DNA from: Nitrososphaerales archaeon
GTDB taxonomy: Archaea; Thermoproteota; Nitrososphaeria; Conexivisphaerales; UBA164
Length of the DNA stretch: 64,000 nt
Assembly: GCA_023256355.1 (NCBI GenBank)
Contig: JAGDXJ010000021.1
Location: 1,255 to 65,254, forward strand
Direction: 5' to 3'
In this document: piece by piece, positions 1 to 64,000 of the stretch
Layout of the letters: each line of letters starts with the position of its first letter
Position numbering within the stretch: position 1 is the stretch's first letter
Notes under the pieces: generated by a model
What the model saw: the letters and a program-made list of their open reading frames with translations, nothing else
The model's database searches: none
What the model was told of the DNA's origin: nothing
Program-made: the position numbers and the translations under genes

Positions 1-30
1 ACCAGAAGAGACCCTAAAGAGGTTCTTAAA

Positions 31-1626
31 TTGGACATAAATCGAGTTTTTATAGACGTTAATCAAAAACTGAAAGATATCGAAATAAAATCGCTTTCTA
101 TTTATGGCAGTACTGTAGCGGGTTATGCAAAACCAGACAGCGATATAGACGTTCTAGTACTTGCTAATGATTTTAAAGACAAAGTACGCTACTTTTATTT
201 TGATTCAGGTTCTAACAAATATTCTGTTCTTGTAGCAGATTTAAACGAAACTTATAAGGATGCTGAAAAAGCAAGTTTAGGAGAATTTGTTGTGGGCAGG
301 CTGTTGAATCCTTTTATACCAGTTTATGGCGAAGAAATCATTAGAGATATAGAAACAAAATATAAAAAAAGAGTTATAGAAGAAGAAACGGCGGAACTTT
401 ATAAAGAATTTCAAGAATTCATATACTATTTAGTAATTCCGCTCCAGTATTTTTTATTTTCTAAGCTTAAAAAAAGGTATCAAATTTATCCGCCAGCCCT
501 TTACAGTTATGCTAAAACTTATTCTAAAGAGCTTATTTCCAAAAATCTTGCTTTAACGCTCGAAGGCTTTGTAAAAGCTGTGAATGAGTTAGAATACCTT
601 TACTTAGAGGAGTATAATGTAAGGGTTAAAAAAGGGGCTCAAATTCCTCAACCTTTTACGATTGACGAACTGTACTATTTTCAGATGGCCATAAAGCAAT
701 ATATCTTTCACGGAAGAAGCGGTAAAGTATCTCCTGAAGTTGTTGTCACAGAAGCATTATCGAAAGTTAAAAGATCAAGGAACGTTAAAGACGTAAACGA
801 GTATTTAAAAAAACCCGAGCTTTTGCTAAGTCTGGAAGGTGGCACAAAAATAGCATGGTCAAACGTCGAAAAAGAGTTAAACGCAAAACTTGTTGAAAGG
901 ATTGGAGGAATTTTAAACCCTTTTTACGGAATTAAAGTAGTTGAAATAGATAATAAAAAGTATGTAATAAAGAGCTTTAAGGGGAAAAGCGAGCTCAAAT
1001 GGTACATGCTTGGGATAGCGGGAAAGCCTATAAAACCATTTGAGATAAATCCCGTTAAAAGGATGTATAATGAATTTACGGGTTCTGTTTTACTTAATAG
1101 TACAGGAATTTTGGTTCAGAAAATTTATGCTTTATCAATACGGAAAAAAATGCTAGTAAAAACGTACGTTCAGGGGAATAGCCTCTTAGATATGATAAAA
1201 AATTTTTCTGGAAAAGATGGTGAATTAAAGATGCTAGAAAATATGGCACAAATTTTCAGAACCATACATGATGCAGGATATGCGCTGGGAGATTCAAAAC
1301 CAGAAAATTTTCTTACATCTAAAGATGGTATTTATATTATAGATTTAGAACAGTTTAAAGAAAAGGCAGAAACAGAAGATAAAGGCTGGGATATATCAGA
1401 GTATATCTATTATTCTTTGTTCTTTGTAAAAGATATTGGTTTAGCCGAGCTTTTTGTTGAAAGCTTCAAAAAAGGTTATGGAGAAGCTAAAGAAGTCTAC
1501 GAGTCGGCATCTAGTCAGAAATTTTCGCTACCTTTCCTTATAATGTTAAGGCCTGACCTTCTTACTTATTACAGAAACCTTATGAAAAAAATTTTTACTG
1601 GAGAGAGATTGATTGAAAACGCTTAA
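31..1626 (+). CDS. Fusion protein: N-terminal Pol-beta-type nucleotidyltransferase domain plus C-terminal atypical protein-kinase-like domain (RIO/Bud32/Kdo-kinase-like)
   Basis: The N-terminus has the motif GSTVAGYAKPDSDIDVLVL (GS...DxD minimal NTase signature). The C-terminus has VIKSF (kinase Lys), GDSKPENFL (catalytic loop) and IIDLEQF (DFG-equivalent). TTG start. Confidence 0.6.
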   Translation: MDINRVFIDVNQKLKDIEIKSLSIYGSTVAGYAKPDSDIDVLVLANDFKDKVRYFYFDSGSNKYSVLVADLNETYKDAEKASLGEFVVGRLLNPFIPVYGEEIIRDIETKYKKRVIEEETAELYKEFQEFIYYLVIPLQYFLFSKLKKRYQIYPPALYSYAKTYSKELISKNLALTLEGFVKAVNELEYLYLEEYNVRVKKGAQIPQPFTIDELYYFQMAIKQYIFHGRSGKVSPEVVVTEALSKVKRSRNVKDVNEYLKKPELLLSLEGGTKIAWSNVEKELNAKLVERIGGILNPFYGIKVVEIDNKKYVIKSFKGKSELKWYMLGIAGKPIKPFEINPVKRMYNEFTGSVLLNSTGILVQKIYALSIRKKMLVKTYVQGNSLLDMIKNFSGKDGELKMLENMAQIFRTIHDAGYALGDSKPENFLTSKDGIYIIDLEQFKEKAETEDKGWDISEYIYYSLFFVKDIGLAELFVESFKKGYGEAKEVYESASSQKFSLPFLIMLRPDLLTYYRNLMKKIFTGERLIENA

Positions 1627-1641
1627 AAATGGTACAAGCGT

Positions 1642-1971
1642 ATGATAAAGCGGATGAAGAGTAACTATAACCCATTTCTTAAGAGACTGGAAGTAGAATA
1701 TGAATTCCAAGATGGTAATGGTAAAATATCAAGAAAAAACGCCGCGGAAATCTTAGCAAAAGAACTTAACAAGCAAGTTGATAAGATTATACCAGTTTAT
1801 TTGGAAGGCTCATTTGGAATTAAAGGGCTCAAGGGATTATTTTACGTTTATGACGATGTTAACCTTGCTAAGATGCACGTAAAAAAATACTTATGGTTAA
1901 GGATGCTGTCAAAAGAAGAGAGAAAGAAAGTTTATGACGAAATGAGAAAGAAAAAGGTTGAGAAGAAGTGA
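1642..1971 (+). CDS. rps24e: 30S ribosomal protein S24e
   Basis: Typical S24e length and sequence ([13 protein letters not shown]...GLFYVYDD). Followed by S27ae, as in the conserved archaeal pair. Confidence 0.85.
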
Positions 1972-2138
1972 AAGGAAAGACCGTTCAGATATGGAAGCTT
2001 TATGAAGTTGAGGGCAGTTCTGTAAAAAGGGTTAACAGGTTCTGTCCAAAATGCGGTAGCGGGACGTTTATGGCTCATCATAAGGATAGATGGTACTGTG
2101 GTCGATGCGGTTATACAGAATTTATAAGAAAAAGGTAA
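1968..2138 (+). CDS. rps27ae: 30S ribosomal protein S27ae (zinc ribbon)
   Basis: Not in the ORF track (56 codons, GTG start overlapping the S24e stop as GTGA). My translation is [56 protein letters not shown], with the CPKCG...CGRCG ribbon typical of S27ae. Confidence 0.8.
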
Positions 2139-2193
2139 ATAAACAAATCTTTTTATAATAACGTTTAATAAACAGATTGGTTTTAAAAAATTT

Positions 2194-3036
2194 ATGTCGG
2201 CTAGAGAATTTATACAGATAGCAGATAAGATTAAAGAGCTTACTCTGAAAGGTAAAGGTTTTGCGCTTGTTTTTATAGCAGACTATAAAGGACACAGCGC
2301 TAGGCATGAAGGCGCTGCTATGCTCGTAGCAGACGATGGTAGCTTCGTTGGAACTGTTGGAGGGGGATCCTTGGAAAAGTTTGCCATTGAAAAGGCTTTA
2401 GAATTTATAAAAAAAGGTAGAGGTGGGATTATAGAAATACCTGCAACGAGCGAAATAGGAAGTGCCTGTGGGGGGGCAGTTACGCTTTATACTAAGGTTG
2501 TTCCTCCTTCAGAAATACTGGTTATATTTGGGGCTGGTCACGTAGGAAGCTCGCTCTCAAAATTAGCAAGTCAGTTGGGATTTAAAGTTTTAATTGTTGA
2601 TGATAGAGAAGAATTTGCCACAAAAGAAAGATTTCCCGAAGCTTCCGAAGTTATTATTGCAAAGCCGGATGAAGCCATTTTAAAGATTCCCAAGGGTGAC
2701 AACGTTTACGTTACGATCATGTACTATTCTGCAGATGCAGAGCTTCAAATACTTAGAGAGCTTTTAAAGTTTGACTTTAAATATCTAGGAGTAGTAGCAA
2801 GCCCTGTAAAGACGCTTAAATATCTCGATGCACTTTACAAGGATTACCCGGAAGATAAGCTCAAAAATATTAGGGCCCCAATGGGGCTAGATATAGGTGG
2901 TGGAGAAGAACCTATAGACATAGCTCTTAGTATAATAGCAGAAATTCAGGCAGTAAGGTATAACACTACTGGGAGACCGCTTAATAAGGTTCCTGAATTT
3001 TTAGAACAACTTAAAAAGAAGGCCCAGTTTTCTTAG
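2194..3036 (+). CDS. XdhC/CoxI family accessory protein (XdhC N-domain plus Rossmann-like C-domain)
   Basis: GGGSLE motif in the N-domain and VIFGAGHVGSSL Rossmann motif in the C-domain. Length is typical of XdhC-like maturation factors. Confidence 0.7.
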   Translation: MSAREFIQIADKIKELTLKGKGFALVFIADYKGHSARHEGAAMLVADDGSFVGTVGGGSLEKFAIEKALEFIKKGRGGIIEIPATSEIGSACGGAVTLYTKVVPPSEILVIFGAGHVGSSLSKLASQLGFKVLIVDDREEFATKERFPEASEVIIAKPDEAILKIPKGDNVYVTIMYYSADAELQILRELLKFDFKYLGVVASPVKTLKYLDALYKDYPEDKLKNIRAPMGLDIGGGEEPIDIALSIIAEIQAVRYNTTGRPLNKVPEFLEQLKKKAQFS

Positions 3037-4012
3037 TCAATTTGTATATTTCATCTTGTGGAGGTTCGCGATAAACCTCAATGCCGGTTGTTCTGTTTAT
3101 GTGAAGAGAAGGTTCACCTTTTACAAACTCTCCAATTATTGAAGCTTTTTCCTTTAAAACTTCTAAAACAAGTTCAGCTTTTTTTGGCTTTGTTGCCGCA
3201 AGAATAGCCCCACTTGAAAGGAGTTTAAGCGGATCAAGGTTCAAATGATCGCAGATAGATCGAGTTAAGGGCGTTATCAAAACTTTTTCTTCCTCTGCTT
3301 TAAGTTTTAGTTTTGAAGCTAAGGCCATCTCAACAGCGCCTCCTATTATTCCTCCTTCTGTAGGATCATGCATGGCTTTTATTCCAAGAGAATTCAATTT
3401 TAAAGCATCGTTAATTATCGTTATTCTATCGATATAAGACATTGCAAGTTCAAGTGCGCCCTCGTCAAACTGTAATATGAGTTCTGGATAATCATTGGCT
3501 ATTACCGCTGTACCTTCTATGGCGGCTTCATTTACCTGTATAAGAACGTCACCCGGCCTAATTTCTGATATGCTTGATGGTTTTTTAGAAGAAAAGCCTA
3601 TCTGTGTTACTACAGCAATATTCATATCAAGATTTTCTACTATTTCTGTATGGCCTCCTACAATGCTTATGCCTAAATTCTTAGCTGTCTCATCAAGTTG
3701 TGCTGTTATGCTGTTTATTTCATCTTCGGTTGAACTTTTTTTAAGAAGTAAAGTGATCAGAGCATATTTTGGCCTTACTCCTTTTACTGCTATATCATTT
3801 GAAGAAATATATATAGCCAACCTCCCCAAGTTTTTTTTAGCTGCAGTTATCGGGTCTGTATGCGTAATCATGTACAGTTTTTTAGTTAACCTTATGACGG
3901 CCGCATCTTCACCTATCCCTGGGCCTTTTAAAACTTCATCCGCATAAGCTCCGTGTCTTGAAAAAACATACCTTTTTAACATATCAAGTGTTAGTTTAGC
4001 CATTGCAAACAA
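3011..4012 (-). CDS. AIR synthase-related (PurM superfamily; HypE/ThiL/SelD-related) protein
   Basis: GIGEDAAVI motif near the N-terminus and a two-domain PurM-like length (333 aa). The exact family is not resolvable by eye. Confidence 0.6.
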   Translation of the reverse strand: MFAMAKLTLDMLKRYVFSRHGAYADEVLKGPGIGEDAAVIRLTKKLYMITHTDPITAAKKNLGRLAIYISSNDIAVKGVRPKYALITLLLKKSSTEDEINSITAQLDETAKNLGISIVGGHTEIVENLDMNIAVVTQIGFSSKKPSSISEIRPGDVLIQVNEAAIEGTAVIANDYPELILQFDEGALELAMSYIDRITIINDALKLNSLGIKAMHDPTEGGIIGGAVEMALASKLKLKAEEEKVLITPLTRSICDHLNLDPLKLLSSGAILAATKPKKAELVLEVLKEKASIIGEFVKGEPSLHINRTTGIEVYREPPQDEIYKLTKKTGPSF

Positions 4013-4056
4013 TTAATTTAAGTAAAATATAAATGTAAGCTGAAGTTAAGAGGCTT

Positions 4057-4257
4057 ATGCCAAAGCAAATTTACGATACTCAAACGTTGCTCGAGCTGCT
4101 AAAAAATGCAAGCAGAATAAAGGTAGTAAAAAGGAAAGATTATTCTAAAATAAAGCTTAGAATAGGCAAATATGTCTACACATATGTAGGAGCTCCAGAC
4201 GAGCCTGACAAAATACTTTCCAACGTAAAGGAAAAAGATAAAATAGTTTATTATTGA
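4057..4257 (+). CDS. rpl38e: 50S ribosomal protein L38e
   Basis: 66 aa, MPKQI...KIKLRIGKYVYTYV...DKI. Co-linear with eukaryotic L38 (MPRKI...VKFKVRCSRYLYTLV...EKAEKL). Confidence 0.7.
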   Translation: MPKQIYDTQTLLELLKNASRIKVVKRKDYSKIKLRIGKYVYTYVGAPDEPDKILSNVKEKDKIVYY

Positions 4258-4263
4258 TGAAAA

Positions 4264-5055
4264 ATGATACTAGTTAGCAATGATGATGGTCCAGCAAGCC
4301 CCGGGTTGAGAGCTTTAATTAGGCATCTTTCAAATTTAGATGAAGTTATGTTTTCCATACCAGAAGGACCTAGAAGCGGCAGCAGTATGAGCCTGACCTT
4401 TCACAAACCTATAAGAATAAGAGAATCTGAGATTGAGGGAGCAAAGGGATACATCTGTTCTGGTTCCCCCGCGGATGCGATAGTCGTAGCCCATATCATA
4501 CTCAATAATAAGCCGAATGTAGTAGCTACGGGAATAAACCTTGGAGATAACACAGGATTGCAAGATATATTTTCTAGTGGTACTGTTGCAGGCGCGCTTC
4601 AAGCAGCAATTTTAGGTTATAAATCTGTTGCTTTTTCAAAAAGAATAAGCGATGAATTCATACTTTATCCATATGCAAAAACAGATGAATTTGAAGAACC
4701 TGCAAAAATAGCAGCAAAGATCATAGATTTTGTACAACACAGGGGTTTACCATCAAATTCTCAACTATTGAATGTAAATTTTCCGCTGAAAATTAATGAA
4801 AAGACAAAGGCAAGAATAACCAAGGCTTCGCCAGTAAAATATGAACATTATTTGGATAAAAGGCTTGACCCACGCGGTAGAGAATATTTCTGGCTTTGGG
4901 GTAAAAGGTTGGGCAACTATCCAGAAAACACAGATGCAAACGCCGTATTTGATCTTGGCGAGATATCAGTAACGCCTATGAGGATAGATTTGAGCGTTCC
5001 TGAGCTGCTGCAACAAGATTCCAGCTGGTATAAAGACCTTGTTGAGAGAATATAA
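4264..5055 (+). CDS. surE: 5'/3'-nucleotidase SurE
   Basis: N-terminal ILVSNDDG motif and GINLGDN motif. Typical length. Confidence 0.85.
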   Translation: MILVSNDDGPASPGLRALIRHLSNLDEVMFSIPEGPRSGSSMSLTFHKPIRIRESEIEGAKGYICSGSPADAIVVAHIILNNKPNVVATGINLGDNTGLQDIFSSGTVAGALQAAILGYKSVAFSKRISDEFILYPYAKTDEFEEPAKIAAKIIDFVQHRGLPSNSQLLNVNFPLKINEKTKARITKASPVKYEHYLDKRLDPRGREYFWLWGKRLGNYPENTDANAVFDLGEISVTPMRIDLSVPELLQQDSSWYKDLVERI

Positions 5056-5092
5056 ACTTACGATACGGTTAAATGTTGCAAGTGAACAACAC

Positions 5093-5163
5093 ATATGGGG
5101 ATGAAGCTTTACCGCTCCAGCCTGAGCAAAGGCTATGAAGAGCTCGCGACGAACTGACCCATA
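5093..5163 (+). ncRNA. Candidate box C/D sRNA (2'-O-methylation guide)
   Basis: G+C-rich island in the surE-ABCE1 spacer. GGGAUGA (5098-5104, C-like), CUGA (5122-5125, D'), AUGAAGA (5135-5141, C'-like), an exactly 12-nt spacer, then CUGA (5154-5157, D). Flanking UAUGGG/CCCAUA can pair. The C-to-D' spacing is longer than canonical. Confidence 0.45.
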
Positions 5164-5176
5164 AAAGTGATTTATA

Positions 5177-6940
5177 ATGGTTTCATTAAAGGTAGCTGTT
5201 ATCAACAGGGATGTTTGTAGGTTTGACAAATGTAACCACGAATGTCAGAGATTTTGTCCTCCCCAGATTTCTGGCAAAAAAGTTGTTGAGTTCGGAAGCG
5301 ACGGGTACCCTACAATAGATGAAGTTTTATGTATAGGATGCGGAATCTGCGAAAAAAAATGCCCATTTGAGGCTATCAGGATAGTCAACTTACCTAGTGA
5401 ATATGGAAAAGAAAAGATTCATCAGTACGGGCCTAACGCTTTTAGGCTTTACAGGCTTCCAATTTTAAAAAAAGGCAAGGTGGTTGGAGCAGTTGGTATG
5501 AACGGTATAGGCAAGAGCACTGCTCTCAAGATATTGTCAGGAAACTTGCTTCCAAACCTTGGATATTATGAAAAAGAGCAATCTATAGATGATGTTATAA
5601 GGTATTTTAAAGGAACCATTTACGCTGATTACTTTAGGGGTTTAAAAAACGGCGAAATAAGAATATCAATAAAACCACAGGCGATTTATGAAATCCCCAA
5701 AGTTTACAGGGGAAGTGTCAAAGAATTGGTAGAAAAATACTCAGAAGACGAAAACCAAGAATTTATAAAAGAACTGGAAGTTGAAAAGCTTTATGAAAAA
5801 CAAGTTTCTGAACTAAGCGGAGGCGAGTTGCAGAAAGTTGCAGTCGTTATAGCTTTGTCGAGGAAAGCCGACTATTATTTTCTCGATGAACCGAGTTCAT
5901 ATCTCGATGTATTTAACAGGCATTCAGTTGCTAGAGTCATAAAGAAAATTTCTGAAAATTCTGGCGTTTTTCTGGTCGAGCATGATCTCACATTTCTTGA
6001 TTATGCAAGCGATTATATACACATACTTTATGGTGAACCTGCAGTTTATGGTATAGTATCTAGGCCAATGAACAGCAGCGAAGGCATAAACGAGCTAATA
6101 GAGGGAGAAATAAAACAGGAAAACGTAAGGATAAGAAACTATAACATAAGGTTTAGAAATCCAGACCTTAGCCCAGCTGAAGAATCAAGCATTCTTTTTA
6201 CGGTGCCAACATTCCATAAAAGCTATCCCGGATTTACGTTAAAGGTTGAAGGTAAAGAAGTGAAAGAAGGACAGATAATTGGTGGGCTTGGACCTAACGG
6301 CATAGGAAAAACCACTTTCTTAAAGGTGCTTGCAGGCGTTGAAAATGATGATGAGGGGGTGGCAAACATTAACATAAAAATCTCTTACAAACCACAATAC
6401 CTTGAAATAAATCAGGATGTCACTGTTGAGTCTATCTTATCGAAGTTTGAATGGAACAACACAGAAAATTTAAACTTACTGGTGAATCCTCTTAGGCTTG
6501 AAAAACTTTTACAAAAAAACATTTCACAGCTTAGTGGCGGAGAACTTCAGAAAGTTGCGATAGCTACAGCACTTCTCCAGGATGCAACTCTTTATGCGCT
6601 AGATGAACCTTCAGCATTTTTAGACGTAGAAGACAGGATAGCGCTTTCAAAAATATTACCAAATTATATAAAGAGAAAAGGTAGAGCAGGAATAATTATA
6701 GATCATGATTTAATGTTGATCGACCTTATTTCAGATTCTATCATGGTTTTTAAGGGTGTTCCTAATGTATCAGGTGAAGCTATTGGACCATTACAAAAAA
6801 GGGAAGCCATGAATAGCTTCTTAAGAGAGATGGGTTTAACCTACAGAAGGGATGAGCAAACTGGAAGACCACGGGTTAATAAACCAGGGAGCAAGCTTGA
6901 TAGGGAACAAAAAGAAAAAGGAGAATATTATTATGTTTGA
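5177..6940 (+). CDS. abcE1: Ribosome recycling ATPase ABCE1 (RNase L inhibitor homologue)
   Basis: N-terminal double 4Fe-4S ferredoxin motif (CIGCGICEKKCP), two ABC cassettes (GMNGIGKST, GPNGIGKTT, twice LSGGELQ), C-terminal RPRVNK. Confidence 0.95.
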   Translation: MVSLKVAVINRDVCRFDKCNHECQRFCPPQISGKKVVEFGSDGYPTIDEVLCIGCGICEKKCPFEAIRIVNLPSEYGKEKIHQYGPNAFRLYRLPILKKGKVVGAVGMNGIGKSTALKILSGNLLPNLGYYEKEQSIDDVIRYFKGTIYADYFRGLKNGEIRISIKPQAIYEIPKVYRGSVKELVEKYSEDENQEFIKELEVEKLYEKQVSELSGGELQKVAVVIALSRKADYYFLDEPSSYLDVFNRHSVARVIKKISENSGVFLVEHDLTFLDYASDYIHILYGEPAVYGIVSRPMNSSEGINELIEGEIKQENVRIRNYNIRFRNPDLSPAEESSILFTVPTFHKSYPGFTLKVEGKEVKEGQIIGGLGPNGIGKTTFLKVLAGVENDDEGVANINIKISYKPQYLEINQDVTVESILSKFEWNNTENLNLLVNPLRLEKLLQKNISQLSGGELQKVAIATALLQDATLYALDEPSAFLDVEDRIALSKILPNYIKRKGRAGIIIDHDLMLIDLISDSIMVFKGVPNVSGEAIGPLQKREAMNSFLREMGLTYRRDEQTGRPRVNKPGSKLDREQKEKGEYYYV

Positions 6941-7033
6941 TACTTTTTAAATACAAAATGTCTCTAAAAGTTATGTCTGGCAATTAAATTGCATACAGAT
7001 ATATTTATTATTATGTGTTTTTTATAAGTTCAC

Positions 7034-8287
7034 TTGATGATAAAGGTAGCTGATCTGGAACTACCTACTTTTGAAGACATCGACGTTTCTTCAAAGAAAG
7101 TCCTTCTTAGGGTCGATTTTAATTCTCCTGTTGAGAGAGAGTCAAAAAAATTACTTGATACCAGCAGAATCAAAGCCCATGTAGAAACAATTAACGAACT
7201 TATAAAAATGGGTAGCTCAGTTGTCATAATTACACATCAGGGTAGACCAGGGGATGAAGATTTTTCAACGCTTGAGATGCACAGAGACGTTCTTTCTAGC
7301 GAATTAGGCACTGATGTAGGCTTTGTGAGCGATATATTTGGTCCCTGTGCTTTAGAAGAAATAAAGAAGCTGGGAAAAGGTGAGGTGCTGATGCTGGACA
7401 ATATAAGGCTGGCTTCTGAAGAACTTATTGAAGCTTCTCCTGAAGCACAAAGCAAAACATATCTGGTAAAAAGGTTAGCACCTCTTTTCGACGTTTATAT
7501 AAATGATGCTTTTGCGACTGCCCACAGAAGCCAACCAAGTCTTGTGGGTTTTCCAATGGTCCTTCCTTCTGCAGCCGGAAGGCTTATGGAAAAAGAGCTG
7601 GTAGCGCTCTCGAAAGTATTTAATCTGGAAGAATCGCCAAAAGTTTTTGTACTGGGAGGGGGAAAAGTTCTCGACAGCATAAGAATAATCGAGAACTTGT
7701 CGAAAAAAAGAATAGCAGATCGTATTCTGCTGGGAGGATTGGTTGCAGAAGTTTTTGCGTTGGCTAAAGGCGTAAATATAGGCGACTCAAACAAAAAGAT
7801 GCTGGAATATCAAGGATTTTTGCCTCTTATACCAAGAGCTAGAAAAGTTTTACTCTCAGGAGCTCCAATAGAAATACCAGTAGATTTTGTTGTAGAAAAT
7901 CAGAACAGTGTTGAAGAAAACTATGCTACTACCGTTAAAGGGACAATAAGGGACATTGGTCCAGAGACAGTAAATATTTATTCTACTTTGCTAAGTGAGG
8001 CTAAAGTCGTTGTGCTAAGGGGACCTATGGGCGTTATAGAAGATGAAAAGTTCAGAACTGGAACACTTAAACTGATGAACTCAGCATTTTCTAGCGATTC
8101 TTATACCATAATTGGCGGTGGCCATCTTATCAGTTTGCTTCAATTTGCTGAGGTTAGCAAGGCAAAGAAGGTTCACATTTCAACGGGAGGAGGGGCTCTT
8201 CTGCTTTTTCTGGCGGGGGAAAGGTTGCCCGCACTAGATGCCCTAAGCCAATCGATAAGGGTGATAAAAAACGAAAATAAAGGTTAG
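7034..8287 (+). CDS. pgk: Phosphoglycerate kinase
   Basis: LLRVDFNSP, ITHQGRP, NDAFATAHR and STGGGA motifs. Confidence 0.95.
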   Translation: MMIKVADLELPTFEDIDVSSKKVLLRVDFNSPVERESKKLLDTSRIKAHVETINELIKMGSSVVIITHQGRPGDEDFSTLEMHRDVLSSELGTDVGFVSDIFGPCALEEIKKLGKGEVLMLDNIRLASEELIEASPEAQSKTYLVKRLAPLFDVYINDAFATAHRSQPSLVGFPMVLPSAAGRLMEKELVALSKVFNLEESPKVFVLGGGKVLDSIRIIENLSKKRIADRILLGGLVAEVFALAKGVNIGDSNKKMLEYQGFLPLIPRARKVLLSGAPIEIPVDFVVENQNSVEENYATTVKGTIRDIGPETVNIYSTLLSEAKVVVLRGPMGVIEDEKFRTGTLKLMNSAFSSDSYTIIGGGHLISLLQFAEVSKAKKVHISTGGGALLLFLAGERLPALDALSQSIRVIKNENKG

Positions 8288-9296
8288 CGTAAATGGATAC
8301 GGAACCATAGGAAAAAGGATAGCAGACGCAATAATAAAACAGCCAGACATGGAGCTAGTCGGTATTTCAAAGCTAAACGCAGATTACGAAGCTGCCATGG
8401 CTGTAAGGAAAGGCATTAAACTTTTTATTGACGAATCTGCAAAAGAAAATTTTAAAAAAGCAGGCATAGAGGTTGCCGGAACAAAGGTTGAAATGATAAG
8501 TGATTCTCAGATAGTAATAGACGCTACGCCAGATGGGATTGGCGCAAAAAACAAAGCGCTCTATGTTTCTATGAAAAAACCGGCTATTTTTCAGGGGGGA
8601 GAAGATGCAGATGTTGCCGAAGCTTCATTTTCGGCGTTGTGCAATTATGACGAGGCAAAAGGAAAAAACTACGTGAGGGTTGTATCATGCAACACAACTG
8701 GCATGTTAAGGGTTATATGCACGCTCAAGAACAGCTTTAAGGTTCGCAAGATCAGAGCAGTGCTCATAAGAAGAGCTGCAGATCCAAGAGAAGTTAAAAA
8801 AGGCCCAATAAATTCTATATTGTTAAACCCGGTAGAACTGCCGAGCCATCACGCAGTCGACATAAAGACGGTTCTAAAAGACCTAGATATATTGACAATG
8901 GCCTATGTTGTTCCAACGACCCTCATGCACGTTCACGCATTAACAGTTCAGGTTGACGGCAATCCAAGCAAAGAAGAAATAATTAATGCTCTGGAATCGT
9001 CAAGAAGAATTCTTGGGATAAGCAAAGATTCAAAGATTGCGTCCACAGCAGAGATAGTAGAAACATTCAGGGATATGGGAAGGATCAGATATGATGTGCC
9101 AGAAGTGGTCTTTTTTGAAGACTCGATTCATTCATCAAACGGAGAAATATTTTTAACATATGCTGTTCATCAAGAATCAATAGTTGTGCCTGAAAATATA
9201 GATGCTGTAAGGGCCATGTCTGGCTTAAAAGAAAAAGAGGAATCGATAAGCTTAACAGATAGCACGCTGGGCTTATTAAGGGGTAGATTAGTCTGA
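8277..9296 (+). CDS. gap: Glyceraldehyde-3-phosphate dehydrogenase, archaeal type II (start codon unresolved)
   Basis: SCNTTG active-site motif. The conserved Rossmann N-terminus VSVNGYGTIGKRIADAI is encoded at 8283-8333, upstream of the first ATG (8349). The frame opens at 8268 after TAA and has no ATG/GTG/TTG before the motif. 8277 is an ATA codon. Confidence 0.85.
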   Translation: MKVSVNGYGTIGKRIADAIIKQPDMELVGISKLNADYEAAMAVRKGIKLFIDESAKENFKKAGIEVAGTKVEMISDSQIVIDATPDGIGAKNKALYVSMKKPAIFQGGEDADVAEASFSALCNYDEAKGKNYVRVVSCNTTGMLRVICTLKNSFKVRKIRAVLIRRAADPREVKKGPINSILLNPVELPSHHAVDIKTVLKDLDILTMAYVVPTTLMHVHALTVQVDGNPSKEEIINALESSRRILGISKDSKIASTAEIVETFRDMGRIRYDVPEVVFFEDSIHSSNGEIFLTYAVHQESIVVPENIDAVRAMSGLKEKEESISLTDSTLGLLRGRLV

Positions 9297-9697
9297 TGGA
9301 ACCAACTTATAAAGTTAGTTTCTGGTTTAGAAAGATTCTTGTTCCGATAGATGGTTCAGAAAACAGCCTTAAGGCTCTAGATTTGGCTCTAGATTTTAAC
9401 ATGAGATATGGTTCAGAGATTACAGTTCTTCACGTTTGTGAAAACTGTGACCAAGATAAGATAAGAAAGCTCGTTGAAAAAAGGATAAAAGGGAAAGTAA
9501 ACTTCAACCTTAAGCTAAGAAATTTGAATAACGATACAAGCACTTCAAATGAAATATTACAGGAAATAAATGAAGGAAACTATGACGCGGTTATAATGGG
9601 AGCGCGGGGTTTAACTTCAAATCCTGATATAATAACAGGTTCAGTTACACTAGCAGTTATCACAAACGCTCCTGTTACCGTGATAACTGTAAGGTAA
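9296..9697 (+). CDS. Universal stress protein (UspA family)
   Basis: KILVPIDGSENS N-terminus and GARG...GSV C-terminal motif. ATGA overlap with gap. Confidence 0.8.
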   Translation: MEPTYKVSFWFRKILVPIDGSENSLKALDLALDFNMRYGSEITVLHVCENCDQDKIRKLVEKRIKGKVNFNLKLRNLNNDTSTSNEILQEINEGNYDAVIMGARGLTSNPDIITGSVTLAVITNAPVTVITVR

Positions 9698-9777
9698 ATA
9701 ATTTTTTATAAACATAAAAATGAAAAAATGTTTTACTGCACAGACAATTTTATCAATCTGTTGTTATAAAGAATTTT

Positions 9778-10359
9778 ATGGAGTTTAGCGTCTTAAAAGC
9801 AAAGTTCGAAAAAAAGCTAAAAGAGGCTAAAGAGAAAGGTCTAGTAGACGAACCAATTGTACCTTTACTCGAACTAGTGAATTCTTACGACGATTTTTTC
9901 AGTACTTCTTCATGTGCTGGAAGGATTATCTTGATTGCTATTCATCCATCATGGAAAAAGAACGTTTCAAAAATATTTTTTAAATCACATTATCAGGTAA
10001 ATGCAGAAGAAGTTTGGACAGCGCTTTTAGACGGCGCTCAAAAGTTTAAATATCCTTTATATTTCAAGCAAGAACCTTTTATTTTACATATTTCAGCATC
10101 AACCGTACAGAACGCTCTAAAGATGCTTTCTATAGCTCAGGTTTCAGGAATTAAACATTCTGGCATAGTTAATATTTCAAAAAATAGAGTTACCTTAGAA
10201 TTACAAAGTATAGAAAGGGTAGATGCAATAGTCGCAAATGAAGGAAAAATATTGATAGATCTAAAATATTTATCGGAGCTTGTAAGAGATGCAAATTTAA
10301 AGCTAACAATCACAAGAGAAAAAATGCAGCGCCTGTTTGATAATTTAAAAAAGCTCTAG
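9778..10359 (+). CDS. taw3: tRNA wybutosine/wyosine biosynthesis methyltransferase Taw3 (TYW3 family)
   Basis: TSSCAGRI motif (TYW3 S-x-C-S/A-G-R) and length of about 190 aa. Confidence 0.7.
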   Translation: MEFSVLKAKFEKKLKEAKEKGLVDEPIVPLLELVNSYDDFFSTSSCAGRIILIAIHPSWKKNVSKIFFKSHYQVNAEEVWTALLDGAQKFKYPLYFKQEPFILHISASTVQNALKMLSIAQVSGIKHSGIVNISKNRVTLELQSIERVDAIVANEGKILIDLKYLSELVRDANLKLTITREKMQRLFDNLKKL

Positions 10360-10434
10360 CATTAAAAAATTAAAATTTTTATTTCACGCGATTTATTTTC
10401 TGCTATAAATATAAATAAACAGAAAATTACTAAT

Positions 10435-11769
10435 ATGTTTATGCTGTCAATTACAATAAATACGCAAACTCCTCCAATAAAGCTAAATCTCACATATCAG
10501 CAGCTTATAGAAAAATATGGCAGCATTGACATTCCAGTTAATTTAGAGCAACTTGAAGAAAACGATTATCAGGTTTCTGTGGGAGGTGTTTCTAGAATGC
10601 TAGTTCAATTTACGAACTATTTTAAGCTCTTACCAACTTGGGTTTCATTAGGACCCGGTTATCCTGAAACAGCTGTTTATAAAAACATAAATATAAGGTA
10701 CGTGGATCTTGACCCAGAAAATCTGAAGAAATTTACAAAGTTTAAGGAAGGGTTTTACAATCAAATTCACAAAGTTTCAGAATATAATTTTAATGCGCAG
10801 GATTACCTCTCTTATACTATATATAACTGGAAATCTGCAGAAGCGCTGATAAAAGAATTTGAAGATACAGATGTGTATTTTATAAACGATTTTCAGCAAT
10901 TACAGGTTGGAGGAATAATAGGTCCTTCGGCTCCTGCCATTTTCTGGTATCACATACCTTTGATACCTGAAAACATTAACCAGCAACTAAGAACTTTTCT
11001 AAGAAAATCGTTTGACGGGTTTGATGAAGTTATTCTAAGTACCAAAAGAGATTTAGAGGGGTATATAAGGCTTGGAGCTGGCGTGACGGCAAAGCAAGTT
11101 TATCCTTTTATAGATCATAATTCTTTAAAGGAACCTCAAGAGTCTGATATAAGAAAGGTTCTGGATAAATTAAATCTAAAACAGGATGAAAAGAAAATTT
11201 TAGTTGTAGGTAGAATGGATCCTATAAAAAGTCAAGATTTGGCAATAAGCGCTATTAAGAACGTCGAAGCGAAACTGATTTTGGTAGGGGACGGTAGCTT
11301 TACAGGTTCAACTTTAGCCCGCGGTAAATCATCGGGCTGGCGAGAATATCTTAATCGTAGAGCAAAAGAAGAAGGTGTTGAAGATAAAGTTATATTTGCA
11401 GGTTATTTGAATGAGGAAGAACTGTTCGCTATCTATAAAGCTAGCGATGTAGTAGTTTTACCTTCAAAGTTAGAAGGATTTGGGCTTACTGTATGTGAGG
11501 GATGGAGATACAGGAAACCTGCAGTTGTAAGCAGTGGCGCGGGGGTTTCAGAATTAATCTTAGATGGGGTAAACGGTTATAAATTTGAAGCAGGAGATGT
11601 ATTGAGCCTTTCTGATGCTATTAAAAAGGCTCTTTCTGCAAAAAAAGAAATTGGCGAACTTGGATTTGAGACGATGTTACAATGGTGCAGTTTAAAGGCT
11701 AGTAGTGAAAGATTAATGGAAATAATTGAGGATGCTTACAAAATATATCAAAAAACGCCTAAACCATAA
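10435..11769 (+). CDS. GT4-family glycosyltransferase (possibly trehalose glycosyltransferring synthase TreT-like)
   Basis: C-terminal GT-B retaining signature (PSKLEGFGLTVCEG...GVSELILDGVNGY). The TreT assignment is only suggested by the neighbouring GH15 gene. Confidence 0.6.
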   Translation: MFMLSITINTQTPPIKLNLTYQQLIEKYGSIDIPVNLEQLEENDYQVSVGGVSRMLVQFTNYFKLLPTWVSLGPGYPETAVYKNINIRYVDLDPENLKKFTKFKEGFYNQIHKVSEYNFNAQDYLSYTIYNWKSAEALIKEFEDTDVYFINDFQQLQVGGIIGPSAPAIFWYHIPLIPENINQQLRTFLRKSFDGFDEVILSTKRDLEGYIRLGAGVTAKQVYPFIDHNSLKEPQESDIRKVLDKLNLKQDEKKILVVGRMDPIKSQDLAISAIKNVEAKLILVGDGSFTGSTLARGKSSGWREYLNRRAKEEGVEDKVIFAGYLNEEELFAIYKASDVVVLPSKLEGFGLTVCEGWRYRKPAVVSSGAGVSELILDGVNGYKFEAGDVLSLSDAIKKALSAKKEIGELGFETMLQWCSLKASSERLMEIIEDAYKIYQKTPKP

Positions 11770-11790
11770 AATTAAAACTCAACCTAACGT

Positions 11791-12124
11791 GGGTTAGGGG
11801 GGAGAAGTCCCTTTCCGTAAGCTGTAGATAGCCCCTTATAGGTATGTTTTTAAAGCTTTCAACACGTTATCTTTACAGATTAATACCCAATCTGAAAAGA
11901 ATGCAAAGATCCTGCAGATCCTGGTCGGGGGAATACGTAATACCTCGCATAAGGTCAGCACTCAGACCAAGTGAAGTCAGCGATAATAAAGCTCTGCTTG
12001 TGGAACGTAAGCGAGATGCCTGTGGATGATCGTGCCAATATGATGGAATACCTGCTGAGTATCCCTCATGTGAAAGCGTATCGATAAACCGGGAAGCCCT
12101 GACAACAAGGTCATGGTAGCTCAC
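11791..12124 (+). ncRNA. Unclassified structured-RNA candidate, copy 1 of a two-member family (see 61883-62112)
   Basis: G+C-enriched intergenic segment with no credible ORF. It shares two conserved blocks with the second locus (11791-11840 and 12011-12124), including GGATGATC, TGCCAAT, ATGATGGAATA, GGGAAGCCCTG and GTCATG. There is a GNRA-capped hairpin GGGA-GAAG-UCCC. The strand is inferred from the upstream A/T box and the co-orientation of both copies. Confidence 0.5.
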
Positions 12125-12140
12125 AAGGCCATACAAGAAT

Positions 12141-12149
12141 CTATATAAA
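12141..12149 (+). promoter_or_regulatory. TATA-box candidate for the GH15 gene
   Basis: CTATATAAA lies about 27-35 nt upstream of ATG 12176. This would give a leaderless or near-leaderless mRNA. Confidence 0.4.
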
Positions 12150-12163
12150 CCGCGATTACAGTA

Positions 12164-13936
12164 TTGGCTTTTATAATGATCGACCATGCATTTTTGAGCA
12201 ATGGTTATGGTTCTGCGCTTATTTCAAAGGATCTAAACGTTGATTGGTTTGCTGTACCGCGATTCGACTCTTCACCTCTTTTTTGCAATCTACTTGATGA
12301 AAGCAAAAACTGCACGTCAAGCATAAAATTTAACACCGAAGTAGCTTTTGAAAGAAGCTACATAAACGATTCTATTTTGCTAAGAACCAATGTAATAAAA
12401 AACAAAGAAAAAATAGCTTCTATAATCGACTTTATGCCTCTGGCTGAAAGCGCTCTAATGAGGATTATAAGTTCAAACGATTCATTTGAAGTTTACGTTA
12501 AACCATCTTTTAACTATTGTATGATTGTGCCAGCTGTTTACAAAAAAGTTCAAGGAGCTATTTTCAAAGATCCTAACGGAAAACAGGCATTAGAATTTAA
12601 GTATGTTTGGAATTCTAAAGTTGAAGAAAAAACAAGCTATTCATGGAAGTTTTACCCAGGAAAAGGTTATCTGTTATTCCTTTACTCAGCTGATGTGGGT
12701 TATGGGCTTTTTAGCAAGAAAAGTAAAGTTTATTCGATTCCATCAGAGGCAATGCCGGCTGCTGTAAGCTACTGGGAGTCTTTACTTGGAAATACAAACA
12801 TCAATCCCCCAGCTTGGGCAGCCCATGTTTTTTATTCATCAATTTTAGTTATTTTGGGGTTAATGTACAAACCCTCAGGAGCGCTAATATCTTCTCCCAC
12901 GACTTCTCTTCCTGAAATAATAGGAAGTGTCCGCAATTGGGATTACAGATATGCTTGGGTAAGGGATTCGAGCTTGGCCGCCGAAACATTAATCAAGATA
13001 GGATATGTAATAAAGGGAAGGGAGATACTTAACTTTCTGATAAACGTCTTAGATCCATCTATGAAGCCTTTTAATCATACGCTTTTTACTGTAGATGGTG
13101 GGCCACCGCCATCTGAATACACAGCAGATTGGCTTAACGGTTATGGTAATTCAAGACCAGTGAGAATAGGAAACGCGGCCCATCTTCAGATACAGCTAGA
13201 TATCGAAGGCGAATTTATGAACGCTTTATCAACTTATTATAATTTTACTAAAGATAAAATCTATTTAAAAAACGTTTGGTGGGCAGTAAAGTCCATATCA
13301 AAATACATAATAAAAAACTATAATAAACGAGATTCAGGTATATGGGAGGAAAGAGACATTCCAAAGCACTACACGCACAGTAAAGTTAATATGTGGAACG
13401 CTTTGGTTAAAGCGGCAGAGCTTGCAAAAGAACTTAACAAAAGCACTGAGGCTGATGAGTGGAAGCTTAAAGCAGATCAAATAAAAGAGTATATATTACA
13501 AAATGCTTGGAATGAAGACGTTGGCTCATTTGTAAGATTTTTTGGATCTAAAGATATAGATGCCAGCCTTCTGGTCATGCCGATTTACGGTTTAATCGGA
13601 ATTGATGATGACAGGTTTCTACAAACGCTCAAAAAGATCGAAAAAGAGCTGGTTAAAGACCATTTAGTTTTTAGATACAAAAAGGACTTTCTTGGAAGCG
13701 TTGCATATCCTTTTGGATTGGCTAGCTACTGGATCGCTAAAATCAAGCTCATGCAAGGCGATTATAAAGAGGCAGAGAAATATATTAGAAAACTAGTTTC
13801 CTGCGCTAACGATCTAGGTCTCTTGGGTGAGCATATAGATCCAGTAAAATGTGAACCGAGAGGTAATTATCCGCATGTCTTTTCGCATATAGCTGTTTTG
13901 ATGGGAGTTTACGAGCTTGCATCAGAAAAAAGATAA
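12164..13936 (+). CDS. Glycoside hydrolase family 15 (glucoamylase/trehalase-type)
   Basis: N-terminal beta-sandwich start (LSNGYGSALIS) and (alpha/alpha)6 catalytic region (RNWDYRYAWVRDS, GIWEER). The likely true start is ATG 12176 rather than TTG 12164. Confidence 0.85.
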   Translation: MAFIMIDHAFLSNGYGSALISKDLNVDWFAVPRFDSSPLFCNLLDESKNCTSSIKFNTEVAFERSYINDSILLRTNVIKNKEKIASIIDFMPLAESALMRIISSNDSFEVYVKPSFNYCMIVPAVYKKVQGAIFKDPNGKQALEFKYVWNSKVEEKTSYSWKFYPGKGYLLFLYSADVGYGLFSKKSKVYSIPSEAMPAAVSYWESLLGNTNINPPAWAAHVFYSSILVILGLMYKPSGALISSPTTSLPEIIGSVRNWDYRYAWVRDSSLAAETLIKIGYVIKGREILNFLINVLDPSMKPFNHTLFTVDGGPPPSEYTADWLNGYGNSRPVRIGNAAHLQIQLDIEGEFMNALSTYYNFTKDKIYLKNVWWAVKSISKYIIKNYNKRDSGIWEERDIPKHYTHSKVNMWNALVKAAELAKELNKSTEADEWKLKADQIKEYILQNAWNEDVGSFVRFFGSKDIDASLLVMPIYGLIGIDDDRFLQTLKKIEKELVKDHLVFRYKKDFLGSVAYPFGLASYWIAKIKLMQGDYKEAEKYIRKLVSCANDLGLLGEHIDPVKCEPRGNYPHVFSHIAVLMGVYELASEKR

Positions 13937-13969
13937 ATCAAAACATTTATTAAAAATTGAATACCTTGT

Positions 13970-14530
13970 TTGGTTATGAAGTTTTTAGGAATTTCTGGTA
14001 CTTTAAAGCTTGATTCTCTGAACAGCATGCTTCTCTATAATGCTTTTGAACTTCTTAATAGGGAACATCAATGGGAAGTAGTTTCTGTAGCTAACATTCC
14101 AATCTTTGAACAAACAGATGAAGAAACAGATTCAGTGCAAAAATTGAGAACAAAAGTTAACGAATCGGACGTAGTCGTTATATCCACACCGGAACACAAC
14201 CACAGTTATTCTGCTTCTTTAAAAAACGCTATAGATTGGTTATCTGTGCCGTTGGATAAAAATCCTTTCCGTTGGAAGGTTGTAGCTACGATGTCAGCTA
14301 CCACAGGATCATTAGGTGGACCTAGAGCTCAAGAACACCTTTGGGTGGTCCTTAAATCGTTGGGGGCAATTTTAGTACCAGGTCCTGAAGTATTTTTAGT
14401 TAATGCAGATAAAAAGTTTATTAAAGGAAAGTTAACCGATGAAATTGCAAAAAAATTCATTGCAGAACTTTTGAATAATTCTATAATACTTGCCAATGCA
14501 ATCAAATGTGGCTTAAATCAAAAATCTTAA
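13970..14530 (+). CDS. NAD(P)H-dependent FMN reductase family oxidoreductase
   Basis: ISGTLK...PEHNHSYSASLKNAIDW pattern typical of the flavodoxin-like FMN_red family. Confidence 0.7.
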   Translation: MVMKFLGISGTLKLDSLNSMLLYNAFELLNREHQWEVVSVANIPIFEQTDEETDSVQKLRTKVNESDVVVISTPEHNHSYSASLKNAIDWLSVPLDKNPFRWKVVATMSATTGSLGGPRAQEHLWVVLKSLGAILVPGPEVFLVNADKKFIKGKLTDEIAKKFIAELLNNSIILANAIKCGLNQKS

Positions 14531-14675
14531 ACTGCTTTGATTTTAAAGTATTTTTACTCAAATATAAAATTAATCTATTAGATTATAAATACTTTTTTTA
14601 AAATTTTTATAAATATCGTTTGATTTTTAACCTAAACAGTTCAAAATTTTTATATTACGGTTTTTAATTTTTATC

Positions 14676-15902
14676 GTGGAGGAAAGATCCCCATTAAAGA
14701 TAGCAGCAACAAAAGGTTATGTCGTGCTTATTAAAGGGCATCCTGGTACAGGTAAAACTCTTTTTTCTCTATCTGCTGGCGCCTGTTTTGGAAAGATAAA
14801 ATACATATCTTATTCAGAACCCGAAAGCTATATAAAAGAAAAGTTAAAAAATACAGTCAATAAAAATGTCGTGCTTAAATTCTTAAACGTAATGGGTAAT
14901 ACTGAAGTAGTTATTTCTGAGATTTTGGACGGTCTTAAATCGGGGTACTTAGTTATAATAGATTCTATTAATGCAATGCTAGAAAACTTCAAAGAAAAAA
15001 GGCCCATAGAGCAGATCCTTTACGGTTCTTCTAAAGCAAAAAACGGTACCCTTATGATGATATATGAAGGAGAATCAGAAAGCGAAGCCGATTATATTTC
15101 AGATGCGATTTTAAATTTTGGATATACAGAAATAAAAGGAAGAAAAATAAGGAGCATTAAGGTAATAAAAGATAGAAATTTTCCCGTCAGAGAAGCACCT
15201 TTTCTTTTCACAATCGTAAACAACAAACTCAAAATTTTAAACGCTTCATTGAAATTTAAATTGGACAACCTTAATACTATTAAAAGGGTGGATATGCCCG
15301 AATCTCCTTATAAGATACTTGAAGAATCAGATGTTCTTGTAAAAGTTTCTAAAGAAGTCCACAATGACCTAATAAGGCTCATGAAAGTATTTTTTGCAAC
15401 GTTTTACAAGAAAAAAGGCATTAAAGTGCTATTAGAGCTTTCTGATGAAGAAAAAGAAGATTATGTTAAAAACATTATTATAACCTTGGCTGGAGAAAAT
15501 TTTATTCCTGTTTTATTAAAAAAACCTTATTTAAAAAGCTTTGAAGAAGCTAAAAACTACCTAGCACAACTCGAAAAATATCTATCTAATCAAGATTCAG
15601 GAATGTTAATATCCGATACTTTATCTGAAGAGGGTTTAGCAAGTTCAGAAGCCTCATTATATAGCAAATTTTTACAAGAAAAGAACTGGATTCTTAAAAA
15701 ACATTCAATGAAAAAGCTGACATTCTCTTATGAAAGTCATGTTTCAACTGCATTTCAGGAAAAGTACTCCGATGCTATAAAGAGTTTGATAGATTTTTAC
15801 GGAACCCTAGTATGGATTTCTGAAAAACCTTTGGGTAACTCCTACGCTATAGAAGTAAACAATACCCGAGGATTTGTTTTAAAAAATTATAAACTCGTAT
15901 GA
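14676..15902 (+). CDS. KaiC/RecA-superfamily ATPase with an uncharacterised C-terminal half
   Basis: Walker A GHPGTGKT near the N-terminus and a RecA-like about 190 aa module (IKVIKDRN). The remaining about 220 aa has no motif I recognise. GTG start. Confidence 0.55.
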   Translation: MEERSPLKIAATKGYVVLIKGHPGTGKTLFSLSAGACFGKIKYISYSEPESYIKEKLKNTVNKNVVLKFLNVMGNTEVVISEILDGLKSGYLVIIDSINAMLENFKEKRPIEQILYGSSKAKNGTLMMIYEGESESEADYISDAILNFGYTEIKGRKIRSIKVIKDRNFPVREAPFLFTIVNNKLKILNASLKFKLDNLNTIKRVDMPESPYKILEESDVLVKVSKEVHNDLIRLMKVFFATFYKKKGIKVLLELSDEEKEDYVKNIIITLAGENFIPVLLKKPYLKSFEEAKNYLAQLEKYLSNQDSGMLISDTLSEEGLASSEASLYSKFLQEKNWILKKHSMKKLTFSYESHVSTAFQEKYSDAIKSLIDFYGTLVWISEKPLGNSYAIEVNNTRGFVLKNYKLV

Positions 15903-15906
15903 AGCT

Positions 15907-17043
15907 TTGAACAGGAGAATAAAAGTTCTTTCTTTGCTGTTTTCTCTATCGTTTCTATCCCAGATGCCCCTTTCATTAATAAGGTTCTATGCACCGATTT
16001 TTGCTGTAAAAATTGGGGCTACAGGACTTATCCTCGGCCTGATGGGATTTTCTTATGGTGTTGTTTATATATTTTCAGCATATATAATCGGCAAAAGATC
16101 CGAAAGTATAGGTTATACAAGTTCTTTAGAACTCGGTCTAATTTTTTATGCGTTAATAATTTTATTGTATATATTTACCAAAATTCCTTATTTGCTGATA
16201 CTGATAAGAGCGTTAGAAGCGCTGTCTATGGGTTTTGTTTGGCCTTCTTTAGAAGCATTGTCAAAATTTTTTGATAATAAAAAAGCATCTACAGCAGTGT
16301 ATACAATAGGCTGGTCTTTTGCTTCTACGTTAGCGCCATATTTAGGTTCATCATTTGCTTCGATTTTTGTTTTACCTTTCATAATAGCATCGGCTTTCTC
16401 CTTAGCTGGAGGAATTTTAGCTACATATTTCGAACCTTTAAAACACGAAGAAACAAAAGTTATTTCAAAGATAGATTTAGGTAAAGAAATAATATTTCCA
16501 ATTTTCTTTTATGGGTTTTCAGTTTCAATCATTTATGCGTTTTATTCAGCATTTGCGGAAACTGTGTTTGGTATAAAAGGTTCAGGAATAATAATGTCAA
16601 TTTCAAGCATTTTTATAGTAATAGCTTTTCTCTCAGTCCTTTTGTTTAAGGATGACTCAAAGTTTGGAATAACATTAGGACTTGGGCTTCAGGTTTTTTA
16701 TGTGGTTCTTTTTGTTTATAAAGAGTTTTTCCTGCAGCTTGTTTCACTTTCTTTAATTTTTTACGGTTCCGGGATTCTATATTTTTATGTTCTTTATAAA
16801 ATAATGCTTACAGAAACTAAAGGTCTTGGCATAAGAACAGGAACGTTTGAATCAAGCATAGGTGCTGGATATACTTTGGGGCCTTTAATAGGCGGCCTTG
16901 CTTCTTTGTACGGATTAGACTATGTATGGCTAGTAGCTTTTATTTCAGCTTTAGTTTTTTTTATTTTTTGGATTATAATAAAATTCTTACCGTTAAAACG
17001 CGCTTATAAACAACATAAAAAAGAATTGAACAATAAAAACTAA
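15907..17043 (+). CDS. MFS-type transporter
   Basis: About 12 hydrophobic segments over 378 aa. Typical MFS loop GKRSESIGY after TM2. Confidence 0.65.
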   Translation: MNRRIKVLSLLFSLSFLSQMPLSLIRFYAPIFAVKIGATGLILGLMGFSYGVVYIFSAYIIGKRSESIGYTSSLELGLIFYALIILLYIFTKIPYLLILIRALEALSMGFVWPSLEALSKFFDNKKASTAVYTIGWSFASTLAPYLGSSFASIFVLPFIIASAFSLAGGILATYFEPLKHEETKVISKIDLGKEIIFPIFFYGFSVSIIYAFYSAFAETVFGIKGSGIIMSISSIFIVIAFLSVLLFKDDSKFGITLGLGLQVFYVVLFVYKEFFLQLVSLSLIFYGSGILYFYVLYKIMLTETKGLGIRTGTFESSIGAGYTLGPLIGGLASLYGLDYVWLVAFISALVFFIFWIIIKFLPLKRAYKQHKKELNNKN

Positions 17044-17124
17044 AAAATGTTAGGAATACGTGTACTCAGAATAAGATATGTAAAAAATTTATAATCTGGT
17101 CAAGTTAAATTTTTTCGTTGGTAA

Positions 17125-18504
17125 ATGTTACTCAGTGATACTTTAAGCAGAAATTATATAAAATTAGATTCAGAAACAGATAAAGAAGTTAAAATTTACG
17201 TATGTGGAGTTACTGTTTACGATTATAGTCACGTAGGTCACGCACGAGTTTTTATAGTCTTTGATGTATTAAGGAGATTACTACAAAAGAAAGGATTTAA
17301 GGTAACTTATGTTCAGAATTTTACAGATATAGATGATAAAATTATAAATAGAGCCAGAGAATTAGGCACAAGTTATAAAGATGTTTCTGAAAGGTTTATC
17401 AAAGCATACCTCGAAGATTCAGATGCCTTAAACCTTCTCAGAGCAGACCTTTACCCGAGAGCAACAGAATACATTCAAGATATGGAGGACTTTATAAAAG
17501 GACTAATCAATAAGGGTCATGCATATATTTCTAGCGACGGAGTTTATTATGACGTTAATTCATTTAAAGATTACGGTAAACTTTCCAAGATAAAAAAAGA
17601 AGAACTCATAGCGGGAGCAAGGATAGAAGCCAACGAGAATAAAAAATATCCTTTGGATTTTGCTTTATGGAAAAAATATGAGGAAGAACCCTATTTTGAA
17701 ACAGTATTTGGAAAGGGAAGACCGGGTTGGCATATAGAATGCTCTACCATGATTCGTAAAAACTTGGGCGAAACGATCAACATTCATGGTGGTGGAGAAG
17801 ATCTAATATTTCCACATCATGAGAACGAAATAGCTCAAAGCGAGGGATTAAGCGGTAAACCATTGGCTAAGATATGGATGCATGTGGGCTTAGTCAAGTT
17901 TGGAAAAGAAAAAATGAGTAAAAGTCTTCACAACGTTGTTTATATAAAAGATTTTTTGAAAAAATATGGACCAAATACTTTGAGAGTTTTTTCGCTCAGT
18001 TCCCATTATAGGGCTCAGTTAGAATTCAATGAAGAAAAAATAAAAGAAGCTATCGAAAGCTGGAAATCGATAGAAGACGCGGAATATAGCTTAATGCAGA
18101 CTTTCAACATAAGCTCTGACGTGGATGTAGCTGATATAATAAGAGAAATAGATCTCGCATTTAAAGATCTAGAAAATGACTTGGACACACCATCAGCTTT
18201 AAACCATATGCTAAGAGCGTCAAAGACCATAAACAAGCTGTGGGCATCTTTAAAGATTTCAGCAGAAGTTTCAGGCAAACTAAAGGCTTTTCAAGATCTG
18301 TTCGATGTATTTGGGTTTAAACTCACAGAAACTTCATCTAAAGATAGAGAAATGATACAAGAATTGATTATAAAAAGAAATAAACTAAGGCAAGATAAAG
18401 ATTTTAAAAATGCAGATGCTATAAGAAAAACTTTGTTAGATTATAAAGTGAAGCTTATTGATACGCCTTTAGGGACTTTTTGGAGAAAGGTTGAAGTTTT
18501 ATGA
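17125..18504 (+). CDS. cysS: Cysteine--tRNA ligase
   Basis: HVGHAR (HIGH), KMSKS and class-I CysRS architecture. Confidence 0.95.
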   Translation: MLLSDTLSRNYIKLDSETDKEVKIYVCGVTVYDYSHVGHARVFIVFDVLRRLLQKKGFKVTYVQNFTDIDDKIINRARELGTSYKDVSERFIKAYLEDSDALNLLRADLYPRATEYIQDMEDFIKGLINKGHAYISSDGVYYDVNSFKDYGKLSKIKKEELIAGARIEANENKKYPLDFALWKKYEEEPYFETVFGKGRPGWHIECSTMIRKNLGETINIHGGGEDLIFPHHENEIAQSEGLSGKPLAKIWMHVGLVKFGKEKMSKSLHNVVYIKDFLKKYGPNTLRVFSLSSHYRAQLEFNEEKIKEAIESWKSIEDAEYSLMQTFNISSDVDVADIIREIDLAFKDLENDLDTPSALNHMLRASKTINKLWASLKISAEVSGKLKAFQDLFDVFGFKLTETSSKDREMIQELIIKRNKLRQDKDFKNADAIRKTLLDYKVKLIDTPLGTFWRKVEVL

Positions 18505-18606
18505 AAATTTTTAACGTTGTTTCTTAAAAAGTAAGAATTTTAAAACAAGAAGCACAAAGTTTTTGACCCAATTTGTTAAATATTTTTTTAGCTTAAAAGT
18601 ACAGTA

Positions 18607-18891
18607 ATGGACTTAAAGGAAAAAGGATGGGAACTTTTAACTCAATCTTTACAAAAATATGGTGGAGATACAGTTAAGCAGGTTATACTTTGGCATCTTG
18701 AACACGTATTTTATATTAACCAATCAAACTATTTAGATAATCCTGAAAAGCTGGTCAGCGCTCTTTATTCAATATATGGAAATGCCTTCATGATAATTGA
18801 GAAAGACTTTTGCTATTCATTAAAAGGAATGGGAATTATGTGTGATACAGGAATTTTAAGTGCGCTAATGTCTTTAAAGTATAAACTGTAA
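18607..18891 (+). CDS. Hypothetical small protein
   Basis: ORF only, with no recognisable motif. Confidence 0.35.
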   Translation: MDLKEKGWELLTQSLQKYGGDTVKQVILWHLEHVFYINQSNYLDNPEKLVSALYSIYGNAFMIIEKDFCYSLKGMGIMCDTGILSALMSLKYKL

Positions 18892-18976
18892 TTAAATTTT
18901 TGTGTAATAACATATTTTCTATGCAATAAAAGATACGCTTATATTTCCTCGATTGTATGGATTGTCGTGATATATA

Positions 18977-19891
18977 ATGAAGGTACTAGTTTGTGATCCG
19001 ATAGATGAAGAAGGTATAAATATGCTTAAAGAAAAAGGGTTTGTTGTAGATTACAAACCAAGTATAACGGCTCAAGAACTTAAAAGCTTAGTTTCAGAAT
19101 ATGATGCTTTATTGGTAAGGAGCAGGACTAAAGTTACAAAAGAAATAATTGAAGCTGGTAAAAATCTTAAGGCTATAGGCAGAGCTGGCGTAGGACTTGA
19201 CAATATAGATTTAGAAGCTGCGAAGGCAAAAGGTATAAAGGTAGTAAACGCTCCTGAGTCTTTAACTCAGTCAGTAGTAGAGTTAGTTATCGGCTTTATG
19301 ATAGCATTAAGCAGGTACATGTGCAGAGCAGATAAAACTATGAAAGAAGGTAAGTGGCTAAAAACTGAATTTCTTGGACATGAGCTAAAAGGTAAAACTC
19401 TTGGCGTTGTTGGATTCGGGAGAATCGGTAAGGGTGTAGCTAAGGTCGCTCAAACTCTGGGTATGAAGATATTGGTTTATGATGTAATTCCTGTAGACCA
19501 AAAAACTCTTATGGAATATGATGCAAAACAAGTAAGTTTAGAAGAAGTTTTAAAGGGTTCTGACTTTATTACGATCCACGTACCCGGTGGTCCACAAACT
19601 TATCACCTTATAGATTTATCAAAGCTTAAATCGATGAAGTCCAATGCTTTTATTATAAACACTTCTAGAGGTAATGTTATAAAAGAGGAAGATTTAGTAT
19701 ACGCGTTAAAGAACAAATTGATAGCAGGAGCAGCTTTAGATGTATTTGAAGTTGAACCACCAACTAATAAAGAGCTTTTAAGCTTAGATAATGTTATATT
19801 AACACCCCACATAGGCGGTGAAACAGTCGAAGCACAACGCTTGGCCGCAACTCTTACTGTATCTAGGTTAATAGAGGCGTTAGAGCAATGA
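18977..19891 (+). CDS. D-isomer-specific 2-hydroxyacid dehydrogenase (phosphoglycerate dehydrogenase-like, no ACT domain)
   Basis: [15 protein letters not shown] motif, SRG and TPHIGG catalytic-region motifs. Confidence 0.8.
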
Positions 19892-20310
19892 AAAACATGT
19901 ACGATTATATAAATGAAACATGGAACAAATATTATAAAGAAAAGCCAGAAGAATACAAACAATACCTGATAAAGTGGAGAAGCGAGCCAAGAATTTTTAG
20001 AATAGAAAAACCAACTAGATTAGACAGAGCTAGATCTCTGGGTTATAAGGAAAAACAAGGCTACATAGTCGTGAGAGTTAGGGTCAGCAAAGGCGGAATG
20101 AAGATTCAAAGGCCATCTTCCGGAAGGAGACAAAAGCATGCAGGATCGAAGCTTATCTCAGGGCAAAAACCTAAAGAAGAAATTGCTTTGGAAAGAGCTC
20201 AAAAGAATTATGTCAATTTGAGACCACTAGGTTTGTATTACTTGGGAGAAGATGGTAAATACGTATGGTATGAAATAATTTTTTATGATCCGGCTATCGT
20301 TAAAAATTGA
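19888..20310 (+). CDS. rpl15e: 50S ribosomal protein L15e, C-terminally truncated relative to typical homologues
   Basis: YINETW...WRSEPRIFRIEKPTRLDRARSLGYKEKQGYIVVRVRV is classic L15e. The ORF ends at ...YDPAIVKN, where homologues continue DPxxxW...RGLTSAGKK. Confidence 0.8.
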   Translation: MKNMYDYINETWNKYYKEKPEEYKQYLIKWRSEPRIFRIEKPTRLDRARSLGYKEKQGYIVVRVRVSKGGMKIQRPSSGRRQKHAGSKLISGQKPKEEIALERAQKNYVNLRPLGLYYLGEDGKYVWYEIIFYDPAIVKN

Positions 20311-20885
20311 CACACGAGGAAAGGATCAAGAAGCTAATAAAAGATATTTATATATCGAAAATTACTGGCACTGAATTTTCGTTAAACAATGAAGATAAAG
20401 ATCTTCTATTAAAAAATAAATTAATAGATAACGATGGTAATTTAACAAATGAAGGACGAGAAAAAATAAAGGTTGTCTTGGCTGGTGGAGTTTTTGACAT
20501 AATTCATCCGGGGCACGTTTATTTTTTAAAAAAAGCTAAAGAATTGGGAGACATTCTTGTAGTTGTTGTAGCAAGAGATGTTAATGTTTTAAGGTTTAAG
20601 GGTGTTAAGCCTATACATTCTGAAAACCTTCGTGCAGAACTTGTAGGAGCTATAAGATATGTGGATGTGTCAATACTAGGTGATGAAAACGACCTTATGA
20701 AAACTGTGGAAAGGGTTAAACCAGACATAGTTGCGCTCGGTTATGATCAGGTTCACGATGAAAAATGGATAAATCTTGAAGCTAAAAAAAGAGGTATAAT
20801 GTTACAGATTGTGCGTTTAGATTCACCTTATCCTAACATAAAAAGCAGAAATATAAAGAATGATCCTAGATTCGGATGGTTTTAA
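20307..20885 (+). CDS. ribL: FAD synthase RibL-type cytidylyltransferase-fold nucleotidyltransferase with an N-terminal extension
   Basis: VLAGGVFDIIHPGHVYFLKKAKELGD...VVVARD matches the (T/H)xGH nucleotidyltransferase / archaeal RibL pattern. The C-terminus ends in IKNDPRFGWF. TTG start overlaps the rpl15e stop. Confidence 0.7.
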   Translation: MTHEERIKKLIKDIYISKITGTEFSLNNEDKDLLLKNKLIDNDGNLTNEGREKIKVVLAGGVFDIIHPGHVYFLKKAKELGDILVVVVARDVNVLRFKGVKPIHSENLRAELVGAIRYVDVSILGDENDLMKTVERVKPDIVALGYDQVHDEKWINLEAKKRGIMLQIVRLDSPYPNIKSRNIKNDPRFGWF

Positions 20886-21052
20886 TGTTTATCTCTATTT
20901 ATGTTATGTAAGATTATTAGGATAAATATAAAACGTAATTCATTTTGTTTCTTATGTGTATTAACGTAATTTTGAAGAAAAAACTAAAACAGAAAATAGG
21001 TACAAGTAATCTTACAAAGAATTTATAAACGTTCAGGTTTTAAATTTAATTT

Positions 21053-21727
21053 ATGAAACAAGTAAAGATCAGGTGGTTAGGTCATGCAGCTTTTGAAATA
21101 CAAGGACAGGATATTGATATTCTGATAGATCCTTGGCTTACAAACCCTCTTTCTCCAGTTAGGCCAGAAGAAGTCAAGCCTGATTATATCGTTGTAACGC
21201 ATGACCATAATGATCATCTGGGCGAAGCCATAGAAATATCAAAAAGGACAGGCGCTCCCATAATAAGCGTTTATGAACTCGCTAATTATATAAACGAAAA
21301 GGGAGGAAAATCCATAGGGATGAACATAGGCGGTCCTGCAGTTTTAAAAAACGATCTATACGTATACCTTACACAAGCGTTTCATAGCTCTACACATGGC
21401 TCTCCGACGGGAGCAATAATTTACATAAACGGCTTAAGTATCTATCATGCAGGTGATACAGGATTGTTTGGAGATATGAAACTAATTGGGGAAGTTTACA
21501 GTCCGGATGTTGCGCTTCTTCCGATTGGAGGTTTCTTTACAATGAATCCTGAACAGGCGGCAATAGCTGTTCAGTTAATTTCACCCAGATATGCCATACC
21601 AATGCATTATAACACTTTTGATATAATCAAGCAAGATCCTTACGTTTTTTCCGAGAAAGTAAAGAAACTTCGGCCTTCTACTGAAGTTTTAGTATTAAAA
21701 CCAGGTGAGTCAAGGGATTTAAGTTGA
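21053..21727 (+). CDS. UPF0173-type metal-dependent hydrolase (metallo-beta-lactamase fold)
   Basis: WLGHAAF...VTHDHNDH motif, about 224 aa. Confidence 0.75.
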   Translation: MKQVKIRWLGHAAFEIQGQDIDILIDPWLTNPLSPVRPEEVKPDYIVVTHDHNDHLGEAIEISKRTGAPIISVYELANYINEKGGKSIGMNIGGPAVLKNDLYVYLTQAFHSSTHGSPTGAIIYINGLSIYHAGDTGLFGDMKLIGEVYSPDVALLPIGGFFTMNPEQAAIAVQLISPRYAIPMHYNTFDIIKQDPYVFSEKVKKLRPSTEVLVLKPGESRDLS

Positions 21728-22446
21728 CCGAGCTCTTATATCTACAGGACTGCTATATAAAAGATTTTACAGCAAAAGTTCTAGAAGATTTTGGGGATTC
21801 TGTAGTTCTTGACAGAACTGCCTTTTACCCGGGTGGGGGTGGGCAGCCTAATGATGAGGGTTGGTTTCTGTTAGATAACTTGACAAAATATGAAGTAAAA
21901 AAAGTAGAAAAAAGAGAAGACGTTGTGTTACATTATATAAACAAAGAAAAATCTTTGAACATTGTAGGAAAAAGTATCAAAGGTCTATTGGACTGGGATA
22001 AAAGATACACGTACATGAGATATCATACAGCTATACACCTGCTGGATGCTTTGATGAGAAAAAATTTCGGTAAAGCGTTCCTGACGGGTGGACAGATATA
22101 CGCTGATAAAGCGAGAGTTGACGTTGATTATCCTGATTTGAACAAAAACATGATGCAGCAAATTGAATATATGGTAAACAGCGAAATAAAAAACGGTCGC
22201 GAAGTGATTATAAAATTTTTATCTAAAAAAGAGGCAGAAAGCATTCCTGATATAGCAAGAACCAAGCCAGGACAGGAGCTTCTTAAAAAACTTGAAACTG
22301 TCAGAGTTGTAGAAATTGTTGGTCTAGACGTTCAGATGGATGGGGGAACCCATGTTAAAAACATAAAAGAAATAGGTGGTATAAGGATAACTAATTTTGA
22401 AAACAAAGGTTCACATAACAAGAGAATAGAATTTGTTCTTAAATAA
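21724..22446 (+). CDS. alaX: Alanyl-tRNA editing protein AlaX
   Basis: HTAIHLL and GGTHV zinc/editing motifs of the AlaRS second additional domain. Confidence 0.8.
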   Translation: MTELLYLQDCYIKDFTAKVLEDFGDSVVLDRTAFYPGGGGQPNDEGWFLLDNLTKYEVKKVEKREDVVLHYINKEKSLNIVGKSIKGLLDWDKRYTYMRYHTAIHLLDALMRKNFGKAFLTGGQIYADKARVDVDYPDLNKNMMQQIEYMVNSEIKNGREVIIKFLSKKEAESIPDIARTKPGQELLKKLETVRVVEIVGLDVQMDGGTHVKNIKEIGGIRITNFENKGSHNKRIEFVLK

Positions 22447-22523
22447 TATCGCCATTATTTTTCACATCATGTCATATGAATTTAACCTAACATTTTTTAA
22501 GATGCTATGAGCAATAAATCGCA

Positions 22524-22811
22524 TTGAAAATAAGAGATCTATCAATTGGAAGCGCGAGAGTCAAGGTAGAGGGAAAAGTAGTAAATAAATCTGAACCTAA
22601 GACCGTAAAACTGTGGGATGGTAGAAATGCAAACGTAGCAGACGCTCTTTTAGAAGATGGAAGCGGAAGTATAATACTAAGTTTATGGAATGAGCAAATA
22701 GAGATGGTAGACATAGGTGATAAAGTACAGATCGTTAACGGCTACGTGAGCAACTTTAAAAAGGAAAAAAGACTTAATCTAGGACGGTACGGTAAGATAA
22801 TAAAAGTTTAA
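22524..22811 (+). CDS. Single OB-fold ssDNA-binding protein (crenarchaeal SSB-like core without a C-terminal tail)
   Basis: Pattern V.VEGKV...ADALLEDGSGSIILSLWNEQ...GDKVQIVNGY parallels the Sulfolobus SSB OB core. TTG start. Confidence 0.55.
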   Translation: MKIRDLSIGSARVKVEGKVVNKSEPKTVKLWDGRNANVADALLEDGSGSIILSLWNEQIEMVDIGDKVQIVNGYVSNFKKEKRLNLGRYGKIIKV

Positions 22812-23830
22812 AACTTTAAAAGAATCTTACCTATGTGATTTCTTTTTTCCATTCTTATCTGAGCTTTATCGACATCATCAATCGGAAAAACGCTGTCTAT
22901 AAGAGGTTTAATCCTTCCTTGTGAAACTAGATTTAAAAGATCTAGAAGGTCCTTCCGTGTTCCGAGATAAACTCCAATCATATCTATATTGTTTGCATAA
23001 AGTAGTCGGAGATTCATCTGTATTTCTGACCCAGTAGTCATCGCCATGTTAATTATTTTGCCTCCTTTCCTTACCAGTTTTAAAGCCATAGATGTGTAAG
23101 CTCCGCCCAGGGCGTCAAAAACGGCATCTACGCCATAATTATCAGTTAGCTTTAACACGTTTTCTGATAGCTTATCATCCGGTTTTATTACTTCATCGGC
23201 TCCTAGTTTTTTAAGTATTTCAGCTTTCCACTCATAAGATGTAGTAGTTATTACTTTCATACCAGTAGCTTTAGCTGTTTGAAGTGCAGCTACACCCGCT
23301 CCTCCGCTTCCACCTAAGATTAAGACAACCGAGCTAGGCTCTAATTTTGCTCGTTTTATTAATCCATGATATGCTGTTGTATAAGCAACCGGCAAAGCAG
23401 AAGCATATTCTAGCGACACGTTTTCGGGTAATTTAAGAACGTTTTTTGCTGGAACACTTACAAAATCAGCGAAAAATCCATCTTCATGCACTCCATAAAT
23501 ACCTCTATAAAAGCAGCTGTTCTCATAGCCATTCAAACAGTTTTTACAAAAACCGCAGAATTTCATTGGATATAAAATCACTTTATCACCCTTTTTGAAA
23601 ATGCTGTCTGAGGGGTCTTCTATATAACCTGAAAGATCAGAGCCAAAGACTCTTGGAAAAGGTTGTCCAGGCAGATCCATTCTCCCCCATATATCTACAT
23701 GGTTCACAGAACCGAAAGCAGCTTTTACTAATACTCTACCGGGTTCGCTTTTTGGAACCTCTTTTTCTATTTTTTTTATGACTTCAATTCCTCCCGGTTT
23801 TTCATATACGAATTCTTTCATATTTATCAC
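22808..23830 (-). CDS. Zinc-type alcohol dehydrogenase / quinone oxidoreductase (MDR family)
   Basis: GxGGAG NAD-binding motif (LGGSGGAGVAA) and Cys cluster CGFCKNC (structural zinc). Confidence 0.8.
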   Translation of the reverse strand: MINMKEFVYEKPGGIEVIKKIEKEVPKSEPGRVLVKAAFGSVNHVDIWGRMDLPGQPFPRVFGSDLSGYIEDPSDSIFKKGDKVILYPMKFCGFCKNCLNGYENSCFYRGIYGVHEDGFFADFVSVPAKNVLKLPENVSLEYASALPVAYTTAYHGLIKRAKLEPSSVVLILGGSGGAGVAALQTAKATGMKVITTTSYEWKAEILKKLGADEVIKPDDKLSENVLKLTDNYGVDAVFDALGGAYTSMALKLVRKGGKIINMAMTTGSEIQMNLRLLYANNIDMIGVYLGTRKDLLDLLNLVSQGRIKPLIDSVFPIDDVDKAQIRMEKRNHIGKILLKF

Positions 23831-23886
23831 TTAAAAACTTATGGAATTATTATAATTTAAATATACCTAAAATAAAAAGTTAAGCG

Positions 23887-25023
23887 ATGAAATATTCAGT
23901 TCCGGCTCGGTTATTAGAGCTTGAAGAATCTGCTACTTTAAAGGCTTCTGAAAAAGCTAACGAAATGATTTCAAAAGGAATAAAAGTGTTCAAGCTAGAT
24001 GTTGGTGAGCCTGATTTTCAGACTCCTAAAAAGATAATCGACGCCGCTTATAACGCTATGTTAAAAGGTTTTACTCATTACGCTCCATCATCCGGCATTC
24101 CTCAGCTAAGGCAAGCTATAGCTGAAAAGTATTCAGTAACCCAGTCAAATGTAATGGTTACTCCAGGCTCCAAGCAAGGAATATTTTATGCGCTGTATTC
24201 AATAATAAATCCTGGAGAAGAAGTTTTATTACTCAACCCTTCTTGGTCAAGCTATAAACAGATAATTAAGTTATCAGGAGGCGTGCCTGTAGAGATAGAT
24301 ACCGATGAAAACTTTACTCCAGATATAGACCTTATAAAAAAGAAAATATCTAAAAAAACAAAGGCAATAATAGTCAATTCTCCAAACAATCCCACAGGTG
24401 CCGTTTATGGAAATAAAACTATAAAAGACCTCTCTCAGTTGGCTATAGAAAACGGATTATTCATTATAAGTGACGAAATATACGACAGGCTTGTTTATGA
24501 GAGTGAGTTTGTTTCATTCAGAAAATATATGAAATATGAAGATGGGTTGATTTTGGTTAACGGATTTAGCAAAGCCTATGCTATGACAGGCTGGAGGCTT
24601 GGGTACATAATAACCTCTCCAGAAATAATTAAGCAGATGGCCAAACTGCAGGGACACACAGCGACATCTCCTACAACATTTGCACAAGTAGCTGCAGTAA
24701 CTGCACTTAAAGAATGTGAAGAAGATGTCAGGTCTATGGTTGACGAGTTTGCTGAAAGAAGAAAAATAATAATAGAGATGCTTGATAAAAAAGGCTTAAA
24801 ATATGTTAGGCCAGAAGGCGCATTTTACTTTTTTATAGATTTAGGGAATTACATAAAAAATGCAGACCCTGCCGAGTACCTCTTAGAAAAGGCAAAGGTA
24901 AGCGTCACAAGCGGTCTGGGCTTTGGTGATAATTATTCATCATATGTAAGAATTTCCTACGCAACTTCCAGAGAAACTATTATTTCTGGGATTGAAAATA
25001 TATTTAACGCAATTGGAATTTAA
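23887..25023 (+). CDS. Class I pyridoxal-phosphate aminotransferase (aspartate aminotransferase-like)
   Basis: NSPNNPTG and SKAYAMTGWRLGY (PLP lysine) motifs. Confidence 0.85.
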   Translation: MKYSVPARLLELEESATLKASEKANEMISKGIKVFKLDVGEPDFQTPKKIIDAAYNAMLKGFTHYAPSSGIPQLRQAIAEKYSVTQSNVMVTPGSKQGIFYALYSIINPGEEVLLLNPSWSSYKQIIKLSGGVPVEIDTDENFTPDIDLIKKKISKKTKAIIVNSPNNPTGAVYGNKTIKDLSQLAIENGLFIISDEIYDRLVYESEFVSFRKYMKYEDGLILVNGFSKAYAMTGWRLGYIITSPEIIKQMAKLQGHTATSPTTFAQVAAVTALKECEEDVRSMVDEFAERRKIIIEMLDKKGLKYVRPEGAFYFFIDLGNYIKNADPAEYLLEKAKVSVTSGLGFGDNYSSYVRISYATSRETIISGIENIFNAIGI

Positions 25024-25540
25024 CTTTGTTGCAACTACATATAGGAATTCAAGGCATGAGCTTGAACATGAATTAAAAGCGCTTCTGAAAGATTTTGAAC
25101 CAATTGTATTTTTTCCCTTAAAATTAAACAGTGTTTCTTACGGAAAGCTAAACGGAGATCCTATAAGGGCTTCAGAAATCCTGTGGAATTTAGCCTATTC
25201 AGATCCATGGAAAGTAAGAAGAACTCTAAGGTTTGTTCCTTTGGAAATCAACTGTGACGTTGATGCTATCGAACTAAAGAAGATGGCAAAAGAAATAGCG
25301 GAAAAAATACCAGCAGGTTCAAGTTACAAAATAGAGGCCGAGCTCAGATTTTCTGATCTAAATCGCAATGAACTCATTAAAATTATAGCTGAAGAAATAC
25401 AAAGAAAAGTAAATTTGGAAAAGCCTGAATACATAGTTGAAGTTCAGATTATAAATAAAAGTTGCGGAATGGCTTTGCTAAAAGAAAACATGATTTTTAA
25501 GAGTCTTGAAGCTAAGCTTGCTGGCAGCAATTTTCCTTGA
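24992..25540 (+). CDS. THUMP-domain RNA-binding protein
   Basis: Size and pattern of small archaeal THUMP proteins (FVATTYRN...E.EL N-terminus). The start is more likely the in-frame TTG at 25013. Confidence 0.5.
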   Translation: MKIYLTQLEFNFVATTYRNSRHELEHELKALLKDFEPIVFFPLKLNSVSYGKLNGDPIRASEILWNLAYSDPWKVRRTLRFVPLEINCDVDAIELKKMAKEIAEKIPAGSSYKIEAELRFSDLNRNELIKIIAEEIQRKVNLEKPEYIVEVQIINKSCGMALLKENMIFKSLEAKLAGSNFP

Positions 25541-25600
25541 TTATTTTTAAAATAAAAATGCTAAAGGGTTTTTATATGGCTATTTATAATCAATTTTTGA

Positions 25601-26050
25601 ATGTCTGAAGAAGATCGCGCTTTCGATGAGTTAACCGAGAATCTAGATTATTACACTAGAACAGAAAAGGGAAAACAACAGCTTCTGGAAGAACATAAAA
25701 AACGGGAAAAAAGGTTCATCGAAGAGCTACTGAAGTATTACAAACCTCAGAGAGATGTGATATGGATGAGCTCATACTGTAAAAATTGCATATATTTTGT
25801 AAAAAAGGGTAGCGCTATAGCGAAATGTGAATATAACGATAGCAAACTTGTTAAACCGTTTTACGGCACCGCTGTATGGAAAATAGTAAAAGACTTTGTA
25901 AGTGGGAGATCTTCTTTTGAAGTAGAAGAAATAAAATGGGATCAGAAATGGATAGATGTTGCGAACGAAGAGATAGAAAATGCTATGCTTAAAATAAACG
26001 AAGGCAAACCTTATAGTTGTTATGTACCAAAAAGATCATCTGAAGCTTAA
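25601..26050 (+). CDS. Hypothetical protein with Cys motif (CKNC...C...C)
   Basis: ORF only, sitting directly upstream of the secretion-type ATPase. Confidence 0.4.
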   Translation: MSEEDRAFDELTENLDYYTRTEKGKQQLLEEHKKREKRFIEELLKYYKPQRDVIWMSSYCKNCIYFVKKGSAIAKCEYNDSKLVKPFYGTAVWKIVKDFVSGRSSFEVEEIKWDQKWIDVANEEIENAMLKINEGKPYSCYVPKRSSEA

Positions 26051-26059
26051 AAAAGTTTA

Positions 26060-27658
26060 ATGTTTAAGCTTATAAATAAGAAAAGCCTATTTTTAAATAA
26101 TAAGCTAATGTTTTGGAAAAAAAAGACGGAAAATAAGCAGGAAAATGAGGAAAAAGAACCAGAATATACTGTACAGTTTGTAGATCTAAAAAAGATAGAA
26201 ATTTTAGGAAACGTTTTCGTAGGCATAGCTGTTGATGAACGCGGAAATTATGTTTACTATGTTTTGGAGCCTACTTTAAATCATACAGAAATAAAGCTAA
26301 TAGAAGATATTAAAAAATATTTGTTTGAGAAAGTTTCTTTCAATATTAACGAACCTCCGGAACAGATATGGGGAAGGATGAAAAGGCTCATCGATAACAG
26401 GCTCAAAGAACTGAAAATGATTGATAAAAGTGAAAAGGTTTACTATTATATAAAACGCGATTTGTTAGGTTACGGGAAGATAGACGTTATGCTTCATGAT
26501 GAGGAAATAGAAGATATCTCCTGTAACGGTCCAAACATTCCTGTTTATGTATGGCATCGATTTTACGAAAGCCTTCCAAGCAACGTTGTTTTTTCAAGCA
26601 AAGATGAGCTTGATTCATTCGTATTAAAACTTGCTTATAAAAGCGGAAGAACATTAAGTTTTTCTAACCCCATGGTTGATGCAACTCTTCCTGAGGGGCA
26701 CAGAATACAGATAACATTAGGTGGAGAAGTAACAGGCAGAGGGACAAATTTTACGATAAGAAAGTTTAGGACGGATCCTATAACAATCATAGATCTAATC
26801 AACTTTAAAACTTTAAACGCAAAGTTAGCAGCATACTTATGGATAGCTATAGAGCATAATATGTCTTTACTATTAGCAGGTGGTACAGCTAGCGGAAAAA
26901 CAACCACGCTTAATGCATTGACCGTTTTTATACCAATAAATTATAAGGTAATTACTATTGAGGACACAAGAGAACTTAACCTTTATCGTCAGAACTGGAT
27001 AGCATCTGTTTCGAGGGATGTACAGACCGACTTTGTAAAAAACATAAGTTTGTTTGACCTTTTAAAGGAAGCGCTAAGACAAAGACCGGATGTAATAATA
27101 GTAGGAGAAGTCAGGGGAGAAGAAGCTTATACTTTACTGCAGGCTATAGCCACAGGCCATGGTGGCTTATCATCGATACACGCTGAAACAATAGAAGCCG
27201 TAATAGAAAGGCTATCTACAAGACCCATGAACATACCTAAGGACTTTATTGCGAGCACTTTAAACATGATAGGGTTACAGCTTAGGTTAAGTGTTGAAAA
27301 AAAAGTAACCAGAAGAATGATCGAGCTAGCAGAGATAGTTGGTTATGATAGCAACACAGGAAAAATTCTGTTAAAGGATTCATTTAAATGGGATCCAGCG
27401 ACAGATGAAATAAAATACACTGGTGAAAGCAGGATTGCTGAATTGCTAGAGCAAAGGTACGGCATAAGCAGACAAGATTTTGAAAAAGAGCTTCATAGAA
27501 GAGAAACTTACCTAAAATGGCTAGCTCTTAAAGGGATAAGAAGGATCGATAATCTATTAGAAATGATAAACAATTACAGAAAATCTCCAGAAGAAAGCTA
27601 CTATCTAGCGCTTAGCGAGCTTGGTTCGTTTACTAAACCAGAAAATCAACTAGTTTAA
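26060..27658 (+). CDS. Archaeal type II/IV secretion-system ATPase (FlaI/ArlI / VirB11 / PilB family)
   Basis: YYVLEP N-domain motif, Walker A GGTASGKTT, Walker B/Asp box IIVGEVRGEEA, His box GHGGLSSIHA. Confidence 0.85.
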   Translation: MFKLINKKSLFLNNKLMFWKKKTENKQENEEKEPEYTVQFVDLKKIEILGNVFVGIAVDERGNYVYYVLEPTLNHTEIKLIEDIKKYLFEKVSFNINEPPEQIWGRMKRLIDNRLKELKMIDKSEKVYYYIKRDLLGYGKIDVMLHDEEIEDISCNGPNIPVYVWHRFYESLPSNVVFSSKDELDSFVLKLAYKSGRTLSFSNPMVDATLPEGHRIQITLGGEVTGRGTNFTIRKFRTDPITIIDLINFKTLNAKLAAYLWIAIEHNMSLLLAGGTASGKTTTLNALTVFIPINYKVITIEDTRELNLYRQNWIASVSRDVQTDFVKNISLFDLLKEALRQRPDVIIVGEVRGEEAYTLLQAIATGHGGLSSIHAETIEAVIERLSTRPMNIPKDFIASTLNMIGLQLRLSVEKKVTRRMIELAEIVGYDSNTGKILLKDSFKWDPATDEIKYTGESRIAELLEQRYGISRQDFEKELHRRETYLKWLALKGIRRIDNLLEMINNYRKSPEESYYLALSELGSFTKPENQLV

Positions 27659-29218
27659 TATACCAGTTATTTTACCTATACCTCTAGCTTTACCCTCTCT
27701 GAAAACAAAAGTGTCTCCTTCATTTATAACGATGGGTCTGTACTTTAGCTGAAAAACTACGCTTCCAAATTCACCTGTTTTAAGAAACGGAGGTTGTGAG
27801 CTTATTATTTTAGCCACCTCCTTTATTGTATTTAACTGTATGACTGGTTCATACCCTATCTTAATCAATGTTGGGTGATGCAAAACTCTTATGTCGGCCT
27901 TAAATCTCCAGACAGCTTTTACTGATCTTAAATCACTTGTAAGTATCATTCCGCTTTTAATTTCTTCCGGTGAAATCCTGTTTAGTGCTATAGTAACATA
28001 TTCCCCAGCATAAGCCGAATTAACAGGTACGCGATTTTTATAGATAGAAAATGCGTTTATTTTTTTAAATGAACCATCAGCCATAGGTCCTATGAATAGC
28101 TCTTCGTTTTCTTTTATAATGCCTGTGTTTATTAATCCGCTTATAACGGTTCCTACACCAGCAACTCTAAATATATCGTCTATATAAAGCATGAACTTTT
28201 CGCTTCTTCTTTCTTCCCAGTTTATTCTTTTGGGTAAAAAGTTCATGAACTTCTTTAAAAGATCAAGGCCTTCTCCGGTTTTGTTAGATACTATAAATAT
28301 AGGAACTATTCTTCCGTTAGCTATATTTTTAGACGCTACAATTAAATCAGACTCATCTTTTATCATAAAAGGTATTTTATCAATTCCTGGCATCTTCAGC
28401 ATCTTTATAACTTCATTTATGCTCATTTCCGCTACTGGCTTTGGAGCCATATCTACTTTTGTAAACACTATTATGATCGGGATTTTTAGAGCTACAGATA
28501 TTCCCAGGTGTTCTTTAAAAGTACCAATTGGTCCGCTACTCAAAGAAACAACTAACATATTATAATCTGGTAGATTACCCATTATACCTTTAAGAGTAGT
28601 TTTAAAATACTTCTCATGCCCAGCTAGATCAATGAGATATATGATTTTGTTACTCTTTAGATAAATTTCTGATTCGTTATAGTTCTGTAATATATCGTTT
28701 ACAAGTCTTCCTTCTGAATCGTAACCAATAATATGAACAGATACAGAAGAAGTTCTTCTCATCTTTATTTCGTGTAAATACCTCGCAACCAGAGACATAG
28801 CATATCCGTTACCATTATCTAGTGTTGAGAAAGTTAGAACCCCCTTTAAAGTTGATTTGCCTGCGTCTACGTTTCCCAAAAGAGCTACAGAAACTTCTAA
28901 TGGAGGATAATTCCTTATTCTTCTAACGTAAACTTCTGCTATTGCCCCTTTTTCGCCCATGACCGTTCTGATTATTTGCATGTTAGCTCCTGCTTTTTGG
29001 GCGATTATCTTTAGGTTATTTAAAGAATTGCTTAGCTCTTGATCAGAAAGACCCACAGGTTGGCCATCGTCAGAAAGACCAACGATATAAAAGGCTTCAC
29101 CATGTCCTTCATTTAACCTGTAAAGCATCTGTGCCGCCAGCCGTTCAGCTTTTTCTTCTGTTAGTCTTTCAAGTAGAAGTTTGTACTCGATGTTTCCTTC
29201 GTCACTTTCTTTATCCAT
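27650..29218 (-). CDS. GTPBP1-family translational-type GTPase (EF-1alpha-like)
   Basis: EGNIEYK N-terminus, G1 GNVDAGKST, G3 DLAGHE, G4 TKVD, followed by beta-barrel domains. Confidence 0.8.
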   Translation of the reverse strand: MDKESDEGNIEYKLLLERLTEEKAERLAAQMLYRLNEGHGEAFYIVGLSDDGQPVGLSDQELSNSLNNLKIIAQKAGANMQIIRTVMGEKGAIAEVYVRRIRNYPPLEVSVALLGNVDAGKSTLKGVLTFSTLDNGNGYAMSLVARYLHEIKMRRTSSVSVHIIGYDSEGRLVNDILQNYNESEIYLKSNKIIYLIDLAGHEKYFKTTLKGIMGNLPDYNMLVVSLSSGPIGTFKEHLGISVALKIPIIIVFTKVDMAPKPVAEMSINEVIKMLKMPGIDKIPFMIKDESDLIVASKNIANGRIVPIFIVSNKTGEGLDLLKKFMNFLPKRINWEERRSEKFMLYIDDIFRVAGVGTVISGLINTGIIKENEELFIGPMADGSFKKINAFSIYKNRVPVNSAYAGEYVTIALNRISPEEIKSGMILTSDLRSVKAVWRFKADIRVLHHPTLIKIGYEPVIQLNTIKEVAKIISSQPPFLKTGEFGSVVFQLKYRPIVINEGDTFVFREGKARGIGKITGILN

Positions 29219-29220
29219 TT

Positions 29221-29742
29221 TTAATACTTTATATTTTTATATAAATCCTTTAGTATTAAGGATTTTCTCCAACTTTCTTCAGCATATTTTCTTTGCTGTG
29301 GTTTTACTTCGCCAACTACTTTAGCTGGGTTGCCCATGACCATGCTGTTTTCTGGTATAATCATATACTGAGGGACTAGACTTCCTGCCGCAATAAAGCT
29401 GCCTCTTCCTATGCGTGCATTTTCAAGTATGATAGAACCTGCGCCTATGACGCTTCCTTCTTCTATTATTGCTCCTTCTAGTATTGAACCTTTACCTATT
29501 GTTACTTTTTTGCCTATAATACAGGCACTTTCGTCTGGTTTTATCAGAACTCCATCAAGAACGCTGCTGTATTCGCCAAGTTCTATCGTATTAGAATCGC
29601 CCCTTAAAACAGAATAAAACCATACGCTGGCGTTTTCTTTTATCCTTACATCGCCTATTATCAAAGCTGTGTTAGAAACATAACTAGAAGAATGAACAAA
29701 AGGTTTTTTCCCTTCAAATTCTAGAACAGTCATAGATATCAT
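29221..29742 (-). CDS. Gamma-class carbonic anhydrase-like hexapeptide-repeat protein
   Basis: Left-handed beta-helix hexapeptide repeats and the VLRGD motif. Confidence 0.8.
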   Translation of the reverse strand: MISMTVLEFEGKKPFVHSSSYVSNTALIIGDVRIKENASVWFYSVLRGDSNTIELGEYSSVLDGVLIKPDESACIIGKKVTIGKGSILEGAIIEEGSVIGAGSIILENARIGRGSFIAAGSLVPQYMIIPENSMVMGNPAKVVGEVKPQQRKYAEESWRKSLILKDLYKNIKY

Positions 29743-29800
29743 TTATTAACTGGCATTAAATTAACATATCCAAAAATACTATAATTTTGGGGGAAAAGCT

Positions 29801-30577
29801 TTGTTAGATGATGATATCATTCAAAATCTCATTGATAAGTTTCAAGACAAAACCATAATTTATACAGGATGCAACGTTAAAAAAATTAATTTCAGTTTTT
29901 GTTATAATGATGTGGTTATATTTCCTTCTGATTTATCTCCAACAATTTTTGATGAGAAAAACAAAATTATAATTTATGGATTGCAGGAAGAAAAATCATT
30001 ATTCAAAGAAGAAGCTATTCCCATTTATGACCCTAATTTTAAATATAATTTGGTGATAGCAGAAAATAAATCAACTTTAATTAAAAAGGTTTTAGGAAAT
30101 TCATTAAAAAAATCAATAAGGCATCTATCAGAGTTTTCTTCTTTAGGCTCTGTATCTTTTTACGCTTCTGTGGCAAGACTTATTGAACCAGCAGTGATAA
30201 TTACCGGTACAAGTTTGAGTCCATCACATATATTTAACCAAGTCGTCAAAGAAAATTCTGAAATATTAAAACAAATTTTTGAGATCCTGCAGATTGACTC
30301 AAACATAGGTTCTATTTTAAGAAGAAGAGCTGAGACATTAGCGTTTCTTATGGATAAAAGCAATTCTAAAATTTTTTTAATGAAAATCTATCAGCTTATG
30401 GATAATAAAAGAGAGTTAGAAGCAAGCGTGTATTTTTTTCACGAGCTTTCAAAATTAGAAGGAAAAAAACTCAAAGCATTTTCAAAGGACTTTAAGTTTG
30501 GAGAAATACCCGAGAAAAAGAAAAATGAAGCAGTTGAGTTAATTAAAATGTTAACACAAAAGTTAAACGACTTCTAG
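29801..30577 (+). CDS. Hypothetical protein
   Basis: ORF only (TTG start). No recognisable motif. Confidence 0.35.
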   Translation: MLDDDIIQNLIDKFQDKTIIYTGCNVKKINFSFCYNDVVIFPSDLSPTIFDEKNKIIIYGLQEEKSLFKEEAIPIYDPNFKYNLVIAENKSTLIKKVLGNSLKKSIRHLSEFSSLGSVSFYASVARLIEPAVIITGTSLSPSHIFNQVVKENSEILKQIFEILQIDSNIGSILRRRAETLAFLMDKSNSKIFLMKIYQLMDNKRELEASVYFFHELSKLEGKKLKAFSKDFKFGEIPEKKKNEAVELIKMLTQKLNDF

Positions 30578-31897
30578 TTTTTCTTTAAGCAAGCTTCCTC
30601 CTTCTTCTTCGTAAAGGCTTTCTAACTCCTGTCTTTTGCGTGCGAGGTAATATTTTCCGTCAGAGGTTCTGTAGACTATTGCTGGTTTTACCTGGCTGTG
30701 AAACGGCATGTTAAAAACAACAGAATAAGCGCCAACGTTCTTTATCACCACAAGCTTACCCGTTTCAGCTCCATCAAGCCTAGATTCTGAACCAACCTGA
30801 AAAACATCCATAGAATCGCACAGCCTGCCAGCCACTATAGGTTTTTCTTCATTAGTCTCATTACCTCCAACTACTTCCAGAGGATAAACCTGCTGAAGCA
30901 AAGCGATGTCCAGCAAATAGTGATAACCAGCGTCTAAATATATTATTTTTTTATTCCCATAATATTTTGAATTAACTATTTTTGAAACCATAACTGTAGA
31001 CTCTGCAACTACATATCTACCAGATTCGACAACTAAAGCAAAGAAGTCACCGTTGACATCAACCAGTTCATTTATTTTATCTATAACTGTTTTAACTATA
31101 TCATCTGGCGAAGGAACTTTTACTCCGTAATTTACTGGTGTCCCTCCACCTATGTCTAGAAAATTAATCTTAAATTCTCTTTCTTTTTTAACCTTTAATA
31201 TAAGCTGTTTGATCTTTTCCAGCGCTTGTAGATAAGCGTTAGGATCTTCAAGCTGGGAACCTAGGTGAAAATGGAATCCCCCAAACTTAACGTTTGGTTC
31301 ATCCAGCAATATTTTTACCATTTTATATGCCGATTCTGGATTGGTTCCGTTAAGAGGCACCCCAAATTTGCTTACTTTCATAGCTGATCTTACCTCAGCT
31401 CTTACCTGAACTTCAGGATTAACTCTTATGCTTATCTCAGGTGTTATGTTGAGCATTTTTCCAGCTTCGATCGCGTTGTACAGTCCTCTCATAGAACTTA
31501 CAACAATTTTTCTGATTCCCTTAGACATGACGTTTCTGTATTCTTCTTCCATTTCAGTAACACTGGTGTAAATGACATTTTCCGGTTTTCCACCCGATTT
31601 TAAAAGAAAGTAAAGCTCTTCCGGCGAAGTTACGTCAAAATAGCTGTCCAACTTACTAAGGTAATTTAAAATAAAAGGATTAAAGTTCGCTTTAACCGAA
31701 TAAGCTATTAACGAAGGTCCTCTGTAAATAGAATACGCTTGTTTTAATTTACTATAATTTTTACCTATTTTTTGTTCATCAGTCAGATAATAAGGCGTTC
31801 CAACTTTCTCTGCAAGATAGTTTAAAAGTTGTTCATCATAAGTAGATTGTGTAAACGCTGTTTTCTCTTCTTTATAAAGAAGACTGATTTTTTCCAT
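30563..31897 (-). CDS. PLP-dependent Orn/DAP/Arg decarboxylase family (LysA-like)
   Basis: Alanine-racemase-fold N-domain with YSVKAN (PLP lysine), HFHLGSQ, DIGGG and a C-terminal beta-barrel. Confidence 0.75.
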   Translation of the reverse strand: MEKISLLYKEEKTAFTQSTYDEQLLNYLAEKVGTPYYLTDEQKIGKNYSKLKQAYSIYRGPSLIAYSVKANFNPFILNYLSKLDSYFDVTSPEELYFLLKSGGKPENVIYTSVTEMEEEYRNVMSKGIRKIVVSSMRGLYNAIEAGKMLNITPEISIRVNPEVQVRAEVRSAMKVSKFGVPLNGTNPESAYKMVKILLDEPNVKFGGFHFHLGSQLEDPNAYLQALEKIKQLILKVKKEREFKINFLDIGGGTPVNYGVKVPSPDDIVKTVIDKINELVDVNGDFFALVVESGRYVVAESTVMVSKIVNSKYYGNKKIIYLDAGYHYLLDIALLQQVYPLEVVGGNETNEEKPIVAGRLCDSMDVFQVGSESRLDGAETGKLVVIKNVGAYSVVFNMPFHSQVKPAIVYRTSDGKYYLARKRQELESLYEEEGGSLLKEKLEVV

Positions 31898-32019
31898 TTT
31901 ATTATTTGTATAATCCTTTCCATTATCCCTTTTTAAACTTATCTGTATAAAATTTCAATCATTTGACAAAATTAAATTTTACAAGTTAAAAAAAGTAAAC
32001 AAAAATAAAAAGGTGTTTT

Positions 32020-32382
32020 CTAGCTTGCAGCAGAAACTGGCACATAAATATACCTACCGCTTATACCGCCAACTATTTTGATGTATCCTTTTTCTCTGAG
32101 CTGTTCGAGGAAATCTTTTGCTACGCTAACTTTAACGCCTGTTGATTTTGAAAGTTGATAAGGTGTTATAAACGGCATATCTTTGATTATTCTCATAACA
32201 TCGTTATCGCTTAAAGTCATTATAAATTCTGATTTAGACTTGTTTCTTTCTTCTGCTTTATCTTTTTTCTTTTTCTCTAATAGTCCCTGTTTTCTAAGCT
32301 CTTCTCTCATCTGTTCTTTTTCTATAGCCGCAAGTGTCTTTTTCTTATTCCCTCCCATATGTTTATTTCGTTTTAATCGCAT
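32020..32382 (-). CDS. rps25e: 30S ribosomal protein S25e
   Basis: Lys-rich N-terminus followed by a winged helix (ITPYQLSKSTGVKVSVAKDFLEQLREKGYIK). The start is probably the internal MGGNKKK. Confidence 0.75.
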   Translation of the reverse strand: MRLKRNKHMGGNKKKTLAAIEKEQMREELRKQGLLEKKKKDKAEERNKSKSEFIMTLSDNDVMRIIKDMPFITPYQLSKSTGVKVSVAKDFLEQLREKGYIKIVGGISGRYIYVPVSAAS

Positions 32383-32433
32383 TAAAAACTTTTTCGAAAG
32401 ATCTTTTGATCTTTTAAATAAGTACCTAAAGAG

Positions 32434-33663
32434 CTATTCTTTTTGCTGTAAAAGTGATGGTGAAACTTTTGCCCAACCTATAACTGTAATGATGTTAGTT
32501 GTAATTATTATTAACGATGCAATAGTAACTATGTAATGTGCCATAGGCAGAGAATAATACAAGGCCAAAGATGCTAGAACTGCAGGCGTTAATCCCTGTG
32601 CCATCATAACATAATACGCTTTTTCGTACTTTTTATTCTTGGTAGAAAGCTTAACTGCTATATATCTAGAGCTGAGCAGGATGACCAGCAAAATTCCTAG
32701 ATAAACGTAAGTTAAGAGCGAAAACAGCTTATCGACAAAAAACACAAGTCCTATAAAAAAGAAGAAATACGTTCTTAAAAAGAACGTGATTTCTTTCTGA
32801 AACATTTTTATGTAATTCACTTGAAGATCTAAAATCTGTTCATTTGCATTTGCCCTAAAAAGGTTTAGAAACGTTTTGTTGTTCATCAGCACGATGCCAA
32901 AAGTTAATACTCCCAGAATAGCGCTGCCGTTTATAAAAGACAGAAAAGCATAAAGCGCAAGCGTATAGCCAATGGTTGCTATATAAAAGAACTCTTCTGT
33001 CCAGAAATGTCTCGCAAATTCTATCCACACAAGGGCTGCAATAAACCCAATTACGATGCCTATGCTGATTTGAGAAACTAAGGAACTCATTATATTTTCA
33101 AAACCGTTTATGCTAAAAGGTATGGACTGCAAAAATGAGTTTAAGCCAAATGTAAACAGAACAATTAAAATCACGCTGTTAAGGCTAGATTCAAGGGTGA
33201 TGTTTGTGAAAAAATCTTCTGCTTTAAGGCTTTTTGCCAAATAAGGCACGACGGCCGTCGTAGTCTCACCGCCTATTACTGTTGAAAGGAAAAATGAAGA
33301 ATAATTACTCCAGCCAAATAAATATTTGAAAATGATGAAGGTCAGCAATATAGAGAGAGAAACATAGATCAACGTTCTAATAGCGGCGCTTCCACCTTCC
33401 TTCAAAAGATCATCAATCATGAAGCTCATTCCTAATTCGAGCATTATCATAGCCAAAGTAAGCTGAGATAAATAAGGAAGTATTTCCACGATTATTGAAT
33501 AAGGAAAAATTCCAAAGATGGGTCCAAAGAGAATGCCTATCAGTATAAGGAAAATATACTCTGAGAAACCTGTTTTTCTGAAAAACATTTCGCCAAAGAA
33601 ACCTATGAATATTAGTCCAGCGGTTATAAAAAAGATTGAAATATAGGAAAGCGCATAACTCAT
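32434..33663 (-). CDS. Monovalent cation:proton antiporter (CPA family)
   Basis: Polytopic membrane protein of 409 aa with a Na+/H+ exchanger-like N-terminal pattern. Confidence 0.65.
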   Translation of the reverse strand: MSYALSYISIFFITAGLIFIGFFGEMFFRKTGFSEYIFLILIGILFGPIFGIFPYSIIVEILPYLSQLTLAMIMLELGMSFMIDDLLKEGGSAAIRTLIYVSLSILLTFIIFKYLFGWSNYSSFFLSTVIGGETTTAVVPYLAKSLKAEDFFTNITLESSLNSVILIVLFTFGLNSFLQSIPFSINGFENIMSSLVSQISIGIVIGFIAALVWIEFARHFWTEEFFYIATIGYTLALYAFLSFINGSAILGVLTFGIVLMNNKTFLNLFRANANEQILDLQVNYIKMFQKEITFFLRTYFFFFIGLVFFVDKLFSLLTYVYLGILLVILLSSRYIAVKLSTKNKKYEKAYYVMMAQGLTPAVLASLALYYSLPMAHYIVTIASLIIITTNIITVIGWAKVSPSLLQQKE

Positions 33664-33703
33664 ACGATTAGTTTTTAAAAGTATTAGTATTTAAAATTTA
33701 CAG

Positions 33704-34825
33704 ATGTTGTCTAGCTTAGAGGAAGATCTTATAAATAATTTTAACGCATGTGATAGATGTTTAAAACGATTTATAAAGAAACCAGAGAAAACGCATTTAA
33801 AAAAATCAGAAAAAAATAGAAAGAACTGCAAGCTTTGTGGAGGGCTGCTTAATGATGTTAGAATACAGAAATCCGTTTTTATGAAAATCAGCACATATAA
33901 ATGCAGAACCTTTAAGGTAGGAGTCCGTTTACCGCAATCTTTGCAGAAACTTGAAAACGACCTCGCTTTAAAATATGGGCTTTTAGATTATATTCCTCTT
34001 AGAAAAGCAGTTAAAGAGAGGATCTCAAACTATCTAAAAAGAAAATTAGGCTTAAAACTAGCCAATTCACCGGATTTAAGTATAATCGTAGAAATAGGTG
34101 AACATGAAAATATGGTTTATGTTAATGAGAAAAGGGCAATTTACAGAATCAATTTTATCAAAAAGAGAGGAGCTAAAGTTTTTGCAGAAAAATGTGACAA
34201 GTGTGATGGGAATGGCTGTGAAGCGTGCAGGTGGACAGGGAAGAAAAAAGATGAATCTTTTGAATCTTATCTTATATACGATTTGCCTCAGAAGCTTAAA
34301 GCTTCACAGCCAGAAATTATATGGCCAATAAAAGATATGTCAGAATTAGAATTCTCTGGCAACGGGTTTCCGATTTACATGATATTTAAGAGCATAAAAG
34401 AAAGATCAAACGCACCTTTAATTATTAGTTTTGATATAAACAAAGAAATTAAAATAGTAAGTTTTTATGAAATCAAAGGACATTTGAGTTTAAACAAGCC
34501 ATTTTTACTTGAAGGAGATTTATGTATAAGATCTAGAACAGGATGCGATGCTGCTAAAATAGAAAAGCTATACAAACTTGAAAGGATCGATATTGAAGGT
34601 AAAAATATGTCAAAAATATGGGAAAAACATGTGAAAATTAGGAGAGTTTTTAAAAAAGATGATTATTGTTGCATTGACGGAGAGTTTGAGAGTGGAATAA
34701 ATTATTACAATCTCCTAGGCATCAGAGAAAGTATAAACGATAAATATATACTTAATAAGCCTTTTGAAAAAGAGGAAATAGCAGCATTTTTACTGGATTT
34801 AAGGCGTGTAAATCTGCCTGATTAA
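33704..34825 (+). CDS. Pus10-like protein (N-terminal zinc ribbon; catalytic motif not evident)
   Basis: CDRCLKRF...CKLCGG, as at the Pus10 N-terminus. An internal DnaJ-like CDKCDGNGCEACRWTG is present. I cannot find the GRED(V)D...GRPF pseudouridine synthase motif (nearest match KDMSELEFSGNGFPI). Confidence 0.4.
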   Translation: MLSSLEEDLINNFNACDRCLKRFIKKPEKTHLKKSEKNRKNCKLCGGLLNDVRIQKSVFMKISTYKCRTFKVGVRLPQSLQKLENDLALKYGLLDYIPLRKAVKERISNYLKRKLGLKLANSPDLSIIVEIGEHENMVYVNEKRAIYRINFIKKRGAKVFAEKCDKCDGNGCEACRWTGKKKDESFESYLIYDLPQKLKASQPEIIWPIKDMSELEFSGNGFPIYMIFKSIKERSNAPLIISFDINKEIKIVSFYEIKGHLSLNKPFLLEGDLCIRSRTGCDAAKIEKLYKLERIDIEGKNMSKIWEKHVKIRRVFKKDDYCCIDGEFESGINYYNLLGIRESINDKYILNKPFEKEEIAAFLLDLRRVNLPD

Positions 34826-35629
34826 AGTGTTTAGCTGCCCTAAACATATGAACATAGCTTCTTCTGTTCTAACAGTTTTAACCTTTTGTCCCTCTATCAT
34901 GTTAAGCCAAAAACCTGTGTTTTTATATTTGTCTTCTAGCATTTCCTCTAGTCCTCTTTTGGGAGAACCAAAAAATATTTCGAACCTTCTTTTATCTTTA
35001 AATTCCTTTTTCAGGTTTTCCCACTCGCTTGAAATAGGTTTTCCCTCTTTTGAGGTAAAAATTACAGATCCGTTAGATTGAAACGCTTTATCTAATGCTT
35101 GCTTGATGTTAAACAGCTTTATAACTTCAAAACCAGAGTACTCTGGGAAAGGGTGTTTTATTGCGTAAATCTTTCCCCTTTCCTTGTAAAGCTTTATGGA
35201 TATTATTTTTCCTTTTTCGATGTTTTCTTTAGATTTTAGTTCTACTGGTTCTTCTAATCCAGTTTCTACGTAAAATTTATCACCCTTTACAATCACTAAA
35301 CCAAACCTCAGCTCTTCACTCTTTGTAGTAACATGGCTAGGAATGTTAATCGGCGGTAACATGCCCACGTACTTAAAGTCTTCTTTTAACGGCATAGCAG
35401 CTTTTCTAAGGTATGGTGGCGTTAATATATATCTGAGTAACGAATAAAACAGCTCTAAATCTTCATGTTTGCCATGAACATCATCATGATATATGTTAAG
35501 CTCCTCTACGCCAAATATGGCTGCTGCTCGCGCAACAAGTCCTGCCTTTTCGGTCTTACTCATGAGTCCAGTTCTTTCGCTAAGCACCGAATCCGGCACG
35601 TAAACAGATAATCTGATTTTTTGCATCAA
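34799..35629 (-). CDS. SPOUT-superfamily methyltransferase, DUF171 / SPOUT1-like
   Basis: N-terminal LSVYVPDSVLSE, an OB-like insertion and a C-terminal knot region, typical of archaeal DUF171 proteins. Confidence 0.6.
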   Translation of the reverse strand: MMQKIRLSVYVPDSVLSERTGLMSKTEKAGLVARAAAIFGVEELNIYHDDVHGKHEDLELFYSLLRYILTPPYLRKAAMPLKEDFKYVGMLPPINIPSHVTTKSEELRFGLVIVKGDKFYVETGLEEPVELKSKENIEKGKIISIKLYKERGKIYAIKHPFPEYSGFEVIKLFNIKQALDKAFQSNGSVIFTSKEGKPISSEWENLKKEFKDKRRFEIFFGSPKRGLEEMLEDKYKNTGFWLNMIEGQKVKTVRTEEAMFICLGQLNTLIRQIYTP

Positions 35630-35710
35630 TTTAATAATACTTTCACCATTTTAATTTTTAAGAATATGCTATAAAAAGATTTAAATTATAAACATTTTGA
35701 TAAAAATAAA

Positions 35711-36958
35711 ATGGACGAGTTAATAGAAAAGGCTCTTCTAGCAAGAAAAGCCTGGTATGAGCTTTCTAGAGCACCCGATAATCTTCGAAGAAAAGCGCTA
35801 GAATCAATGTCCCAGGCTTTAGTTGAAAACAAAGAAAAGATAATCGAAGCTAACATTTTAGATGTGAATAAATTTAAAGAAGAAAAACACGACGATCCGC
35901 TTTTAGACAGGCTTATTCTAAATGAAAAACGGTTAAAGTCAGCGGCTGAAGGGTTGAAAAAGATATCTCAATTACCGGACCCTATAGGTGAAGTTGTTGA
36001 AGGCTGGACTACGGTTCACGGCCTTAGAATTCAGAAGGTTCGTGTTCCTATCGGAGTAATAGGTGTGGTTTATGAATCTAGGCCTAACGTTACTATAGAC
36101 ATATCAGGGCTGGCAATAAAGTCTGGAAACGCTGTCCTTTTAAGAGGTGGATCGGAAGCGCTTAATTCAAATAAGGCTATAGTTGATATCTTAAGAGAAA
36201 GCATTAAAGACGTTTTAGATCAAAACGTTATTCAGATTATTGAAAATACTGATAGAAACGTTGTTGATAGAATGCTTAAATTAAACGGTTATTTAGATCT
36301 TTTAATTCCAAGAGGAAGTGCTTCCTTTATCGATTACGTTAGAATGAACGCAACCGTACCAGTAATAGAAACCGGAGCAGGTAACAATCACATATTCGTT
36401 AATTATGATGCTGACCTTGGTATGGCAACCAATATAATAATAAACGCTAAGGTACAAAGGCCCGCAGTTTGCAATGCTGTAAGAAAGGTACTAATACATA
36501 AAGATATAGCAGATAAATATATTCCAATTTTGGTGAACGAACTAAAAAAATACGGCGTAAGCATAAAGGGTGATGAGAAGGTTAGAGCTATAGCACATGA
36601 CGTTATCTTAGCGAAAGATGAAGATTGGGATAAAGAGTACATGGACCTAACTCTGGCAATAAAGATTGTGAGTTCTGTAGAAGAAGCTGTAGAACACATA
36701 AACAAACACGGTACAAAACACTCTGAAGCTATAATAACAAATAACCTGAATGATGCGCAGTATTTTACATGGAACGTCGATGCGGCTTGCACATACGTAA
36801 ATGCATCAATCAGATTTACGGATGGCGAACAGTTTGGATTTGGAGCAGAAGTTGGAATAAGCACTCAAAAGCTTCATGCGCGTGGCCCTATGGGAATTAA
36901 AGAGCTTACAACAACAAAGTACGTTATATTTGGAGAGGGTCAAACGAGGGAAATTTAA
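35711..36958 (+). CDS. proA: Gamma-glutamyl phosphate reductase
   Basis: ALDH-fold protein with VCNAVRKVLIH (catalytic Cys), HGTKHSEAI and the typical ProA length. Confidence 0.9.
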   Translation: MDELIEKALLARKAWYELSRAPDNLRRKALESMSQALVENKEKIIEANILDVNKFKEEKHDDPLLDRLILNEKRLKSAAEGLKKISQLPDPIGEVVEGWTTVHGLRIQKVRVPIGVIGVVYESRPNVTIDISGLAIKSGNAVLLRGGSEALNSNKAIVDILRESIKDVLDQNVIQIIENTDRNVVDRMLKLNGYLDLLIPRGSASFIDYVRMNATVPVIETGAGNNHIFVNYDADLGMATNIIINAKVQRPAVCNAVRKVLIHKDIADKYIPILVNELKKYGVSIKGDEKVRAIAHDVILAKDEDWDKEYMDLTLAIKIVSSVEEAVEHINKHGTKHSEAIITNNLNDAQYFTWNVDAACTYVNASIRFTDGEQFGFGAEVGISTQKLHARGPMGIKELTTTKYVIFGEGQTREI

Positions 36959-36959
36959 A

Positions 36960-38780
36960 TCATTCTACAGTGACAGATTTGGCAAGATTTCTGGGTTTAT
37001 CTGGATCTAAACCTTTAAGCACAGCAGTATAATAAGCGATAAGCTGTAATGGAAGGACGTATAATATTGGGGTTGCGACTTCATCGACTTCAGGCATATC
37101 GATATAAAAGTCTGAAACTTCTTTAAGCTCTTTATCTTCGCTAGTACCTAAAGCTATTATTTTTCCACCCCGAGATTTAATTTCCATGATGTTTCCAAGG
37201 ATAACCTTTCTTGAGTTGTCATTAGGAGCTATAAAAATAACCGGCGTATTTTTTTCAATAAGTGCGATAGGTCCATGTTTGCTTTCTCCTGCAGAAAAGG
37301 CGCTTGAAGGTATATAAGCTATTTCAAGCATCTTTAATCTTCCTTCAAAAGCAGTAGCGGTGTTTATTCCTCTGCCCAAATAAAATATATGTGTCGAATC
37401 TTTAAGCATGTCGGCTGCTTGTTTTGCCTTTTGATCTGTACTTTTTAATACAGATTCGGCAGCCTTAGGAATTGACCTTATTTTTGCATGATAATCGTTA
37501 TATTCGTTTTCATTAATCTTTTCTCTTTTCTTGCCTATTTCTAAAGCAAGAAGCAGATGTATTAAGAGCTGCGATGTATAAGTTTTAGTTGCTGCAACCC
37601 CGATTTCAGGTCCAGCTTGTTGGACTAAGTATAGTCGTGAAAGTCTTGTAATAGTTGAACTCACAACATTGGTTATGGACAAAACAGTGCTTGCTTTCAT
37701 TCTTGCATAGCTAGCTACTTTAAGCACGTCCGCTGTTTCTCCTGATTGAGACACTAGTAAAAGAGAAGTATCTGGATCTAGTGTGCTCCCGTACTGTTGT
37801 ATAAACTCGCTAGCTACAACTGGTATTGTGGCAAGGCCAGATATTTTCGAATACATATAGCTACCAGCTAAACACGAATGATAAGACGTTCCAGCTCCTA
37901 TTAAGAAATTAACTTTAGACCTGCTCATGAGTTCAGCTATTGCATACAAATATGGCCTTTGCAAGTTAATTGCATAATAAAGCGAAGTTGGCTGTTCAAA
38001 AATTTCTTTTAGCATATAGTGAGGATACCCTCCTTTTTCAATCATCTGTGGTTTTATGTCGATTTCCACAGGGTTCCTTAAAATTTCTTTTTCATTCTTT
38101 ATTGAATAAATTTTGTAATAATAAGGAGTTATAACTGCAAGCTCATAATCCTCCAGCGGTATCATCATGTTTGTTTTATCAACAAAAGCAACTGGATCTG
38201 ATGACGCAAAGTTACCATCTTTGCCTATTCCAAGGTAAAGTGGACTTTCCTTTTTTATCAGAACTATTTTATCTGGTTCTTTTGAATAGATTATGGCTAA
38301 AGCATAAGATCCCTCAACTCGTTTTATAGCTTTTAAACAGGCTTTAACAAGATCGTTTCCTTGTTTAATCTCTTCTTCAACAAGATGAGCAACAACTTCA
38401 GTATCTGTTCTGGATTTAAATTCATGACCATTTTCTGCTAACTTTTCTTTTAGTTCTAAAAAGTTATCTATAACGCCATTATGAACGACGGCTATTTCGC
38501 CGGTACAGTCAGTAAGAGGATGAGCGTTAGTGATAGAAGGGTAACCGTGTGTAGCCCATCTGTTGTGAGCTATTCCTACATTTCCATCTAAGCTTTCAAA
38601 GTTTACTATCCTGTCTACTTCGTCTATTTTACCAACTCCTTTTTTAATTTCTAAATTACCTTTATTAACAGTAGCCATACCGGCTGAATCATAACCCCCA
38701 TACTCCAGTCTTTTTAAACCGGTTTTTAATATAGGGCTAACTTTACCTTCCTTTAGGCAAGCCGCAAATATCCTGCACAC
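36960..38780 (-). CDS. glmS: Glutamine--fructose-6-phosphate aminotransferase
   Basis: N-terminal MC(R)I Ntn nucleophile, two SIS domains and C-terminal KSVTVE. Confidence 0.95.
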   Translation of the reverse strand: MCRIFAACLKEGKVSPILKTGLKRLEYGGYDSAGMATVNKGNLEIKKGVGKIDEVDRIVNFESLDGNVGIAHNRWATHGYPSITNAHPLTDCTGEIAVVHNGVIDNFLELKEKLAENGHEFKSRTDTEVVAHLVEEEIKQGNDLVKACLKAIKRVEGSYALAIIYSKEPDKIVLIKKESPLYLGIGKDGNFASSDPVAFVDKTNMMIPLEDYELAVITPYYYKIYSIKNEKEILRNPVEIDIKPQMIEKGGYPHYMLKEIFEQPTSLYYAINLQRPYLYAIAELMSRSKVNFLIGAGTSYHSCLAGSYMYSKISGLATIPVVASEFIQQYGSTLDPDTSLLLVSQSGETADVLKVASYARMKASTVLSITNVVSSTITRLSRLYLVQQAGPEIGVAATKTYTSQLLIHLLLALEIGKKREKINENEYNDYHAKIRSIPKAAESVLKSTDQKAKQAADMLKDSTHIFYLGRGINTATAFEGRLKMLEIAYIPSSAFSAGESKHGPIALIEKNTPVIFIAPNDNSRKVILGNIMEIKSRGGKIIALGTSEDKELKEVSDFYIDMPEVDEVATPILYVLPLQLIAYYTAVLKGLDPDKPRNLAKSVTVE

Positions 38781-38920
38781 ATTTAGAGTAAAAACGCTTT
38801 ATGTTTTTAAATATATTGTTTAGATATTTTTATTTTTAAGGATCGATAAAAAGACCTCTAGTTGCATATAGCAAGTTTTTAGATAACGAAAGTCTTTTTA
38901 AAAATACCGCTATAAATCAT

Positions 38921-39388
38921 TTAAGCTATTTTATACTTGCTGTTAGTAGTTAAAAACCCAGAATATACCCCCCATTCGTTAAGTATTAGCTCAAGCTTAT
39001 GTTTACCATCGCTTGAATTAAAATCCGCTATACCTTTTTTTAAAAGCGCTTTATTTAAACTTTCGATAGTGAACTCTTTTAGCTCTTTAGCAGTTTTGAA
39101 AGGCTCTATCCTATCCAGAGATTCTTTAATTATTTCTTTCCGTTTTTTAAAATTTGATTCGAGAAACTCTATCCCTTTATCAGTTATAATTATATCGCCA
39201 ACGCCTATAGTTACAAAACCAAGCTCGTTAGCCATGTAAACTATTGGCATAAAATCATCAAGATCAACTTCAAGCCTTTCTTCTAATTCAAAAAGATCAG
39301 TTTTTCCGCCAAATTCATTTTTTAAAACAAGCAGTAAGCCCAATAAATCAGCTACTCTTGTTGAAGGATGTATAACGCTATTGCTCAA
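38921..39388 (-). CDS. Stand-alone AAA-associated / winged-helix-like domain protein
   Basis: Resembles the C-terminal 'AAA-associated' domain of NitT/TauT-type ABC ATPases (LLGLL...GGK.DLF.L...L..D.D...P...A...LGF). This call comes from memory of the family. Confidence 0.4.
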   Translation of the reverse strand: MSNSVIHPSTRVADLLGLLLVLKNEFGGKTDLFELEERLEVDLDDFMPIVYMANELGFVTIGVGDIIITDKGIEFLESNFKKRKEIIKESLDRIEPFKTAKELKEFTIESLNKALLKKGIADFNSSDGKHKLELILNEWGVYSGFLTTNSKYKIA

Positions 39389-39532
39389 CTTTTTACATCT
39401 TTTGATACTAATAACTACTTTTAAAACATTATTATTTTTATTATCGTCACTTGGATAAATGGTAAAAATTAATGAAAACGTTTCAAATACACTAGCATTT
39501 TAACGAATTTTCGGCATGTACATATCGTCAGA

Positions 39533-39928
39533 TTACTGAGGGGGATATTTTTGCGAATATCTATAGTTTCTAGGTGTGCCAACCCTTGTCAAAACGCCCT
39601 CTCTGACCATATCAGTTAAAGCGTGGGCTATTGCAGACCTATCATAGTGGTAACCCCGTCTTTGTAACTCTTCATCGACTTCGTAAAGGTTCCTTTCCTG
39701 CGAAAACCATCCTTCCTTCCACAGCTGAACTAAGAGGTCTTTACAGGTCACACCTTTTCTTGTTGATTCTTTGTTGAATTCTTCTTGTTGTTGAATAGGT
39801 ATTGAAGACAATATTTTAGGTATAATCTCGTTAATTTTATCTTCAGGGCATTCAACCTCTATTTCCCAGTCTCCTTTCTTTAATTTTATCTTTATATTGT
39901 TGCTGTTGTTGTCCAAATTGCGCAACAT
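39533..39928 (-). CDS. Hypothetical protein with a C-terminal winged-HTH-like segment
   Basis: AIAHALTDMVREGVLTRVGTPRNYRY resembles a wHTH recognition helix plus wing. Divergent from nurA with only about 12 bp between the start codons. Confidence 0.4.
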   Translation of the reverse strand: MLRNLDNNSNNIKIKLKKGDWEIEVECPEDKINEIIPKILSSIPIQQQEEFNKESTRKGVTCKDLLVQLWKEGWFSQERNLYEVDEELQRRGYHYDRSAIAHALTDMVREGVLTRVGTPRNYRYSQKYPPQ

Positions 39929-39940
39929 TTATATTCTACC

Positions 39941-40975
39941 TTGGTTAACCTATTGTTGATCAAGTTGACCAAACAAATAAACCTTTCTAACACAACTAAG
40001 AATCTTTATGAGTATTTTGATGAATCTTTATTGTTTAGTTCATTATTGAACGACGTATTGGATATTTCAAAAATTAAGGGCAAACAGATAATTTTCACAG
40101 ATGACTCAAAAGGGGAATTTAGGCCTATCGAAGGTTGGGGTACTCCCGTTGCTGTCGACGCAAAAGAAATAGATATTTCAAAAGGAAAAGTACAAAACCT
40201 AGTAGCTGTTGATTCAAGTTCTATTTCTATAGCCGAAACAGAAGAAGGAGGTATTTATGCTGTAAAAGGCGGGGCATACATAATAAAAAATGGGGAAACC
40301 ATGCTAAGAAAGCTTGGCCCTATAGCTGTTTACATAGGTTTGAGCAATATAAAGAGTATAGAATCTATAATAGGCGGTAAGCTAGGTTATGGCATTGTTA
40401 TTGATAAGCAGCTTGCGTTAAAATTTGTAAGAAACGTAATCGAAAGTATGCTGTTCAAGATGCTAATAAACGAGATAGAGGAGGGAATAGCATTGATCGA
40501 TGGATCGTTAAAAGATCCTCCTTTTTTCTTAGGGAGGTTAAGCCTTGCATATATGATGGAAAAATACAAAGATAAAATTAACTTTATAGGAATAAGCAAA
40601 GGGACAAGTATTAAAGCTTTAAAAGCTTTTTATAGTTCATTTTTTGATGAAAAAAGGAAATTTATTGACATAACAGACCTTGTATACAGCATAACTAAAA
40701 ACGAGTTTGGTCATAAATATTTGGTAAAACTGGATGAAACTTCAGTTGTTCTCAGGGCAGACATATATTATAATGACCCCAATGAAAGTTTTGCAAGCCT
40801 TATCAGGTCAGACAAACTTGTAAAAGGTTATCCTGAAAGCCTAATAGGTGCTCATCTTCTGTCTTTGTTTGTCTCTAGCGAAGTACAAGGAATTAAAGCA
40901 CTGGTTGCTCAGAACGCTTCCAAAGTTCTTTATGAAGAAAACATGAGAAAATTTCTCCTAGGATATGTAAGGTGA
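39941..40975 (+). CDS. nurA: NurA-family 5'-3' nuclease
   Basis: NurA signature around IALIDGSL, size of about 340 aa and immediate coupling to a HerA-type ATPase. TTG start. Confidence 0.65.
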   Translation: MVNLLLIKLTKQINLSNTTKNLYEYFDESLLFSSLLNDVLDISKIKGKQIIFTDDSKGEFRPIEGWGTPVAVDAKEIDISKGKVQNLVAVDSSSISIAETEEGGIYAVKGGAYIIKNGETMLRKLGPIAVYIGLSNIKSIESIIGGKLGYGIVIDKQLALKFVRNVIESMLFKMLINEIEEGIALIDGSLKDPPFFLGRLSLAYMMEKYKDKINFIGISKGTSIKALKAFYSSFFDEKRKFIDITDLVYSITKNEFGHKYLVKLDETSVVLRADIYYNDPNESFASLIRSDKLVKGYPESLIGAHLLSLFVSSEVQGIKALVAQNASKVLYEENMRKFLLGYVR

Positions 40976-42450
40976 TATTTATGAGAATATTATCTAAATC
41001 TGGGGATGAAATTAAAATCATCGCCATGCCAAACGAAAAAGTTGATAGAGGAGAATACCTTCTGATAGAGGATGAAACTAGCGGAAATAAGATTTTGACC
41101 CAGATATATGAAGTAAGTTATTTAGATCCGACAGGTATAGACGAAGAAATTTTAAGAGATGAGGTTTTTTCATCAGAAAAAATAACTCACATTGATCCAA
41201 ACAACGTAAGCTCCCTTTTAACTATGATCAAGGATGCTAGATTACTTAAAGGAAAGATACGGGGCAGCATAGTAGACAGCAGATTTACAAACGAAATAAT
41301 TTGGTTGCCTAGCAGGGTCTTTAGCACGATTAAAAAAGTCAGCTTTTCTGAAATAAACAAATATCTTGCTAAAAATTTAAAGTTCCCGGTGGAGATCGGA
41401 ACTACATCACTTGGTGAAAAATTTTATGTTGACGCGTCAGATTTAGATGGATCTTTAACTATAATAACAGGCAAAAAAGAATCAGGCAAATCACATCTTG
41501 CAAAATTGCTTTTATCTGAACTAGTGAAACTCGGCGCATATGTATTTGTTTTCGACCTTAACAACGAATATAATGGAATGATGTACGACAAAAGCAACAA
41601 TTTTTCAGACATATATAATAGAATTGTTGTTCTTGAGCCAGGAAATAATTTGGTTTTTACTTTAAAATATATAGGAAAAAGAGTGTTTACAGAAATATTG
41701 ACTCATGCCCTAGATACGCCCGCTATAACTGTAAGAGAATTTCTTAAAATCTGGGATAGCATGAACGAAGAATCTGATGTTTCGATAAGAAATCTGTACA
41801 CGAAGATATTGGAATACAAAAATAATGAAATGGTGAAAGAAGCGTTAATTTCAAGGTATTACTCGATTGTTGCGTCTAAACTTTTTGCCAATTCTGAATA
41901 CGTTAACTTCGACATCAAAAACAATATATCCTTAAAGCCCAACGGTGCTGCATTCGTAATGGAAATGGCAAAGGTTTCACCCCTAGCTAGAAGGATGCTC
42001 GTGCAAATAATATTATCTAAGTTGATAAATTTGCTCGAAGAAAATCAGATACCTCCAGTTTTTATGTTTGCTGAAGAGGCACACCTATATTTTGATCAGA
42101 CTTATTGGGAAGACGCAATAACTAGAATGCGGCATTTTGGAATCTATGTTACATTTATAACAAATCAGCCTGATTCGCTGGATCCAACTGTCTACAGGCA
42201 GGCCGACAACATATTTCTCTTTAACTTTATAAATGAAAAAGATCTTGAAATGATATCTCAAGCTTCTACCGCAGATTCAGAAACCGTAAAAAATTTAGTA
42301 AGATCGCTACCACAGAAAAAATGTCTTGTAATAGGTAGGGTTGTAAACAACCTTCCATTTCTAGTTAGCGTTAAAGAAGTAAATTATAAAACTTTAGGTA
42401 CGACTAAGAGGTTTTTTGATATTAAAAAAGAAATTGAAAAAGTTAAATGA
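40972..42450 (+). CDS. herA: HerA-type (FtsK/HerA superfamily, DUF87) hexameric ATPase/helicase
   Basis: N-terminal HAS-barrel-like segment, Walker A GKKESGKSH, Walker B VFMFAEEAH. Overlaps the nurA stop. Confidence 0.75.
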   Translation: MIFMRILSKSGDEIKIIAMPNEKVDRGEYLLIEDETSGNKILTQIYEVSYLDPTGIDEEILRDEVFSSEKITHIDPNNVSSLLTMIKDARLLKGKIRGSIVDSRFTNEIIWLPSRVFSTIKKVSFSEINKYLAKNLKFPVEIGTTSLGEKFYVDASDLDGSLTIITGKKESGKSHLAKLLLSELVKLGAYVFVFDLNNEYNGMMYDKSNNFSDIYNRIVVLEPGNNLVFTLKYIGKRVFTEILTHALDTPAITVREFLKIWDSMNEESDVSIRNLYTKILEYKNNEMVKEALISRYYSIVASKLFANSEYVNFDIKNNISLKPNGAAFVMEMAKVSPLARRMLVQIILSKLINLLEENQIPPVFMFAEEAHLYFDQTYWEDAITRMRHFGIYVTFITNQPDSLDPTVYRQADNIFLFNFINEKDLEMISQASTADSETVKNLVRSLPQKKCLVIGRVVNNLPFLVSVKEVNYKTLGTTKRFFDIKKEIEKVK

Positions 42451-43498
42451 TCATCAATTCAGTAGAGGTGTCGAACAGTTTAAAAGGCTTATCCTGTACT
42501 ATTAAAGAGTCTTCAATCCTGACTCCTATATCATTTGGATAGTATAGACCTGGTTCTATCGTAACTGCTTGACCGCTTTTTATAGTGTCCTCGCTTCTGT
42601 ATGAGATTGCTGGTTTTTCATGTACTTCAAGGCCAACGCCATGTCCAAGCGAATGGTTAAAACGATCTTTGTCTTTTCCAAAAAAATCTCTTACAGCTAG
42701 ATCTATTTCTTTCGCTTTAACGCCTATTTTTAACATCTTTATACCTAGCTCTTGAGCTTCCTTAACCTTGTTATAGATTTCCCTATGATGATCGTTGACC
42801 CTTTTATAAAATATTGTTCTTGTAAAATCAACTACATAACCTTTATGCCTTAATGTTAGATCGAGTAAAATTGGATCACCTTCATTTAGCTTTTTATTGC
42901 TAGGAGGTGAGTAATGTGGAAAAGCTGTATTTTCTCCAAACGCAACTATTTCAGTCCCTATAGTGTCCTCGTATGGGATAACATCGCCATCAAGTTCAAT
43001 TATATTTTTAACTATCTTTGCGTAAAGTTCCTTTTCAGTCATGCCTCCTTTTATCATTTTTATCGATTTATCAAAAACTTTATCCATGATCCTGCCACCA
43101 TCCTTAAGTACCTCTATCTCATAATCGTCTTTTACTTCCCTCAACTTTTCAATCAAGTTAGATGTCTTTAAACTAATGTTTTTGGAAAGAGAAAGGTATG
43201 TCGAAACAAACGATTCATCTATACAGACTTTTTTTGCTTCAAAAAAGGTTTTAATACGATCAAGGTAATTTGCTGGATTGTAAGCTTCAACAGGAATCTT
43301 AGAATTTTTTGAAGCCCTGTCAAATTCCAAGCTTGAGACAAGCAGCTTTTGTTCCTCATCTTTTATCAGTGTTATACCAGCACCCCAAAAACCAGTCAGA
43401 TAAAAAATGTTAAAAGCTCTGGTAAGGACATACCCTTCACAATCGGAATTATGCATTTCATTTAGCAACTCATTTAATCTTTTATCGTATAAGTTCAT
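42443..43498 (-). CDS. pepQ: M24-family Xaa-Pro dipeptidase
   Basis: Creatinase-like N-domain plus pita-bread domain (HSLGHGVGLEVHE, TIEPGLY, IRIED). Confidence 0.85.
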   Translation of the reverse strand: MNLYDKRLNELLNEMHNSDCEGYVLTRAFNIFYLTGFWGAGITLIKDEEQKLLVSSLEFDRASKNSKIPVEAYNPANYLDRIKTFFEAKKVCIDESFVSTYLSLSKNISLKTSNLIEKLREVKDDYEIEVLKDGGRIMDKVFDKSIKMIKGGMTEKELYAKIVKNIIELDGDVIPYEDTIGTEIVAFGENTAFPHYSPPSNKKLNEGDPILLDLTLRHKGYVVDFTRTIFYKRVNDHHREIYNKVKEAQELGIKMLKIGVKAKEIDLAVRDFFGKDKDRFNHSLGHGVGLEVHEKPAISYRSEDTIKSGQAVTIEPGLYYPNDIGVRIEDSLIVQDKPFKLFDTSTELMII

Positions 43499-43773
43499 CG
43501 ATAAGCACCATCATTTAACTTGTAAAAATCAAAATATAAGGGTTTTAATTTTTGTTTCCCAAACATCATGGTAACAAATTTTTGGTGCTGTTAAACCGCC
43601 GATTAAACGTGCAAATATTTTAACATTAAGGAGCTTTGAGTAAAAGTTACTTTTATTAAGTTTTGGATATTGTCATTAAATAATCGCTCACATAACTAGC
43701 TAAATATAGATACTTTGTTTGATAAAGCTTTACATGTAGAACAGAAGAAAGTTTTATTTTATAAAAAGTGTTT

Positions 43774-45030
43774 TTAGAATTTTTGAGGCTCTATGTACTC
43801 TTGTCCGTTCATATAGTTCACTAATGGCTTTGGTATTTGGATTCTTCCATCTGGCAAATAATTGTTTTCCATTATGGCTATTAAAGCTCTTTCTGTAGCA
43901 ACGAGAGTAGAATTTAATGTATGTACGTATAAGGTTTCATTACCTTTTTTATACCTTATTTTAGCCCTTACAGCTTGCCATTCAAGAGTGTTAGAACATG
44001 AAACAGCTTCTCTATATTTATTCTGCCCAGGTAGCCAGACTTCCAAATCATATTTTTTGGCAGCCGGTGCCCCTAGTTCTCCTGAGCATACGTTAACAAC
44101 TCTGTAAGGAATCCCTAAACTTTGGAAGAATTCTTCTGCATTTTTTATCAATTCTTCGTGGTATTTCCATGAATCTTCAGGCTTACTGTATATAAACTGT
44201 TCAACTTTCTCAAATACGTGCACCCTAAATATTCCTTTAGTATCTCTTCCATGAGCACCCGCTTCTTTTCTAAAACATGGTGAGATGCCGATGTATTTTA
44301 AGGGCAAGCTCTTTTCATCTAAAATTTCATCATAATGATAACCCAAGATGGCATGTTCTGCAGTTGTCAAAAGGTATAAATCTTCATTTTCTATCTTATA
44401 TATAGCTTCTTCAAACGCAGAAATATCTACAGCGCTTTCTAAAATCGTCCGACGTAGCATATACGGAGGTTGCAATAACGTATAACCTCTTTTAATACCA
44501 AAATCAAGGCCATAGGATATAAGCGCATAATTTAATCTCGTAAGATCTCTTTTTAGATAATAAAATCTTGCACCGCTAGTTTTTGCTGCTCTTTCTACAT
44601 CAATCAAATCCAATTTTGTTCCTATTTCGATATGATCTGGTCCAACTTTTCCAGCTTCTCCCCACGTTCTGACTACCTGGTTGTATGACTCATCTGTACC
44701 TTCTGGCACGGAAGGGTCAACAAAATTTGGCATACGTAACTGAAGCTGATTGATTTCATCTTCTATCTCTGAAAGTTCTTTTTCTGCATTTTTTATTTTT
44801 TTATCCAGTTCTTTTAGCCTATCTCTATCAATTTCTTTGTTACCAGCTTTCATTTTCTTTGCAACATCTTCTTCTATGAGATTTTTTTCATGCCTAAGGT
44901 TGTTAATCTCTGAGATTAGCTTTCTTCTCTTTTCATCAAGTTCCAATAAGCGGTCTAACGGAAAGTCAGAATGTCTTTTTTTGAGGGATTCTCTGTATTC
45001 TTCAAGTCTATCTTTTATTATTCTTAACAA
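43774..45030 (-). CDS. serS: Serine--tRNA ligase
   Basis: N-terminal coiled coil and class II motifs (FRKEAG..GRDTKGIFRVH, GELGAPAAKKYDLEVW). Confidence 0.95.
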   Translation of the reverse strand: MLRIIKDRLEEYRESLKKRHSDFPLDRLLELDEKRRKLISEINNLRHEKNLIEEDVAKKMKAGNKEIDRDRLKELDKKIKNAEKELSEIEDEINQLQLRMPNFVDPSVPEGTDESYNQVVRTWGEAGKVGPDHIEIGTKLDLIDVERAAKTSGARFYYLKRDLTRLNYALISYGLDFGIKRGYTLLQPPYMLRRTILESAVDISAFEEAIYKIENEDLYLLTTAEHAILGYHYDEILDEKSLPLKYIGISPCFRKEAGAHGRDTKGIFRVHVFEKVEQFIYSKPEDSWKYHEELIKNAEEFFQSLGIPYRVVNVCSGELGAPAAKKYDLEVWLPGQNKYREAVSCSNTLEWQAVRAKIRYKKGNETLYVHTLNSTLVATERALIAIMENNYLPDGRIQIPKPLVNYMNGQEYIEPQKF

Positions 45031-45275
45031 TCATTGGCACCTCTTTCAACTGTTTTAGCCAGCTCTAATATTTCATCTAAAGCATTAAGCATCGACATAA
45101 CGCTTTCTTTATTGCTTTCGCTTATTATCTTCAGTACGCCATCTTCATATTTAACCTCCATCGTAACTCCTTTAGGAAAATTTACGTTATCCGGTTCAAT
45201 TGCTTTCTTAAAGCTAACTAAAAATTGTTCTTTATCTGCCAACTCGATTTCCACTTTTATCATGTTTATCAACAA
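45024..45275 (-). CDS. pcc1: KEOPS subunit Pcc1-like protein
   Basis: About 80 aa with the Pcc1/CTAG pattern (IEL...A..F..A..PD...........LKI...........NA..E.L). Confidence 0.5.
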   Translation of the reverse strand: MLINMIKVEIELADKEQFLVSFKKAIEPDNVNFPKGVTMEVKYEDGVLKIISESNKESVMSMLNALDEILELAKTVERGANDC

Positions 45276-45672
45276 ATAACATTATTGAAAGAAATTATAA
45301 ACTTTTACTTCTAAAAGATGAAAGACCAAGGTTTACTCTGTGTAAGAGCTTTGCTTAACTCGTGATTTCTCTTTTAGCGATTATAAAAATCAAGTATTGT
45401 TAAGTTTATTTTGATTAAAAGCGTTTAGAAAAATGTTATAAACGTAAAAACCAAGATTAAAATGAGCGCGCTTAAAAATTGTTAAATGTTGAAAAGTTAG
45501 ATGAGTTAAATTTCGAAAAAACATTTTATACATCAGGAAACTTTTATGTTAGATTAAAATTAAACACTGCAAAAGCAAACAATTTAATCAATTACATTAG
45601 ATTTTTATCAGCGTTTTTAAATACAAAACTAGCTAAGACTATTTATAATATCAAGTAGAGTGATTTTAACTT

Positions 45673-46911
45673 ATGTACATATTAAAGCTCATACCAATTG
45701 TCATCTTGGCAATCGTTTACTCGCTTATTATTAAAAGGCGCATATTCAACTACAACATAGAGATATGGGTTGCAATGGGTATTGGCGCTTTTTTGATGCT
45801 TGCAACTGGTTCTATAACACCGCTACAAGCTCTTTATTCCATCAACTTGCATGTAATTGCCTACTTAGTTGGAATGCTGATTATAGGCGCCGCGCTTTAC
45901 GAAAGCGGGTTTCTTGGGTATCTATTTAAAAGCCTTTTTGAAAAAGAACATAAATTTTCAAATCTCTTTTTTAAATTATTTATGTTGATCGGATTAGCTT
46001 CTTCAATCTTGATGAACGATACGATAGCTGTCATAATGACGCCTTTGATGGTTGATCTGGGCAAGAAACTCAAGTTAGATGAAAAGTTTCTTCTTCTATT
46101 GCTTGCTTTTGGGATAACAGTCGGTAGCGTTATGACTCCTATCGGCAACCCTCAAAACTTGATTATAGGTCTCCAAATGGACAATCCTTTTTATTATTTT
46201 GGAAAATATCTTATAATTCCCACCATAGTTAATTTGGTTCTATCTTTTTATTTGTTAAAAATGTTTTTTTATAAAAAAAGAGATTTTAAAATCGAAGTAA
46301 AAAATCTTGAATATGATATAAAGGACAAAGCTTTGGCATCCCGGTCTAAAATATCTCTTGTACTGTTGTTATTTTTGTCGTTTTTAAATGTGATATTATA
46401 CTTTATGTTCAGAATTACTTTTTCACTTGGATTGATAGCTTTATTATCAGCATTACCGGTGCTTTTTTCTAGCAGCATAAAAAAGGTCATAAAGAGATTT
46501 GACTGGAAAACCATTGCTTTCTTTGTTTTTATGTTTATAGTTATGCAAGGGGTTTTTGATTCAGGTTTCTTCCAGAGTTTTATTTTATCATTCTTAAAAA
46601 CGCCCGTTGAGATAATGTTCGCCAGCATAATTTTGAGCCAGTTTTTAAGTAACGTCCCATTTGTAGATCTTTTCATAAAGTTTGTAGCACATACTCCAGT
46701 AAATCTGGTGACTCTTGCAGCAGGCAGCACAATAGCGGGCAACTTTTTACTGCTTGGAGCTGCCAGCAACATCATAATAATACAGACAGCTGAAGCGCAT
46801 GGAGGAAAAGGGCTTTCATTTATAGACTTTGCTAAATACGGGACACTAATAACAGTTATCAACGCCGTGATTTATTTATTTTTTATATATATTTTCGCGT
46901 TTTTAGCTTGA
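45673..46911 (+). CDS. ArsB/NhaD-superfamily anion permease (citrate-transporter-like)
   Basis: Polytopic 412 aa protein with NDT and IGNPQN motifs typical of this permease superfamily. Confidence 0.65.
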   Translation: MYILKLIPIVILAIVYSLIIKRRIFNYNIEIWVAMGIGAFLMLATGSITPLQALYSINLHVIAYLVGMLIIGAALYESGFLGYLFKSLFEKEHKFSNLFFKLFMLIGLASSILMNDTIAVIMTPLMVDLGKKLKLDEKFLLLLLAFGITVGSVMTPIGNPQNLIIGLQMDNPFYYFGKYLIIPTIVNLVLSFYLLKMFFYKKRDFKIEVKNLEYDIKDKALASRSKISLVLLLFLSFLNVILYFMFRITFSLGLIALLSALPVLFSSSIKKVIKRFDWKTIAFFVFMFIVMQGVFDSGFFQSFILSFLKTPVEIMFASIILSQFLSNVPFVDLFIKFVAHTPVNLVTLAAGSTIAGNFLLLGAASNIIIIQTAEAHGGKGLSFIDFAKYGTLITVINAVIYLFFIYIFAFLA

Positions 46912-46980
46912 ATAGAAAAAAGCGACTATATTACTTAGTTATTTGAAAACGTTTTTATTAGATAAAACCTGCTTTATTTT

Positions 46981-47211
46981 ATGCCTCTTAAAAAAATAGG
47001 TGTTGTATCTCATTTAACGAAAAGCAATAACATTGTAATAAAAGCTGAAGAAATACCTGAAATAAACGAAACAGTCTACCTTAAAAATAAATCAGAAATA
47101 GGAAGGGTCATAGAAGTTTTTGGTCCTGTTTCTTCTCCATTTATCTTGGTTAAATATAACGGGAAAAATGCTGTCATAGAAGGAGAAGTAGTTTTTGTAG
47201 AAAGAAAATGA
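46981..47211 (+). CDS. gar1: H/ACA RNP subunit Gar1
   Basis: 76 aa with G.V.H......IVIKA...P.........IG.V.EVFGPV..P. Confidence 0.8.
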   Translation: MPLKKIGVVSHLTKSNNIVIKAEEIPEINETVYLKNKSEIGRVIEVFGPVSSPFILVKYNGKNAVIEGEVVFVERK

Positions 47212-47873
47212 AAGATACAAGGTTTATGAAAGAAAGCTACATAAAAGAAGTTCTAAAATTTATACCAGTAAAGAGAAAAATATTTGAGATAGGCGCCGGT
47301 TATGGAAATTTTACATTAGAGCTCGCAAAGATTTCAGAATATGTAAGGGCTTTCGAAATAAACGACGATCTTTACAGAATACTGTCAAAAAAACTATCAG
47401 GGCTAAATAATGTAACTATAATAAAAGGCGATGCCTTTGAGTATGTCCCGGATCTGGACGAAATAGTTTTTTCAGATTTACCATTCAGCAAATCGAGAGA
47501 ATTCTTATTTTGGATAGCTAAAAATGATATTAAAGAAATATACGCTGTAGTACAATCAGAGTTTTATGAAAAGCTTACAAGCAAACCCGGCACTAAAAAC
47601 TATACTGGAGTGTCAGTAATTTTTAATATGCTTTTTGAGGCAAAAAAGCTTCTCGAAATTCCGAGCGAAGCCTACATTCCTCCACCGCACATTCACGCAT
47701 ATTTTTTTATTGCAAAAAGGATAAAAAATTGTAAAATAGATGAGCAGCATTTAACAAATATTATAACTTACATGAGCAAAAGAAAATCGGCTTCAAAAAA
47801 TTTTTCACAAAAAAGGATATTTCAGCTTTCTCCGGAAGAGGTATTGAAAGATATTGGTATACAACCCTGCTGA
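47208..47873 (+). CDS. ksgA: rRNA adenine N6-dimethyltransferase family (KsgA/Dim1-like, short)
   Basis: SAM motif EIGAGYGNFT and DLPFS motif. Shorter than typical Dim1. Confidence 0.6.
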   Translation: MKDTRFMKESYIKEVLKFIPVKRKIFEIGAGYGNFTLELAKISEYVRAFEINDDLYRILSKKLSGLNNVTIIKGDAFEYVPDLDEIVFSDLPFSKSREFLFWIAKNDIKEIYAVVQSEFYEKLTSKPGTKNYTGVSVIFNMLFEAKKLLEIPSEAYIPPPHIHAYFFIAKRIKNCKIDEQHLTNIITYMSKRKSASKNFSQKRIFQLSPEEVLKDIGIQPC

Positions 47874-48351
47874 AGATACATATTTTTTGCTTGATAACGT
47901 AAAGAACATAAAAGGTAAAGTTTTGGAATTAGGCTGTGGAAGCTGCTACGTGTTATCAAACATAAATTCGGATTTTAAAGTTGGTTGCGATCTTATAAAG
48001 CCAGATTCGCTTAAAGACGATGTAGAATTTGTTTTAGGAGACTGCAGAAAGGCGCCAATCAGAGAAGGCTCCTTTGAACAAATCATCTTTAATCCTCCAT
48101 ATTTGCCTTCCGACAAAATAATAGACATTGCCGTGGATGGAGGTAAAGGTGGTGTTGAAGTAACTCTCAAATTTTTAATTACCAGTTTAAGGATTGTAAA
48201 AAAACCTGGAAGAATTTACTTTATTCTCTCTTCTTTATCTGATTATGGGCGAGTTGAACAGTTTTTAAAGAAAATGAAGATAAAATACACAAAAAAACAA
48301 AAAGAACTATTTTTTGAAACTCTATATCTTTATACTGTAAATAACGTCTGA
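47854..48351 (+). CDS. HemK/Mtq2-type N5-glutamine methyltransferase
   Basis: VYNPAEDTYFLLD N-terminus, ELGCGSC SAM motif and NPPY catalytic motif. Confidence 0.75.
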   Translation: MVYNPAEDTYFLLDNVKNIKGKVLELGCGSCYVLSNINSDFKVGCDLIKPDSLKDDVEFVLGDCRKAPIREGSFEQIIFNPPYLPSDKIIDIAVDGGKGGVEVTLKFLITSLRIVKKPGRIYFILSSLSDYGRVEQFLKKMKIKYTKKQKELFFETLYLYTVNNV

Positions 48352-48436
48352 GCTAAGAAAAATTTCCTAAAATGCTTGCTCATAGTAGTAAAAACTTCTC
48401 GCAAATATTTTAAACAAGGAAGTTTATTTATTTTTT

Positions 48437-48808
48437 ATGATAAAAGAGGCCGTTCACGATATAGTAAAAAGGATAAGTGAAAAATCACGTGACGTGTATG
48501 AAGCTATAATGCCACCTGTTGATATATATGAAGAAGGTACAAACCTTATAATAGTAGCTGATTTAGCTGGCTTTGCTAAAGAAAATATAAAAGTAACTCT
48601 GAACGAAAGCATTCTTACGATTTTTGCTGAAAGAAAAGAACAAGAAGGTGTTGAGTACTTCTGGAAGCAAAGACCTCTAAAGATAAAAAAGATAATTCCT
48701 TTGCCTGAAAAGGTAGAAAGTGAAAAAGAAATATCAGCAAAATATGAGAATGGAACACTTACTGTATCTTTACCGCTTAAAAAGAAAGTACACATTCCTG
48801 TTCAGTAA
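48437..48808 (+). CDS. hsp20: Small heat-shock protein (Hsp20 / alpha-crystallin)
   Basis: PPVDIYEE...ADLAGF.KE.I.V......L.I.AE and AKYENGTLTVSLP. Confidence 0.85.
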   Translation: MIKEAVHDIVKRISEKSRDVYEAIMPPVDIYEEGTNLIIVADLAGFAKENIKVTLNESILTIFAERKEQEGVEYFWKQRPLKIKKIIPLPEKVESEKEISAKYENGTLTVSLPLKKKVHIPVQ

Positions 48809-48816
48809 AAAATCAA

Positions 48817-49539
48817 TTGAAGATAAGAGGAATTAAGGATATTTTTTCGTTCTTTACATTATTTCCTTTCAGAGGAGACATTGTAAAAGCGGCAAATTCC
48901 ATATACTTTCTCCCCCTAATATCGTTAGTCGTAGGTCTCGTTTCTGGTTTTATTAGGTTTTATTTAAACAATTTTGCGGGCAGTTTACTGGCATCCATTG
49001 TAGCCGTTTTATCGGTATATTTGATTACTGGAATTATCCATCTAGATGGTTTTGCTGATTTTGTGGATAGCCTATTTGCTAAAGGAGGTAAAGAACAAAG
49101 ATTAAAAGTTTTAAAAGATCCTCATGTAGGAGTTGCATCTGCCGTATCCATCTATTTTTTATTGACTTTAATGACTGCCTTAACTTACAGGATAGGCAAC
49201 AACAGCCTTGTCCGTGATATTTTGTTTTTTACGGTATCAGACTTGATGGGCAGGGCTTCAATAATAGGCAGTTTGTTTGGAAAAAATTATCATGACGGTT
49301 TGGGCAAAACTTTTGCTGCATCATTTAAACTTCAATACTTTTTTTATTTTTTGATCGTGTCGCTTTTATTATTACCTTTAATAAAATTTTTTTATTTGAG
49401 TATCTTTATAGGGTTTTTATTCGGTTATTTATTTTATAGGCTTGGTGTAGAACTGTATGGAGCTTCTGGTGGTGATATCATAGGAAGCGCAGTAGAAATT
49501 TCAAGGTTACTGGGGATGATTATAATATGCTTTATATAA
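48817..49539 (+). CDS. cobS: Adenosylcobinamide-GDP ribazoletransferase (cobalamin synthase)
   Basis: Membrane protein with FFTLFP and HLDGFADFVD motifs. Confidence 0.85.
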   Translation: MKIRGIKDIFSFFTLFPFRGDIVKAANSIYFLPLISLVVGLVSGFIRFYLNNFAGSLLASIVAVLSVYLITGIIHLDGFADFVDSLFAKGGKEQRLKVLKDPHVGVASAVSIYFLLTLMTALTYRIGNNSLVRDILFFTVSDLMGRASIIGSLFGKNYHDGLGKTFAASFKLQYFFYFLIVSLLLLPLIKFFYLSIFIGFLFGYLFYRLGVELYGASGGDIIGSAVEISRLLGMIIICFI

Positions 49540-50060
49540 TGCTGGCAGGTGGTAAAAGCAAAAGGCTAGGGCTTAATAAACTTCTGATCAGCGTTTGTGG
49601 TCTTCCACTTGTTTGGGTTTCATTTATAAAATATAAAAGTTTAGGATTGGATTTAAAAGTGGCCGTTTCAAAACGTACTTTAAATGAAATCATTTTTCTA
49701 AAATTTTTAGGTGCTGAAATAATAGAAACTCCAGGAAAAGGTTATTCGGAGGACGTCGGGTATCTGCTTAAGCTCTATGATGAACCCATTTTTTTATTTA
49801 GTGCAGATTCTATCTATTTAAAAAAGGAACATATAAAATATTTTTTGTCAAAAGCAGACAATCAAAGTATGAGCGCTGCTGTAAAATGTTGCAATAAAAT
49901 TGTGTACGTGGGGATGAACTATGCTGTTCCTGGTTCTCAAAAAGACAAAATTATTTTTCTTAATGATAAAAAATTATCTTATAGCATAAACGTTATCGAA
50001 GATCTGGAGGTATTTAAAAAATGGTTATGGAAAAATGGATGCTACTCATTATTTCGATAA
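49527..50060 (+). CDS. cobY: Adenosylcobinamide-phosphate guanylyltransferase, archaeal CobY type
   Basis: MLAGGKSKRLG nucleotidyltransferase motif and position within the cob operon. Confidence 0.65.
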   Translation: MLYIMLAGGKSKRLGLNKLLISVCGLPLVWVSFIKYKSLGLDLKVAVSKRTLNEIIFLKFLGAEIIETPGKGYSEDVGYLLKLYDEPIFLFSADSIYLKKEHIKYFLSKADNQSMSAAVKCCNKIVYVGMNYAVPGSQKDKIIFLNDKKLSYSINVIEDLEVFKKWLWKNGCYSLFR

Positions 50061-50914
50061 TCATCGACGCATTTTATGAATACCCAAATTTTGCTCATCC
50101 AACAGTTTGGGTTGGAAAAATTATTGTTTATTTTGATAAAAAATATAAAAGAAAAGGCAACGAATACGATTTTATAGCAGGTTCTTTGGTGGCAACTTTT
50201 GCATATTCTGCAGCAGCTCTTATAGGTTATGCTGTTTGTAAAGCTCTTGTTTTTGGCTTGTTTGGGGTCATTCTATATATATTCTTTTTAAAATCAACCT
50301 TTTCCGTTGGTTTGCTGATTAAAAAAGTACGCGCATGCGGCGTTGATGATGAAGAAATTTTAAAGAAAAATGTTTCTGAAATAGTTAGCAGAAATATAAA
50401 CGTTGGAAAACAGTATCTTTATTCTGCAGCTATAGAATCTGGTGCTGAAAACCTCGTGGATTCTGTCGTCAGCCCGCTTTTTTACTTTCTAATATTTGGC
50501 CTTCCAGGCGCGATGGTTTACAGAGCCATAAATACGGCAGATAACTTAATAGGTTATAGTGATGTAAAATATAAAAAGTTTGGAAAGCTTGCCGCTTTAG
50601 TTGATTATGCGGCAAATTATTTGCCAGCTCGTTTATTTTTATTAGTTGAATACCTGATATACAGTTCAGGAATTAATAAAGATATTAGAATAAAAAAGGG
50701 CCTTAGAATAAACGGCAAATACCCAATGCTTTTGTTTGCTAAAATATTAAATGTCAGATTAGTAAAAAAGGGGTACTACGTTATAGGTTCAGGCAAGCTC
50801 CCCGATTTGAATGACGTCAAAAAGGCAACGCTTTATCTTATTTTGCTGTCGTATGTTTTTATACTCATAGTTTTTATTCTTTCTTATGTTTACAGTTTAC
50901 CACGGTGGTGCTAG
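50021..50914 (+). CDS. cbiB: Adenosylcobinamide-phosphate synthase CbiB/CobD
   Basis: Membrane protein with HPTVWVGK and NTADNLIGY motifs. Confidence 0.85.
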   Translation: MVMEKWMLLIISIIIDAFYEYPNFAHPTVWVGKIIVYFDKKYKRKGNEYDFIAGSLVATFAYSAAALIGYAVCKALVFGLFGVILYIFFLKSTFSVGLLIKKVRACGVDDEEILKKNVSEIVSRNINVGKQYLYSAAIESGAENLVDSVVSPLFYFLIFGLPGAMVYRAINTADNLIGYSDVKYKKFGKLAALVDYAANYLPARLFLLVEYLIYSSGINKDIRIKKGLRINGKYPMLLFAKILNVRLVKKGYYVIGSGKLPDLNDVKKATLYLILLSYVFILIVFILSYVYSLPRWC

Positions 50915-51866
50915 GGATGACGAAAAGGGTTTAATTGATTTTTCACAGTCTGTAAACCCTTATTATCCTAGGTTTTTAAAAAAATATCTAAAAGAAGCTG
51001 AAATAAACAGGTATCCGTATTGTGAAGAAAATTATGAAAACATGATTAAAGAAAAGTTCGAGCTTGACGAGTTGGAAATTGCAGTGGGTGCTGGCGTTAC
51101 AGAGCTTCTTTATATGACTTTTTACATGATCAAAAATTACGAAGAAGTCGTTTTGCTCTCACATACCTATTCTGAAAATAAAAGGTTATCCTATCTCTTC
51201 AACAAAAAACCATTATTTATAGAAAAACTCGTTCCAGGTCTTGAAGATTTTGTTTTAAAAAGGAGAACTGCATACTTTATAGTAAACCCAGACAACCCCA
51301 CAGGCGTTTATTATGGCTTTTTAAGAGCGCTCGCAGAAGAGCTAAACGCTCTTGAATCAATACTCGTTATTGATGAATCGTTCTTGCCATTTACAGAGCA
51401 CCGAAATGAATACATTAAAATGGAGAACGTTATCGCGTTAAGAAGCTTTACTAAAACTTTTGGTATTCCAGGAATAAGAGTAGGATTTGCGTACGGACCT
51501 AAAGATAAAATTTTTAAAATGAAAGAGTTTAGAATGCCTTGGTCGCTGGGCGCTTATGGGTGTGCAGCTTTAAAGGGAATACTGAGCGAAGGCGACAGTT
51601 TTTTAAATGTAACCCTTAGAAAAGTTGAAAAAGAACGCGACAGAATCACAAAAAAGTTAAAACTAAAAACCGATGCAAACTTTTTTCTTGCAAAAGTGCC
51701 TGATTCAAAAAAGCTCATAAGCGAGCTTCGGAAAGAAGGAATTCTTGTCAGAGATTGCCAAAGTTTTGGCTTAGAAAACGCAATCAGGTTTTCAGTAAGG
51801 AAAAGGAACGAAAACGACATGCTGTTAAAAGCTCTTGATAAAGTAGAAATAGCTAGCCCTTTCTGA
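50886..51866 (+). CDS. cobD: Threonine-phosphate decarboxylase (CobD/CobC, aminotransferase fold)
   Basis: HGG near the N-terminus, NPDNPTG, SFTKTFGIPGIRVG (PLP lysine) and operon context. Confidence 0.8.
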   Translation: MFTVYHGGARDDEKGLIDFSQSVNPYYPRFLKKYLKEAEINRYPYCEENYENMIKEKFELDELEIAVGAGVTELLYMTFYMIKNYEEVVLLSHTYSENKRLSYLFNKKPLFIEKLVPGLEDFVLKRRTAYFIVNPDNPTGVYYGFLRALAEELNALESILVIDESFLPFTEHRNEYIKMENVIALRSFTKTFGIPGIRVGFAYGPKDKIFKMKEFRMPWSLGAYGCAALKGILSEGDSFLNVTLRKVEKERDRITKKLKLKTDANFFLAKVPDSKKLISELRKEGILVRDCQSFGLENAIRFSVRKRNENDMLLKALDKVEIASPF

Positions 51867-52110
51867 TGTTTCTGATTAAGGTTCTTTTAACTTTTCTAAG
51901 TTCAGTAATACATTCTCGATATTTGCCTTTTAAATAATACTCATAAGCAAGCTTCAAGTTGCCGTTACTTTCGTTGGTGAAAGGTATTTCGAGATTATTA
52001 TTTATTTTTATTAAAAATATTAACAGCTCAACGTTTTCGAAAAGCTTCCTATCATCTTTCTCCATAATGGCTCTTTCAAACAGTTCCTTTATTTGCTGTT
52101 CAGTTTCCAT
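51853..52110 (-). CDS. Hypothetical small helical protein
   Basis: ORF only. I prefer the internal Met (METEQQ...), which removes the overlap with archease. Confidence 0.35.
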   Translation of the reverse strand: METEQQIKELFERAIMEKDDRKLFENVELLIFLIKINNNLEIPFTNESNGNLKLAYEYYLKGKYRECITELRKVKRTLIRNIRKG

Positions 52111-52111
52111 T

Positions 52112-52531
52112 CTAAAGATCAACCAAAAACCTAGCTTTGCATCCTTTTTCCTCATTTATTTCCATCAGATGATAAGTTATTCCCTTGACTTCCGTTCTAA
52201 AACCGTGCTTTTTTGGTGAATAATTTTCTCCCAGAATTTTTCCTTTAAGGCTAAGTTCTTTTTTATCTACCTGCACATCAAAGTCACCAGCAGCAAACTT
52301 TTCTGCAGTTAACTTTATTATTAAGAACTCGAGCCATTTATAAAGCAAGTTTTGCAGATCATAACCATTAATTTCAACGGTTAAGCGTTCTTTAAGTTCA
52401 ACCTTCTTTATGTTGTATACTAGCTTTAAAAGCCCTATAGCAGCCCCTTTAAAACATTCAGAAATATTCTCTCCAGTAACCTCAATGTACGCATCCCCCA
52501 TATATTCAAGTTCTCTTATTTGCAAACGCAT
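52112..52531 (-). CDS. Archease (RtcB tRNA-ligase activator)
   Basis: GDAYIEV...F..A and EVKGITYH motifs, about 140 aa. Confidence 0.85.
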   Translation of the reverse strand: MRLQIRELEYMGDAYIEVTGENISECFKGAAIGLLKLVYNIKKVELKERLTVEINGYDLQNLLYKWLEFLIIKLTAEKFAAGDFDVQVDKKELSLKGKILGENYSPKKHGFRTEVKGITYHLMEINEEKGCKARFLVDL

Positions 52532-52540
52532 CGCCTAAAT

Positions 52541-52612
52541 TGGACCGGGGGGGACTTGAACCCCCGACCTCCCGCGTGCAAGGCGGGCGTTCTACCCCTG
52601 AACTACCGGCCC
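52541..52612 (-). tRNA. tRNA-Ala (anticodon UGC), no encoded CCA, no intron
   Basis: The reverse complement reads GGGCCGGTAGTTCAGGGGTAGAACGCCCGCCTTGCACGCGGGAGGTCGGGGGTTCAAGTCCCCCCCGGTCCA. This gives a cloverleaf with the G3:U70 Ala identity pair, anticodon loop CUUGCAC and T-arm GGGGG-UUCAAGU-CCCCC. Confidence 0.95.
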
Positions 52613-52619
52613 ATTTGTC

Positions 52620-52803
52620 TGGCTTATCAGTTTTCTTCATCCCTTTTGGTCAGTCCGCCCATCGTAAGACAAGCCATTAGACTGGGTATTTAATGTAGCA
52701 CTCCAACTTGTGGTTGGAGTTTCCCGGTTCATAGCCGTGCTTTGACGCACGATAATCCCCGGTCGTCTTGCCTGTATTTCGCAGGCAACACCATATCAGG
52801 CAA
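52620..52803 (-). ncRNA. Unclassified G+C-rich structured-RNA candidate immediately upstream of (possibly co-transcribed with) tRNA-Ala
   Basis: Sharp G+C enrichment in an AT-rich genome and no ORF. Perfect hairpins lie at 52768-52774/52782-52788 (7 bp), 52701-52707/52713-52719 (7 bp) and 52736-52740/52747-52751 (5 bp). TTATAAG on the minus strand at about 52822-52830 could be its TATA box. Confidence 0.5.
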
Positions 52804-52920
52804 AAAATCTATCTTAATTTTGCTTATAAGCATTTCTGTAAAGGACTATTTATTACTTCACGTAAGTTACTTACAGCTCTTACCCCCATAAATTTTAAAA
52901 CTAACTGTTTTTTTTGTTTG

Positions 52921-53313
52921 TTATGATTTTATACGGACTATTTTTATTTTGTCCATAACTTTCCAGTATTCTACTTCTTGTCCCTCCTTTATTCTGGGTT
53001 TAAGGTCTTCTTCCATGTATTCAGCTTCCAGCGTCTGAAAAGTTTGAAGATCCATAAGCTGTACAACATTTCCCGTAACGCTAAGTACTTGACCAGAACC
53101 TTTCTCGATGATAGGCACTTCAACCTTTGATTCAGACGGACCTACGTAGCTTTTTTTAGCTCCTGTAAATATGTCAATTCCTACCAGCCTGACTTTAGCG
53201 CTTCCATGTTTCCCAGGTTTGCTTTTTTCAACTTCCACAACTTTGCAGGGGGAGTTATCGATCATTATGTATGAACCCTCTTTGATATCTCCTAATTCCA
53301 TAGGTTTTGTCAT
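52921..53313 (-). CDS. eif5a: Translation initiation factor 5A
   Basis: SKPGKHGSAKV hypusination loop, 130 aa. Confidence 0.95.
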   Translation of the reverse strand: MTKPMELGDIKEGSYIMIDNSPCKVVEVEKSKPGKHGSAKVRLVGIDIFTGAKKSYVGPSESKVEVPIIEKGSGQVLSVTGNVVQLMDLQTFQTLEAEYMEEDLKPRIKEGQEVEYWKVMDKIKIVRIKS

Positions 53314-53507
53314 ACATCAATGTATACATAACCGGCATTAATTAAATTTTTCAAAGATGCGCAAAAAATTAAGTTTAAACATTCATTTGTAAGCTTTCAT
53401 AATACAGAAAGCCTTTTAAAGGCGAAATAGATCTTTATAAATGCATGACGAAACTGAACTGCGTTGATGGCTCTGCCAAATGAAATGATGCACCTCGGCT
53501 GATCTTT

Positions 53508-54611
53508 ATGCAGAAAAATCAGGTAGAAGAAGGAAACGTAAAAATAGTAACGGAGATTGATAACGATACTGCTTTCTATAACCCGCTGGGCAAATTTTCA
53601 AGAAGCATTTTTGTTAAAATTTTTAGCGCATACGCGATGTCCAAAGGCGGAAATTTAACTTACGCAGAGCCATTTTCAGGAAGCGGTATAAAAGGCATAA
53701 GGCTTTCTGTTGAGGGTGGAGGCTTTTCTACTTTTATCTTTAATGATATAGATGAAGGAAGTTTAAGGATAACAAAAGAAAACTGGAAAAATAATGTAGT
53801 AAAGGGAGAAGTAATTTTCTATAACCTTGAAGCGAACGATTTTTTTCAGAGCCTGGTCAACAAGGGAAGAGTCGATGGTTTGGATGTCGACCCTTTTGGC
53901 TCATCGTCACCTTATATTTTTAACGCCATCAGAGCAGTTAGAGGCGGAGGGCTAATCTCTTTTACTTTTACAGATACACAGGTTTTGGGCGGCATACATT
54001 CCGAAGCGTTGGAAAAAAGGTATCATGTTAAGGCAAAAAAGGTTCAGTTTCTAAAAGAGCTCCAGGCAAGGATCGCAATAACGAACGTGATTTTAGAAGC
54101 TTCAGCAATCAACATAGCGGCATTTCCCGTTTTTGCACATGTAGACAAACATTATATAAGAACATATCACATTATAAAGCCAAAAGCTTCTCTCTCGAGC
54201 GAACTGGTTAAAAATATAAAGTATATAACTGCCAGCGATTGTGGTTATACTTCATTAGAAGAATCTTTTTACTGTCCTTACTGTGGTAAGCCTACAGACA
54301 ACATAGGACCTTTATACGTAGGTAACATATTTAACAAAGATCTAATTAAAAAAGCGCATGAATTATCTGGAGACTGTAAAGGTTGTGCAGAACTTTTCGA
54401 AATAGCTTTAGAAGAAAACGATAATATCCCATTTTACTATGATACTAGGTATCTGGCTTCTATGCTAAGAACAACAACGCCTTCAAAAAATATATTGCTA
54501 GAAAGGTTAAGAGCTTCAGGTTTTAAATCATCACGGACCATTTTTTGCTCAACGGGGGTTAAAACATGTGCGCCTTTTGGTATTTTTGAATCGATGTTTT
54601 ACGTCAAATAG
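53508..54611 (+). CDS. trm1: tRNA (guanine26-N2)-dimethyltransferase Trm1
   Basis: FYNP, EPFSGSGIKGIR, DVDPFGS and the C-terminal CxxC zinc motif of archaeal Trm1. Confidence 0.85.
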   Translation: MQKNQVEEGNVKIVTEIDNDTAFYNPLGKFSRSIFVKIFSAYAMSKGGNLTYAEPFSGSGIKGIRLSVEGGGFSTFIFNDIDEGSLRITKENWKNNVVKGEVIFYNLEANDFFQSLVNKGRVDGLDVDPFGSSSPYIFNAIRAVRGGGLISFTFTDTQVLGGIHSEALEKRYHVKAKKVQFLKELQARIAITNVILEASAINIAAFPVFAHVDKHYIRTYHIIKPKASLSSELVKNIKYITASDCGYTSLEESFYCPYCGKPTDNIGPLYVGNIFNKDLIKKAHELSGDCKGCAELFEIALEENDNIPFYYDTRYLASMLRTTTPSKNILLERLRASGFKSSRTIFCSTGVKTCAPFGIFESMFYVK

Positions 54612-54769
54612 AGTTTATTGCGCTGAAATTGCTTTAGTACAGAATGTACAACAGTTTGAAAAATTATATAATGACAGCGTTAAAAGTTTTTTAAAGCTGA
54701 ACTAAGAATTTAGGATCAAAAATCATTAAAGAATGATTATAAACATGTGAGATTGAAAGATTTACAGCC

Positions 54770-55711
54770 TTGAAAATTGTTTTTTTAGGAACGTCGGCAG
54801 CTGTACCTACAAAAGAAAGAAACACAGCGTCAATTTACATAATGACAACAAACGGGGCTTATCTTTTTGATGCCGGTGAAGGGTTGCAAAAACAACTTCA
54901 GATAGCTAAGTTAAACCCGATAAAGATCAAGGCTGTATTTATATCGCACATGCATTTTGATCACGTACTTGGCCTGCCAGGCCTTTTAATGACTATGGCT
55001 TTGATGAATAGAAAAGAACCTTTAACGATTGTGGGCACTAGAAAGCTTTTTCAATTTTTAAAGATGTTTGATGAAAAATTTTACATGGATTTAACGTTTG
55101 ACGTTGAATTTGTTGAAGCGCATCAGGGCAGCGTTTATGAAAACAAAGAAATAAAAGTTACAGCTTTCCCGACTATTCACAGCACTGAGTCTTATGCATA
55201 CAGAATATATGAGTACAAATTAAAAAGAAAATTTTACCCAGAAAAGGCGTTAAAACTTGGTATACCACGCGGACCGCTATGGAATAAACTGCAGCTCGGA
55301 GATAGCATTACTTTAAACGGCAAAAAAATTACTCCAGAAATGGTAAGTGATCCCCCACCGCCACCAGTTTCTGTATCCATAAGCGGAGATACTGCATATT
55401 TTGATGAGCTCATAGATTTTTTTAAGGAGTCTGACGTGCTTATTTATGAGTCAACGTTTTCAAAAGAGCTCGTTAACAAAGCAAGCGAGATGCTGCACTC
55501 AACTTCAGAACAAGCTGCGCTAGCGGCTTTAAAATCTGGCGTTAAACTTTTGGTGCTATATCATTTCAGCGAGAGGTACAAAAACGCAAAGCTTCTTGAG
55601 GAAGAAGCAAAAAAGATATTTCCTAACACGGTAGCAGCAAAAGATTTTATGTGCATAAAAATTGAAGATAACAATATAAACGTTATAGATAATATTGAAA
55701 AATGTGAGTGA
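54770..55711 (+). CDS. rnz: Ribonuclease Z
   Basis: FLGTSAAVPT, SHMHFDH and a C-terminal His motif. TTG start. Confidence 0.9.
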   Translation: MKIVFLGTSAAVPTKERNTASIYIMTTNGAYLFDAGEGLQKQLQIAKLNPIKIKAVFISHMHFDHVLGLPGLLMTMALMNRKEPLTIVGTRKLFQFLKMFDEKFYMDLTFDVEFVEAHQGSVYENKEIKVTAFPTIHSTESYAYRIYEYKLKRKFYPEKALKLGIPRGPLWNKLQLGDSITLNGKKITPEMVSDPPPPPVSVSISGDTAYFDELIDFFKESDVLIYESTFSKELVNKASEMLHSTSEQAALAALKSGVKLLVLYHFSERYKNAKLLEEEAKKIFPNTVAAKDFMCIKIEDNNINVIDNIEKCE

Positions 55712-56519
55712 TTCTCAGGGAACCTATTTGTACGTGCAATGGGACACATCGGACACGATCCTTCTTTCATATTATGTAGTAATAAACGGTGAGGTAAAGG
55801 TTAACGGATATTATTCTTTAAGAGCTAATCCAAACAAGATACTTAAATCGCTTAACGGCATGGCGAAAAAGTACGGCATTGAAAGGTTTATTATACAGAA
55901 CAGCTTAGGGCTTAGCAAAGAAAAGCTTCAAAAAGACGGTTTGGGAGCTACGGAAAGCCAGAGATGGATGCTAAAGCTCAGAAAAGTAGATCAGATTTTT
56001 CAATCCCTAACTCAATTAAACAACGGATTCAGCTATGAGATAAAAGATGGCGTATACTCACCGGTTAAATGTTCCCTGGGTAGGTTCATAAAAATCAATG
56101 AAAATGGAGAAGCCTTGTTTGAAAATGTAAAAATTAAAATCCCCAGGTCAGTCCTAGAATATGCGGCATATCTTTTTGAAAGTTTGATCGCGTCAGGCAT
56201 AACTTTTATCAGATATGTAGACGATAAAAACGTAAATTACGAAATAAAATTAACTCAGGATAAAAAAATATCCGTACCTATTGTGAAAAATTTTAAAGGT
56301 TATTTAGTTATATGGCTGAGAGAAGAAGAAAATGAATTGCTAGCTAACATAAGCACAGGCAGAACGTTATCTGAAGCGATGAAAAAGCACAAGAAGATAA
56401 TTCTGAAAAAAATGATTGAATGGATAAACAAGAGCAAGGAAACCAGCTTTTTAACGTCTATCGTTACGCTTGACCACATAAAAATAAACGAACTGATACG
56501 TAAAATTAAGGGAAAATAG
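55695..56519 (+). CDS. Hypothetical protein
   Basis: ORF only. It overlaps the rnz 3' end by 17 nt in the same orientation. Confidence 0.4.
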   Translation: MKNVSDSQGTYLYVQWDTSDTILLSYYVVINGEVKVNGYYSLRANPNKILKSLNGMAKKYGIERFIIQNSLGLSKEKLQKDGLGATESQRWMLKLRKVDQIFQSLTQLNNGFSYEIKDGVYSPVKCSLGRFIKINENGEALFENVKIKIPRSVLEYAAYLFESLIASGITFIRYVDDKNVNYEIKLTQDKKISVPIVKNFKGYLVIWLREEENELLANISTGRTLSEAMKKHKKIILKKMIEWINKSKETSFLTSIVTLDHIKINELIRKIKGK

Positions 56520-56520
56520 C

Positions 56521-57528
56521 TCAATTTCGCATTAAAAATAAACTTTTTAAAATTTTATATATCTCAACTGAAGCATCAGGAAGCTTAAGAACTGGTAACT
56601 TTTCACTTCTTTGAAAATACCCTTTTATCTTTTTGGGGTCTGATTCTCTTCTTAAATACCCTTTTCTTAAGAGGTATTCTTCAACATCAGTTTTATAAGA
56701 GAAAACGCTTACAGTCTTTATTCCCAAAAGAATGGCCTCAACGTTCATCGTTCCTCCTCCTCCTATGAACGCATATGATTTCTCAAGAACGTTAGGTCCA
56801 AAGAACTCTCCGCCGTAGATAACCAGGTTATTTAAAACCTTTTCATCGCTAAAATATCTTTTAAGAAGGATGACTTTTTTATCAGGGTACTCACCAGCAA
56901 CCTTAAGCGCAAACTCTTCAAAATTTATATAATCTTTAACATAAGATGCCATGTATTCACTTTCCCTTATAACGATAGCCCCAGCTGAAGCTTGTTCTAT
57001 TTTGTTTTTAGGAGGCCAGATGTGCTTTCTGTATAACCAAGAAGTTGGGTCTAAACTTTTGTACTTTATAATCCTCTCGTATTCTATTCCATATTTTGCA
57101 AATTTACTCTTTTCAATCACCCATGGCGTCAGCAAATAGCTTGATAATGGTACAGTTAACTTGCAAACGAAAACGCTGTGCGGGGAATCACATATAAGTG
57201 TATGTGGAATACCAAGACCAAAAGACACCCTTGCTGCTTCAGGACTGCCAAAAGAAATGCTCAATTCAGGCTTTAAATCGGCTATAAAAGATGTTAATTC
57301 AAGCATCCTTTTTGCGCTTTGAACAAGTTTTGCTTTCAGATCACCTCCTCCGTGAGATCCCACTGTAACGTGCTTCGAATCAAGCTTGATCCTTTTATAA
57401 ACCCTTTCAAGCTCTTCATATTCTCTTAAAGTTACAAATACTTCATGGCCATCTTTTATAAAATTCTCTTCTAAGGCTTTAGTCAGAAGGTAATGCTTTG
57501 GAGTTAAGGCGTCAATCCATACCTTCAA
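56521..57528 (-). CDS. DUF354-family protein (GT-B / UDP-GlcNAc 2-epimerase-like fold)
   Basis: N-terminal KVWIDALTPKH, typical of archaeal DUF354 proteins, 335 aa. Confidence 0.6.
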   Translation of the reverse strand: MKVWIDALTPKHYLLTKALEENFIKDGHEVFVTLREYEELERVYKRIKLDSKHVTVGSHGGGDLKAKLVQSAKRMLELTSFIADLKPELSISFGSPEAARVSFGLGIPHTLICDSPHSVFVCKLTVPLSSYLLTPWVIEKSKFAKYGIEYERIIKYKSLDPTSWLYRKHIWPPKNKIEQASAGAIVIRESEYMASYVKDYINFEEFALKVAGEYPDKKVILLKRYFSDEKVLNNLVIYGGEFFGPNVLEKSYAFIGGGGTMNVEAILLGIKTVSVFSYKTDVEEYLLRKGYLRRESDPKKIKGYFQRSEKLPVLKLPDASVEIYKILKSLFLMRN

Positions 57529-58310
57529 CTTATTATCCCTATGAGCTTCTTTACCCTTTCAGGATCAACAGGGTTTTCTACTTTTCCTTTTTCTTTGAAA
57601 TAAGTTCCGACTATTGCGCCGTCTGCATATTTTAAAAGCTCCTTTGCGTTATCCGGAGTTAGGCCGCTTCCTACCAGTACAGGGACTTTAACCTTTTCTC
57701 TGACATTTTTAACTTCTTCAGGAGATGGAGGGTTACCTGTCCTTGAACCTGTTATTATTATTGCATCGGCCATGCCTCTCTCTTCAGCATCAATTGCTGA
57801 TTCTTCAGCTGTCCTTTGTAGCATAGGATATGAATGCTTTACGTGAACGTCAGCCAGAACGGCTACTTTTGATCTTAAATAAGTTCTGAAGCGCATAAGG
57901 TACGGCGCGCACCCTTCTATTATTCCCTGATCCGTAATATATGCTTCGTTGAGCACGTTTACCCTTATGAACTCCAGCTCAAAAGCCTCTGCCAGAGATA
58001 AAGCGCCATTGCAGCCGTTCCTTAACATGTTTACGCCGACTGGAACGGAAGCTTTCTTTTTTATCTCACATATTACTCTTGCAAAGGAAGCCATGGTTTC
58101 CGGGTTTGTGCTCGGGTCTTTAAAGTAAGGTACATCCCAGAAGTTTTCTATCATAACTCCGTCAACCCCTCCCTCCTGAAGATTTTTGAGGTCCCTGATC
58201 GCCAGATCAACGACAGAATTCAAACCGCTATATCCAGGAGAACCCAGCAAAGGCTTCAAATGAATCATTCCGATTATAAAAGGCCTTTTTTTAAAAGGAA
58301 GCTCAGTCAT
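57525..58310 (-). CDS. BtpA/SgcQ-family TIM-barrel protein
   Basis: IGMIHLKPLLGSPGY and ENFWDVPY motifs characteristic of the BtpA family. Confidence 0.7.
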   Translation of the reverse strand: MTELPFKKRPFIIGMIHLKPLLGSPGYSGLNSVVDLAIRDLKNLQEGGVDGVMIENFWDVPYFKDPSTNPETMASFARVICEIKKKASVPVGVNMLRNGCNGALSLAEAFELEFIRVNVLNEAYITDQGIIEGCAPYLMRFRTYLRSKVAVLADVHVKHSYPMLQRTAEESAIDAEERGMADAIIITGSRTGNPPSPEEVKNVREKVKVPVLVGSGLTPDNAKELLKYADGAIVGTYFKEKGKVENPVDPERVKKLIGIIS

Positions 58311-58414
58311 TTTGATAAAAAGTTGTCTGTTTGATAAGATTAAAACTTTTGCTTTTTAGAATGGCAAAAAAGAAAGAGTTAAAAACTAACACCTTAACCC
58401 ATTTATGAACAAAA

Positions 58415-59467
58415 ATGAGTATAAACTGGAGTGCAAACTCAAAAGCTTTCGAAAATCTGCTTGAAGCAATAGGCCGTACGCCTTTGGTAAAACTGCAAAA
58501 GATACCAAAAGATGCCGGAATAAACGCCACGATTTATGCAAAGCTCGATTATCTTAACCCTTCAGGAAGCTTGAAAGACAGAGTTTATTACAGAATGATA
58601 ACAGAAGCAATAAAGAGAGGAGATCTCAAGCCTGGAATGGAAATCGTGGAAGTTAGTACAGGGAATGCAGGTATTGCTTGTACATGGGTAGGAACTCTTC
58701 TGGGCTATAAAGTAACTATAGTAATGCCCGCCGGAATGTCTGAAGAAAGGAAAAAACTCATAAGGGCATTGGGCGGCAACATAGTAGAAACGCCGGGAGC
58801 AGAAAGTGACGCAGACATATCATATGAAGTAGCTATGAAGATGTACAAAGAACATCCAGAAAAATACTGGTTCCCGGATCAGTACTCTAACCCGGACGCG
58901 ATCGCGGCACATCATGATACTACAGGCGCTGAAATATGGGAACAGACAGGAGGAAAAGTTGACGCTCTCGTGTTGACGCAGGGCACAGGCGGCACTCTTA
59001 CTGGTGCAGGTAAATATTTGAGGGAGAAGAATCCAAAAGTGAAACTTTACGCAGTTGAACCTACAGAAGCGCCAATGCTTTCCAAGAGAAAGTGGGGAAG
59101 TCATAAGATCGAAGGTATAGGAGATGGATTTGTGCCAAGAAACTTAGATGTCAGCATGCTTAACGGTGTGGTTACCGTAAGCTCAAGTGATTCAATATAT
59201 TATGCTAAACAGCTCATGCTGAAGGAAAAAATACTTGCTGGAATTTCATCCGGAGCTAACGTTGCTGCGGCGGTGAAAGTAGCTAAAAAGCATCCAGAAT
59301 TAAAACACATAGTTGTCATGATGAACGACTCTGCCATGAGGTATTTCACAACAGAGCTATTTGATGTTAAAAAGGTAGTAGAAATTCCTGAAAGAGAGCA
59401 TCCGATGGACGAGTACACTAAGGAACAGCTAGATAAGTACCAGTCAAAGTGGGAAATAATCGAATAA
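58415..59467 (+). CDS. PLP-dependent cysteine synthase / cystathionine beta-synthase family (fold type II)
   Basis: NPSGSLKDR (PLP lysine), SSGN-like TGNAG, GTGGT and GISSGAN motifs. Confidence 0.8.
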   Translation: MSINWSANSKAFENLLEAIGRTPLVKLQKIPKDAGINATIYAKLDYLNPSGSLKDRVYYRMITEAIKRGDLKPGMEIVEVSTGNAGIACTWVGTLLGYKVTIVMPAGMSEERKKLIRALGGNIVETPGAESDADISYEVAMKMYKEHPEKYWFPDQYSNPDAIAAHHDTTGAEIWEQTGGKVDALVLTQGTGGTLTGAGKYLREKNPKVKLYAVEPTEAPMLSKRKWGSHKIEGIGDGFVPRNLDVSMLNGVVTVSSSDSIYYAKQLMLKEKILAGISSGANVAAAVKVAKKHPELKHIVVMMNDSAMRYFTTELFDVKKVVEIPEREHPMDEYTKEQLDKYQSKWEIIE

Positions 59468-59480
59468 ACGGTAAAAATTT

Positions 59481-59822
59481 TCAGGATATATTTATTTTTG
59501 TTTTCTTTTCACGTTTTTTAGGTATTTCTACGATAAGTACCCCGTTTTTAAAAGTAGCTTTAACAGTTTCAGGATCTATTTTTACTGGGAGAGATATTTT
59601 CTTCCTGAACTTGTTAACCTCAACCTTCCTTCCAAAGCCTTCAAAGGATGACCAGTAAACTTTTCTGTTCATCGTTGCTATTATCTCAAGTTCGTTTTCT
59701 TTTGCGTATATTTCTATCTGATTCTTATCTGTTATAAATGGCAAGTCCATTGTTATGATGTAACTGTCAGATGTTTCGTAAATTTCGCTTAAAGGTTCTA
59801 CATTGTCTATCATTTTCATCAC
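59481..59822 (-). CDS. hsp20: Small heat-shock protein (Hsp20 family)
   Basis: Alpha-crystallin core with KATFKNGVLIVEIPK. The start overlaps the PAC2 stop (GTGATGA). Confidence 0.8.
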   Translation of the reverse strand: MMKMIDNVEPLSEIYETSDSYIITMDLPFITDKNQIEIYAKENELEIIATMNRKVYWSSFEGFGRKVEVNKFRKKISLPVKIDPETVKATFKNGVLIVEIPKKREKKTKINIS

Positions 59823-60559
59823 CTGTACATGGAAGGTACTGCTTCCATTTTATTCTGAGTCGCCTTTGCTGACAGGTCTTTCAGGTTAAGCCTTATTTCA
59901 TCGGCTTTCTCGAGCAGTTCTTGAACATCGATCTTCATATCAAGCAGTTTTGAAAGCGCTTCTAATGCTGAAGCTGCGGCTCCTGGATCAGGATATGTCG
60001 GAAAACTTTCAGCGATTATTGCATATGCATCTATGTTCCTATCTTTAAGCAGAGATAATAGCTCAGCGAAAATTCCTGCTAAAAAGCCTTCTTCAAGCGG
60101 CTTTATCCCTTTTTCTTTTAGGATTTCCAGCCCTTTTTCTGAATTTGAGACGCCAACGACTTCTGGCTTTTGGATTTCAATTCTCCTTTGAGTCGGATAG
60201 CCGTTTATCGAAACAGCAGATGATACTCTTTTCTCGTAAAGCCAATCTGCTATTGTTCTTGACAGGTTCTTAACAAGGGATGTAGGCACTGGCACTTCTG
60301 AAGTTATTATCAGAAGTTTGCCGTCAGAATAGGCCGCCATTGGTTCTTGAATAATACCCATTTTTACGCTCTGGATAGGTGGCAGAGCAACGCTTTTAAA
60401 GTAAGCTACGGGCTTCATGTGCATTTTTTCTATCAGATGAAAAGAGGAGATAACGCCGACCAGGCCAATGTCTGGAAGTCCTTCGATAGCTATAAGGTTT
60501 GGAGGAAGAGGTTCAAGCTCCACTACATCTACATCGTAATATTCAAGATGCACAACCAT
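59819..60559 (-). CDS. PAC2-family (proteasome assembly chaperone 2-like) protein
   Basis: IEGLPDIGLVG motif and about 245 aa length. Confidence 0.65.
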   Translation of the reverse strand: MVVHLEYYDVDVVELEPLPPNLIAIEGLPDIGLVGVISSFHLIEKMHMKPVAYFKSVALPPIQSVKMGIIQEPMAAYSDGKLLIITSEVPVPTSLVKNLSRTIADWLYEKRVSSAVSINGYPTQRRIEIQKPEVVGVSNSEKGLEILKEKGIKPLEEGFLAGIFAELLSLLKDRNIDAYAIIAESFPTYPDPGAAASALEALSKLLDMKIDVQELLEKADEIRLNLKDLSAKATQNKMEAVPSMYR

Positions 60560-60648
60560 ATGTTAATTATTTATCGGCTAAAATTTAAGCTTTTAATTTT
60601 TTCATTATACTCATTGAATTTTAAGATCTGGATGTAAGATTTAAGACT

Positions 60649-61575
60649 TTACCGCAGGATAGCTATTAAAAAAGCAATCATTAGAACACTTACCAAAATC
60701 CAGTCAACAGGCTTCATCTTAAAATCATGAAAGTATGTCCTTTTTTTGTTAGCCCTAAAACCCCTTATGTCTGCAGATAAAGCAATGTTTTGGGAAGACC
60801 TCAGAACATCTATTACAAAATCCGCTATTATAATTCCAGTGCTGTAAACATAGATCCATAGCCTTTTTAAAAAAGATCTAAAGGGCAAAAAGTTAAGCCC
60901 GCCTATAAAACCTCTGCTTCTTAAAACTTCGGTTAAGGATGAAAAAGCATCTAAAACCTTTGGTATTGATACCAGCGCAAGGGTCATGGCAAAAGCAAGC
61001 TCATAAGGAATCTTAGATTTAACCATGCTTGTAAGTAAATCAGATGGCGATGACGTAAAAACAAGAATAAAAACTGAGGCCACTTCAAGAGCCGCTGGTA
61101 CAGATATCATCAATCCAAATAATAACCCGTTCAAAGAAATACCCCTTATGCCCATTGAAGGTGGTATTAAAGCGATTAAAAGCTGTCCTTTCAGTCTTCT
61201 GAACCCGGAAAACGTTATGCTGTCTACCCATGCCGAAGGTATCACTATGGATAGCATTAAAAGAATTACAAACCTTAGGTTTTTTGCAGGATTTGTCATG
61301 AACAGATACAGAAACAAGGTAAACGCTAGCAGGATTACCCCTACATAAAACCCAAATGCGCTAGCGAGCGCCGGGATTGCTATAGCATACAGAAGCTTAA
61401 CACGCGGATCCAGCTTGTAAAGGAACGTTCTACCTTCCGAATAAGCGAATATTGACGCATAGCCTTTAAATCCTATGGCTTTCCATAAAAGAAAGAAAGC
61501 TATAATCGGTCCAGTTAAAATTAGAATTATTGCAATTAGCGTTGATAGGATAGCTGGTAGATAAATCAATAGCAC
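60649..61575 (-). CDS. ECF-transporter T component / CbiQ-family membrane protein
   Basis: Multi-TM protein with LDPRVKLL near the N-terminus and a C-terminal ARG-type motif (SADIRGF). No adjacent ATPase genes. Confidence 0.6.
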   Translation of the reverse strand: MLLIYLPAILSTLIAIILILTGPIIAFFLLWKAIGFKGYASIFAYSEGRTFLYKLDPRVKLLYAIAIPALASAFGFYVGVILLAFTLFLYLFMTNPAKNLRFVILLMLSIVIPSAWVDSITFSGFRRLKGQLLIALIPPSMGIRGISLNGLLFGLMISVPAALEVASVFILVFTSSPSDLLTSMVKSKIPYELAFAMTLALVSIPKVLDAFSSLTEVLRSRGFIGGLNFLPFRSFLKRLWIYVYSTGIIIADFVIDVLRSSQNIALSADIRGFRANKKRTYFHDFKMKPVDWILVSVLMIAFLIAILR

Positions 61576-61882
61576 TTATATGTCGCCTCTATATGCAATT
61601 TTTATTATAATAAAAACTCGCTTAAAAACTATTCTATATCGTGACATGATAATGATTAAATGAGCCAAACTACTACCGATGCAGGTATCCTGGTTATACC
61701 TTTATTAAACCTGAACCGATTGTAGAAAGTGAAGATGAGCTCTAGCATTGCGTTCAAATCATTAATATGAAGCTTTTTAGCTTTAATGTTGTTTGCGAAT
61801 ACTTTTGTCCTGCTTTTTAAAGGACTGAACCTCTGGATCTGGCTTACATCTTTGATGAACAGTTACTGCCGGCAACTTTTTT

Positions 61883-62112
61883 GGGTTAATGGGACGAAAG
61901 CCCCTTTCCGTTAGTTAAAGATAGCCCCTTACAAAGCCGATAAATTTACAGGGTTGACTAGAATATTTACTCAAACACGGCTTTGTCTGTGAAACGCTGG
62001 CGAGACACCGGATGATCATGCCAATGATATGATGGAATATTTGGTGATTATTATGTTAAAGCAAACCAGCGATTAATTGGGAAGCCCTGGCCGCAATGTC
62101 ATGATACTTCAC
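61883..62112 (+). ncRNA. Unclassified structured-RNA candidate, copy 2 of the two-member family (see 11791-12124)
   Basis: Block A (61883-61933) and block B (62000-62112) align with copy 1. The hairpin GGGAC-GAAA-G(C)CCC replaces GGGA-GAAG-UCCC of copy 1, so the stem and GNRA-type loop are preserved with changed sequence. The central variable part is about 100 nt shorter. Confidence 0.5.
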
Positions 62113-62189
62113 TAACGTTTGATTAATTTTTTCTAATAAATGCCGTTGTCAGCAGTTTCAATATAGATAAGTTTATACAGATTTTCGTA

Positions 62190-62500
62190 TCTGGATAACT
62201 CACCCGTGCATGGGCAGTATGGTGATGACAAAGACCCCAAGACCTCGGCTGAGCGAGGGGGACATGCACGCTAAGGAAGGGAGGCTGAAGATGAAGGGAG
62301 TTCCCCATGAAGGCTTCTCTGGTAACGGGAAGGCTTGTGAGCGGGTACTTCCTGACGGGGGCGGAGCGGAAGGACCCCGATGAACCCGCGAGGGTTTGCA
62401 TGATGTGAAGCCCAAGCCCTGCGGGGTATGCAAATATATGCCAGCGTATGCCTGCGCAAGGTAAAACCCTCTGGCCCTCTCTGCCTTAAATGGCGAAGCT
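62190..62500. ncRNA. G+C-rich, helix-rich island of unknown function (structured RNA candidate; strand unresolved)
   Basis: The strongest local G+C excess in the window. The only ORFs are Pro/Arg/Gly-rich reading-frame artefacts. Complementary segments lie at 62205-62212/62263-62270 (8 bp), 62243-62247/62254-62258, 62341-62346/62384-62389, 62390-62394/62467-62471 and 62395-62401/62428-62434 (7 bp). CUGA...GAUGA flanks a GGGG/CCCC stem (k-turn-like) at 62351-62383. Confidence 0.45.
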
Positions 62501-62592
62501 TCCAGTACTATATAAGGAGCTTTGCCCATTAATAACATAAAAATAAACAGCGGATGTGAAAAACCTTTATTCTTAAAAGCCAAATATATGAC

Positions 62593-63141
62593 GTGAGCTC
62601 GTTAACTCAAGAGGACGATAAGAAGAGATTTAAGGATCTAGGTATGGAAAAGTTAATTGAGCTTTTTATGAACAACGTAAAGACCGTATGGAGAGTAGAC
62701 GGACTTTATTTTCAGGGTATAGAAAAACGGTTCGGACAGGAAGCCGCCAGGGAAATAGATAGAGAAAGCTGGGAGTCCATAGCGAGGATGGAAGCAAAGG
62801 ATCTGAATAAGATTTTCAGGTATGATGGGAGCTCAGAGGACTTTACAAACATGCTTCTTAATACAAGCTGGGCCCTTTACCAGGAAGAGAAAAAAGTAGT
62901 TGAGAAAGAAGATGAAGTTGAGTTTTACGTTGTTCGCTGCAGGGTTCAGGAAGCAAGGATAAAGAAAGGGCTTGGGGTTTTCCCATGTAAAGAAGTTAGG
63001 TACAGCTACCTGAAAGCCTTCTCCGATGAGCTTGATAAGAACGTTGAAGCTGAAGTAATATCATGTCCCCCTGATGAAAAGAAACCGGATTACTGGTGTG
63101 GCTGGAGGTTCAAATTCAAAAACACTAAAAATTTTGAATGA
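62593..63141 (+). CDS. Hypothetical cytosolic protein (possibly DUF6125-like)
   Basis: ORF with GTG start. It is visibly richer in G+C than the core genes. The family assignment is from memory only. Confidence 0.4.
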   Translation: MSSLTQEDDKKRFKDLGMEKLIELFMNNVKTVWRVDGLYFQGIEKRFGQEAAREIDRESWESIARMEAKDLNKIFRYDGSSEDFTNMLLNTSWALYQEEKKVVEKEDEVEFYVVRCRVQEARIKKGLGVFPCKEVRYSYLKAFSDELDKNVEAEVISCPPDEKKPDYWCGWRFKFKNTKNFE

Positions 63142-63238
63142 AGGCTTCTGACCTTTTAAGAAAAGGCTAACGCTTATTAGAAAAGAACGTTTTATAAAAA
63201 TTACGAGCCGCTGGATTGGAGCTTCAACAGCATCAAAG

Positions 63239-64000
63239 GTGTTTGACCTGAGCTACGATCAGGTATTTCAAGCTGTAAGCCTAGGTATAATTCGCGGTTA
63301 CGAAAACGGAAGGGGACTTTTTGTAAAACCTGAAGATGTATCAGAAAAGATTAGCATGATAAGATCTCTTCCAAAAAAGTTCTGGATATACAAAACTCAT
63401 GCTATGAAAGAGTACTGTCTGAGCCGAAACCAGATAGAGACAGCAATGGCGTTCAGCTTAGTGAGGTTCAAAAGGGTAAAGAACCCCCATTACAGCACGG
63501 GATCCGGAGCTACTCTTGTTGCGCTGCCTGACGTTGAATCTAACTTAAAAACTATTAGATCTTTTCCCAAATACTCAGCCAAAGAGCTCGCTAAAAAGCA
63601 TGAATACAATGTCAGGAGAAAACTCAGGAATTCGCTTTCATTCTATTGTCCAAGATGCATGAAAAAGATAAGAGCTCCACGAGGATCCCGTGTATTTGAA
63701 GAAGCCCTTTATGGATACAAAGAACTCGAAGATGCTAGAACTATACTCGTTCTTTTGCATTACAGACATATGCACACCGATTATAGAAAAGAGGCTCATA
63801 ATGTGGATAGGTGGCTCAAACCTGAAGAAATAAATATCCTTACTAATGGGCTTTTTAAAAGCTTTGATGCTTTTATAAAATGGTATGAAGATAACAAGTA
63901 CGATATGCTCAGTTTTGAGCGAGAGACCTGGATCGAAACGATAAGAGCCATTAACAGGACTGCTCAGGAACGAGCTAAAAAGCATTACAGCCAAATAGCT
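63239..64000 (+). CDS. Hypothetical protein, partial (runs off the window end), with two HTH-like repeats and a CxxC zinc-ribbon-like motif
   Basis: Not in the ORF track. The frame is open from 63152 to the window end, with candidate starts GTG 63239 or ATG 63356. Repeats are ...SKVFDLSYDQVFQAVSLGIIRG... and ...MKEYCLSRNQIETAMAFSLVRF..., followed by FYCPRC. The listed minus-strand ORF 63638-63994 is probably its shadow. Confidence 0.5.
   Translation, partial: MFDLSYDQVFQAVSLGIIRGYENGRGLFVKPEDVSEKISMIRSLPKKFWIYKTHAMKEYCLSRNQIETAMAFSLVRFKRVKNPHYSTGSGATLVALPDVESNLKTIRSFPKYSAKELAKKHEYNVRRKLRNSLSFYCPRCMKKIRAPRGSRVFEEALYGYKELEDARTILVLLHYRHMHTDYRKEAHNVDRWLKPEEINILTNGLFKSFDAFIKWYEDNKYDMLSFERETWIETIRAINRTAQERAKKHYSQIA

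Follow-up and report, generated by a model that had tools for sequence, protein, structure and literature searches.

In silico analysis of the window (the whole stretch of 64,000 nucleotides analysed here) confirmed that two intergenic loci on the plus strand share two conserved blocks, A and B, as proposed in an earlier sequence-only reading: the patterns CCCTTTCCGTNAGNTNNAGATAGCCCCTTA (block A) and GGGAAGCCCTGNCNNCAANGTCATG (block B) each match exactly twice in the window, at both loci, and in 0 of 100 dinucleotide-preserving shuffles. No open reading frame (ORF) spans either locus, in agreement with the claim that neither holds a credible one, and the reported G+C enrichment is real, if modest (0.45-0.51 in block B versus ~0.35 for the window). 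Both loci are present where they had been placed, with their true boundaries at 11784-12124 (copy c1, 341 nt) and 61877-62112 (copy c2, 236 nt). The supposed restriction to two members was, however, too narrow: a third copy (c3), a 200-nt derivative that had been missed, is located on the minus strand at 52693-52892 between an ORF (52921-53313, minus strand) and a tRNA gene, and a fourth (L023, of the same type as c2) is found ~7.5 kb past the end of the window, on a contig whose sequence agrees with that end at 100% identity.

Copy c1 is a complete non-autonomous element (type 1) composed of a left end (LE), tnpB remnants and a predicted omega-RNA scaffold with the right end (RE), all on the plus strand, and it can be mapped by blastn onto a full-length insertion sequence (IS) of 1360 nt (L078) through its LE (IS positions 9-56), the start of tnpB (86-132) and the last 135 nt (1226-1360). 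Its LE (block A; 11784-11860), which matches that of L078 at 83% over 48 nt (blastn, E 1.6e-8), carries a predicted hairpin with a GAAG loop (11797-11816) and a TATA-like box, TTTTTAAA (11847-11854), and is preceded by a TAM-like target motif (11778-11783, plus strand) that reads CTCAAC at c1; the sister strain L010 has TTTAAC in this position. Comparison of translations with TnpB sequences, together with the blastn mapping, identified frameshifted tnpB remnants at 11876-11986, comprising N-terminal codons (..EKNAKI..) and an internal piece (..GGIRN..KxST..). The remainder (block B; 11987-12124, ending ...TAGCTCAC) corresponds to the former 3' end of tnpB plus the RE and constitutes the predicted omega/reRNA scaffold, with hairpins H1 (11992-12015), H2 (12045-12065) and H3 (12096-12117); it scores 136 bits (E 1.9e-35) with R1, a covariance model of block B, and is recovered by tblastn with TnpB residues 312-363 (E 2.8e-7). 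Similarity between copies ends exactly after ...TCAC, and the adjoining ~16-20 nt (12125-12144, plus strand), which overlap the conserved TATA box of a GH15 gene, would supply the guide of the c1 omega-RNA by analogy with the ISDra2 reRNA (PMC8612924).

Copy c2 is likewise complete and non-autonomous, represents a second deletion type (type 2) and matches the L078 IS at positions 9-59 and 1225-1360. It consists of an LE (61877-61950) with a TATA-like box at 61940-61948 and of a predicted scaffold with the RE (61976-62112), which scores 96.7 bits with model R1 and in which H2 is degenerate; the putative guide-supplying flank (62113-62132, plus strand) includes a run of six T residues (62127-62132) that could represent the end of an archaeal transcript. 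The G+C-rich stretch adjoining c2 yielded no Rfam match (62120-62620, E<=10), no Pfam match, no repeats and no folding signal. In c3 the LE is diverged, with TTTAAAA directly before it, and the scaffold (52693-52795, minus strand), from which H2 is deleted, scores 46.2 bits (E 5e-11) with filters on or off. The scaffold of c1 is intact, its score being on a par with those of intact elements (130-163 bits with R1), while c2 and c3 look like decaying copies. Indels of 3 nt between the copies are a trace of codons that once specified the C-terminal tail of TnpB.

Two block B motifs, used to scan metagenomes, recovered seven true relatives. The full-length relatives, which derive from acidic hot-spring archaeal metagenomes, were found to have a 419-aa TnpB bounded by the LE and RE of the window copies, in some cases together with a TnpA Y1 transposase. 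In two of the loci (L025 and L027) block B is the 3'-terminal part of an ORF whose translation terminates in ...CPVCx(13)CxSCNSTFDRDVASAIVILKEGLSLWNVGETPGDENASAMMEYLQSIPHV...; in Pfam this ORF matches Cas12f1-like_TNB with 36.9 bits (cutoff 26.3) and OrfB_IS605 with 29.0 bits, slightly below the cutoff of 30.5, and precomputed data list both domains for most of its 78 homologues. Several of these 78 are named 'RNA-guided endonuclease InsQ/TnpB family protein', plasmid homologues are annotated as IS891/IS1136/IS1341 transposase or TnpB, and this TnpB lineage occurs, according to source annotations, in Conexivisphaerales, other Nitrososphaeria, Thermoplasmata, Micrarchaeota, Marsarchaeota and Thermofilum. 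In L078 block A (GGGGGTTAAGGGGCGAAAGTCCCCTTCCGTGAGC..GGATAGCCCCTTACA) lies on one side of the 419-aa TnpB and block B (..GAACCGGGAAGCCCTGTCCGTAAGGGCAGGGTAG|TTCAC) on the other, while in L079, which carries tnpA and tnpB, the same LE is located upstream of tnpA. Block A matches the LE of both tnpB-only elements (L078 and L082) and of L079, and block B the RE of all three; that is, the window copies and the full-length TnpB elements have their ends in common. The matches of c1 and c2 are confined to the ends of the 1360-nt IS and, in c1, the start of its tnpB, with ~1 kb of tnpB missing, and the central region, correctly described as variable in length, is what remains after that loss. Within the 64-kb window tblastn detected neither tnpA nor an intact tnpB, only three C-terminal remnants, and of the intact TnpBs sought for the source genome, two labelled 'Nitrososphaeria archaeon' (P0130 and P0141) belong to other assemblies. 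No match to c1 was obtained among plasmids (blastn). The block A pattern gave eight matches in 185,579 species-representative genomes (a set from which the source genome is apparently absent), all of them chance matches in G+C-rich bacterial coding DNA, and none in viral contigs, where the two-motif block B pattern gave one chance match, in a phage ORF, and a 16-mer search gave 35 loci, none matching model R1.

By homology, block A is identified as the LE of a tnpB-carrying insertion sequence of the IS200/IS605 family, its TATA-like box as the predicted tnpB promoter box, and block B as the last ~135 nt of tnpB and the predicted omega/reRNA scaffold, extending to the RE (...TAGTTCAC), where sequence comparison places the right-end cleavage site. 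Block B in intact elements is thus predicted to encode the C-terminal tail of TnpB and to provide the omega (right-end) guide RNA scaffold; c1 and c2 are, by the same comparisons, elements that have lost the tnpB nuclease gene and retained both transposon ends, one of which is the predicted folded guide-RNA scaffold. We consider it highly probable that c1 and c2 are non-autonomous, internally deleted derivatives of an IS200/IS605-family element of the tnpB (IS1341-like) type, i.e. palindrome-associated transposable elements (PATEs) or MITE-like elements. Members of the IS200/IS605 family encode TnpA and/or TnpB; as c1-c3 encode neither, with only frameshifted tnpB remnants left, they were filed as non-autonomous derivatives and not as IS. 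As is typical of PATEs, they are too short for a transposase and occur in several copies (three in the window), with the same internal architecture at different loci. Thus, c1 corresponds over its whole length to L026 (type 1), which has different flanks and none of the neighbouring genes of c1, and c2 corresponds over its whole length to L017 and L023 (type 2), again with different flanks and with similarity ending at the element ends. Approximately 1 kb of tnpB has been lost by two different deletions, giving rise to c1 (type 1) and c2 (type 2), and both deleted forms were later copied to other sites; the recurrence of each deletion architecture at another locus indicates that the derivatives spread after deletion. 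The kind of element is already known (a gutted tnpB transposon), c1 and c2 being a further case with new sequences.

The LE starts 6-7 nt upstream of GGGTTA, directly after a TTTAAC-like motif: TTTAAC or TTAAC is found immediately 5' of the LE in six independent contexts (L010, L026, L078, L082, L027 and L017), and the motif is degenerate at c1, c2 (GGCAAC) and c3. The RE terminates in TTCAC/TTAAC, and this arrangement, with TTTAAC before the LE, corresponds to the TAM/TEM layout of the family (PMC10055086). Insertion has occurred 3' of this short conserved motif, with no target-site duplication in the flanks and with cleavage positions deduced from sequence; the terminus of the LE is not an inverted repeat of that of the RE, and subterminal hairpins are present at both ends. 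The LE hairpin is predicted, and the TATA-like box retained, in all 11 of 11 LE sequences. The 3' arm of a stronger LE hairpin, seen in L079, L082 and L027 (CCCCUUUC-GUAA-GGGAGGGG), has been lost from c1, c2 and L078, which may impair recognition by TnpA.

Elements L078, L079, L082, L081, L070 and L085 display a conserved region that extends from ~130-175 nt before the RE end to ...TTCAC, with the stop codon 5 nt before the end; this region is on the tnpB strand, overlaps the 3' end of tnpB and stops at the RE boundary, the location characteristic of an omega-RNA. Covariation was assessed in a MAFFT alignment of 14 sequences (24 pairs in three helices), with slid pairing partners and 500 shuffles as controls. 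In the block B hairpins 92.2% of cells were paired versus 33-47% with slid partners, compensatory (both-side) changes were observed at 10 pairs versus 2-4 in the slid controls, and the covariation score was reached by 0 of 500 shuffles, values that pertain to 14 sequences only and to a region that is also protein-coding in intact elements. The RE hairpin H3 shows compensatory changes at four of its eight pairs. The folding energies of the single sequences are no better than those of shuffles (z = -0.44 and +0.90 for the two loci); support for structure comes only from the comparative data. The three hairpins with compensatory changes argue that block B is a structured RNA, namely the TnpB guide scaffold; H3 could be conserved as a DNA hairpin recognised by TnpA instead, or as both. 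The earlier description of a structured element that is homologous between the loci, non-coding here and endowed with conserved hairpins therefore holds, although not in the sense of a separate RNA gene family. Similarly, the fallback offered at the time, a decaying duplicated spacer or MITE, came close to the truth, except that it presupposed an absence of compensatory changes; these do occur, owing to the guide-RNA scaffold within the MITE-like element.

The interpretation originally favoured, an independent and undescribed family of structured archaeal non-coding RNAs that would possess a GNRA hairpin and a k-turn (L7Ae site) and have no connection with mobile elements, could draw on the compensatory changes in the hairpins, on a G+C content above the genome mean and on Rfam: as had been surmised, neither locus matches a known RNA family, with none at the gathering threshold, only sub-threshold noise and nothing credible at E<=10, and the sole feature of the whole window to pass the Rfam 15 gathering threshold is a tRNA (52541-52612). 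However, both blocks are the termini of an IS200/IS605-family element whose full-length copies encode TnpB, some with TnpA, and which already refute an independent family, so that this reading is extremely improbable. Furthermore, the loci appear to be insertions that related genomes lack. The spacer between the GT4 and GH15 genes that contains c1 measures 414 nt in 99%-identical strains, all of which carry c1, while in relatives whose GH15 is 78% and 69% identical it measures 165 nt and 82 nt, respectively, without the element, these spacers being too diverged for a clean empty site; an exact-protein look-up of the flanking GT4 protein returned no record. The proposed k-turn did not withstand comparison, as AUGAUGG becomes AUAGUGG, AUGCUGG or AUGUUUG in intact elements and CUGA is situated in a freely varying hairpin loop (UUGCAAA, CUAAAAA, UUGAAAA), so that neither string is conserved across the family; the ATGATGG motif reflects former codons of the TnpB C-terminal tail. 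The resemblance to C/D-box sRNAs or k-turn RNAs is confined to isolated UGAUG and CUGA strings, with no C/D-C'/D' arrangement, and Rfam snoRNA models remain far below threshold (best score 21.9 bits against a gathering score of 41). RNase P was also considered, as block A resembles CR-I (GGAAAGUCC) and CR-V (AGA..CUUA), and was dropped, given that P4 cannot arise from the strands concerned, that RNase P models give no match and that TnpB elements have block A as their LE. That block B might belong to small protein-coding genes specifying a conserved peptide (..DD[RH]AN.MMEYL..) has a negligible probability: the in-frame translation is conserved, some differences appear synonymous and the indels between c1 and c2 are of 3 nt, but the peptide is the C-terminal tail of TnpB, a start codon context is lacking in c1, c2 and c3, stops and frameshifts lie upstream, and the strain variant L010 has a 9-nt indel.

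Compared with the orthologous copy in a 99%-identical strain (L010), c1 differs at 11.9% of positions versus 1.1% in the flanks, i.e. ~10-fold more; these differences are patchy rather than uniform, and one patch in the scaffold is nearer to the type 2 copy of the same genome than to the ortholog of c1. Elevated divergence of this kind speaks for a view in which the copies, while originating from gutted IS200/IS605 elements, are now inert fossils that are neither mobile nor functional as guide sources, with the conservation between c1 and c2 due solely to recent common descent or gene conversion. The window also lacks tnpA and tnpB, the TAM-like motifs of c1 and c2 are mutated, and H2 is degenerate in c2 and deleted in c3, the R1 score declining from 136 (c1) to 97 (c2) and 46 bits (c3); such a state is possible, if somewhat unlikely, given that the c1 scaffold equals those of intact elements in score, the TATA-like box is universally kept among the LE sequences, the presence of each deletion type at two or more loci implies that deleted forms were mobile at least once, and the patchiness does not resemble simple neutral decay. 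A further proposal sees the mini-elements as streamlined, guide-RNA-only transposons (tnpB promoter plus omega-RNA scaffold) served in trans by a TnpB encoded elsewhere, with the patchy divergence of c1 as the footprint of TnpB-triggered homing or of gene conversion between paralogous copies, for which the scaffold patch that resembles the type 2 copy speaks. We regard this as unlikely; if true, gene-less elements of an archaeon would preserve a natural trace of transposon maintenance guided by RNA. The prospect that promoter-scaffold cassettes were domesticated as guide-RNA genes, kept by the host or by TnpB elements so that guides from the flanks direct TnpB or a nuclease-dead relative to specific sites in regulation or defence, appears very unlikely. 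The type 2 deletion brings the LE TATA-like box to ~30 nt upstream of the scaffold start, the run of six T residues lies ~15-20 nt past the c2 RE, and the c1 guide region overlaps the GH15 TATA box; on the other hand, no cognate protein was found in the window, the scaffolds of c2 and c3 are damaged, a TEM (TCAC), not a TAM, stands before the DNA adjoining the RE, such that the local site should not be targeted, and nothing here sets domestication apart from ordinary selfish PATE biology.

For non-autonomous IS200/IS605 derivatives, by analogy with the family, the element would travel as single-stranded DNA, through a TnpA Y1 transposase acting in trans, and insert 3' of a TTTAAC-like motif without target duplication. 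The omega-RNA would be produced from the retained LE promoter or by read-through from an upstream gene, its last ~16-20 nt being flank-derived; with the help of this RNA, a TnpB from elsewhere could cleave the vacated donor site (TAM plus flank), after which homologous repair would restore the element.

Archaeal IS-derived MITEs, e.g. those of the SM type in Sulfolobus, are, like the window elements, short, non-coding, multi-copy and intergenic and rely on a transposase in trans, as the window elements would too, whereas the terminal inverted repeats and the target-site duplications that mark classical MITEs are both absent here. PATEs were first described in Haloquadratum walsbyi, and arise from IS605-type elements by core deletion (PMC3119063); they 'often encode omega-RNAs', which are then employed in trans (PMC10055086). 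They share with c1-c3 the lack of room for a transposase and of terminal inverted repeats, the near-terminal hairpins, the homology of their ends to tnpB-carrying IS605-type elements, an origin by core deletion and the presence of several copies per genome. In contrast, those PATEs were described in a haloarchaeon, while the host here is a thermoacidophilic, Nitrososphaeria/Conexivisphaerales-like archaeon; the sequences are unrelated, the smallest PATE measures 52 nt as opposed to 200-341 nt for c1-c3, and copies of the c1-c3 type retain the whole ~135-nt omega-RNA scaffold and the tnpB promoter box. In ISDra2 the reRNA consists of the tnpB 3' end, the RE and ~16 nt of flank (Karvelis et al. 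2021, PMC8612924), and the ISGst elements of G. stearothermophilus have PATE-like omega-RNA carriers (Meers et al. 2023, PMC10055086). Common to these systems and ours are a structured region of ~135 nt that is on the tnpB strand, overlaps the tnpB 3' end and stops at the RE boundary, a conserved TAM-like motif that precedes the LE and has a counterpart of similar sequence at the RE end, and gene-less copies that keep the scaffold. The described omega-RNAs have no sequence or Rfam-detectable similarity to the present scaffold, for which an RNA, a guide, TAM activity and TnpB binding are predicted. They differ also in that here the tnpB stop codon is only 5 nt before the RE end, so that all of the scaffold doubles as coding sequence in intact elements.

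For this TnpB lineage, the assignments define the LE, the RE and the TAM-like motif (TTTAAC), together with a model of the ~135-nt omega-RNA scaffold. Pairs of TnpB and omega-RNA from thermophiles such as these are candidate compact genome editors; gene-less scaffold carriers additionally bear on the guide RNA and the nuclease as separable modules. For annotation, the false lead of a new archaeal RNA family is removed and three intergenic loci can be recorded as gutted IS200/IS605 elements. A conserved 'structured RNA' that displays 3-nt indels and an in-frame translation, with nothing adjoining it, should be checked for the 3' end of tnpB.

The two intergenic loci, copy 1 at 11784-12124 (+, 341 nt) and copy 2 at 61877-62112 (+, 236 nt), share an upstream block A and a downstream block B, as the sequence-only reading had described. 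Searched as degenerate patterns, block A and the 3' part of block B had exactly two matches apiece in the window (G+C ~35%), at these two loci, and 0 of 100 dinucleotide-preserving shuffles contained any match. Neither locus is spanned by an ORF, again in line with that description, and every frame of a six-frame translation was interrupted or frame-shifted between the copies. No Rfam 15 family was assigned to them: at gathering threshold the sole match in the window was a tRNA at 52541-52612 (-), and at E<=10 the loci returned noise only (top match SNORD24, 21.9 bits vs a gathering score of 41). The minimum free energies of the two loci were not better than those of shuffled sequences (z = -0.44 and +0.90).

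A search with the block A pattern of one genome per GTDB species produced chance bacterial matches only. A metagenome scan with two block B motifs (ATGATGGAATA-N(28-58)-GGGAAGCCCTG) identified 18 loci, seven of which were true relatives (L017, L021, L023, L025, L026, L027 and L030). In L025 and L027 a coding sequence lies upstream of block B, reading ...VCPVCRTYVKLDLSQREFTCPSCNSTFDRDVASAIVILKEGLSLWNVGETPGDENASAMMEYLQSIPHVSVSMNREALSERAG; this is a TnpB end comprising the zinc ribbon and RuvC-III. The 373-aa ORF matched the Pfam domain Cas12f1-like_TNB (36.9 bits, cutoff 26.3) and, slightly below cutoff, OrfB_IS605 (29.0 bits, cutoff 30.5); both domains occur in most of 78 database homologues according to precomputed data, several of these bear the name 'RNA-guided endonuclease InsQ/TnpB family protein', and plasmid homologues are annotated as IS891/IS1136/IS1341 transposase or TnpB. 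The homologous proteins have a conserved C-terminal tail (LWN.GET..D..AS..MLEYL..IPHVK.S...EA.S), and block B translated in frame is this tail (copy 1: LWNVSEMPVDDRANMMEYLLSIPHVKAYR*), which accounts for the 3-nt indels and the 'ATGATGG' (Met-Met) of the earlier reading. The source annotations of this TnpB lineage (P0121-P0198) comprise Conexivisphaerales, other Nitrososphaeria, Thermoplasmata, Micrarchaeaceae, Marsarchaeota and Thermofilum MAGs, a distribution suggestive of horizontal spread in the communities of acidic hot springs.

Block A is likewise found at the end of a complete element. Contig L078 encodes a full-length TnpB of 419 aa (P0121); the flank upstream of its tnpB runs from CTTTAAC into TTTATGGGGGTTAAGGGGCGAAAGTCCCCTTCCGTGAGCTTTGGATAGCCCCTTACAACAGGTTTTTATATAAAG, which is block A, while its 3' end (...GAACCGGGAAGCCCTGTCCGTAAGGGCAGGGTAG followed by TTCAC) is block B, and similarity between all copies ends 5 nt past the tnpB stop codon. 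The entire omega-RNA scaffold of intact elements is located within the tnpB ORF, the stop codon being 5 nt before the end of the right end (RE). When the L078 left end (LE) was used as a blastn query, it matched copies 1 and 2, L010/L011, L021, L026, L027, L082-84, L079 and L080. In L079 and L080 the LE precedes a Y1_Tnp (TnpA) gene and then tnpB, and two more tnpA+tnpB relatives, L070 and L088, have the RE in common. Autonomous (tnpA+tnpB), tnpB-only and gene-less members of the family thus have shared ends.

The 11 LE sequences have GGGGTTAAGGGGGCGAAAGTCCCCTTCCGTAAG...GGATAGCCCCTTA in common, with a TTTA.A box resembling an archaeal TATA box ~65-75 nt in. The block A hairpin of the sequence-only reading, with its GNRA-type loop (AAGGGGGC-GAAA-GUCCCCUU), holds as a prediction in most of the 11, but as part of a transposon end shared with the LEs of TnpB elements. 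An extra, stronger hairpin similar to that of the RE (CCCCUUUC-GUAA-GGGAGGGG) is predicted in L079, L082 and L027; its 3' arm is missing from L078 and copies 1 and 2. TTTAAC or TTAAC stands immediately 5' of the LE in L010, L026, L078, L082, L027 and L017, and the RE terminates in TTCAC (TTAAC in L026). By analogy, these motifs represent the target-adjacent (TAM) and transposon-encoded (TEM) motifs whose layout is known for the family (PMC10055086); the TAM-like motif is degenerate at both window loci (the CTCAC-like CTCAAC in copy 1, GGCAAC in copy 2).

A MAFFT alignment of 14 distinct block B sequences, covering three mini-element types and intact elements down to ~40% TnpB identity, yielded three hairpins by RNAalifold: H1 (GCUYUSCCUR-UGGAACR-YAGGSGAG), H2 (GGAAUAC, 7-nt loop, GUAUUCC) and the terminal H3, immediately before UAGUUCAC, with the variants CCCUGUCC-GUAA-GGGCAGGG, CCCCACCC-GUAA-GGGUGGGG, CCCCUUCC-UUUA-GGAAGGGG and CCUCAG-...-CUGAGG. 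Across the 14 sequences 92.2% of cells were paired (33-47% with the partner slid), ten pairs had changes on both sides (2-4 with the partner slid), and none of 500 shuffles reached the covariation score. The earlier claim of a structured RNA is thus borne out for block B, which has covarying hairpins. The scaffold matches the ISDra2 reRNA in length (~135 nt) and position; that RNA consists of the tnpB 3' end and RE, its guide being ~16 nt of flanking sequence (PMC8612924), and H3 may double as the RE DNA hairpin for TnpA. A covariance model of the scaffold (R1) scored 110-163 bits for intact elements, 136 bits for copy 1 (scaffold intact) and 97 bits for copy 2 (H2 degenerate).

Mapped onto the 1360-nt L078 element, copy 1 retains positions 9-56 (LE), 86-132 (tnpB start) and 1226-1360, its short internal tnpB piece (GGIRN..KxST) being recognisable from translation, while copy 2 retains positions 9-59 and 1225-1360 only; both have lost ~1 kb of tnpB. 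Searching the window by tblastn with TnpA and TnpB queries revealed no transposase gene and only three C-terminal remnants. The third belongs to a shorter, more degenerate copy at 52693-52892 (-), absent from the sequence-only reading and located ~80 nt upstream of the tRNA gene (52541-52612) in the same orientation. Its scaffold match (52693-52795, -) scored 46 bits and lacks H2; its diverged LE, preceded by TTTAAAA, lies ~100 nt upstream of this match. Copy 1 aligns end to end with L026, in which its neighbour genes are all missing, and copy 2 with L017 and L023, with identical junctions in each case and similarity limited by TTTAAC (left) and ...CAC/AAC (right). Over window 62275-64000 the identity of L023 is 100%; the contig runs on past the window end, so its type 2 copy (the architecture of copy 2; L023:3905-4143, -) is a fourth copy in the same genome, at ~71.5-71.8 kb on the window + strand, ~7.5 kb beyond the window end.

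The loci are therefore gutted IS200/IS605 (tnpB-type) elements, a known kind, that retain, besides the LE, the omega-RNA scaffold together with the RE. The homology of both ends to those of TnpB/TnpA elements is established, as are the pattern of deletion, the occurrence of copies at several loci and the conservation of an RNA-type structure. The earlier suggestion of an undescribed archaeal RNA family is set aside, as both blocks are ends of TnpB-type elements, although the feature itself is real, was correctly observed and is in part structured RNA. The k-turn or C/D box reading fails because its motifs vary across the family. A resemblance of block A to RNase P CR-I/CR-V was discarded, P4 pairing being impossible and no model matching, as was a small ORF, whose peptide is the TnpB tail without a start or frame continuity. 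Two deletion derivatives each occur at at least two sites, which is how PATE/MITE-like elements behave and not what independent in-situ decay would give. Exactly this defined PATEs: IS605-type elements that lack their core and have palindromes near the termini, with C-terminal coding remnants in some (PMC3119063). They 'often encode omega-RNAs', necessarily used in trans by TnpB (Meers et al., PMC10055086). Judging from the family, TnpA in trans would mobilise such elements in single-stranded form by 'peel and paste', the scaffold would be transcribed with a guide from the flank, and TnpB in trans would use this RNA to re-cut the emptied donor site; this mechanism is weakened by the lack of a transposase in the window, the degenerate TAMs and the damaged scaffolds of copies 2 and 3. 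An intermediate deletion derivative was observed in the same sample series (L030:1-1115, 1165-nt contig); it retains the 3' part of the LE, the tnpB start with stops, the zinc-ribbon region and the scaffold, showing that this IS decays via several deletion routes.

The genes around the loci are archaeal (TYW3, PAC2). Copy 1 has a GT4 glycosyltransferase (TreT-like) gene on one side and a GH15 hydrolase gene on the other; the GH15 protein is 99% identical to a 'Nitrososphaeria archaeon' MAG protein and 52-59% to Conexivisphaerales proteins. The element is present in L010 and L011 (GH15 identity 99%, GT4-GH15 spacer 414 nt) and absent from L012 (78%, 165 nt) and L015 (69%, 82 nt), and hence represents an insertion in this lineage rather than a conserved host gene. 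Copy 1 is situated just upstream of a conserved GH15 TATA box (AATCTATATAAA). At 10435-13936 the GT4 gene (TreT-like N-terminal domain) adjoins the GH15 gene, whose homologues are named trehalase TreH1/TreH2; the two look like a trehalose synthesis/degradation pair kept in relatives. The TYW3-GT4 spacer of L012 (8076-8515) is 440 nt vs 75 nt in the window, is AT-rich without an R1 match, and may contain a different insertion.

Compared with its counterpart in a 99%-identical strain (L010:9600-9949), copy 1 differs by 11.9% vs 1.1% in the flanks (~ten-fold), the differences being clustered in two patches, one in the LE and one in the scaffold's 5' half. In the scaffold patch copy 1 has 0.83 identity to the type 2 copy of its own genome but 0.71 to its ortholog, and L010 is 0.78 identical to L026 vs 0.53 for copy 1; such patches could plausibly stem from gene conversion among paralogous copies. 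Directly after copy 2, window 62170-62520 is G+C-rich (~48%) and purine-skewed, with no credible ORF (a 127-aa minus-strand ORF is junk-like and without a Pfam match), Rfam match, repeats or folding signal. This stretch has ~88% identity in L021, a strain otherwise 99.45% identical, and contig breaks of two other assemblies fall inside it (~62275-62320).

Follow-up and report, generated by a model that had tools for sequence, protein, structure and literature searches.

A G+C-rich island in a Nitrososphaerales archaeon genome is very probably an internally deleted, decaying derivative of an IS607-family element

The G+C-rich island near the end of the 64,000-nucleotide stretch of Nitrososphaerales archaeon DNA analyzed here (the window) is very probably an internally deleted, non-autonomous derivative of the IS607 family of insertion sequences, and today mainly a decaying relic. 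The element is approximately 332 bp long (62138-62469, plus strand; 0.54 G+C), is protein-less, and was delimited by homology at both ends. This identification follows from a match to a profile of tnpB-linked copies, a tnpB remnant spread over two frames, a fixed right-end terminus, homology of the left end (LE), and a fold that is common to the family. The first-pass annotation had drawn the island at 62190-62500, which was the right region, but the true unit begins approximately 50 nt further to the left.

Composition, extent and parts of the element

The G+C content of 62200-62499, measured in 200-nt windows, was 0.585-0.605 compared to approximately 0.35 for the whole 64-kb window, and that of the segment as a whole was approximately 0.58-0.60. 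No other clear G+C peak was found in the window except for a tRNA gene (52541-52612). Thus, the island is the compositional outlier that the first-pass annotation had described. It is also non-coding, as had been proposed, since no Pfam match was obtained for the two minus-strand ORFs that were scanned or for the plus-strand ORFs (57 and 33 aa). The description of the island as helix-dense did not hold, because shuffled sequences of the same composition fold equally well. In the comparison with dinucleotide shuffles, the MFE z-score of the island was +0.24 for the plus strand and +1.28 for the minus strand, and that of 62262-62489 was -0.99. As the z-scores were non-significant on both strands, single-sequence folding energy is not decisive here. 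The G+C richness of the island is a trait of a transposon segment that encodes a tightly folded RNA, and not of the host genome. The equivalent 3' segment contained 0.52-0.62 G+C in every copy, with host flanks ranging from 0.38 to 0.64, and in intact elements this G+C-rich segment is tnpB tail and omega-RNA scaffold at once.

The LE (62138-62185, plus strand) consists of AAATGCCGTTGTCAGCAGTTTCAATATAGATAAG (62138-62172) followed by the TATA-like sequence TTTATA (62172-62177). Positions 62137-62169 were 88% identical to the LE of locus L035, which is separated by 177 nt from an intact tnpB downstream, and the same motif was found upstream of tnpA in L029, L011 and L023. The consensus of these full or tnpB-only elements (L035, L029, L011 and L023) was AAA[T/C]GCCGT.G...A.CAGTT[T/C]CAA.ATAGATA, followed by a TATA-like box. 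Part of the LE, GTCAGCAGTTTCA, is also common, without any change, to a short element in a Sulfolobales metagenome-assembled genome (L012). TTTATA is a putative promoter, as it lies where intact elements have their tnpA promoter. In the strain and species variants L001 and L005, homology to the window extends leftward only as far as 62142-62151. In the internal segment that follows (62186-62261, plus strand), 62199-62206 and 62246-62253 form an 8-bp inverted repeat, which is free of mismatches in L001 and L005 and has a single C-C mismatch in the window. Neither blastn-short nor tblastx detected significant similarity between this segment and full-length elements.

The tnpB remnant (62262-62460, plus strand) corresponds to approximately the last 70 codons of the gene, frameshifted into two frames and interrupted by premature stops. 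In tblastn searches, RLVSGYFLTGAERK-DPDEPAR (62331-62393) matched the TnpB tail, and LKMKGVPHE (from 62285) matched in another frame. The island was matched at E<=1e-2 by 71 of 120 TnpB homologues, none of which matched elsewhere in the window.

To delimit the right end, a profile was built without the window and L005, and exclusively from copies preceded by a tnpB reading frame. This profile of tnpB-linked copies gave a single match in the window with nhmmer, at 62286-62469 on the plus strand (E=2.6e-27), which reached the last profile position, and the profile of a second subfamily matched the window at E=5.9e-15. Conserved sequence ends at a fixed point, which is ...GGGTGAAACCC (GAAACCC) in one subfamily and ...CAGAACCC in another. 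The terminus of the window copy is ...GGTAAAACCC, with 62469 as its last base, so that family conservation stops with the AAAACCC at 62463-62469 (plus strand). Past the terminus, the flanks differ among distinct insertion sites, and flanks that recur represent one locus from different samples.

At the junctions ...TTTCTAAT|AAATGCCG... and ...AAAACCC|TCTGGCCC..., neither terminal inverted repeats nor a target-site duplication were found, in agreement with the description of the IS607 family (PMC6188088). Neither tnpA nor an intact tnpB (RuvC plus zinc ribbon) was found in the element or in the 64-kb window, and the missing serine-recombinase tnpA is expected of a non-autonomous derivative. The deletion would have left the LE with the tnpA promoter region, approximately 75 nt, some 70 codons of the tnpB tail and the right end.

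The element family and the conserved scaffold

A motif pointed out in the first-pass annotation was turned into a search pattern, CTGACGGGG N8-24 CCCCGATGAACCC, which matched 20 metagenome contigs and five species-representative genomes. Four of these genomes were archaeal, and the fifth match, in actinomycete coding sequence, was regarded as chance. In a Hadesarchaea contig (L011), a 425-aa ORF with the motif at its 3' end was found to encode TnpB, with a Cas12f1-like TNB domain (PF07282, 3.3e-12) in addition to OrfB_IS605. This ORF is preceded by a Resolvase-domain TnpA (1.1e-24), and insertion sequences of the IS607 family carry such a pair of genes. The window remnant most resembles the A-type copy of L029, a low-G+C contig of the same metagenome, whose TnpB fragment had 317 archaeal homologues at E<=1e-20. 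These homologues, many of them truncated, came from Conexivisphaerales, Marsarchaeota, Asgard archaea, Methanomethylicia and others. In a Conexivisphaera locus (L036), a TnpA with HTH and Resolvase domains adjoins a TnpB close to that of L029. No match to the element was found among viral contigs, plasmids and phages.

The ends of the window element are thus homologous to those of archaeal elements with Resolvase-type tnpA and tnpB, as in IS607, IS1535 and ISC1926. It differs from these members of the family in having no tnpA, in keeping only a frameshifted tail of tnpB, and in being approximately 332 bp long compared to approximately 1.9 kb. The archaeal insertion sequence ISC1733 is also an IS607 family member. 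It mobilizes in trans the ORF-less SMN1 of Sulfolobus islandicus, a 320-bp MITE (PMC3718332). By size and architecture, on which alone the two were compared, the window element is like SMN1 in its size class, in the absence of an ORF and in the need for a transposase in trans. The Sulfolobales element mentioned above (L012:3286-3560) is likewise short and without an intact gene; it has GTCAGCAGTTTCA in its LE, the same right-end motif and a CPECG zinc-knuckle remnant, and it may be a relative of SMN1. Internal-deletion derivatives were common in the TnpB family, as observed in L029 (oriented 1016-1863), protein P0190, L040:647-802 and L043:660-923. In some of them, the MerR-type HTH of TnpA is fused to the C-terminal part of TnpB, and others are isolated fragments of HTH or Resolvase.

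In archaeal TnpB elements, an omega RNA is located at the 3' end of tnpB, and the right end is conserved except for the 3' guide (PMC10640517). The guide of TnpB omega RNAs is the DNA just outside the right end (PMC10640517, PMC10055086). When the window was aligned to intact relatives, in which the tnpB ORF extends to approximately 12 nt before the right-end terminus, a homologue of the omega-RNA (reRNA) scaffold was found at 62295-62462 on the plus strand. It lies on the tnpB sense strand, overlaps the tnpB 3' end and ends at the right end. These features, together with a copy-specific guide and a conserved structure, are those of the omega RNAs of ISDra2 and Sulfolobus SisTnpB1 (PMC10640517, PMC8612924); unlike them, the window scaffold stands alone without tnpB and its fold is partly damaged. 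RAGATH-18 is used by some bacterial IS607 TnpBs (PMC11061315), but the window scaffold matched neither RAGATH-18 nor any other Rfam family. In an intact element, the tnpB tail thus serves also as the scaffold of the TnpB-guiding omega RNA, and the guide comes from the DNA just past the right end. By analogy with TnpB omega RNAs, the flank TCTGGCCCTCTCTGCCTTAA (62470-62489, plus strand) would be the guide of the window copy if the scaffold were transcribed. No second target for this guide was found in the window at up to three mismatches. The pairing of the guide with 62272-62284 in the MFE structure was discarded as chance, as it was not preserved in L005.

To derive the fold of the scaffold, 15 sequences were aligned, four of them from more diverse intact loci (L037, L040, L042 and L043). 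The consensus contained six helices on the plus strand with a total of 33 pairs, 13 of which showed changes on both sides. In window coordinates, these helices are H1 (62295-62299 with 62349-62353), H2 (62301-62308 with 62337-62345), H3 (62359-62362 with 62410-62413), H4 (62366-62368 with a strand starting at 62404), H5 (62372-62378 with 62392-62397) and H6 (62416-62422 with 62456-62462). Paired cells amounted to 96.3% compared to 85.7% in shuffled alignments, and the covariation score was 0.390 compared to 0.186, with none of 500 shuffles reaching any of five measures. In slid controls, the covariation score was at most 0.083. The clearest covariation was found in H5, where GAA/UUC, CGA/UCG, AGA/UCU and CUC/GAG replace one another. 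The window copy formed 29 of the 33 pairs, the lowest number among the 15 sequences, compared to 31-33 in the other copies, and in L005 most of H5 was lost.

These findings show that a structured RNA, as the first-pass annotation had supposed, was the correct reading for the sequence family, and that its fold is supported by covariation. Conserved helices do exist, although they are not those that had been proposed there. In particular, the CUGA/GGGG...CCCC/GAUGA k-turn was not sustained: relatives replace CCCC by AACC or GACC while GGGG is unchanged, and the stem is not maintained in L037, L040, L042 and L043. GGGC pairs instead with GCCC at 62410, approximately 50 nt away (H3), and the CCCC strand covaries with its downstream partner in H5. 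A k-turn or box C/D hairpin was therefore rejected once the more diverse relatives had been aligned.

The TnpB residues on both sides of a conserved D-E motif were observed to shift in step with H5 in L037, L040, L042, L043 and L029 (62372-62397 in the window). The tail variants linked to H5 were K-VP-DEP-VR-GL, K-GT-DEL-VR-FL and K-AT-DEL-VR-SL. These sequence comparisons suggest that the omega-RNA structure constrains the TnpB tail that overlaps it.

Distribution, rearrangement and neighborhood

The gene downstream of the island encodes a DUF6125 protein (62593-63141, plus strand), whose closest database relative is a protein of a Nitrososphaeria archaeon metagenome-assembled genome (L005) with 96% identity. 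The island was present upstream of DUF6125 in this genome and in L001, a contig 99.7% identical to the window. In L006, with a DUF6125 protein of 85% identity, neither of the two candidate syntenic positions contained it, and it was likewise missing beside the more distant DUF6125 genes of L007-L009. The first-pass annotation had named, as a finding that would speak against its own reading, a piece of foreign high-G+C DNA absent from close relatives. This is largely what was found, namely a mobile insertion of foreign composition that is present only in the closest relatives, L001 and L005, and absent from L006. The element family is multi-copy across metagenomes, and the window variant was found at one locus in three assemblies.

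The element was frequently associated with assembly breaks. Contig L002 starts at 62275 and contigs L003 and L004 start at 62421, all within the element, and a run of N interrupts it in L005. Among matches for which the fetched stretch was the whole contig, the element was cut by the contig end in 10 of 16. Such cuts and the N run are expected of a repeat, and these repeat-like contig breaks were counted, together with the lineage-restricted presence, in favor of a mobile element.

Compared to L005, the element in the window was 91% identical with indels, while identity was 98.5% in the flanks and 98.9% at third codon positions. This excess divergence is more than relaxed constraint alone would give, and points to exchange between copies, chimeric assembly of repeats, or both; part of it could come from chimeric metagenome assembly of repeats. 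The L001 contig does not differ from the window between 62221 and 64000. It carries six clustered, L005-like substitutions at 62162-62220, and its left flank, with a YjeF_N gene, is wholly different from that of the window. The sequences compared would be explained most simply by recombination between two copies, at a point inside the element, which gave the window lineage another left flank. The mosaic of SNPs and the switch of flanks suggest that a second copy of the window variant exists. To the left of the element synteny is lost, with CbiQ and PAC2 genes in the window and YjeF_N in L001 and L005, and in L006 (3194-5002) the DUF6125 block is inverted relative to YjeF_N. Rearrangements have repeatedly broken the sequence at this position (approximately 62138-62220 of the window).

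A second non-coding family, approximately 140-290 nt long, was also observed in multiple copies. Its copies in the window are at 11832-12127 (plus strand), 61974-62112 (plus strand) and 52703-52796 (minus strand), and copies outside the window are at L005:1662-1950, L001:1-128 and L020:3905-4044 (minus strand). The conserved core is GCGAGACGCC..GGATGATC..ATGATGGAAT..GCGATGAACCGGGAAGCCCTGA, followed by a 3' hairpin with compensatory changes (GCCCUGAC/GUCAGGGU compared to ACUCCAAC/GUUGGAGU), and conservation stops at ..GTAGTTCAC, with variable sequence beyond. Three copies lie just upstream of genes. The copy at 61974-62112 immediately precedes the island, with a run of six T after it. It was considered as a part of the island element and rejected, because it resembles no TnpB and is a member of this separate family. 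No Rfam match and no TnpB similarity were obtained for the family as a whole, which could consist of PATE/MITE-like elements or of small-RNA genes. The tRNA gene at 52541-52612 (minus strand), approximately 90 nt from a copy of this second repeat, has a G+C content of 0.71 in the 0.35 G+C window, a contrast that suggests a thermophilic host.

Alternative readings, present state and meaning

The size (approximately 300 nt) and the G+C richness of the island, in a low-G+C and probably thermophile genome, are the only features that speak for a divergent housekeeping RNA. The first-pass annotation had considered SRP RNA and RNase P RNA in this sense and had suggested a cmscan check that included the group II intron, a fragment of which would be a further reading of the same kind. 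Against Rfam 15 at gathering thresholds, nothing but tRNA was found in the whole window. At E<=10, the region 61800-62800 gave weak C/D-like matches (E 0.8-5, far short of gathering) and other chance matches, with neither an intron nor SRP RNA or RNase P RNA among them, and no Rfam match was obtained for four related loci. The blank Rfam searches, the absence of the island from a relative with an 85% identical neighboring protein, and its homology to transposon ends and tnpB refute the housekeeping-RNA reading, to which we assign almost no probability. Nor is the island a new class of RNA, which had been raised as a possibility; it consists of the tnpB-3'/omega-RNA/right-end portion and the LE of an IS607-family element.

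The orientation proposed earlier was also revised. A TATA element at 62508-62516 had been taken as a possible minus-strand promoter, but the TATA-like element, at 62509-62516 (plus strand) and outside the transposon derivative, lies upstream of the plus-strand DUF6125 gene. The minus-strand ORFs and promoter were rejected, as the ORFs have no domain matches and homology sets the plus strand; no evidence for a minus-strand RNA was found at the island. The island could instead serve DUF6125 as a domesticated cis-acting leader or as an independent regulatory RNA, in agreement with its position directly upstream on the same strand, with the retention of this arrangement in L001 and L005, and with the absence of any run of at least five T between 62469 and the gene. 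This is nevertheless highly improbable. No counterpart occurs at the DUF6125 genes of L006-L009, the gene has its own TATA-like element at 62509-62516, and the element has changed faster than the flanking intergenic DNA (91% compared to 96.7% identity). The separate TATA-like element is conserved in L005 save for an adjacent 2-nt deletion. The start of DUF6125 is ambiguous: the listed ORF begins with GTG at 62593, but the region matched by Pfam starts only at residue 15, and there is an ATG at 62644 with a purine-rich stretch in front of it.

The remaining alternative is that the element is a live, protein-less guide-RNA gene, in which the LE promoter would drive an omega RNA (62295-62469 plus the guide at 62470-62489) for use in trans by a TnpB encoded elsewhere. 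Such a TnpB might, for example, re-cut the empty site and thereby keep the mini-element in place. The TATA-like element of the LE has been retained and is conserved in L001 and L005, the scaffold still forms 29 of its 33 pairs, and the right-end terminus is intact. Related tnpB genes occur on contigs of similar G+C content in the same metagenomes (L018 and L029). According to one report, omega RNA is processed by TnpB from its own transcript (PMC10278001). A precedent of sorts exists in the PATEs of the IS200/IS605 group, which are minimal protein-less derivatives that keep their ends and often an omega RNA (PMC10055086), and the omega RNAs that PATEs often encode need use in trans (PMC10055086). 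The window element resembles PATEs in being protein-less, in having kept its ends and in the omega RNA that they often keep, but PATEs have a Y1-transposase origin and subterminal hairpins, whereas the window element comes from serine-recombinase (IS607-type) elements. On the other side, the window scaffold has the most pairing defects among the 15 sequences, most of H5 is lost in L005, and divergence is far faster than at neutral flanking sites. The window contains no tnpB, and the nearest one in the same samples (L029) is deleted and frameshifted. On balance, a live guide-RNA gene is unlikely, though it deserves some weight. That the deletion fused the LE promoter to the omega-RNA scaffold, and so created a self-contained protein-less guide-RNA gene for TnpB in trans, is likewise doubtful.

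In our judgement, the element is therefore most likely a relic rather than still used, even though most of its pairs and the TATA-like sequence of the LE remain, and the window copy appears to have lost its function. Three observations weigh against the identification, namely that the 64-kb window contains no tnpA or intact tnpB as a partner for mobility or RNA use, that the variant was found at a single locus, and that the internal segment (62186-62261) could not be traced to full-length elements. The visible genomic effect of the relic would be that of a recombination substrate, with its left flank reshuffled.

G+C-rich, ORF-less islands in low-G+C thermophile genomes are usually taken as structural RNA genes. 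The main value of the present analysis is a correction in this respect, as the island is transposon debris whose G+C richness is due to the omega-RNA scaffold. As such, it is a genomic fossil of an ordinary kind. The analysis also provides a covariation-supported omega-RNA fold for a widespread archaeal family of IS607-type TnpB for which Rfam has no model, and it shows that relics of this kind are found where recombination has occurred and where assemblies break in these metagenome-assembled genomes. None of these points would surprise a specialist on insertion sequences or TnpB. If the doubtful fusion into a guide-RNA gene were true, the element would be an archaeal, IS607-derived counterpart of the omega-RNA-bearing PATEs in a thermophilic Nitrososphaeria host, and the TnpB family would also be notable for C-terminal residues that change in step with an overlapping RNA helix.
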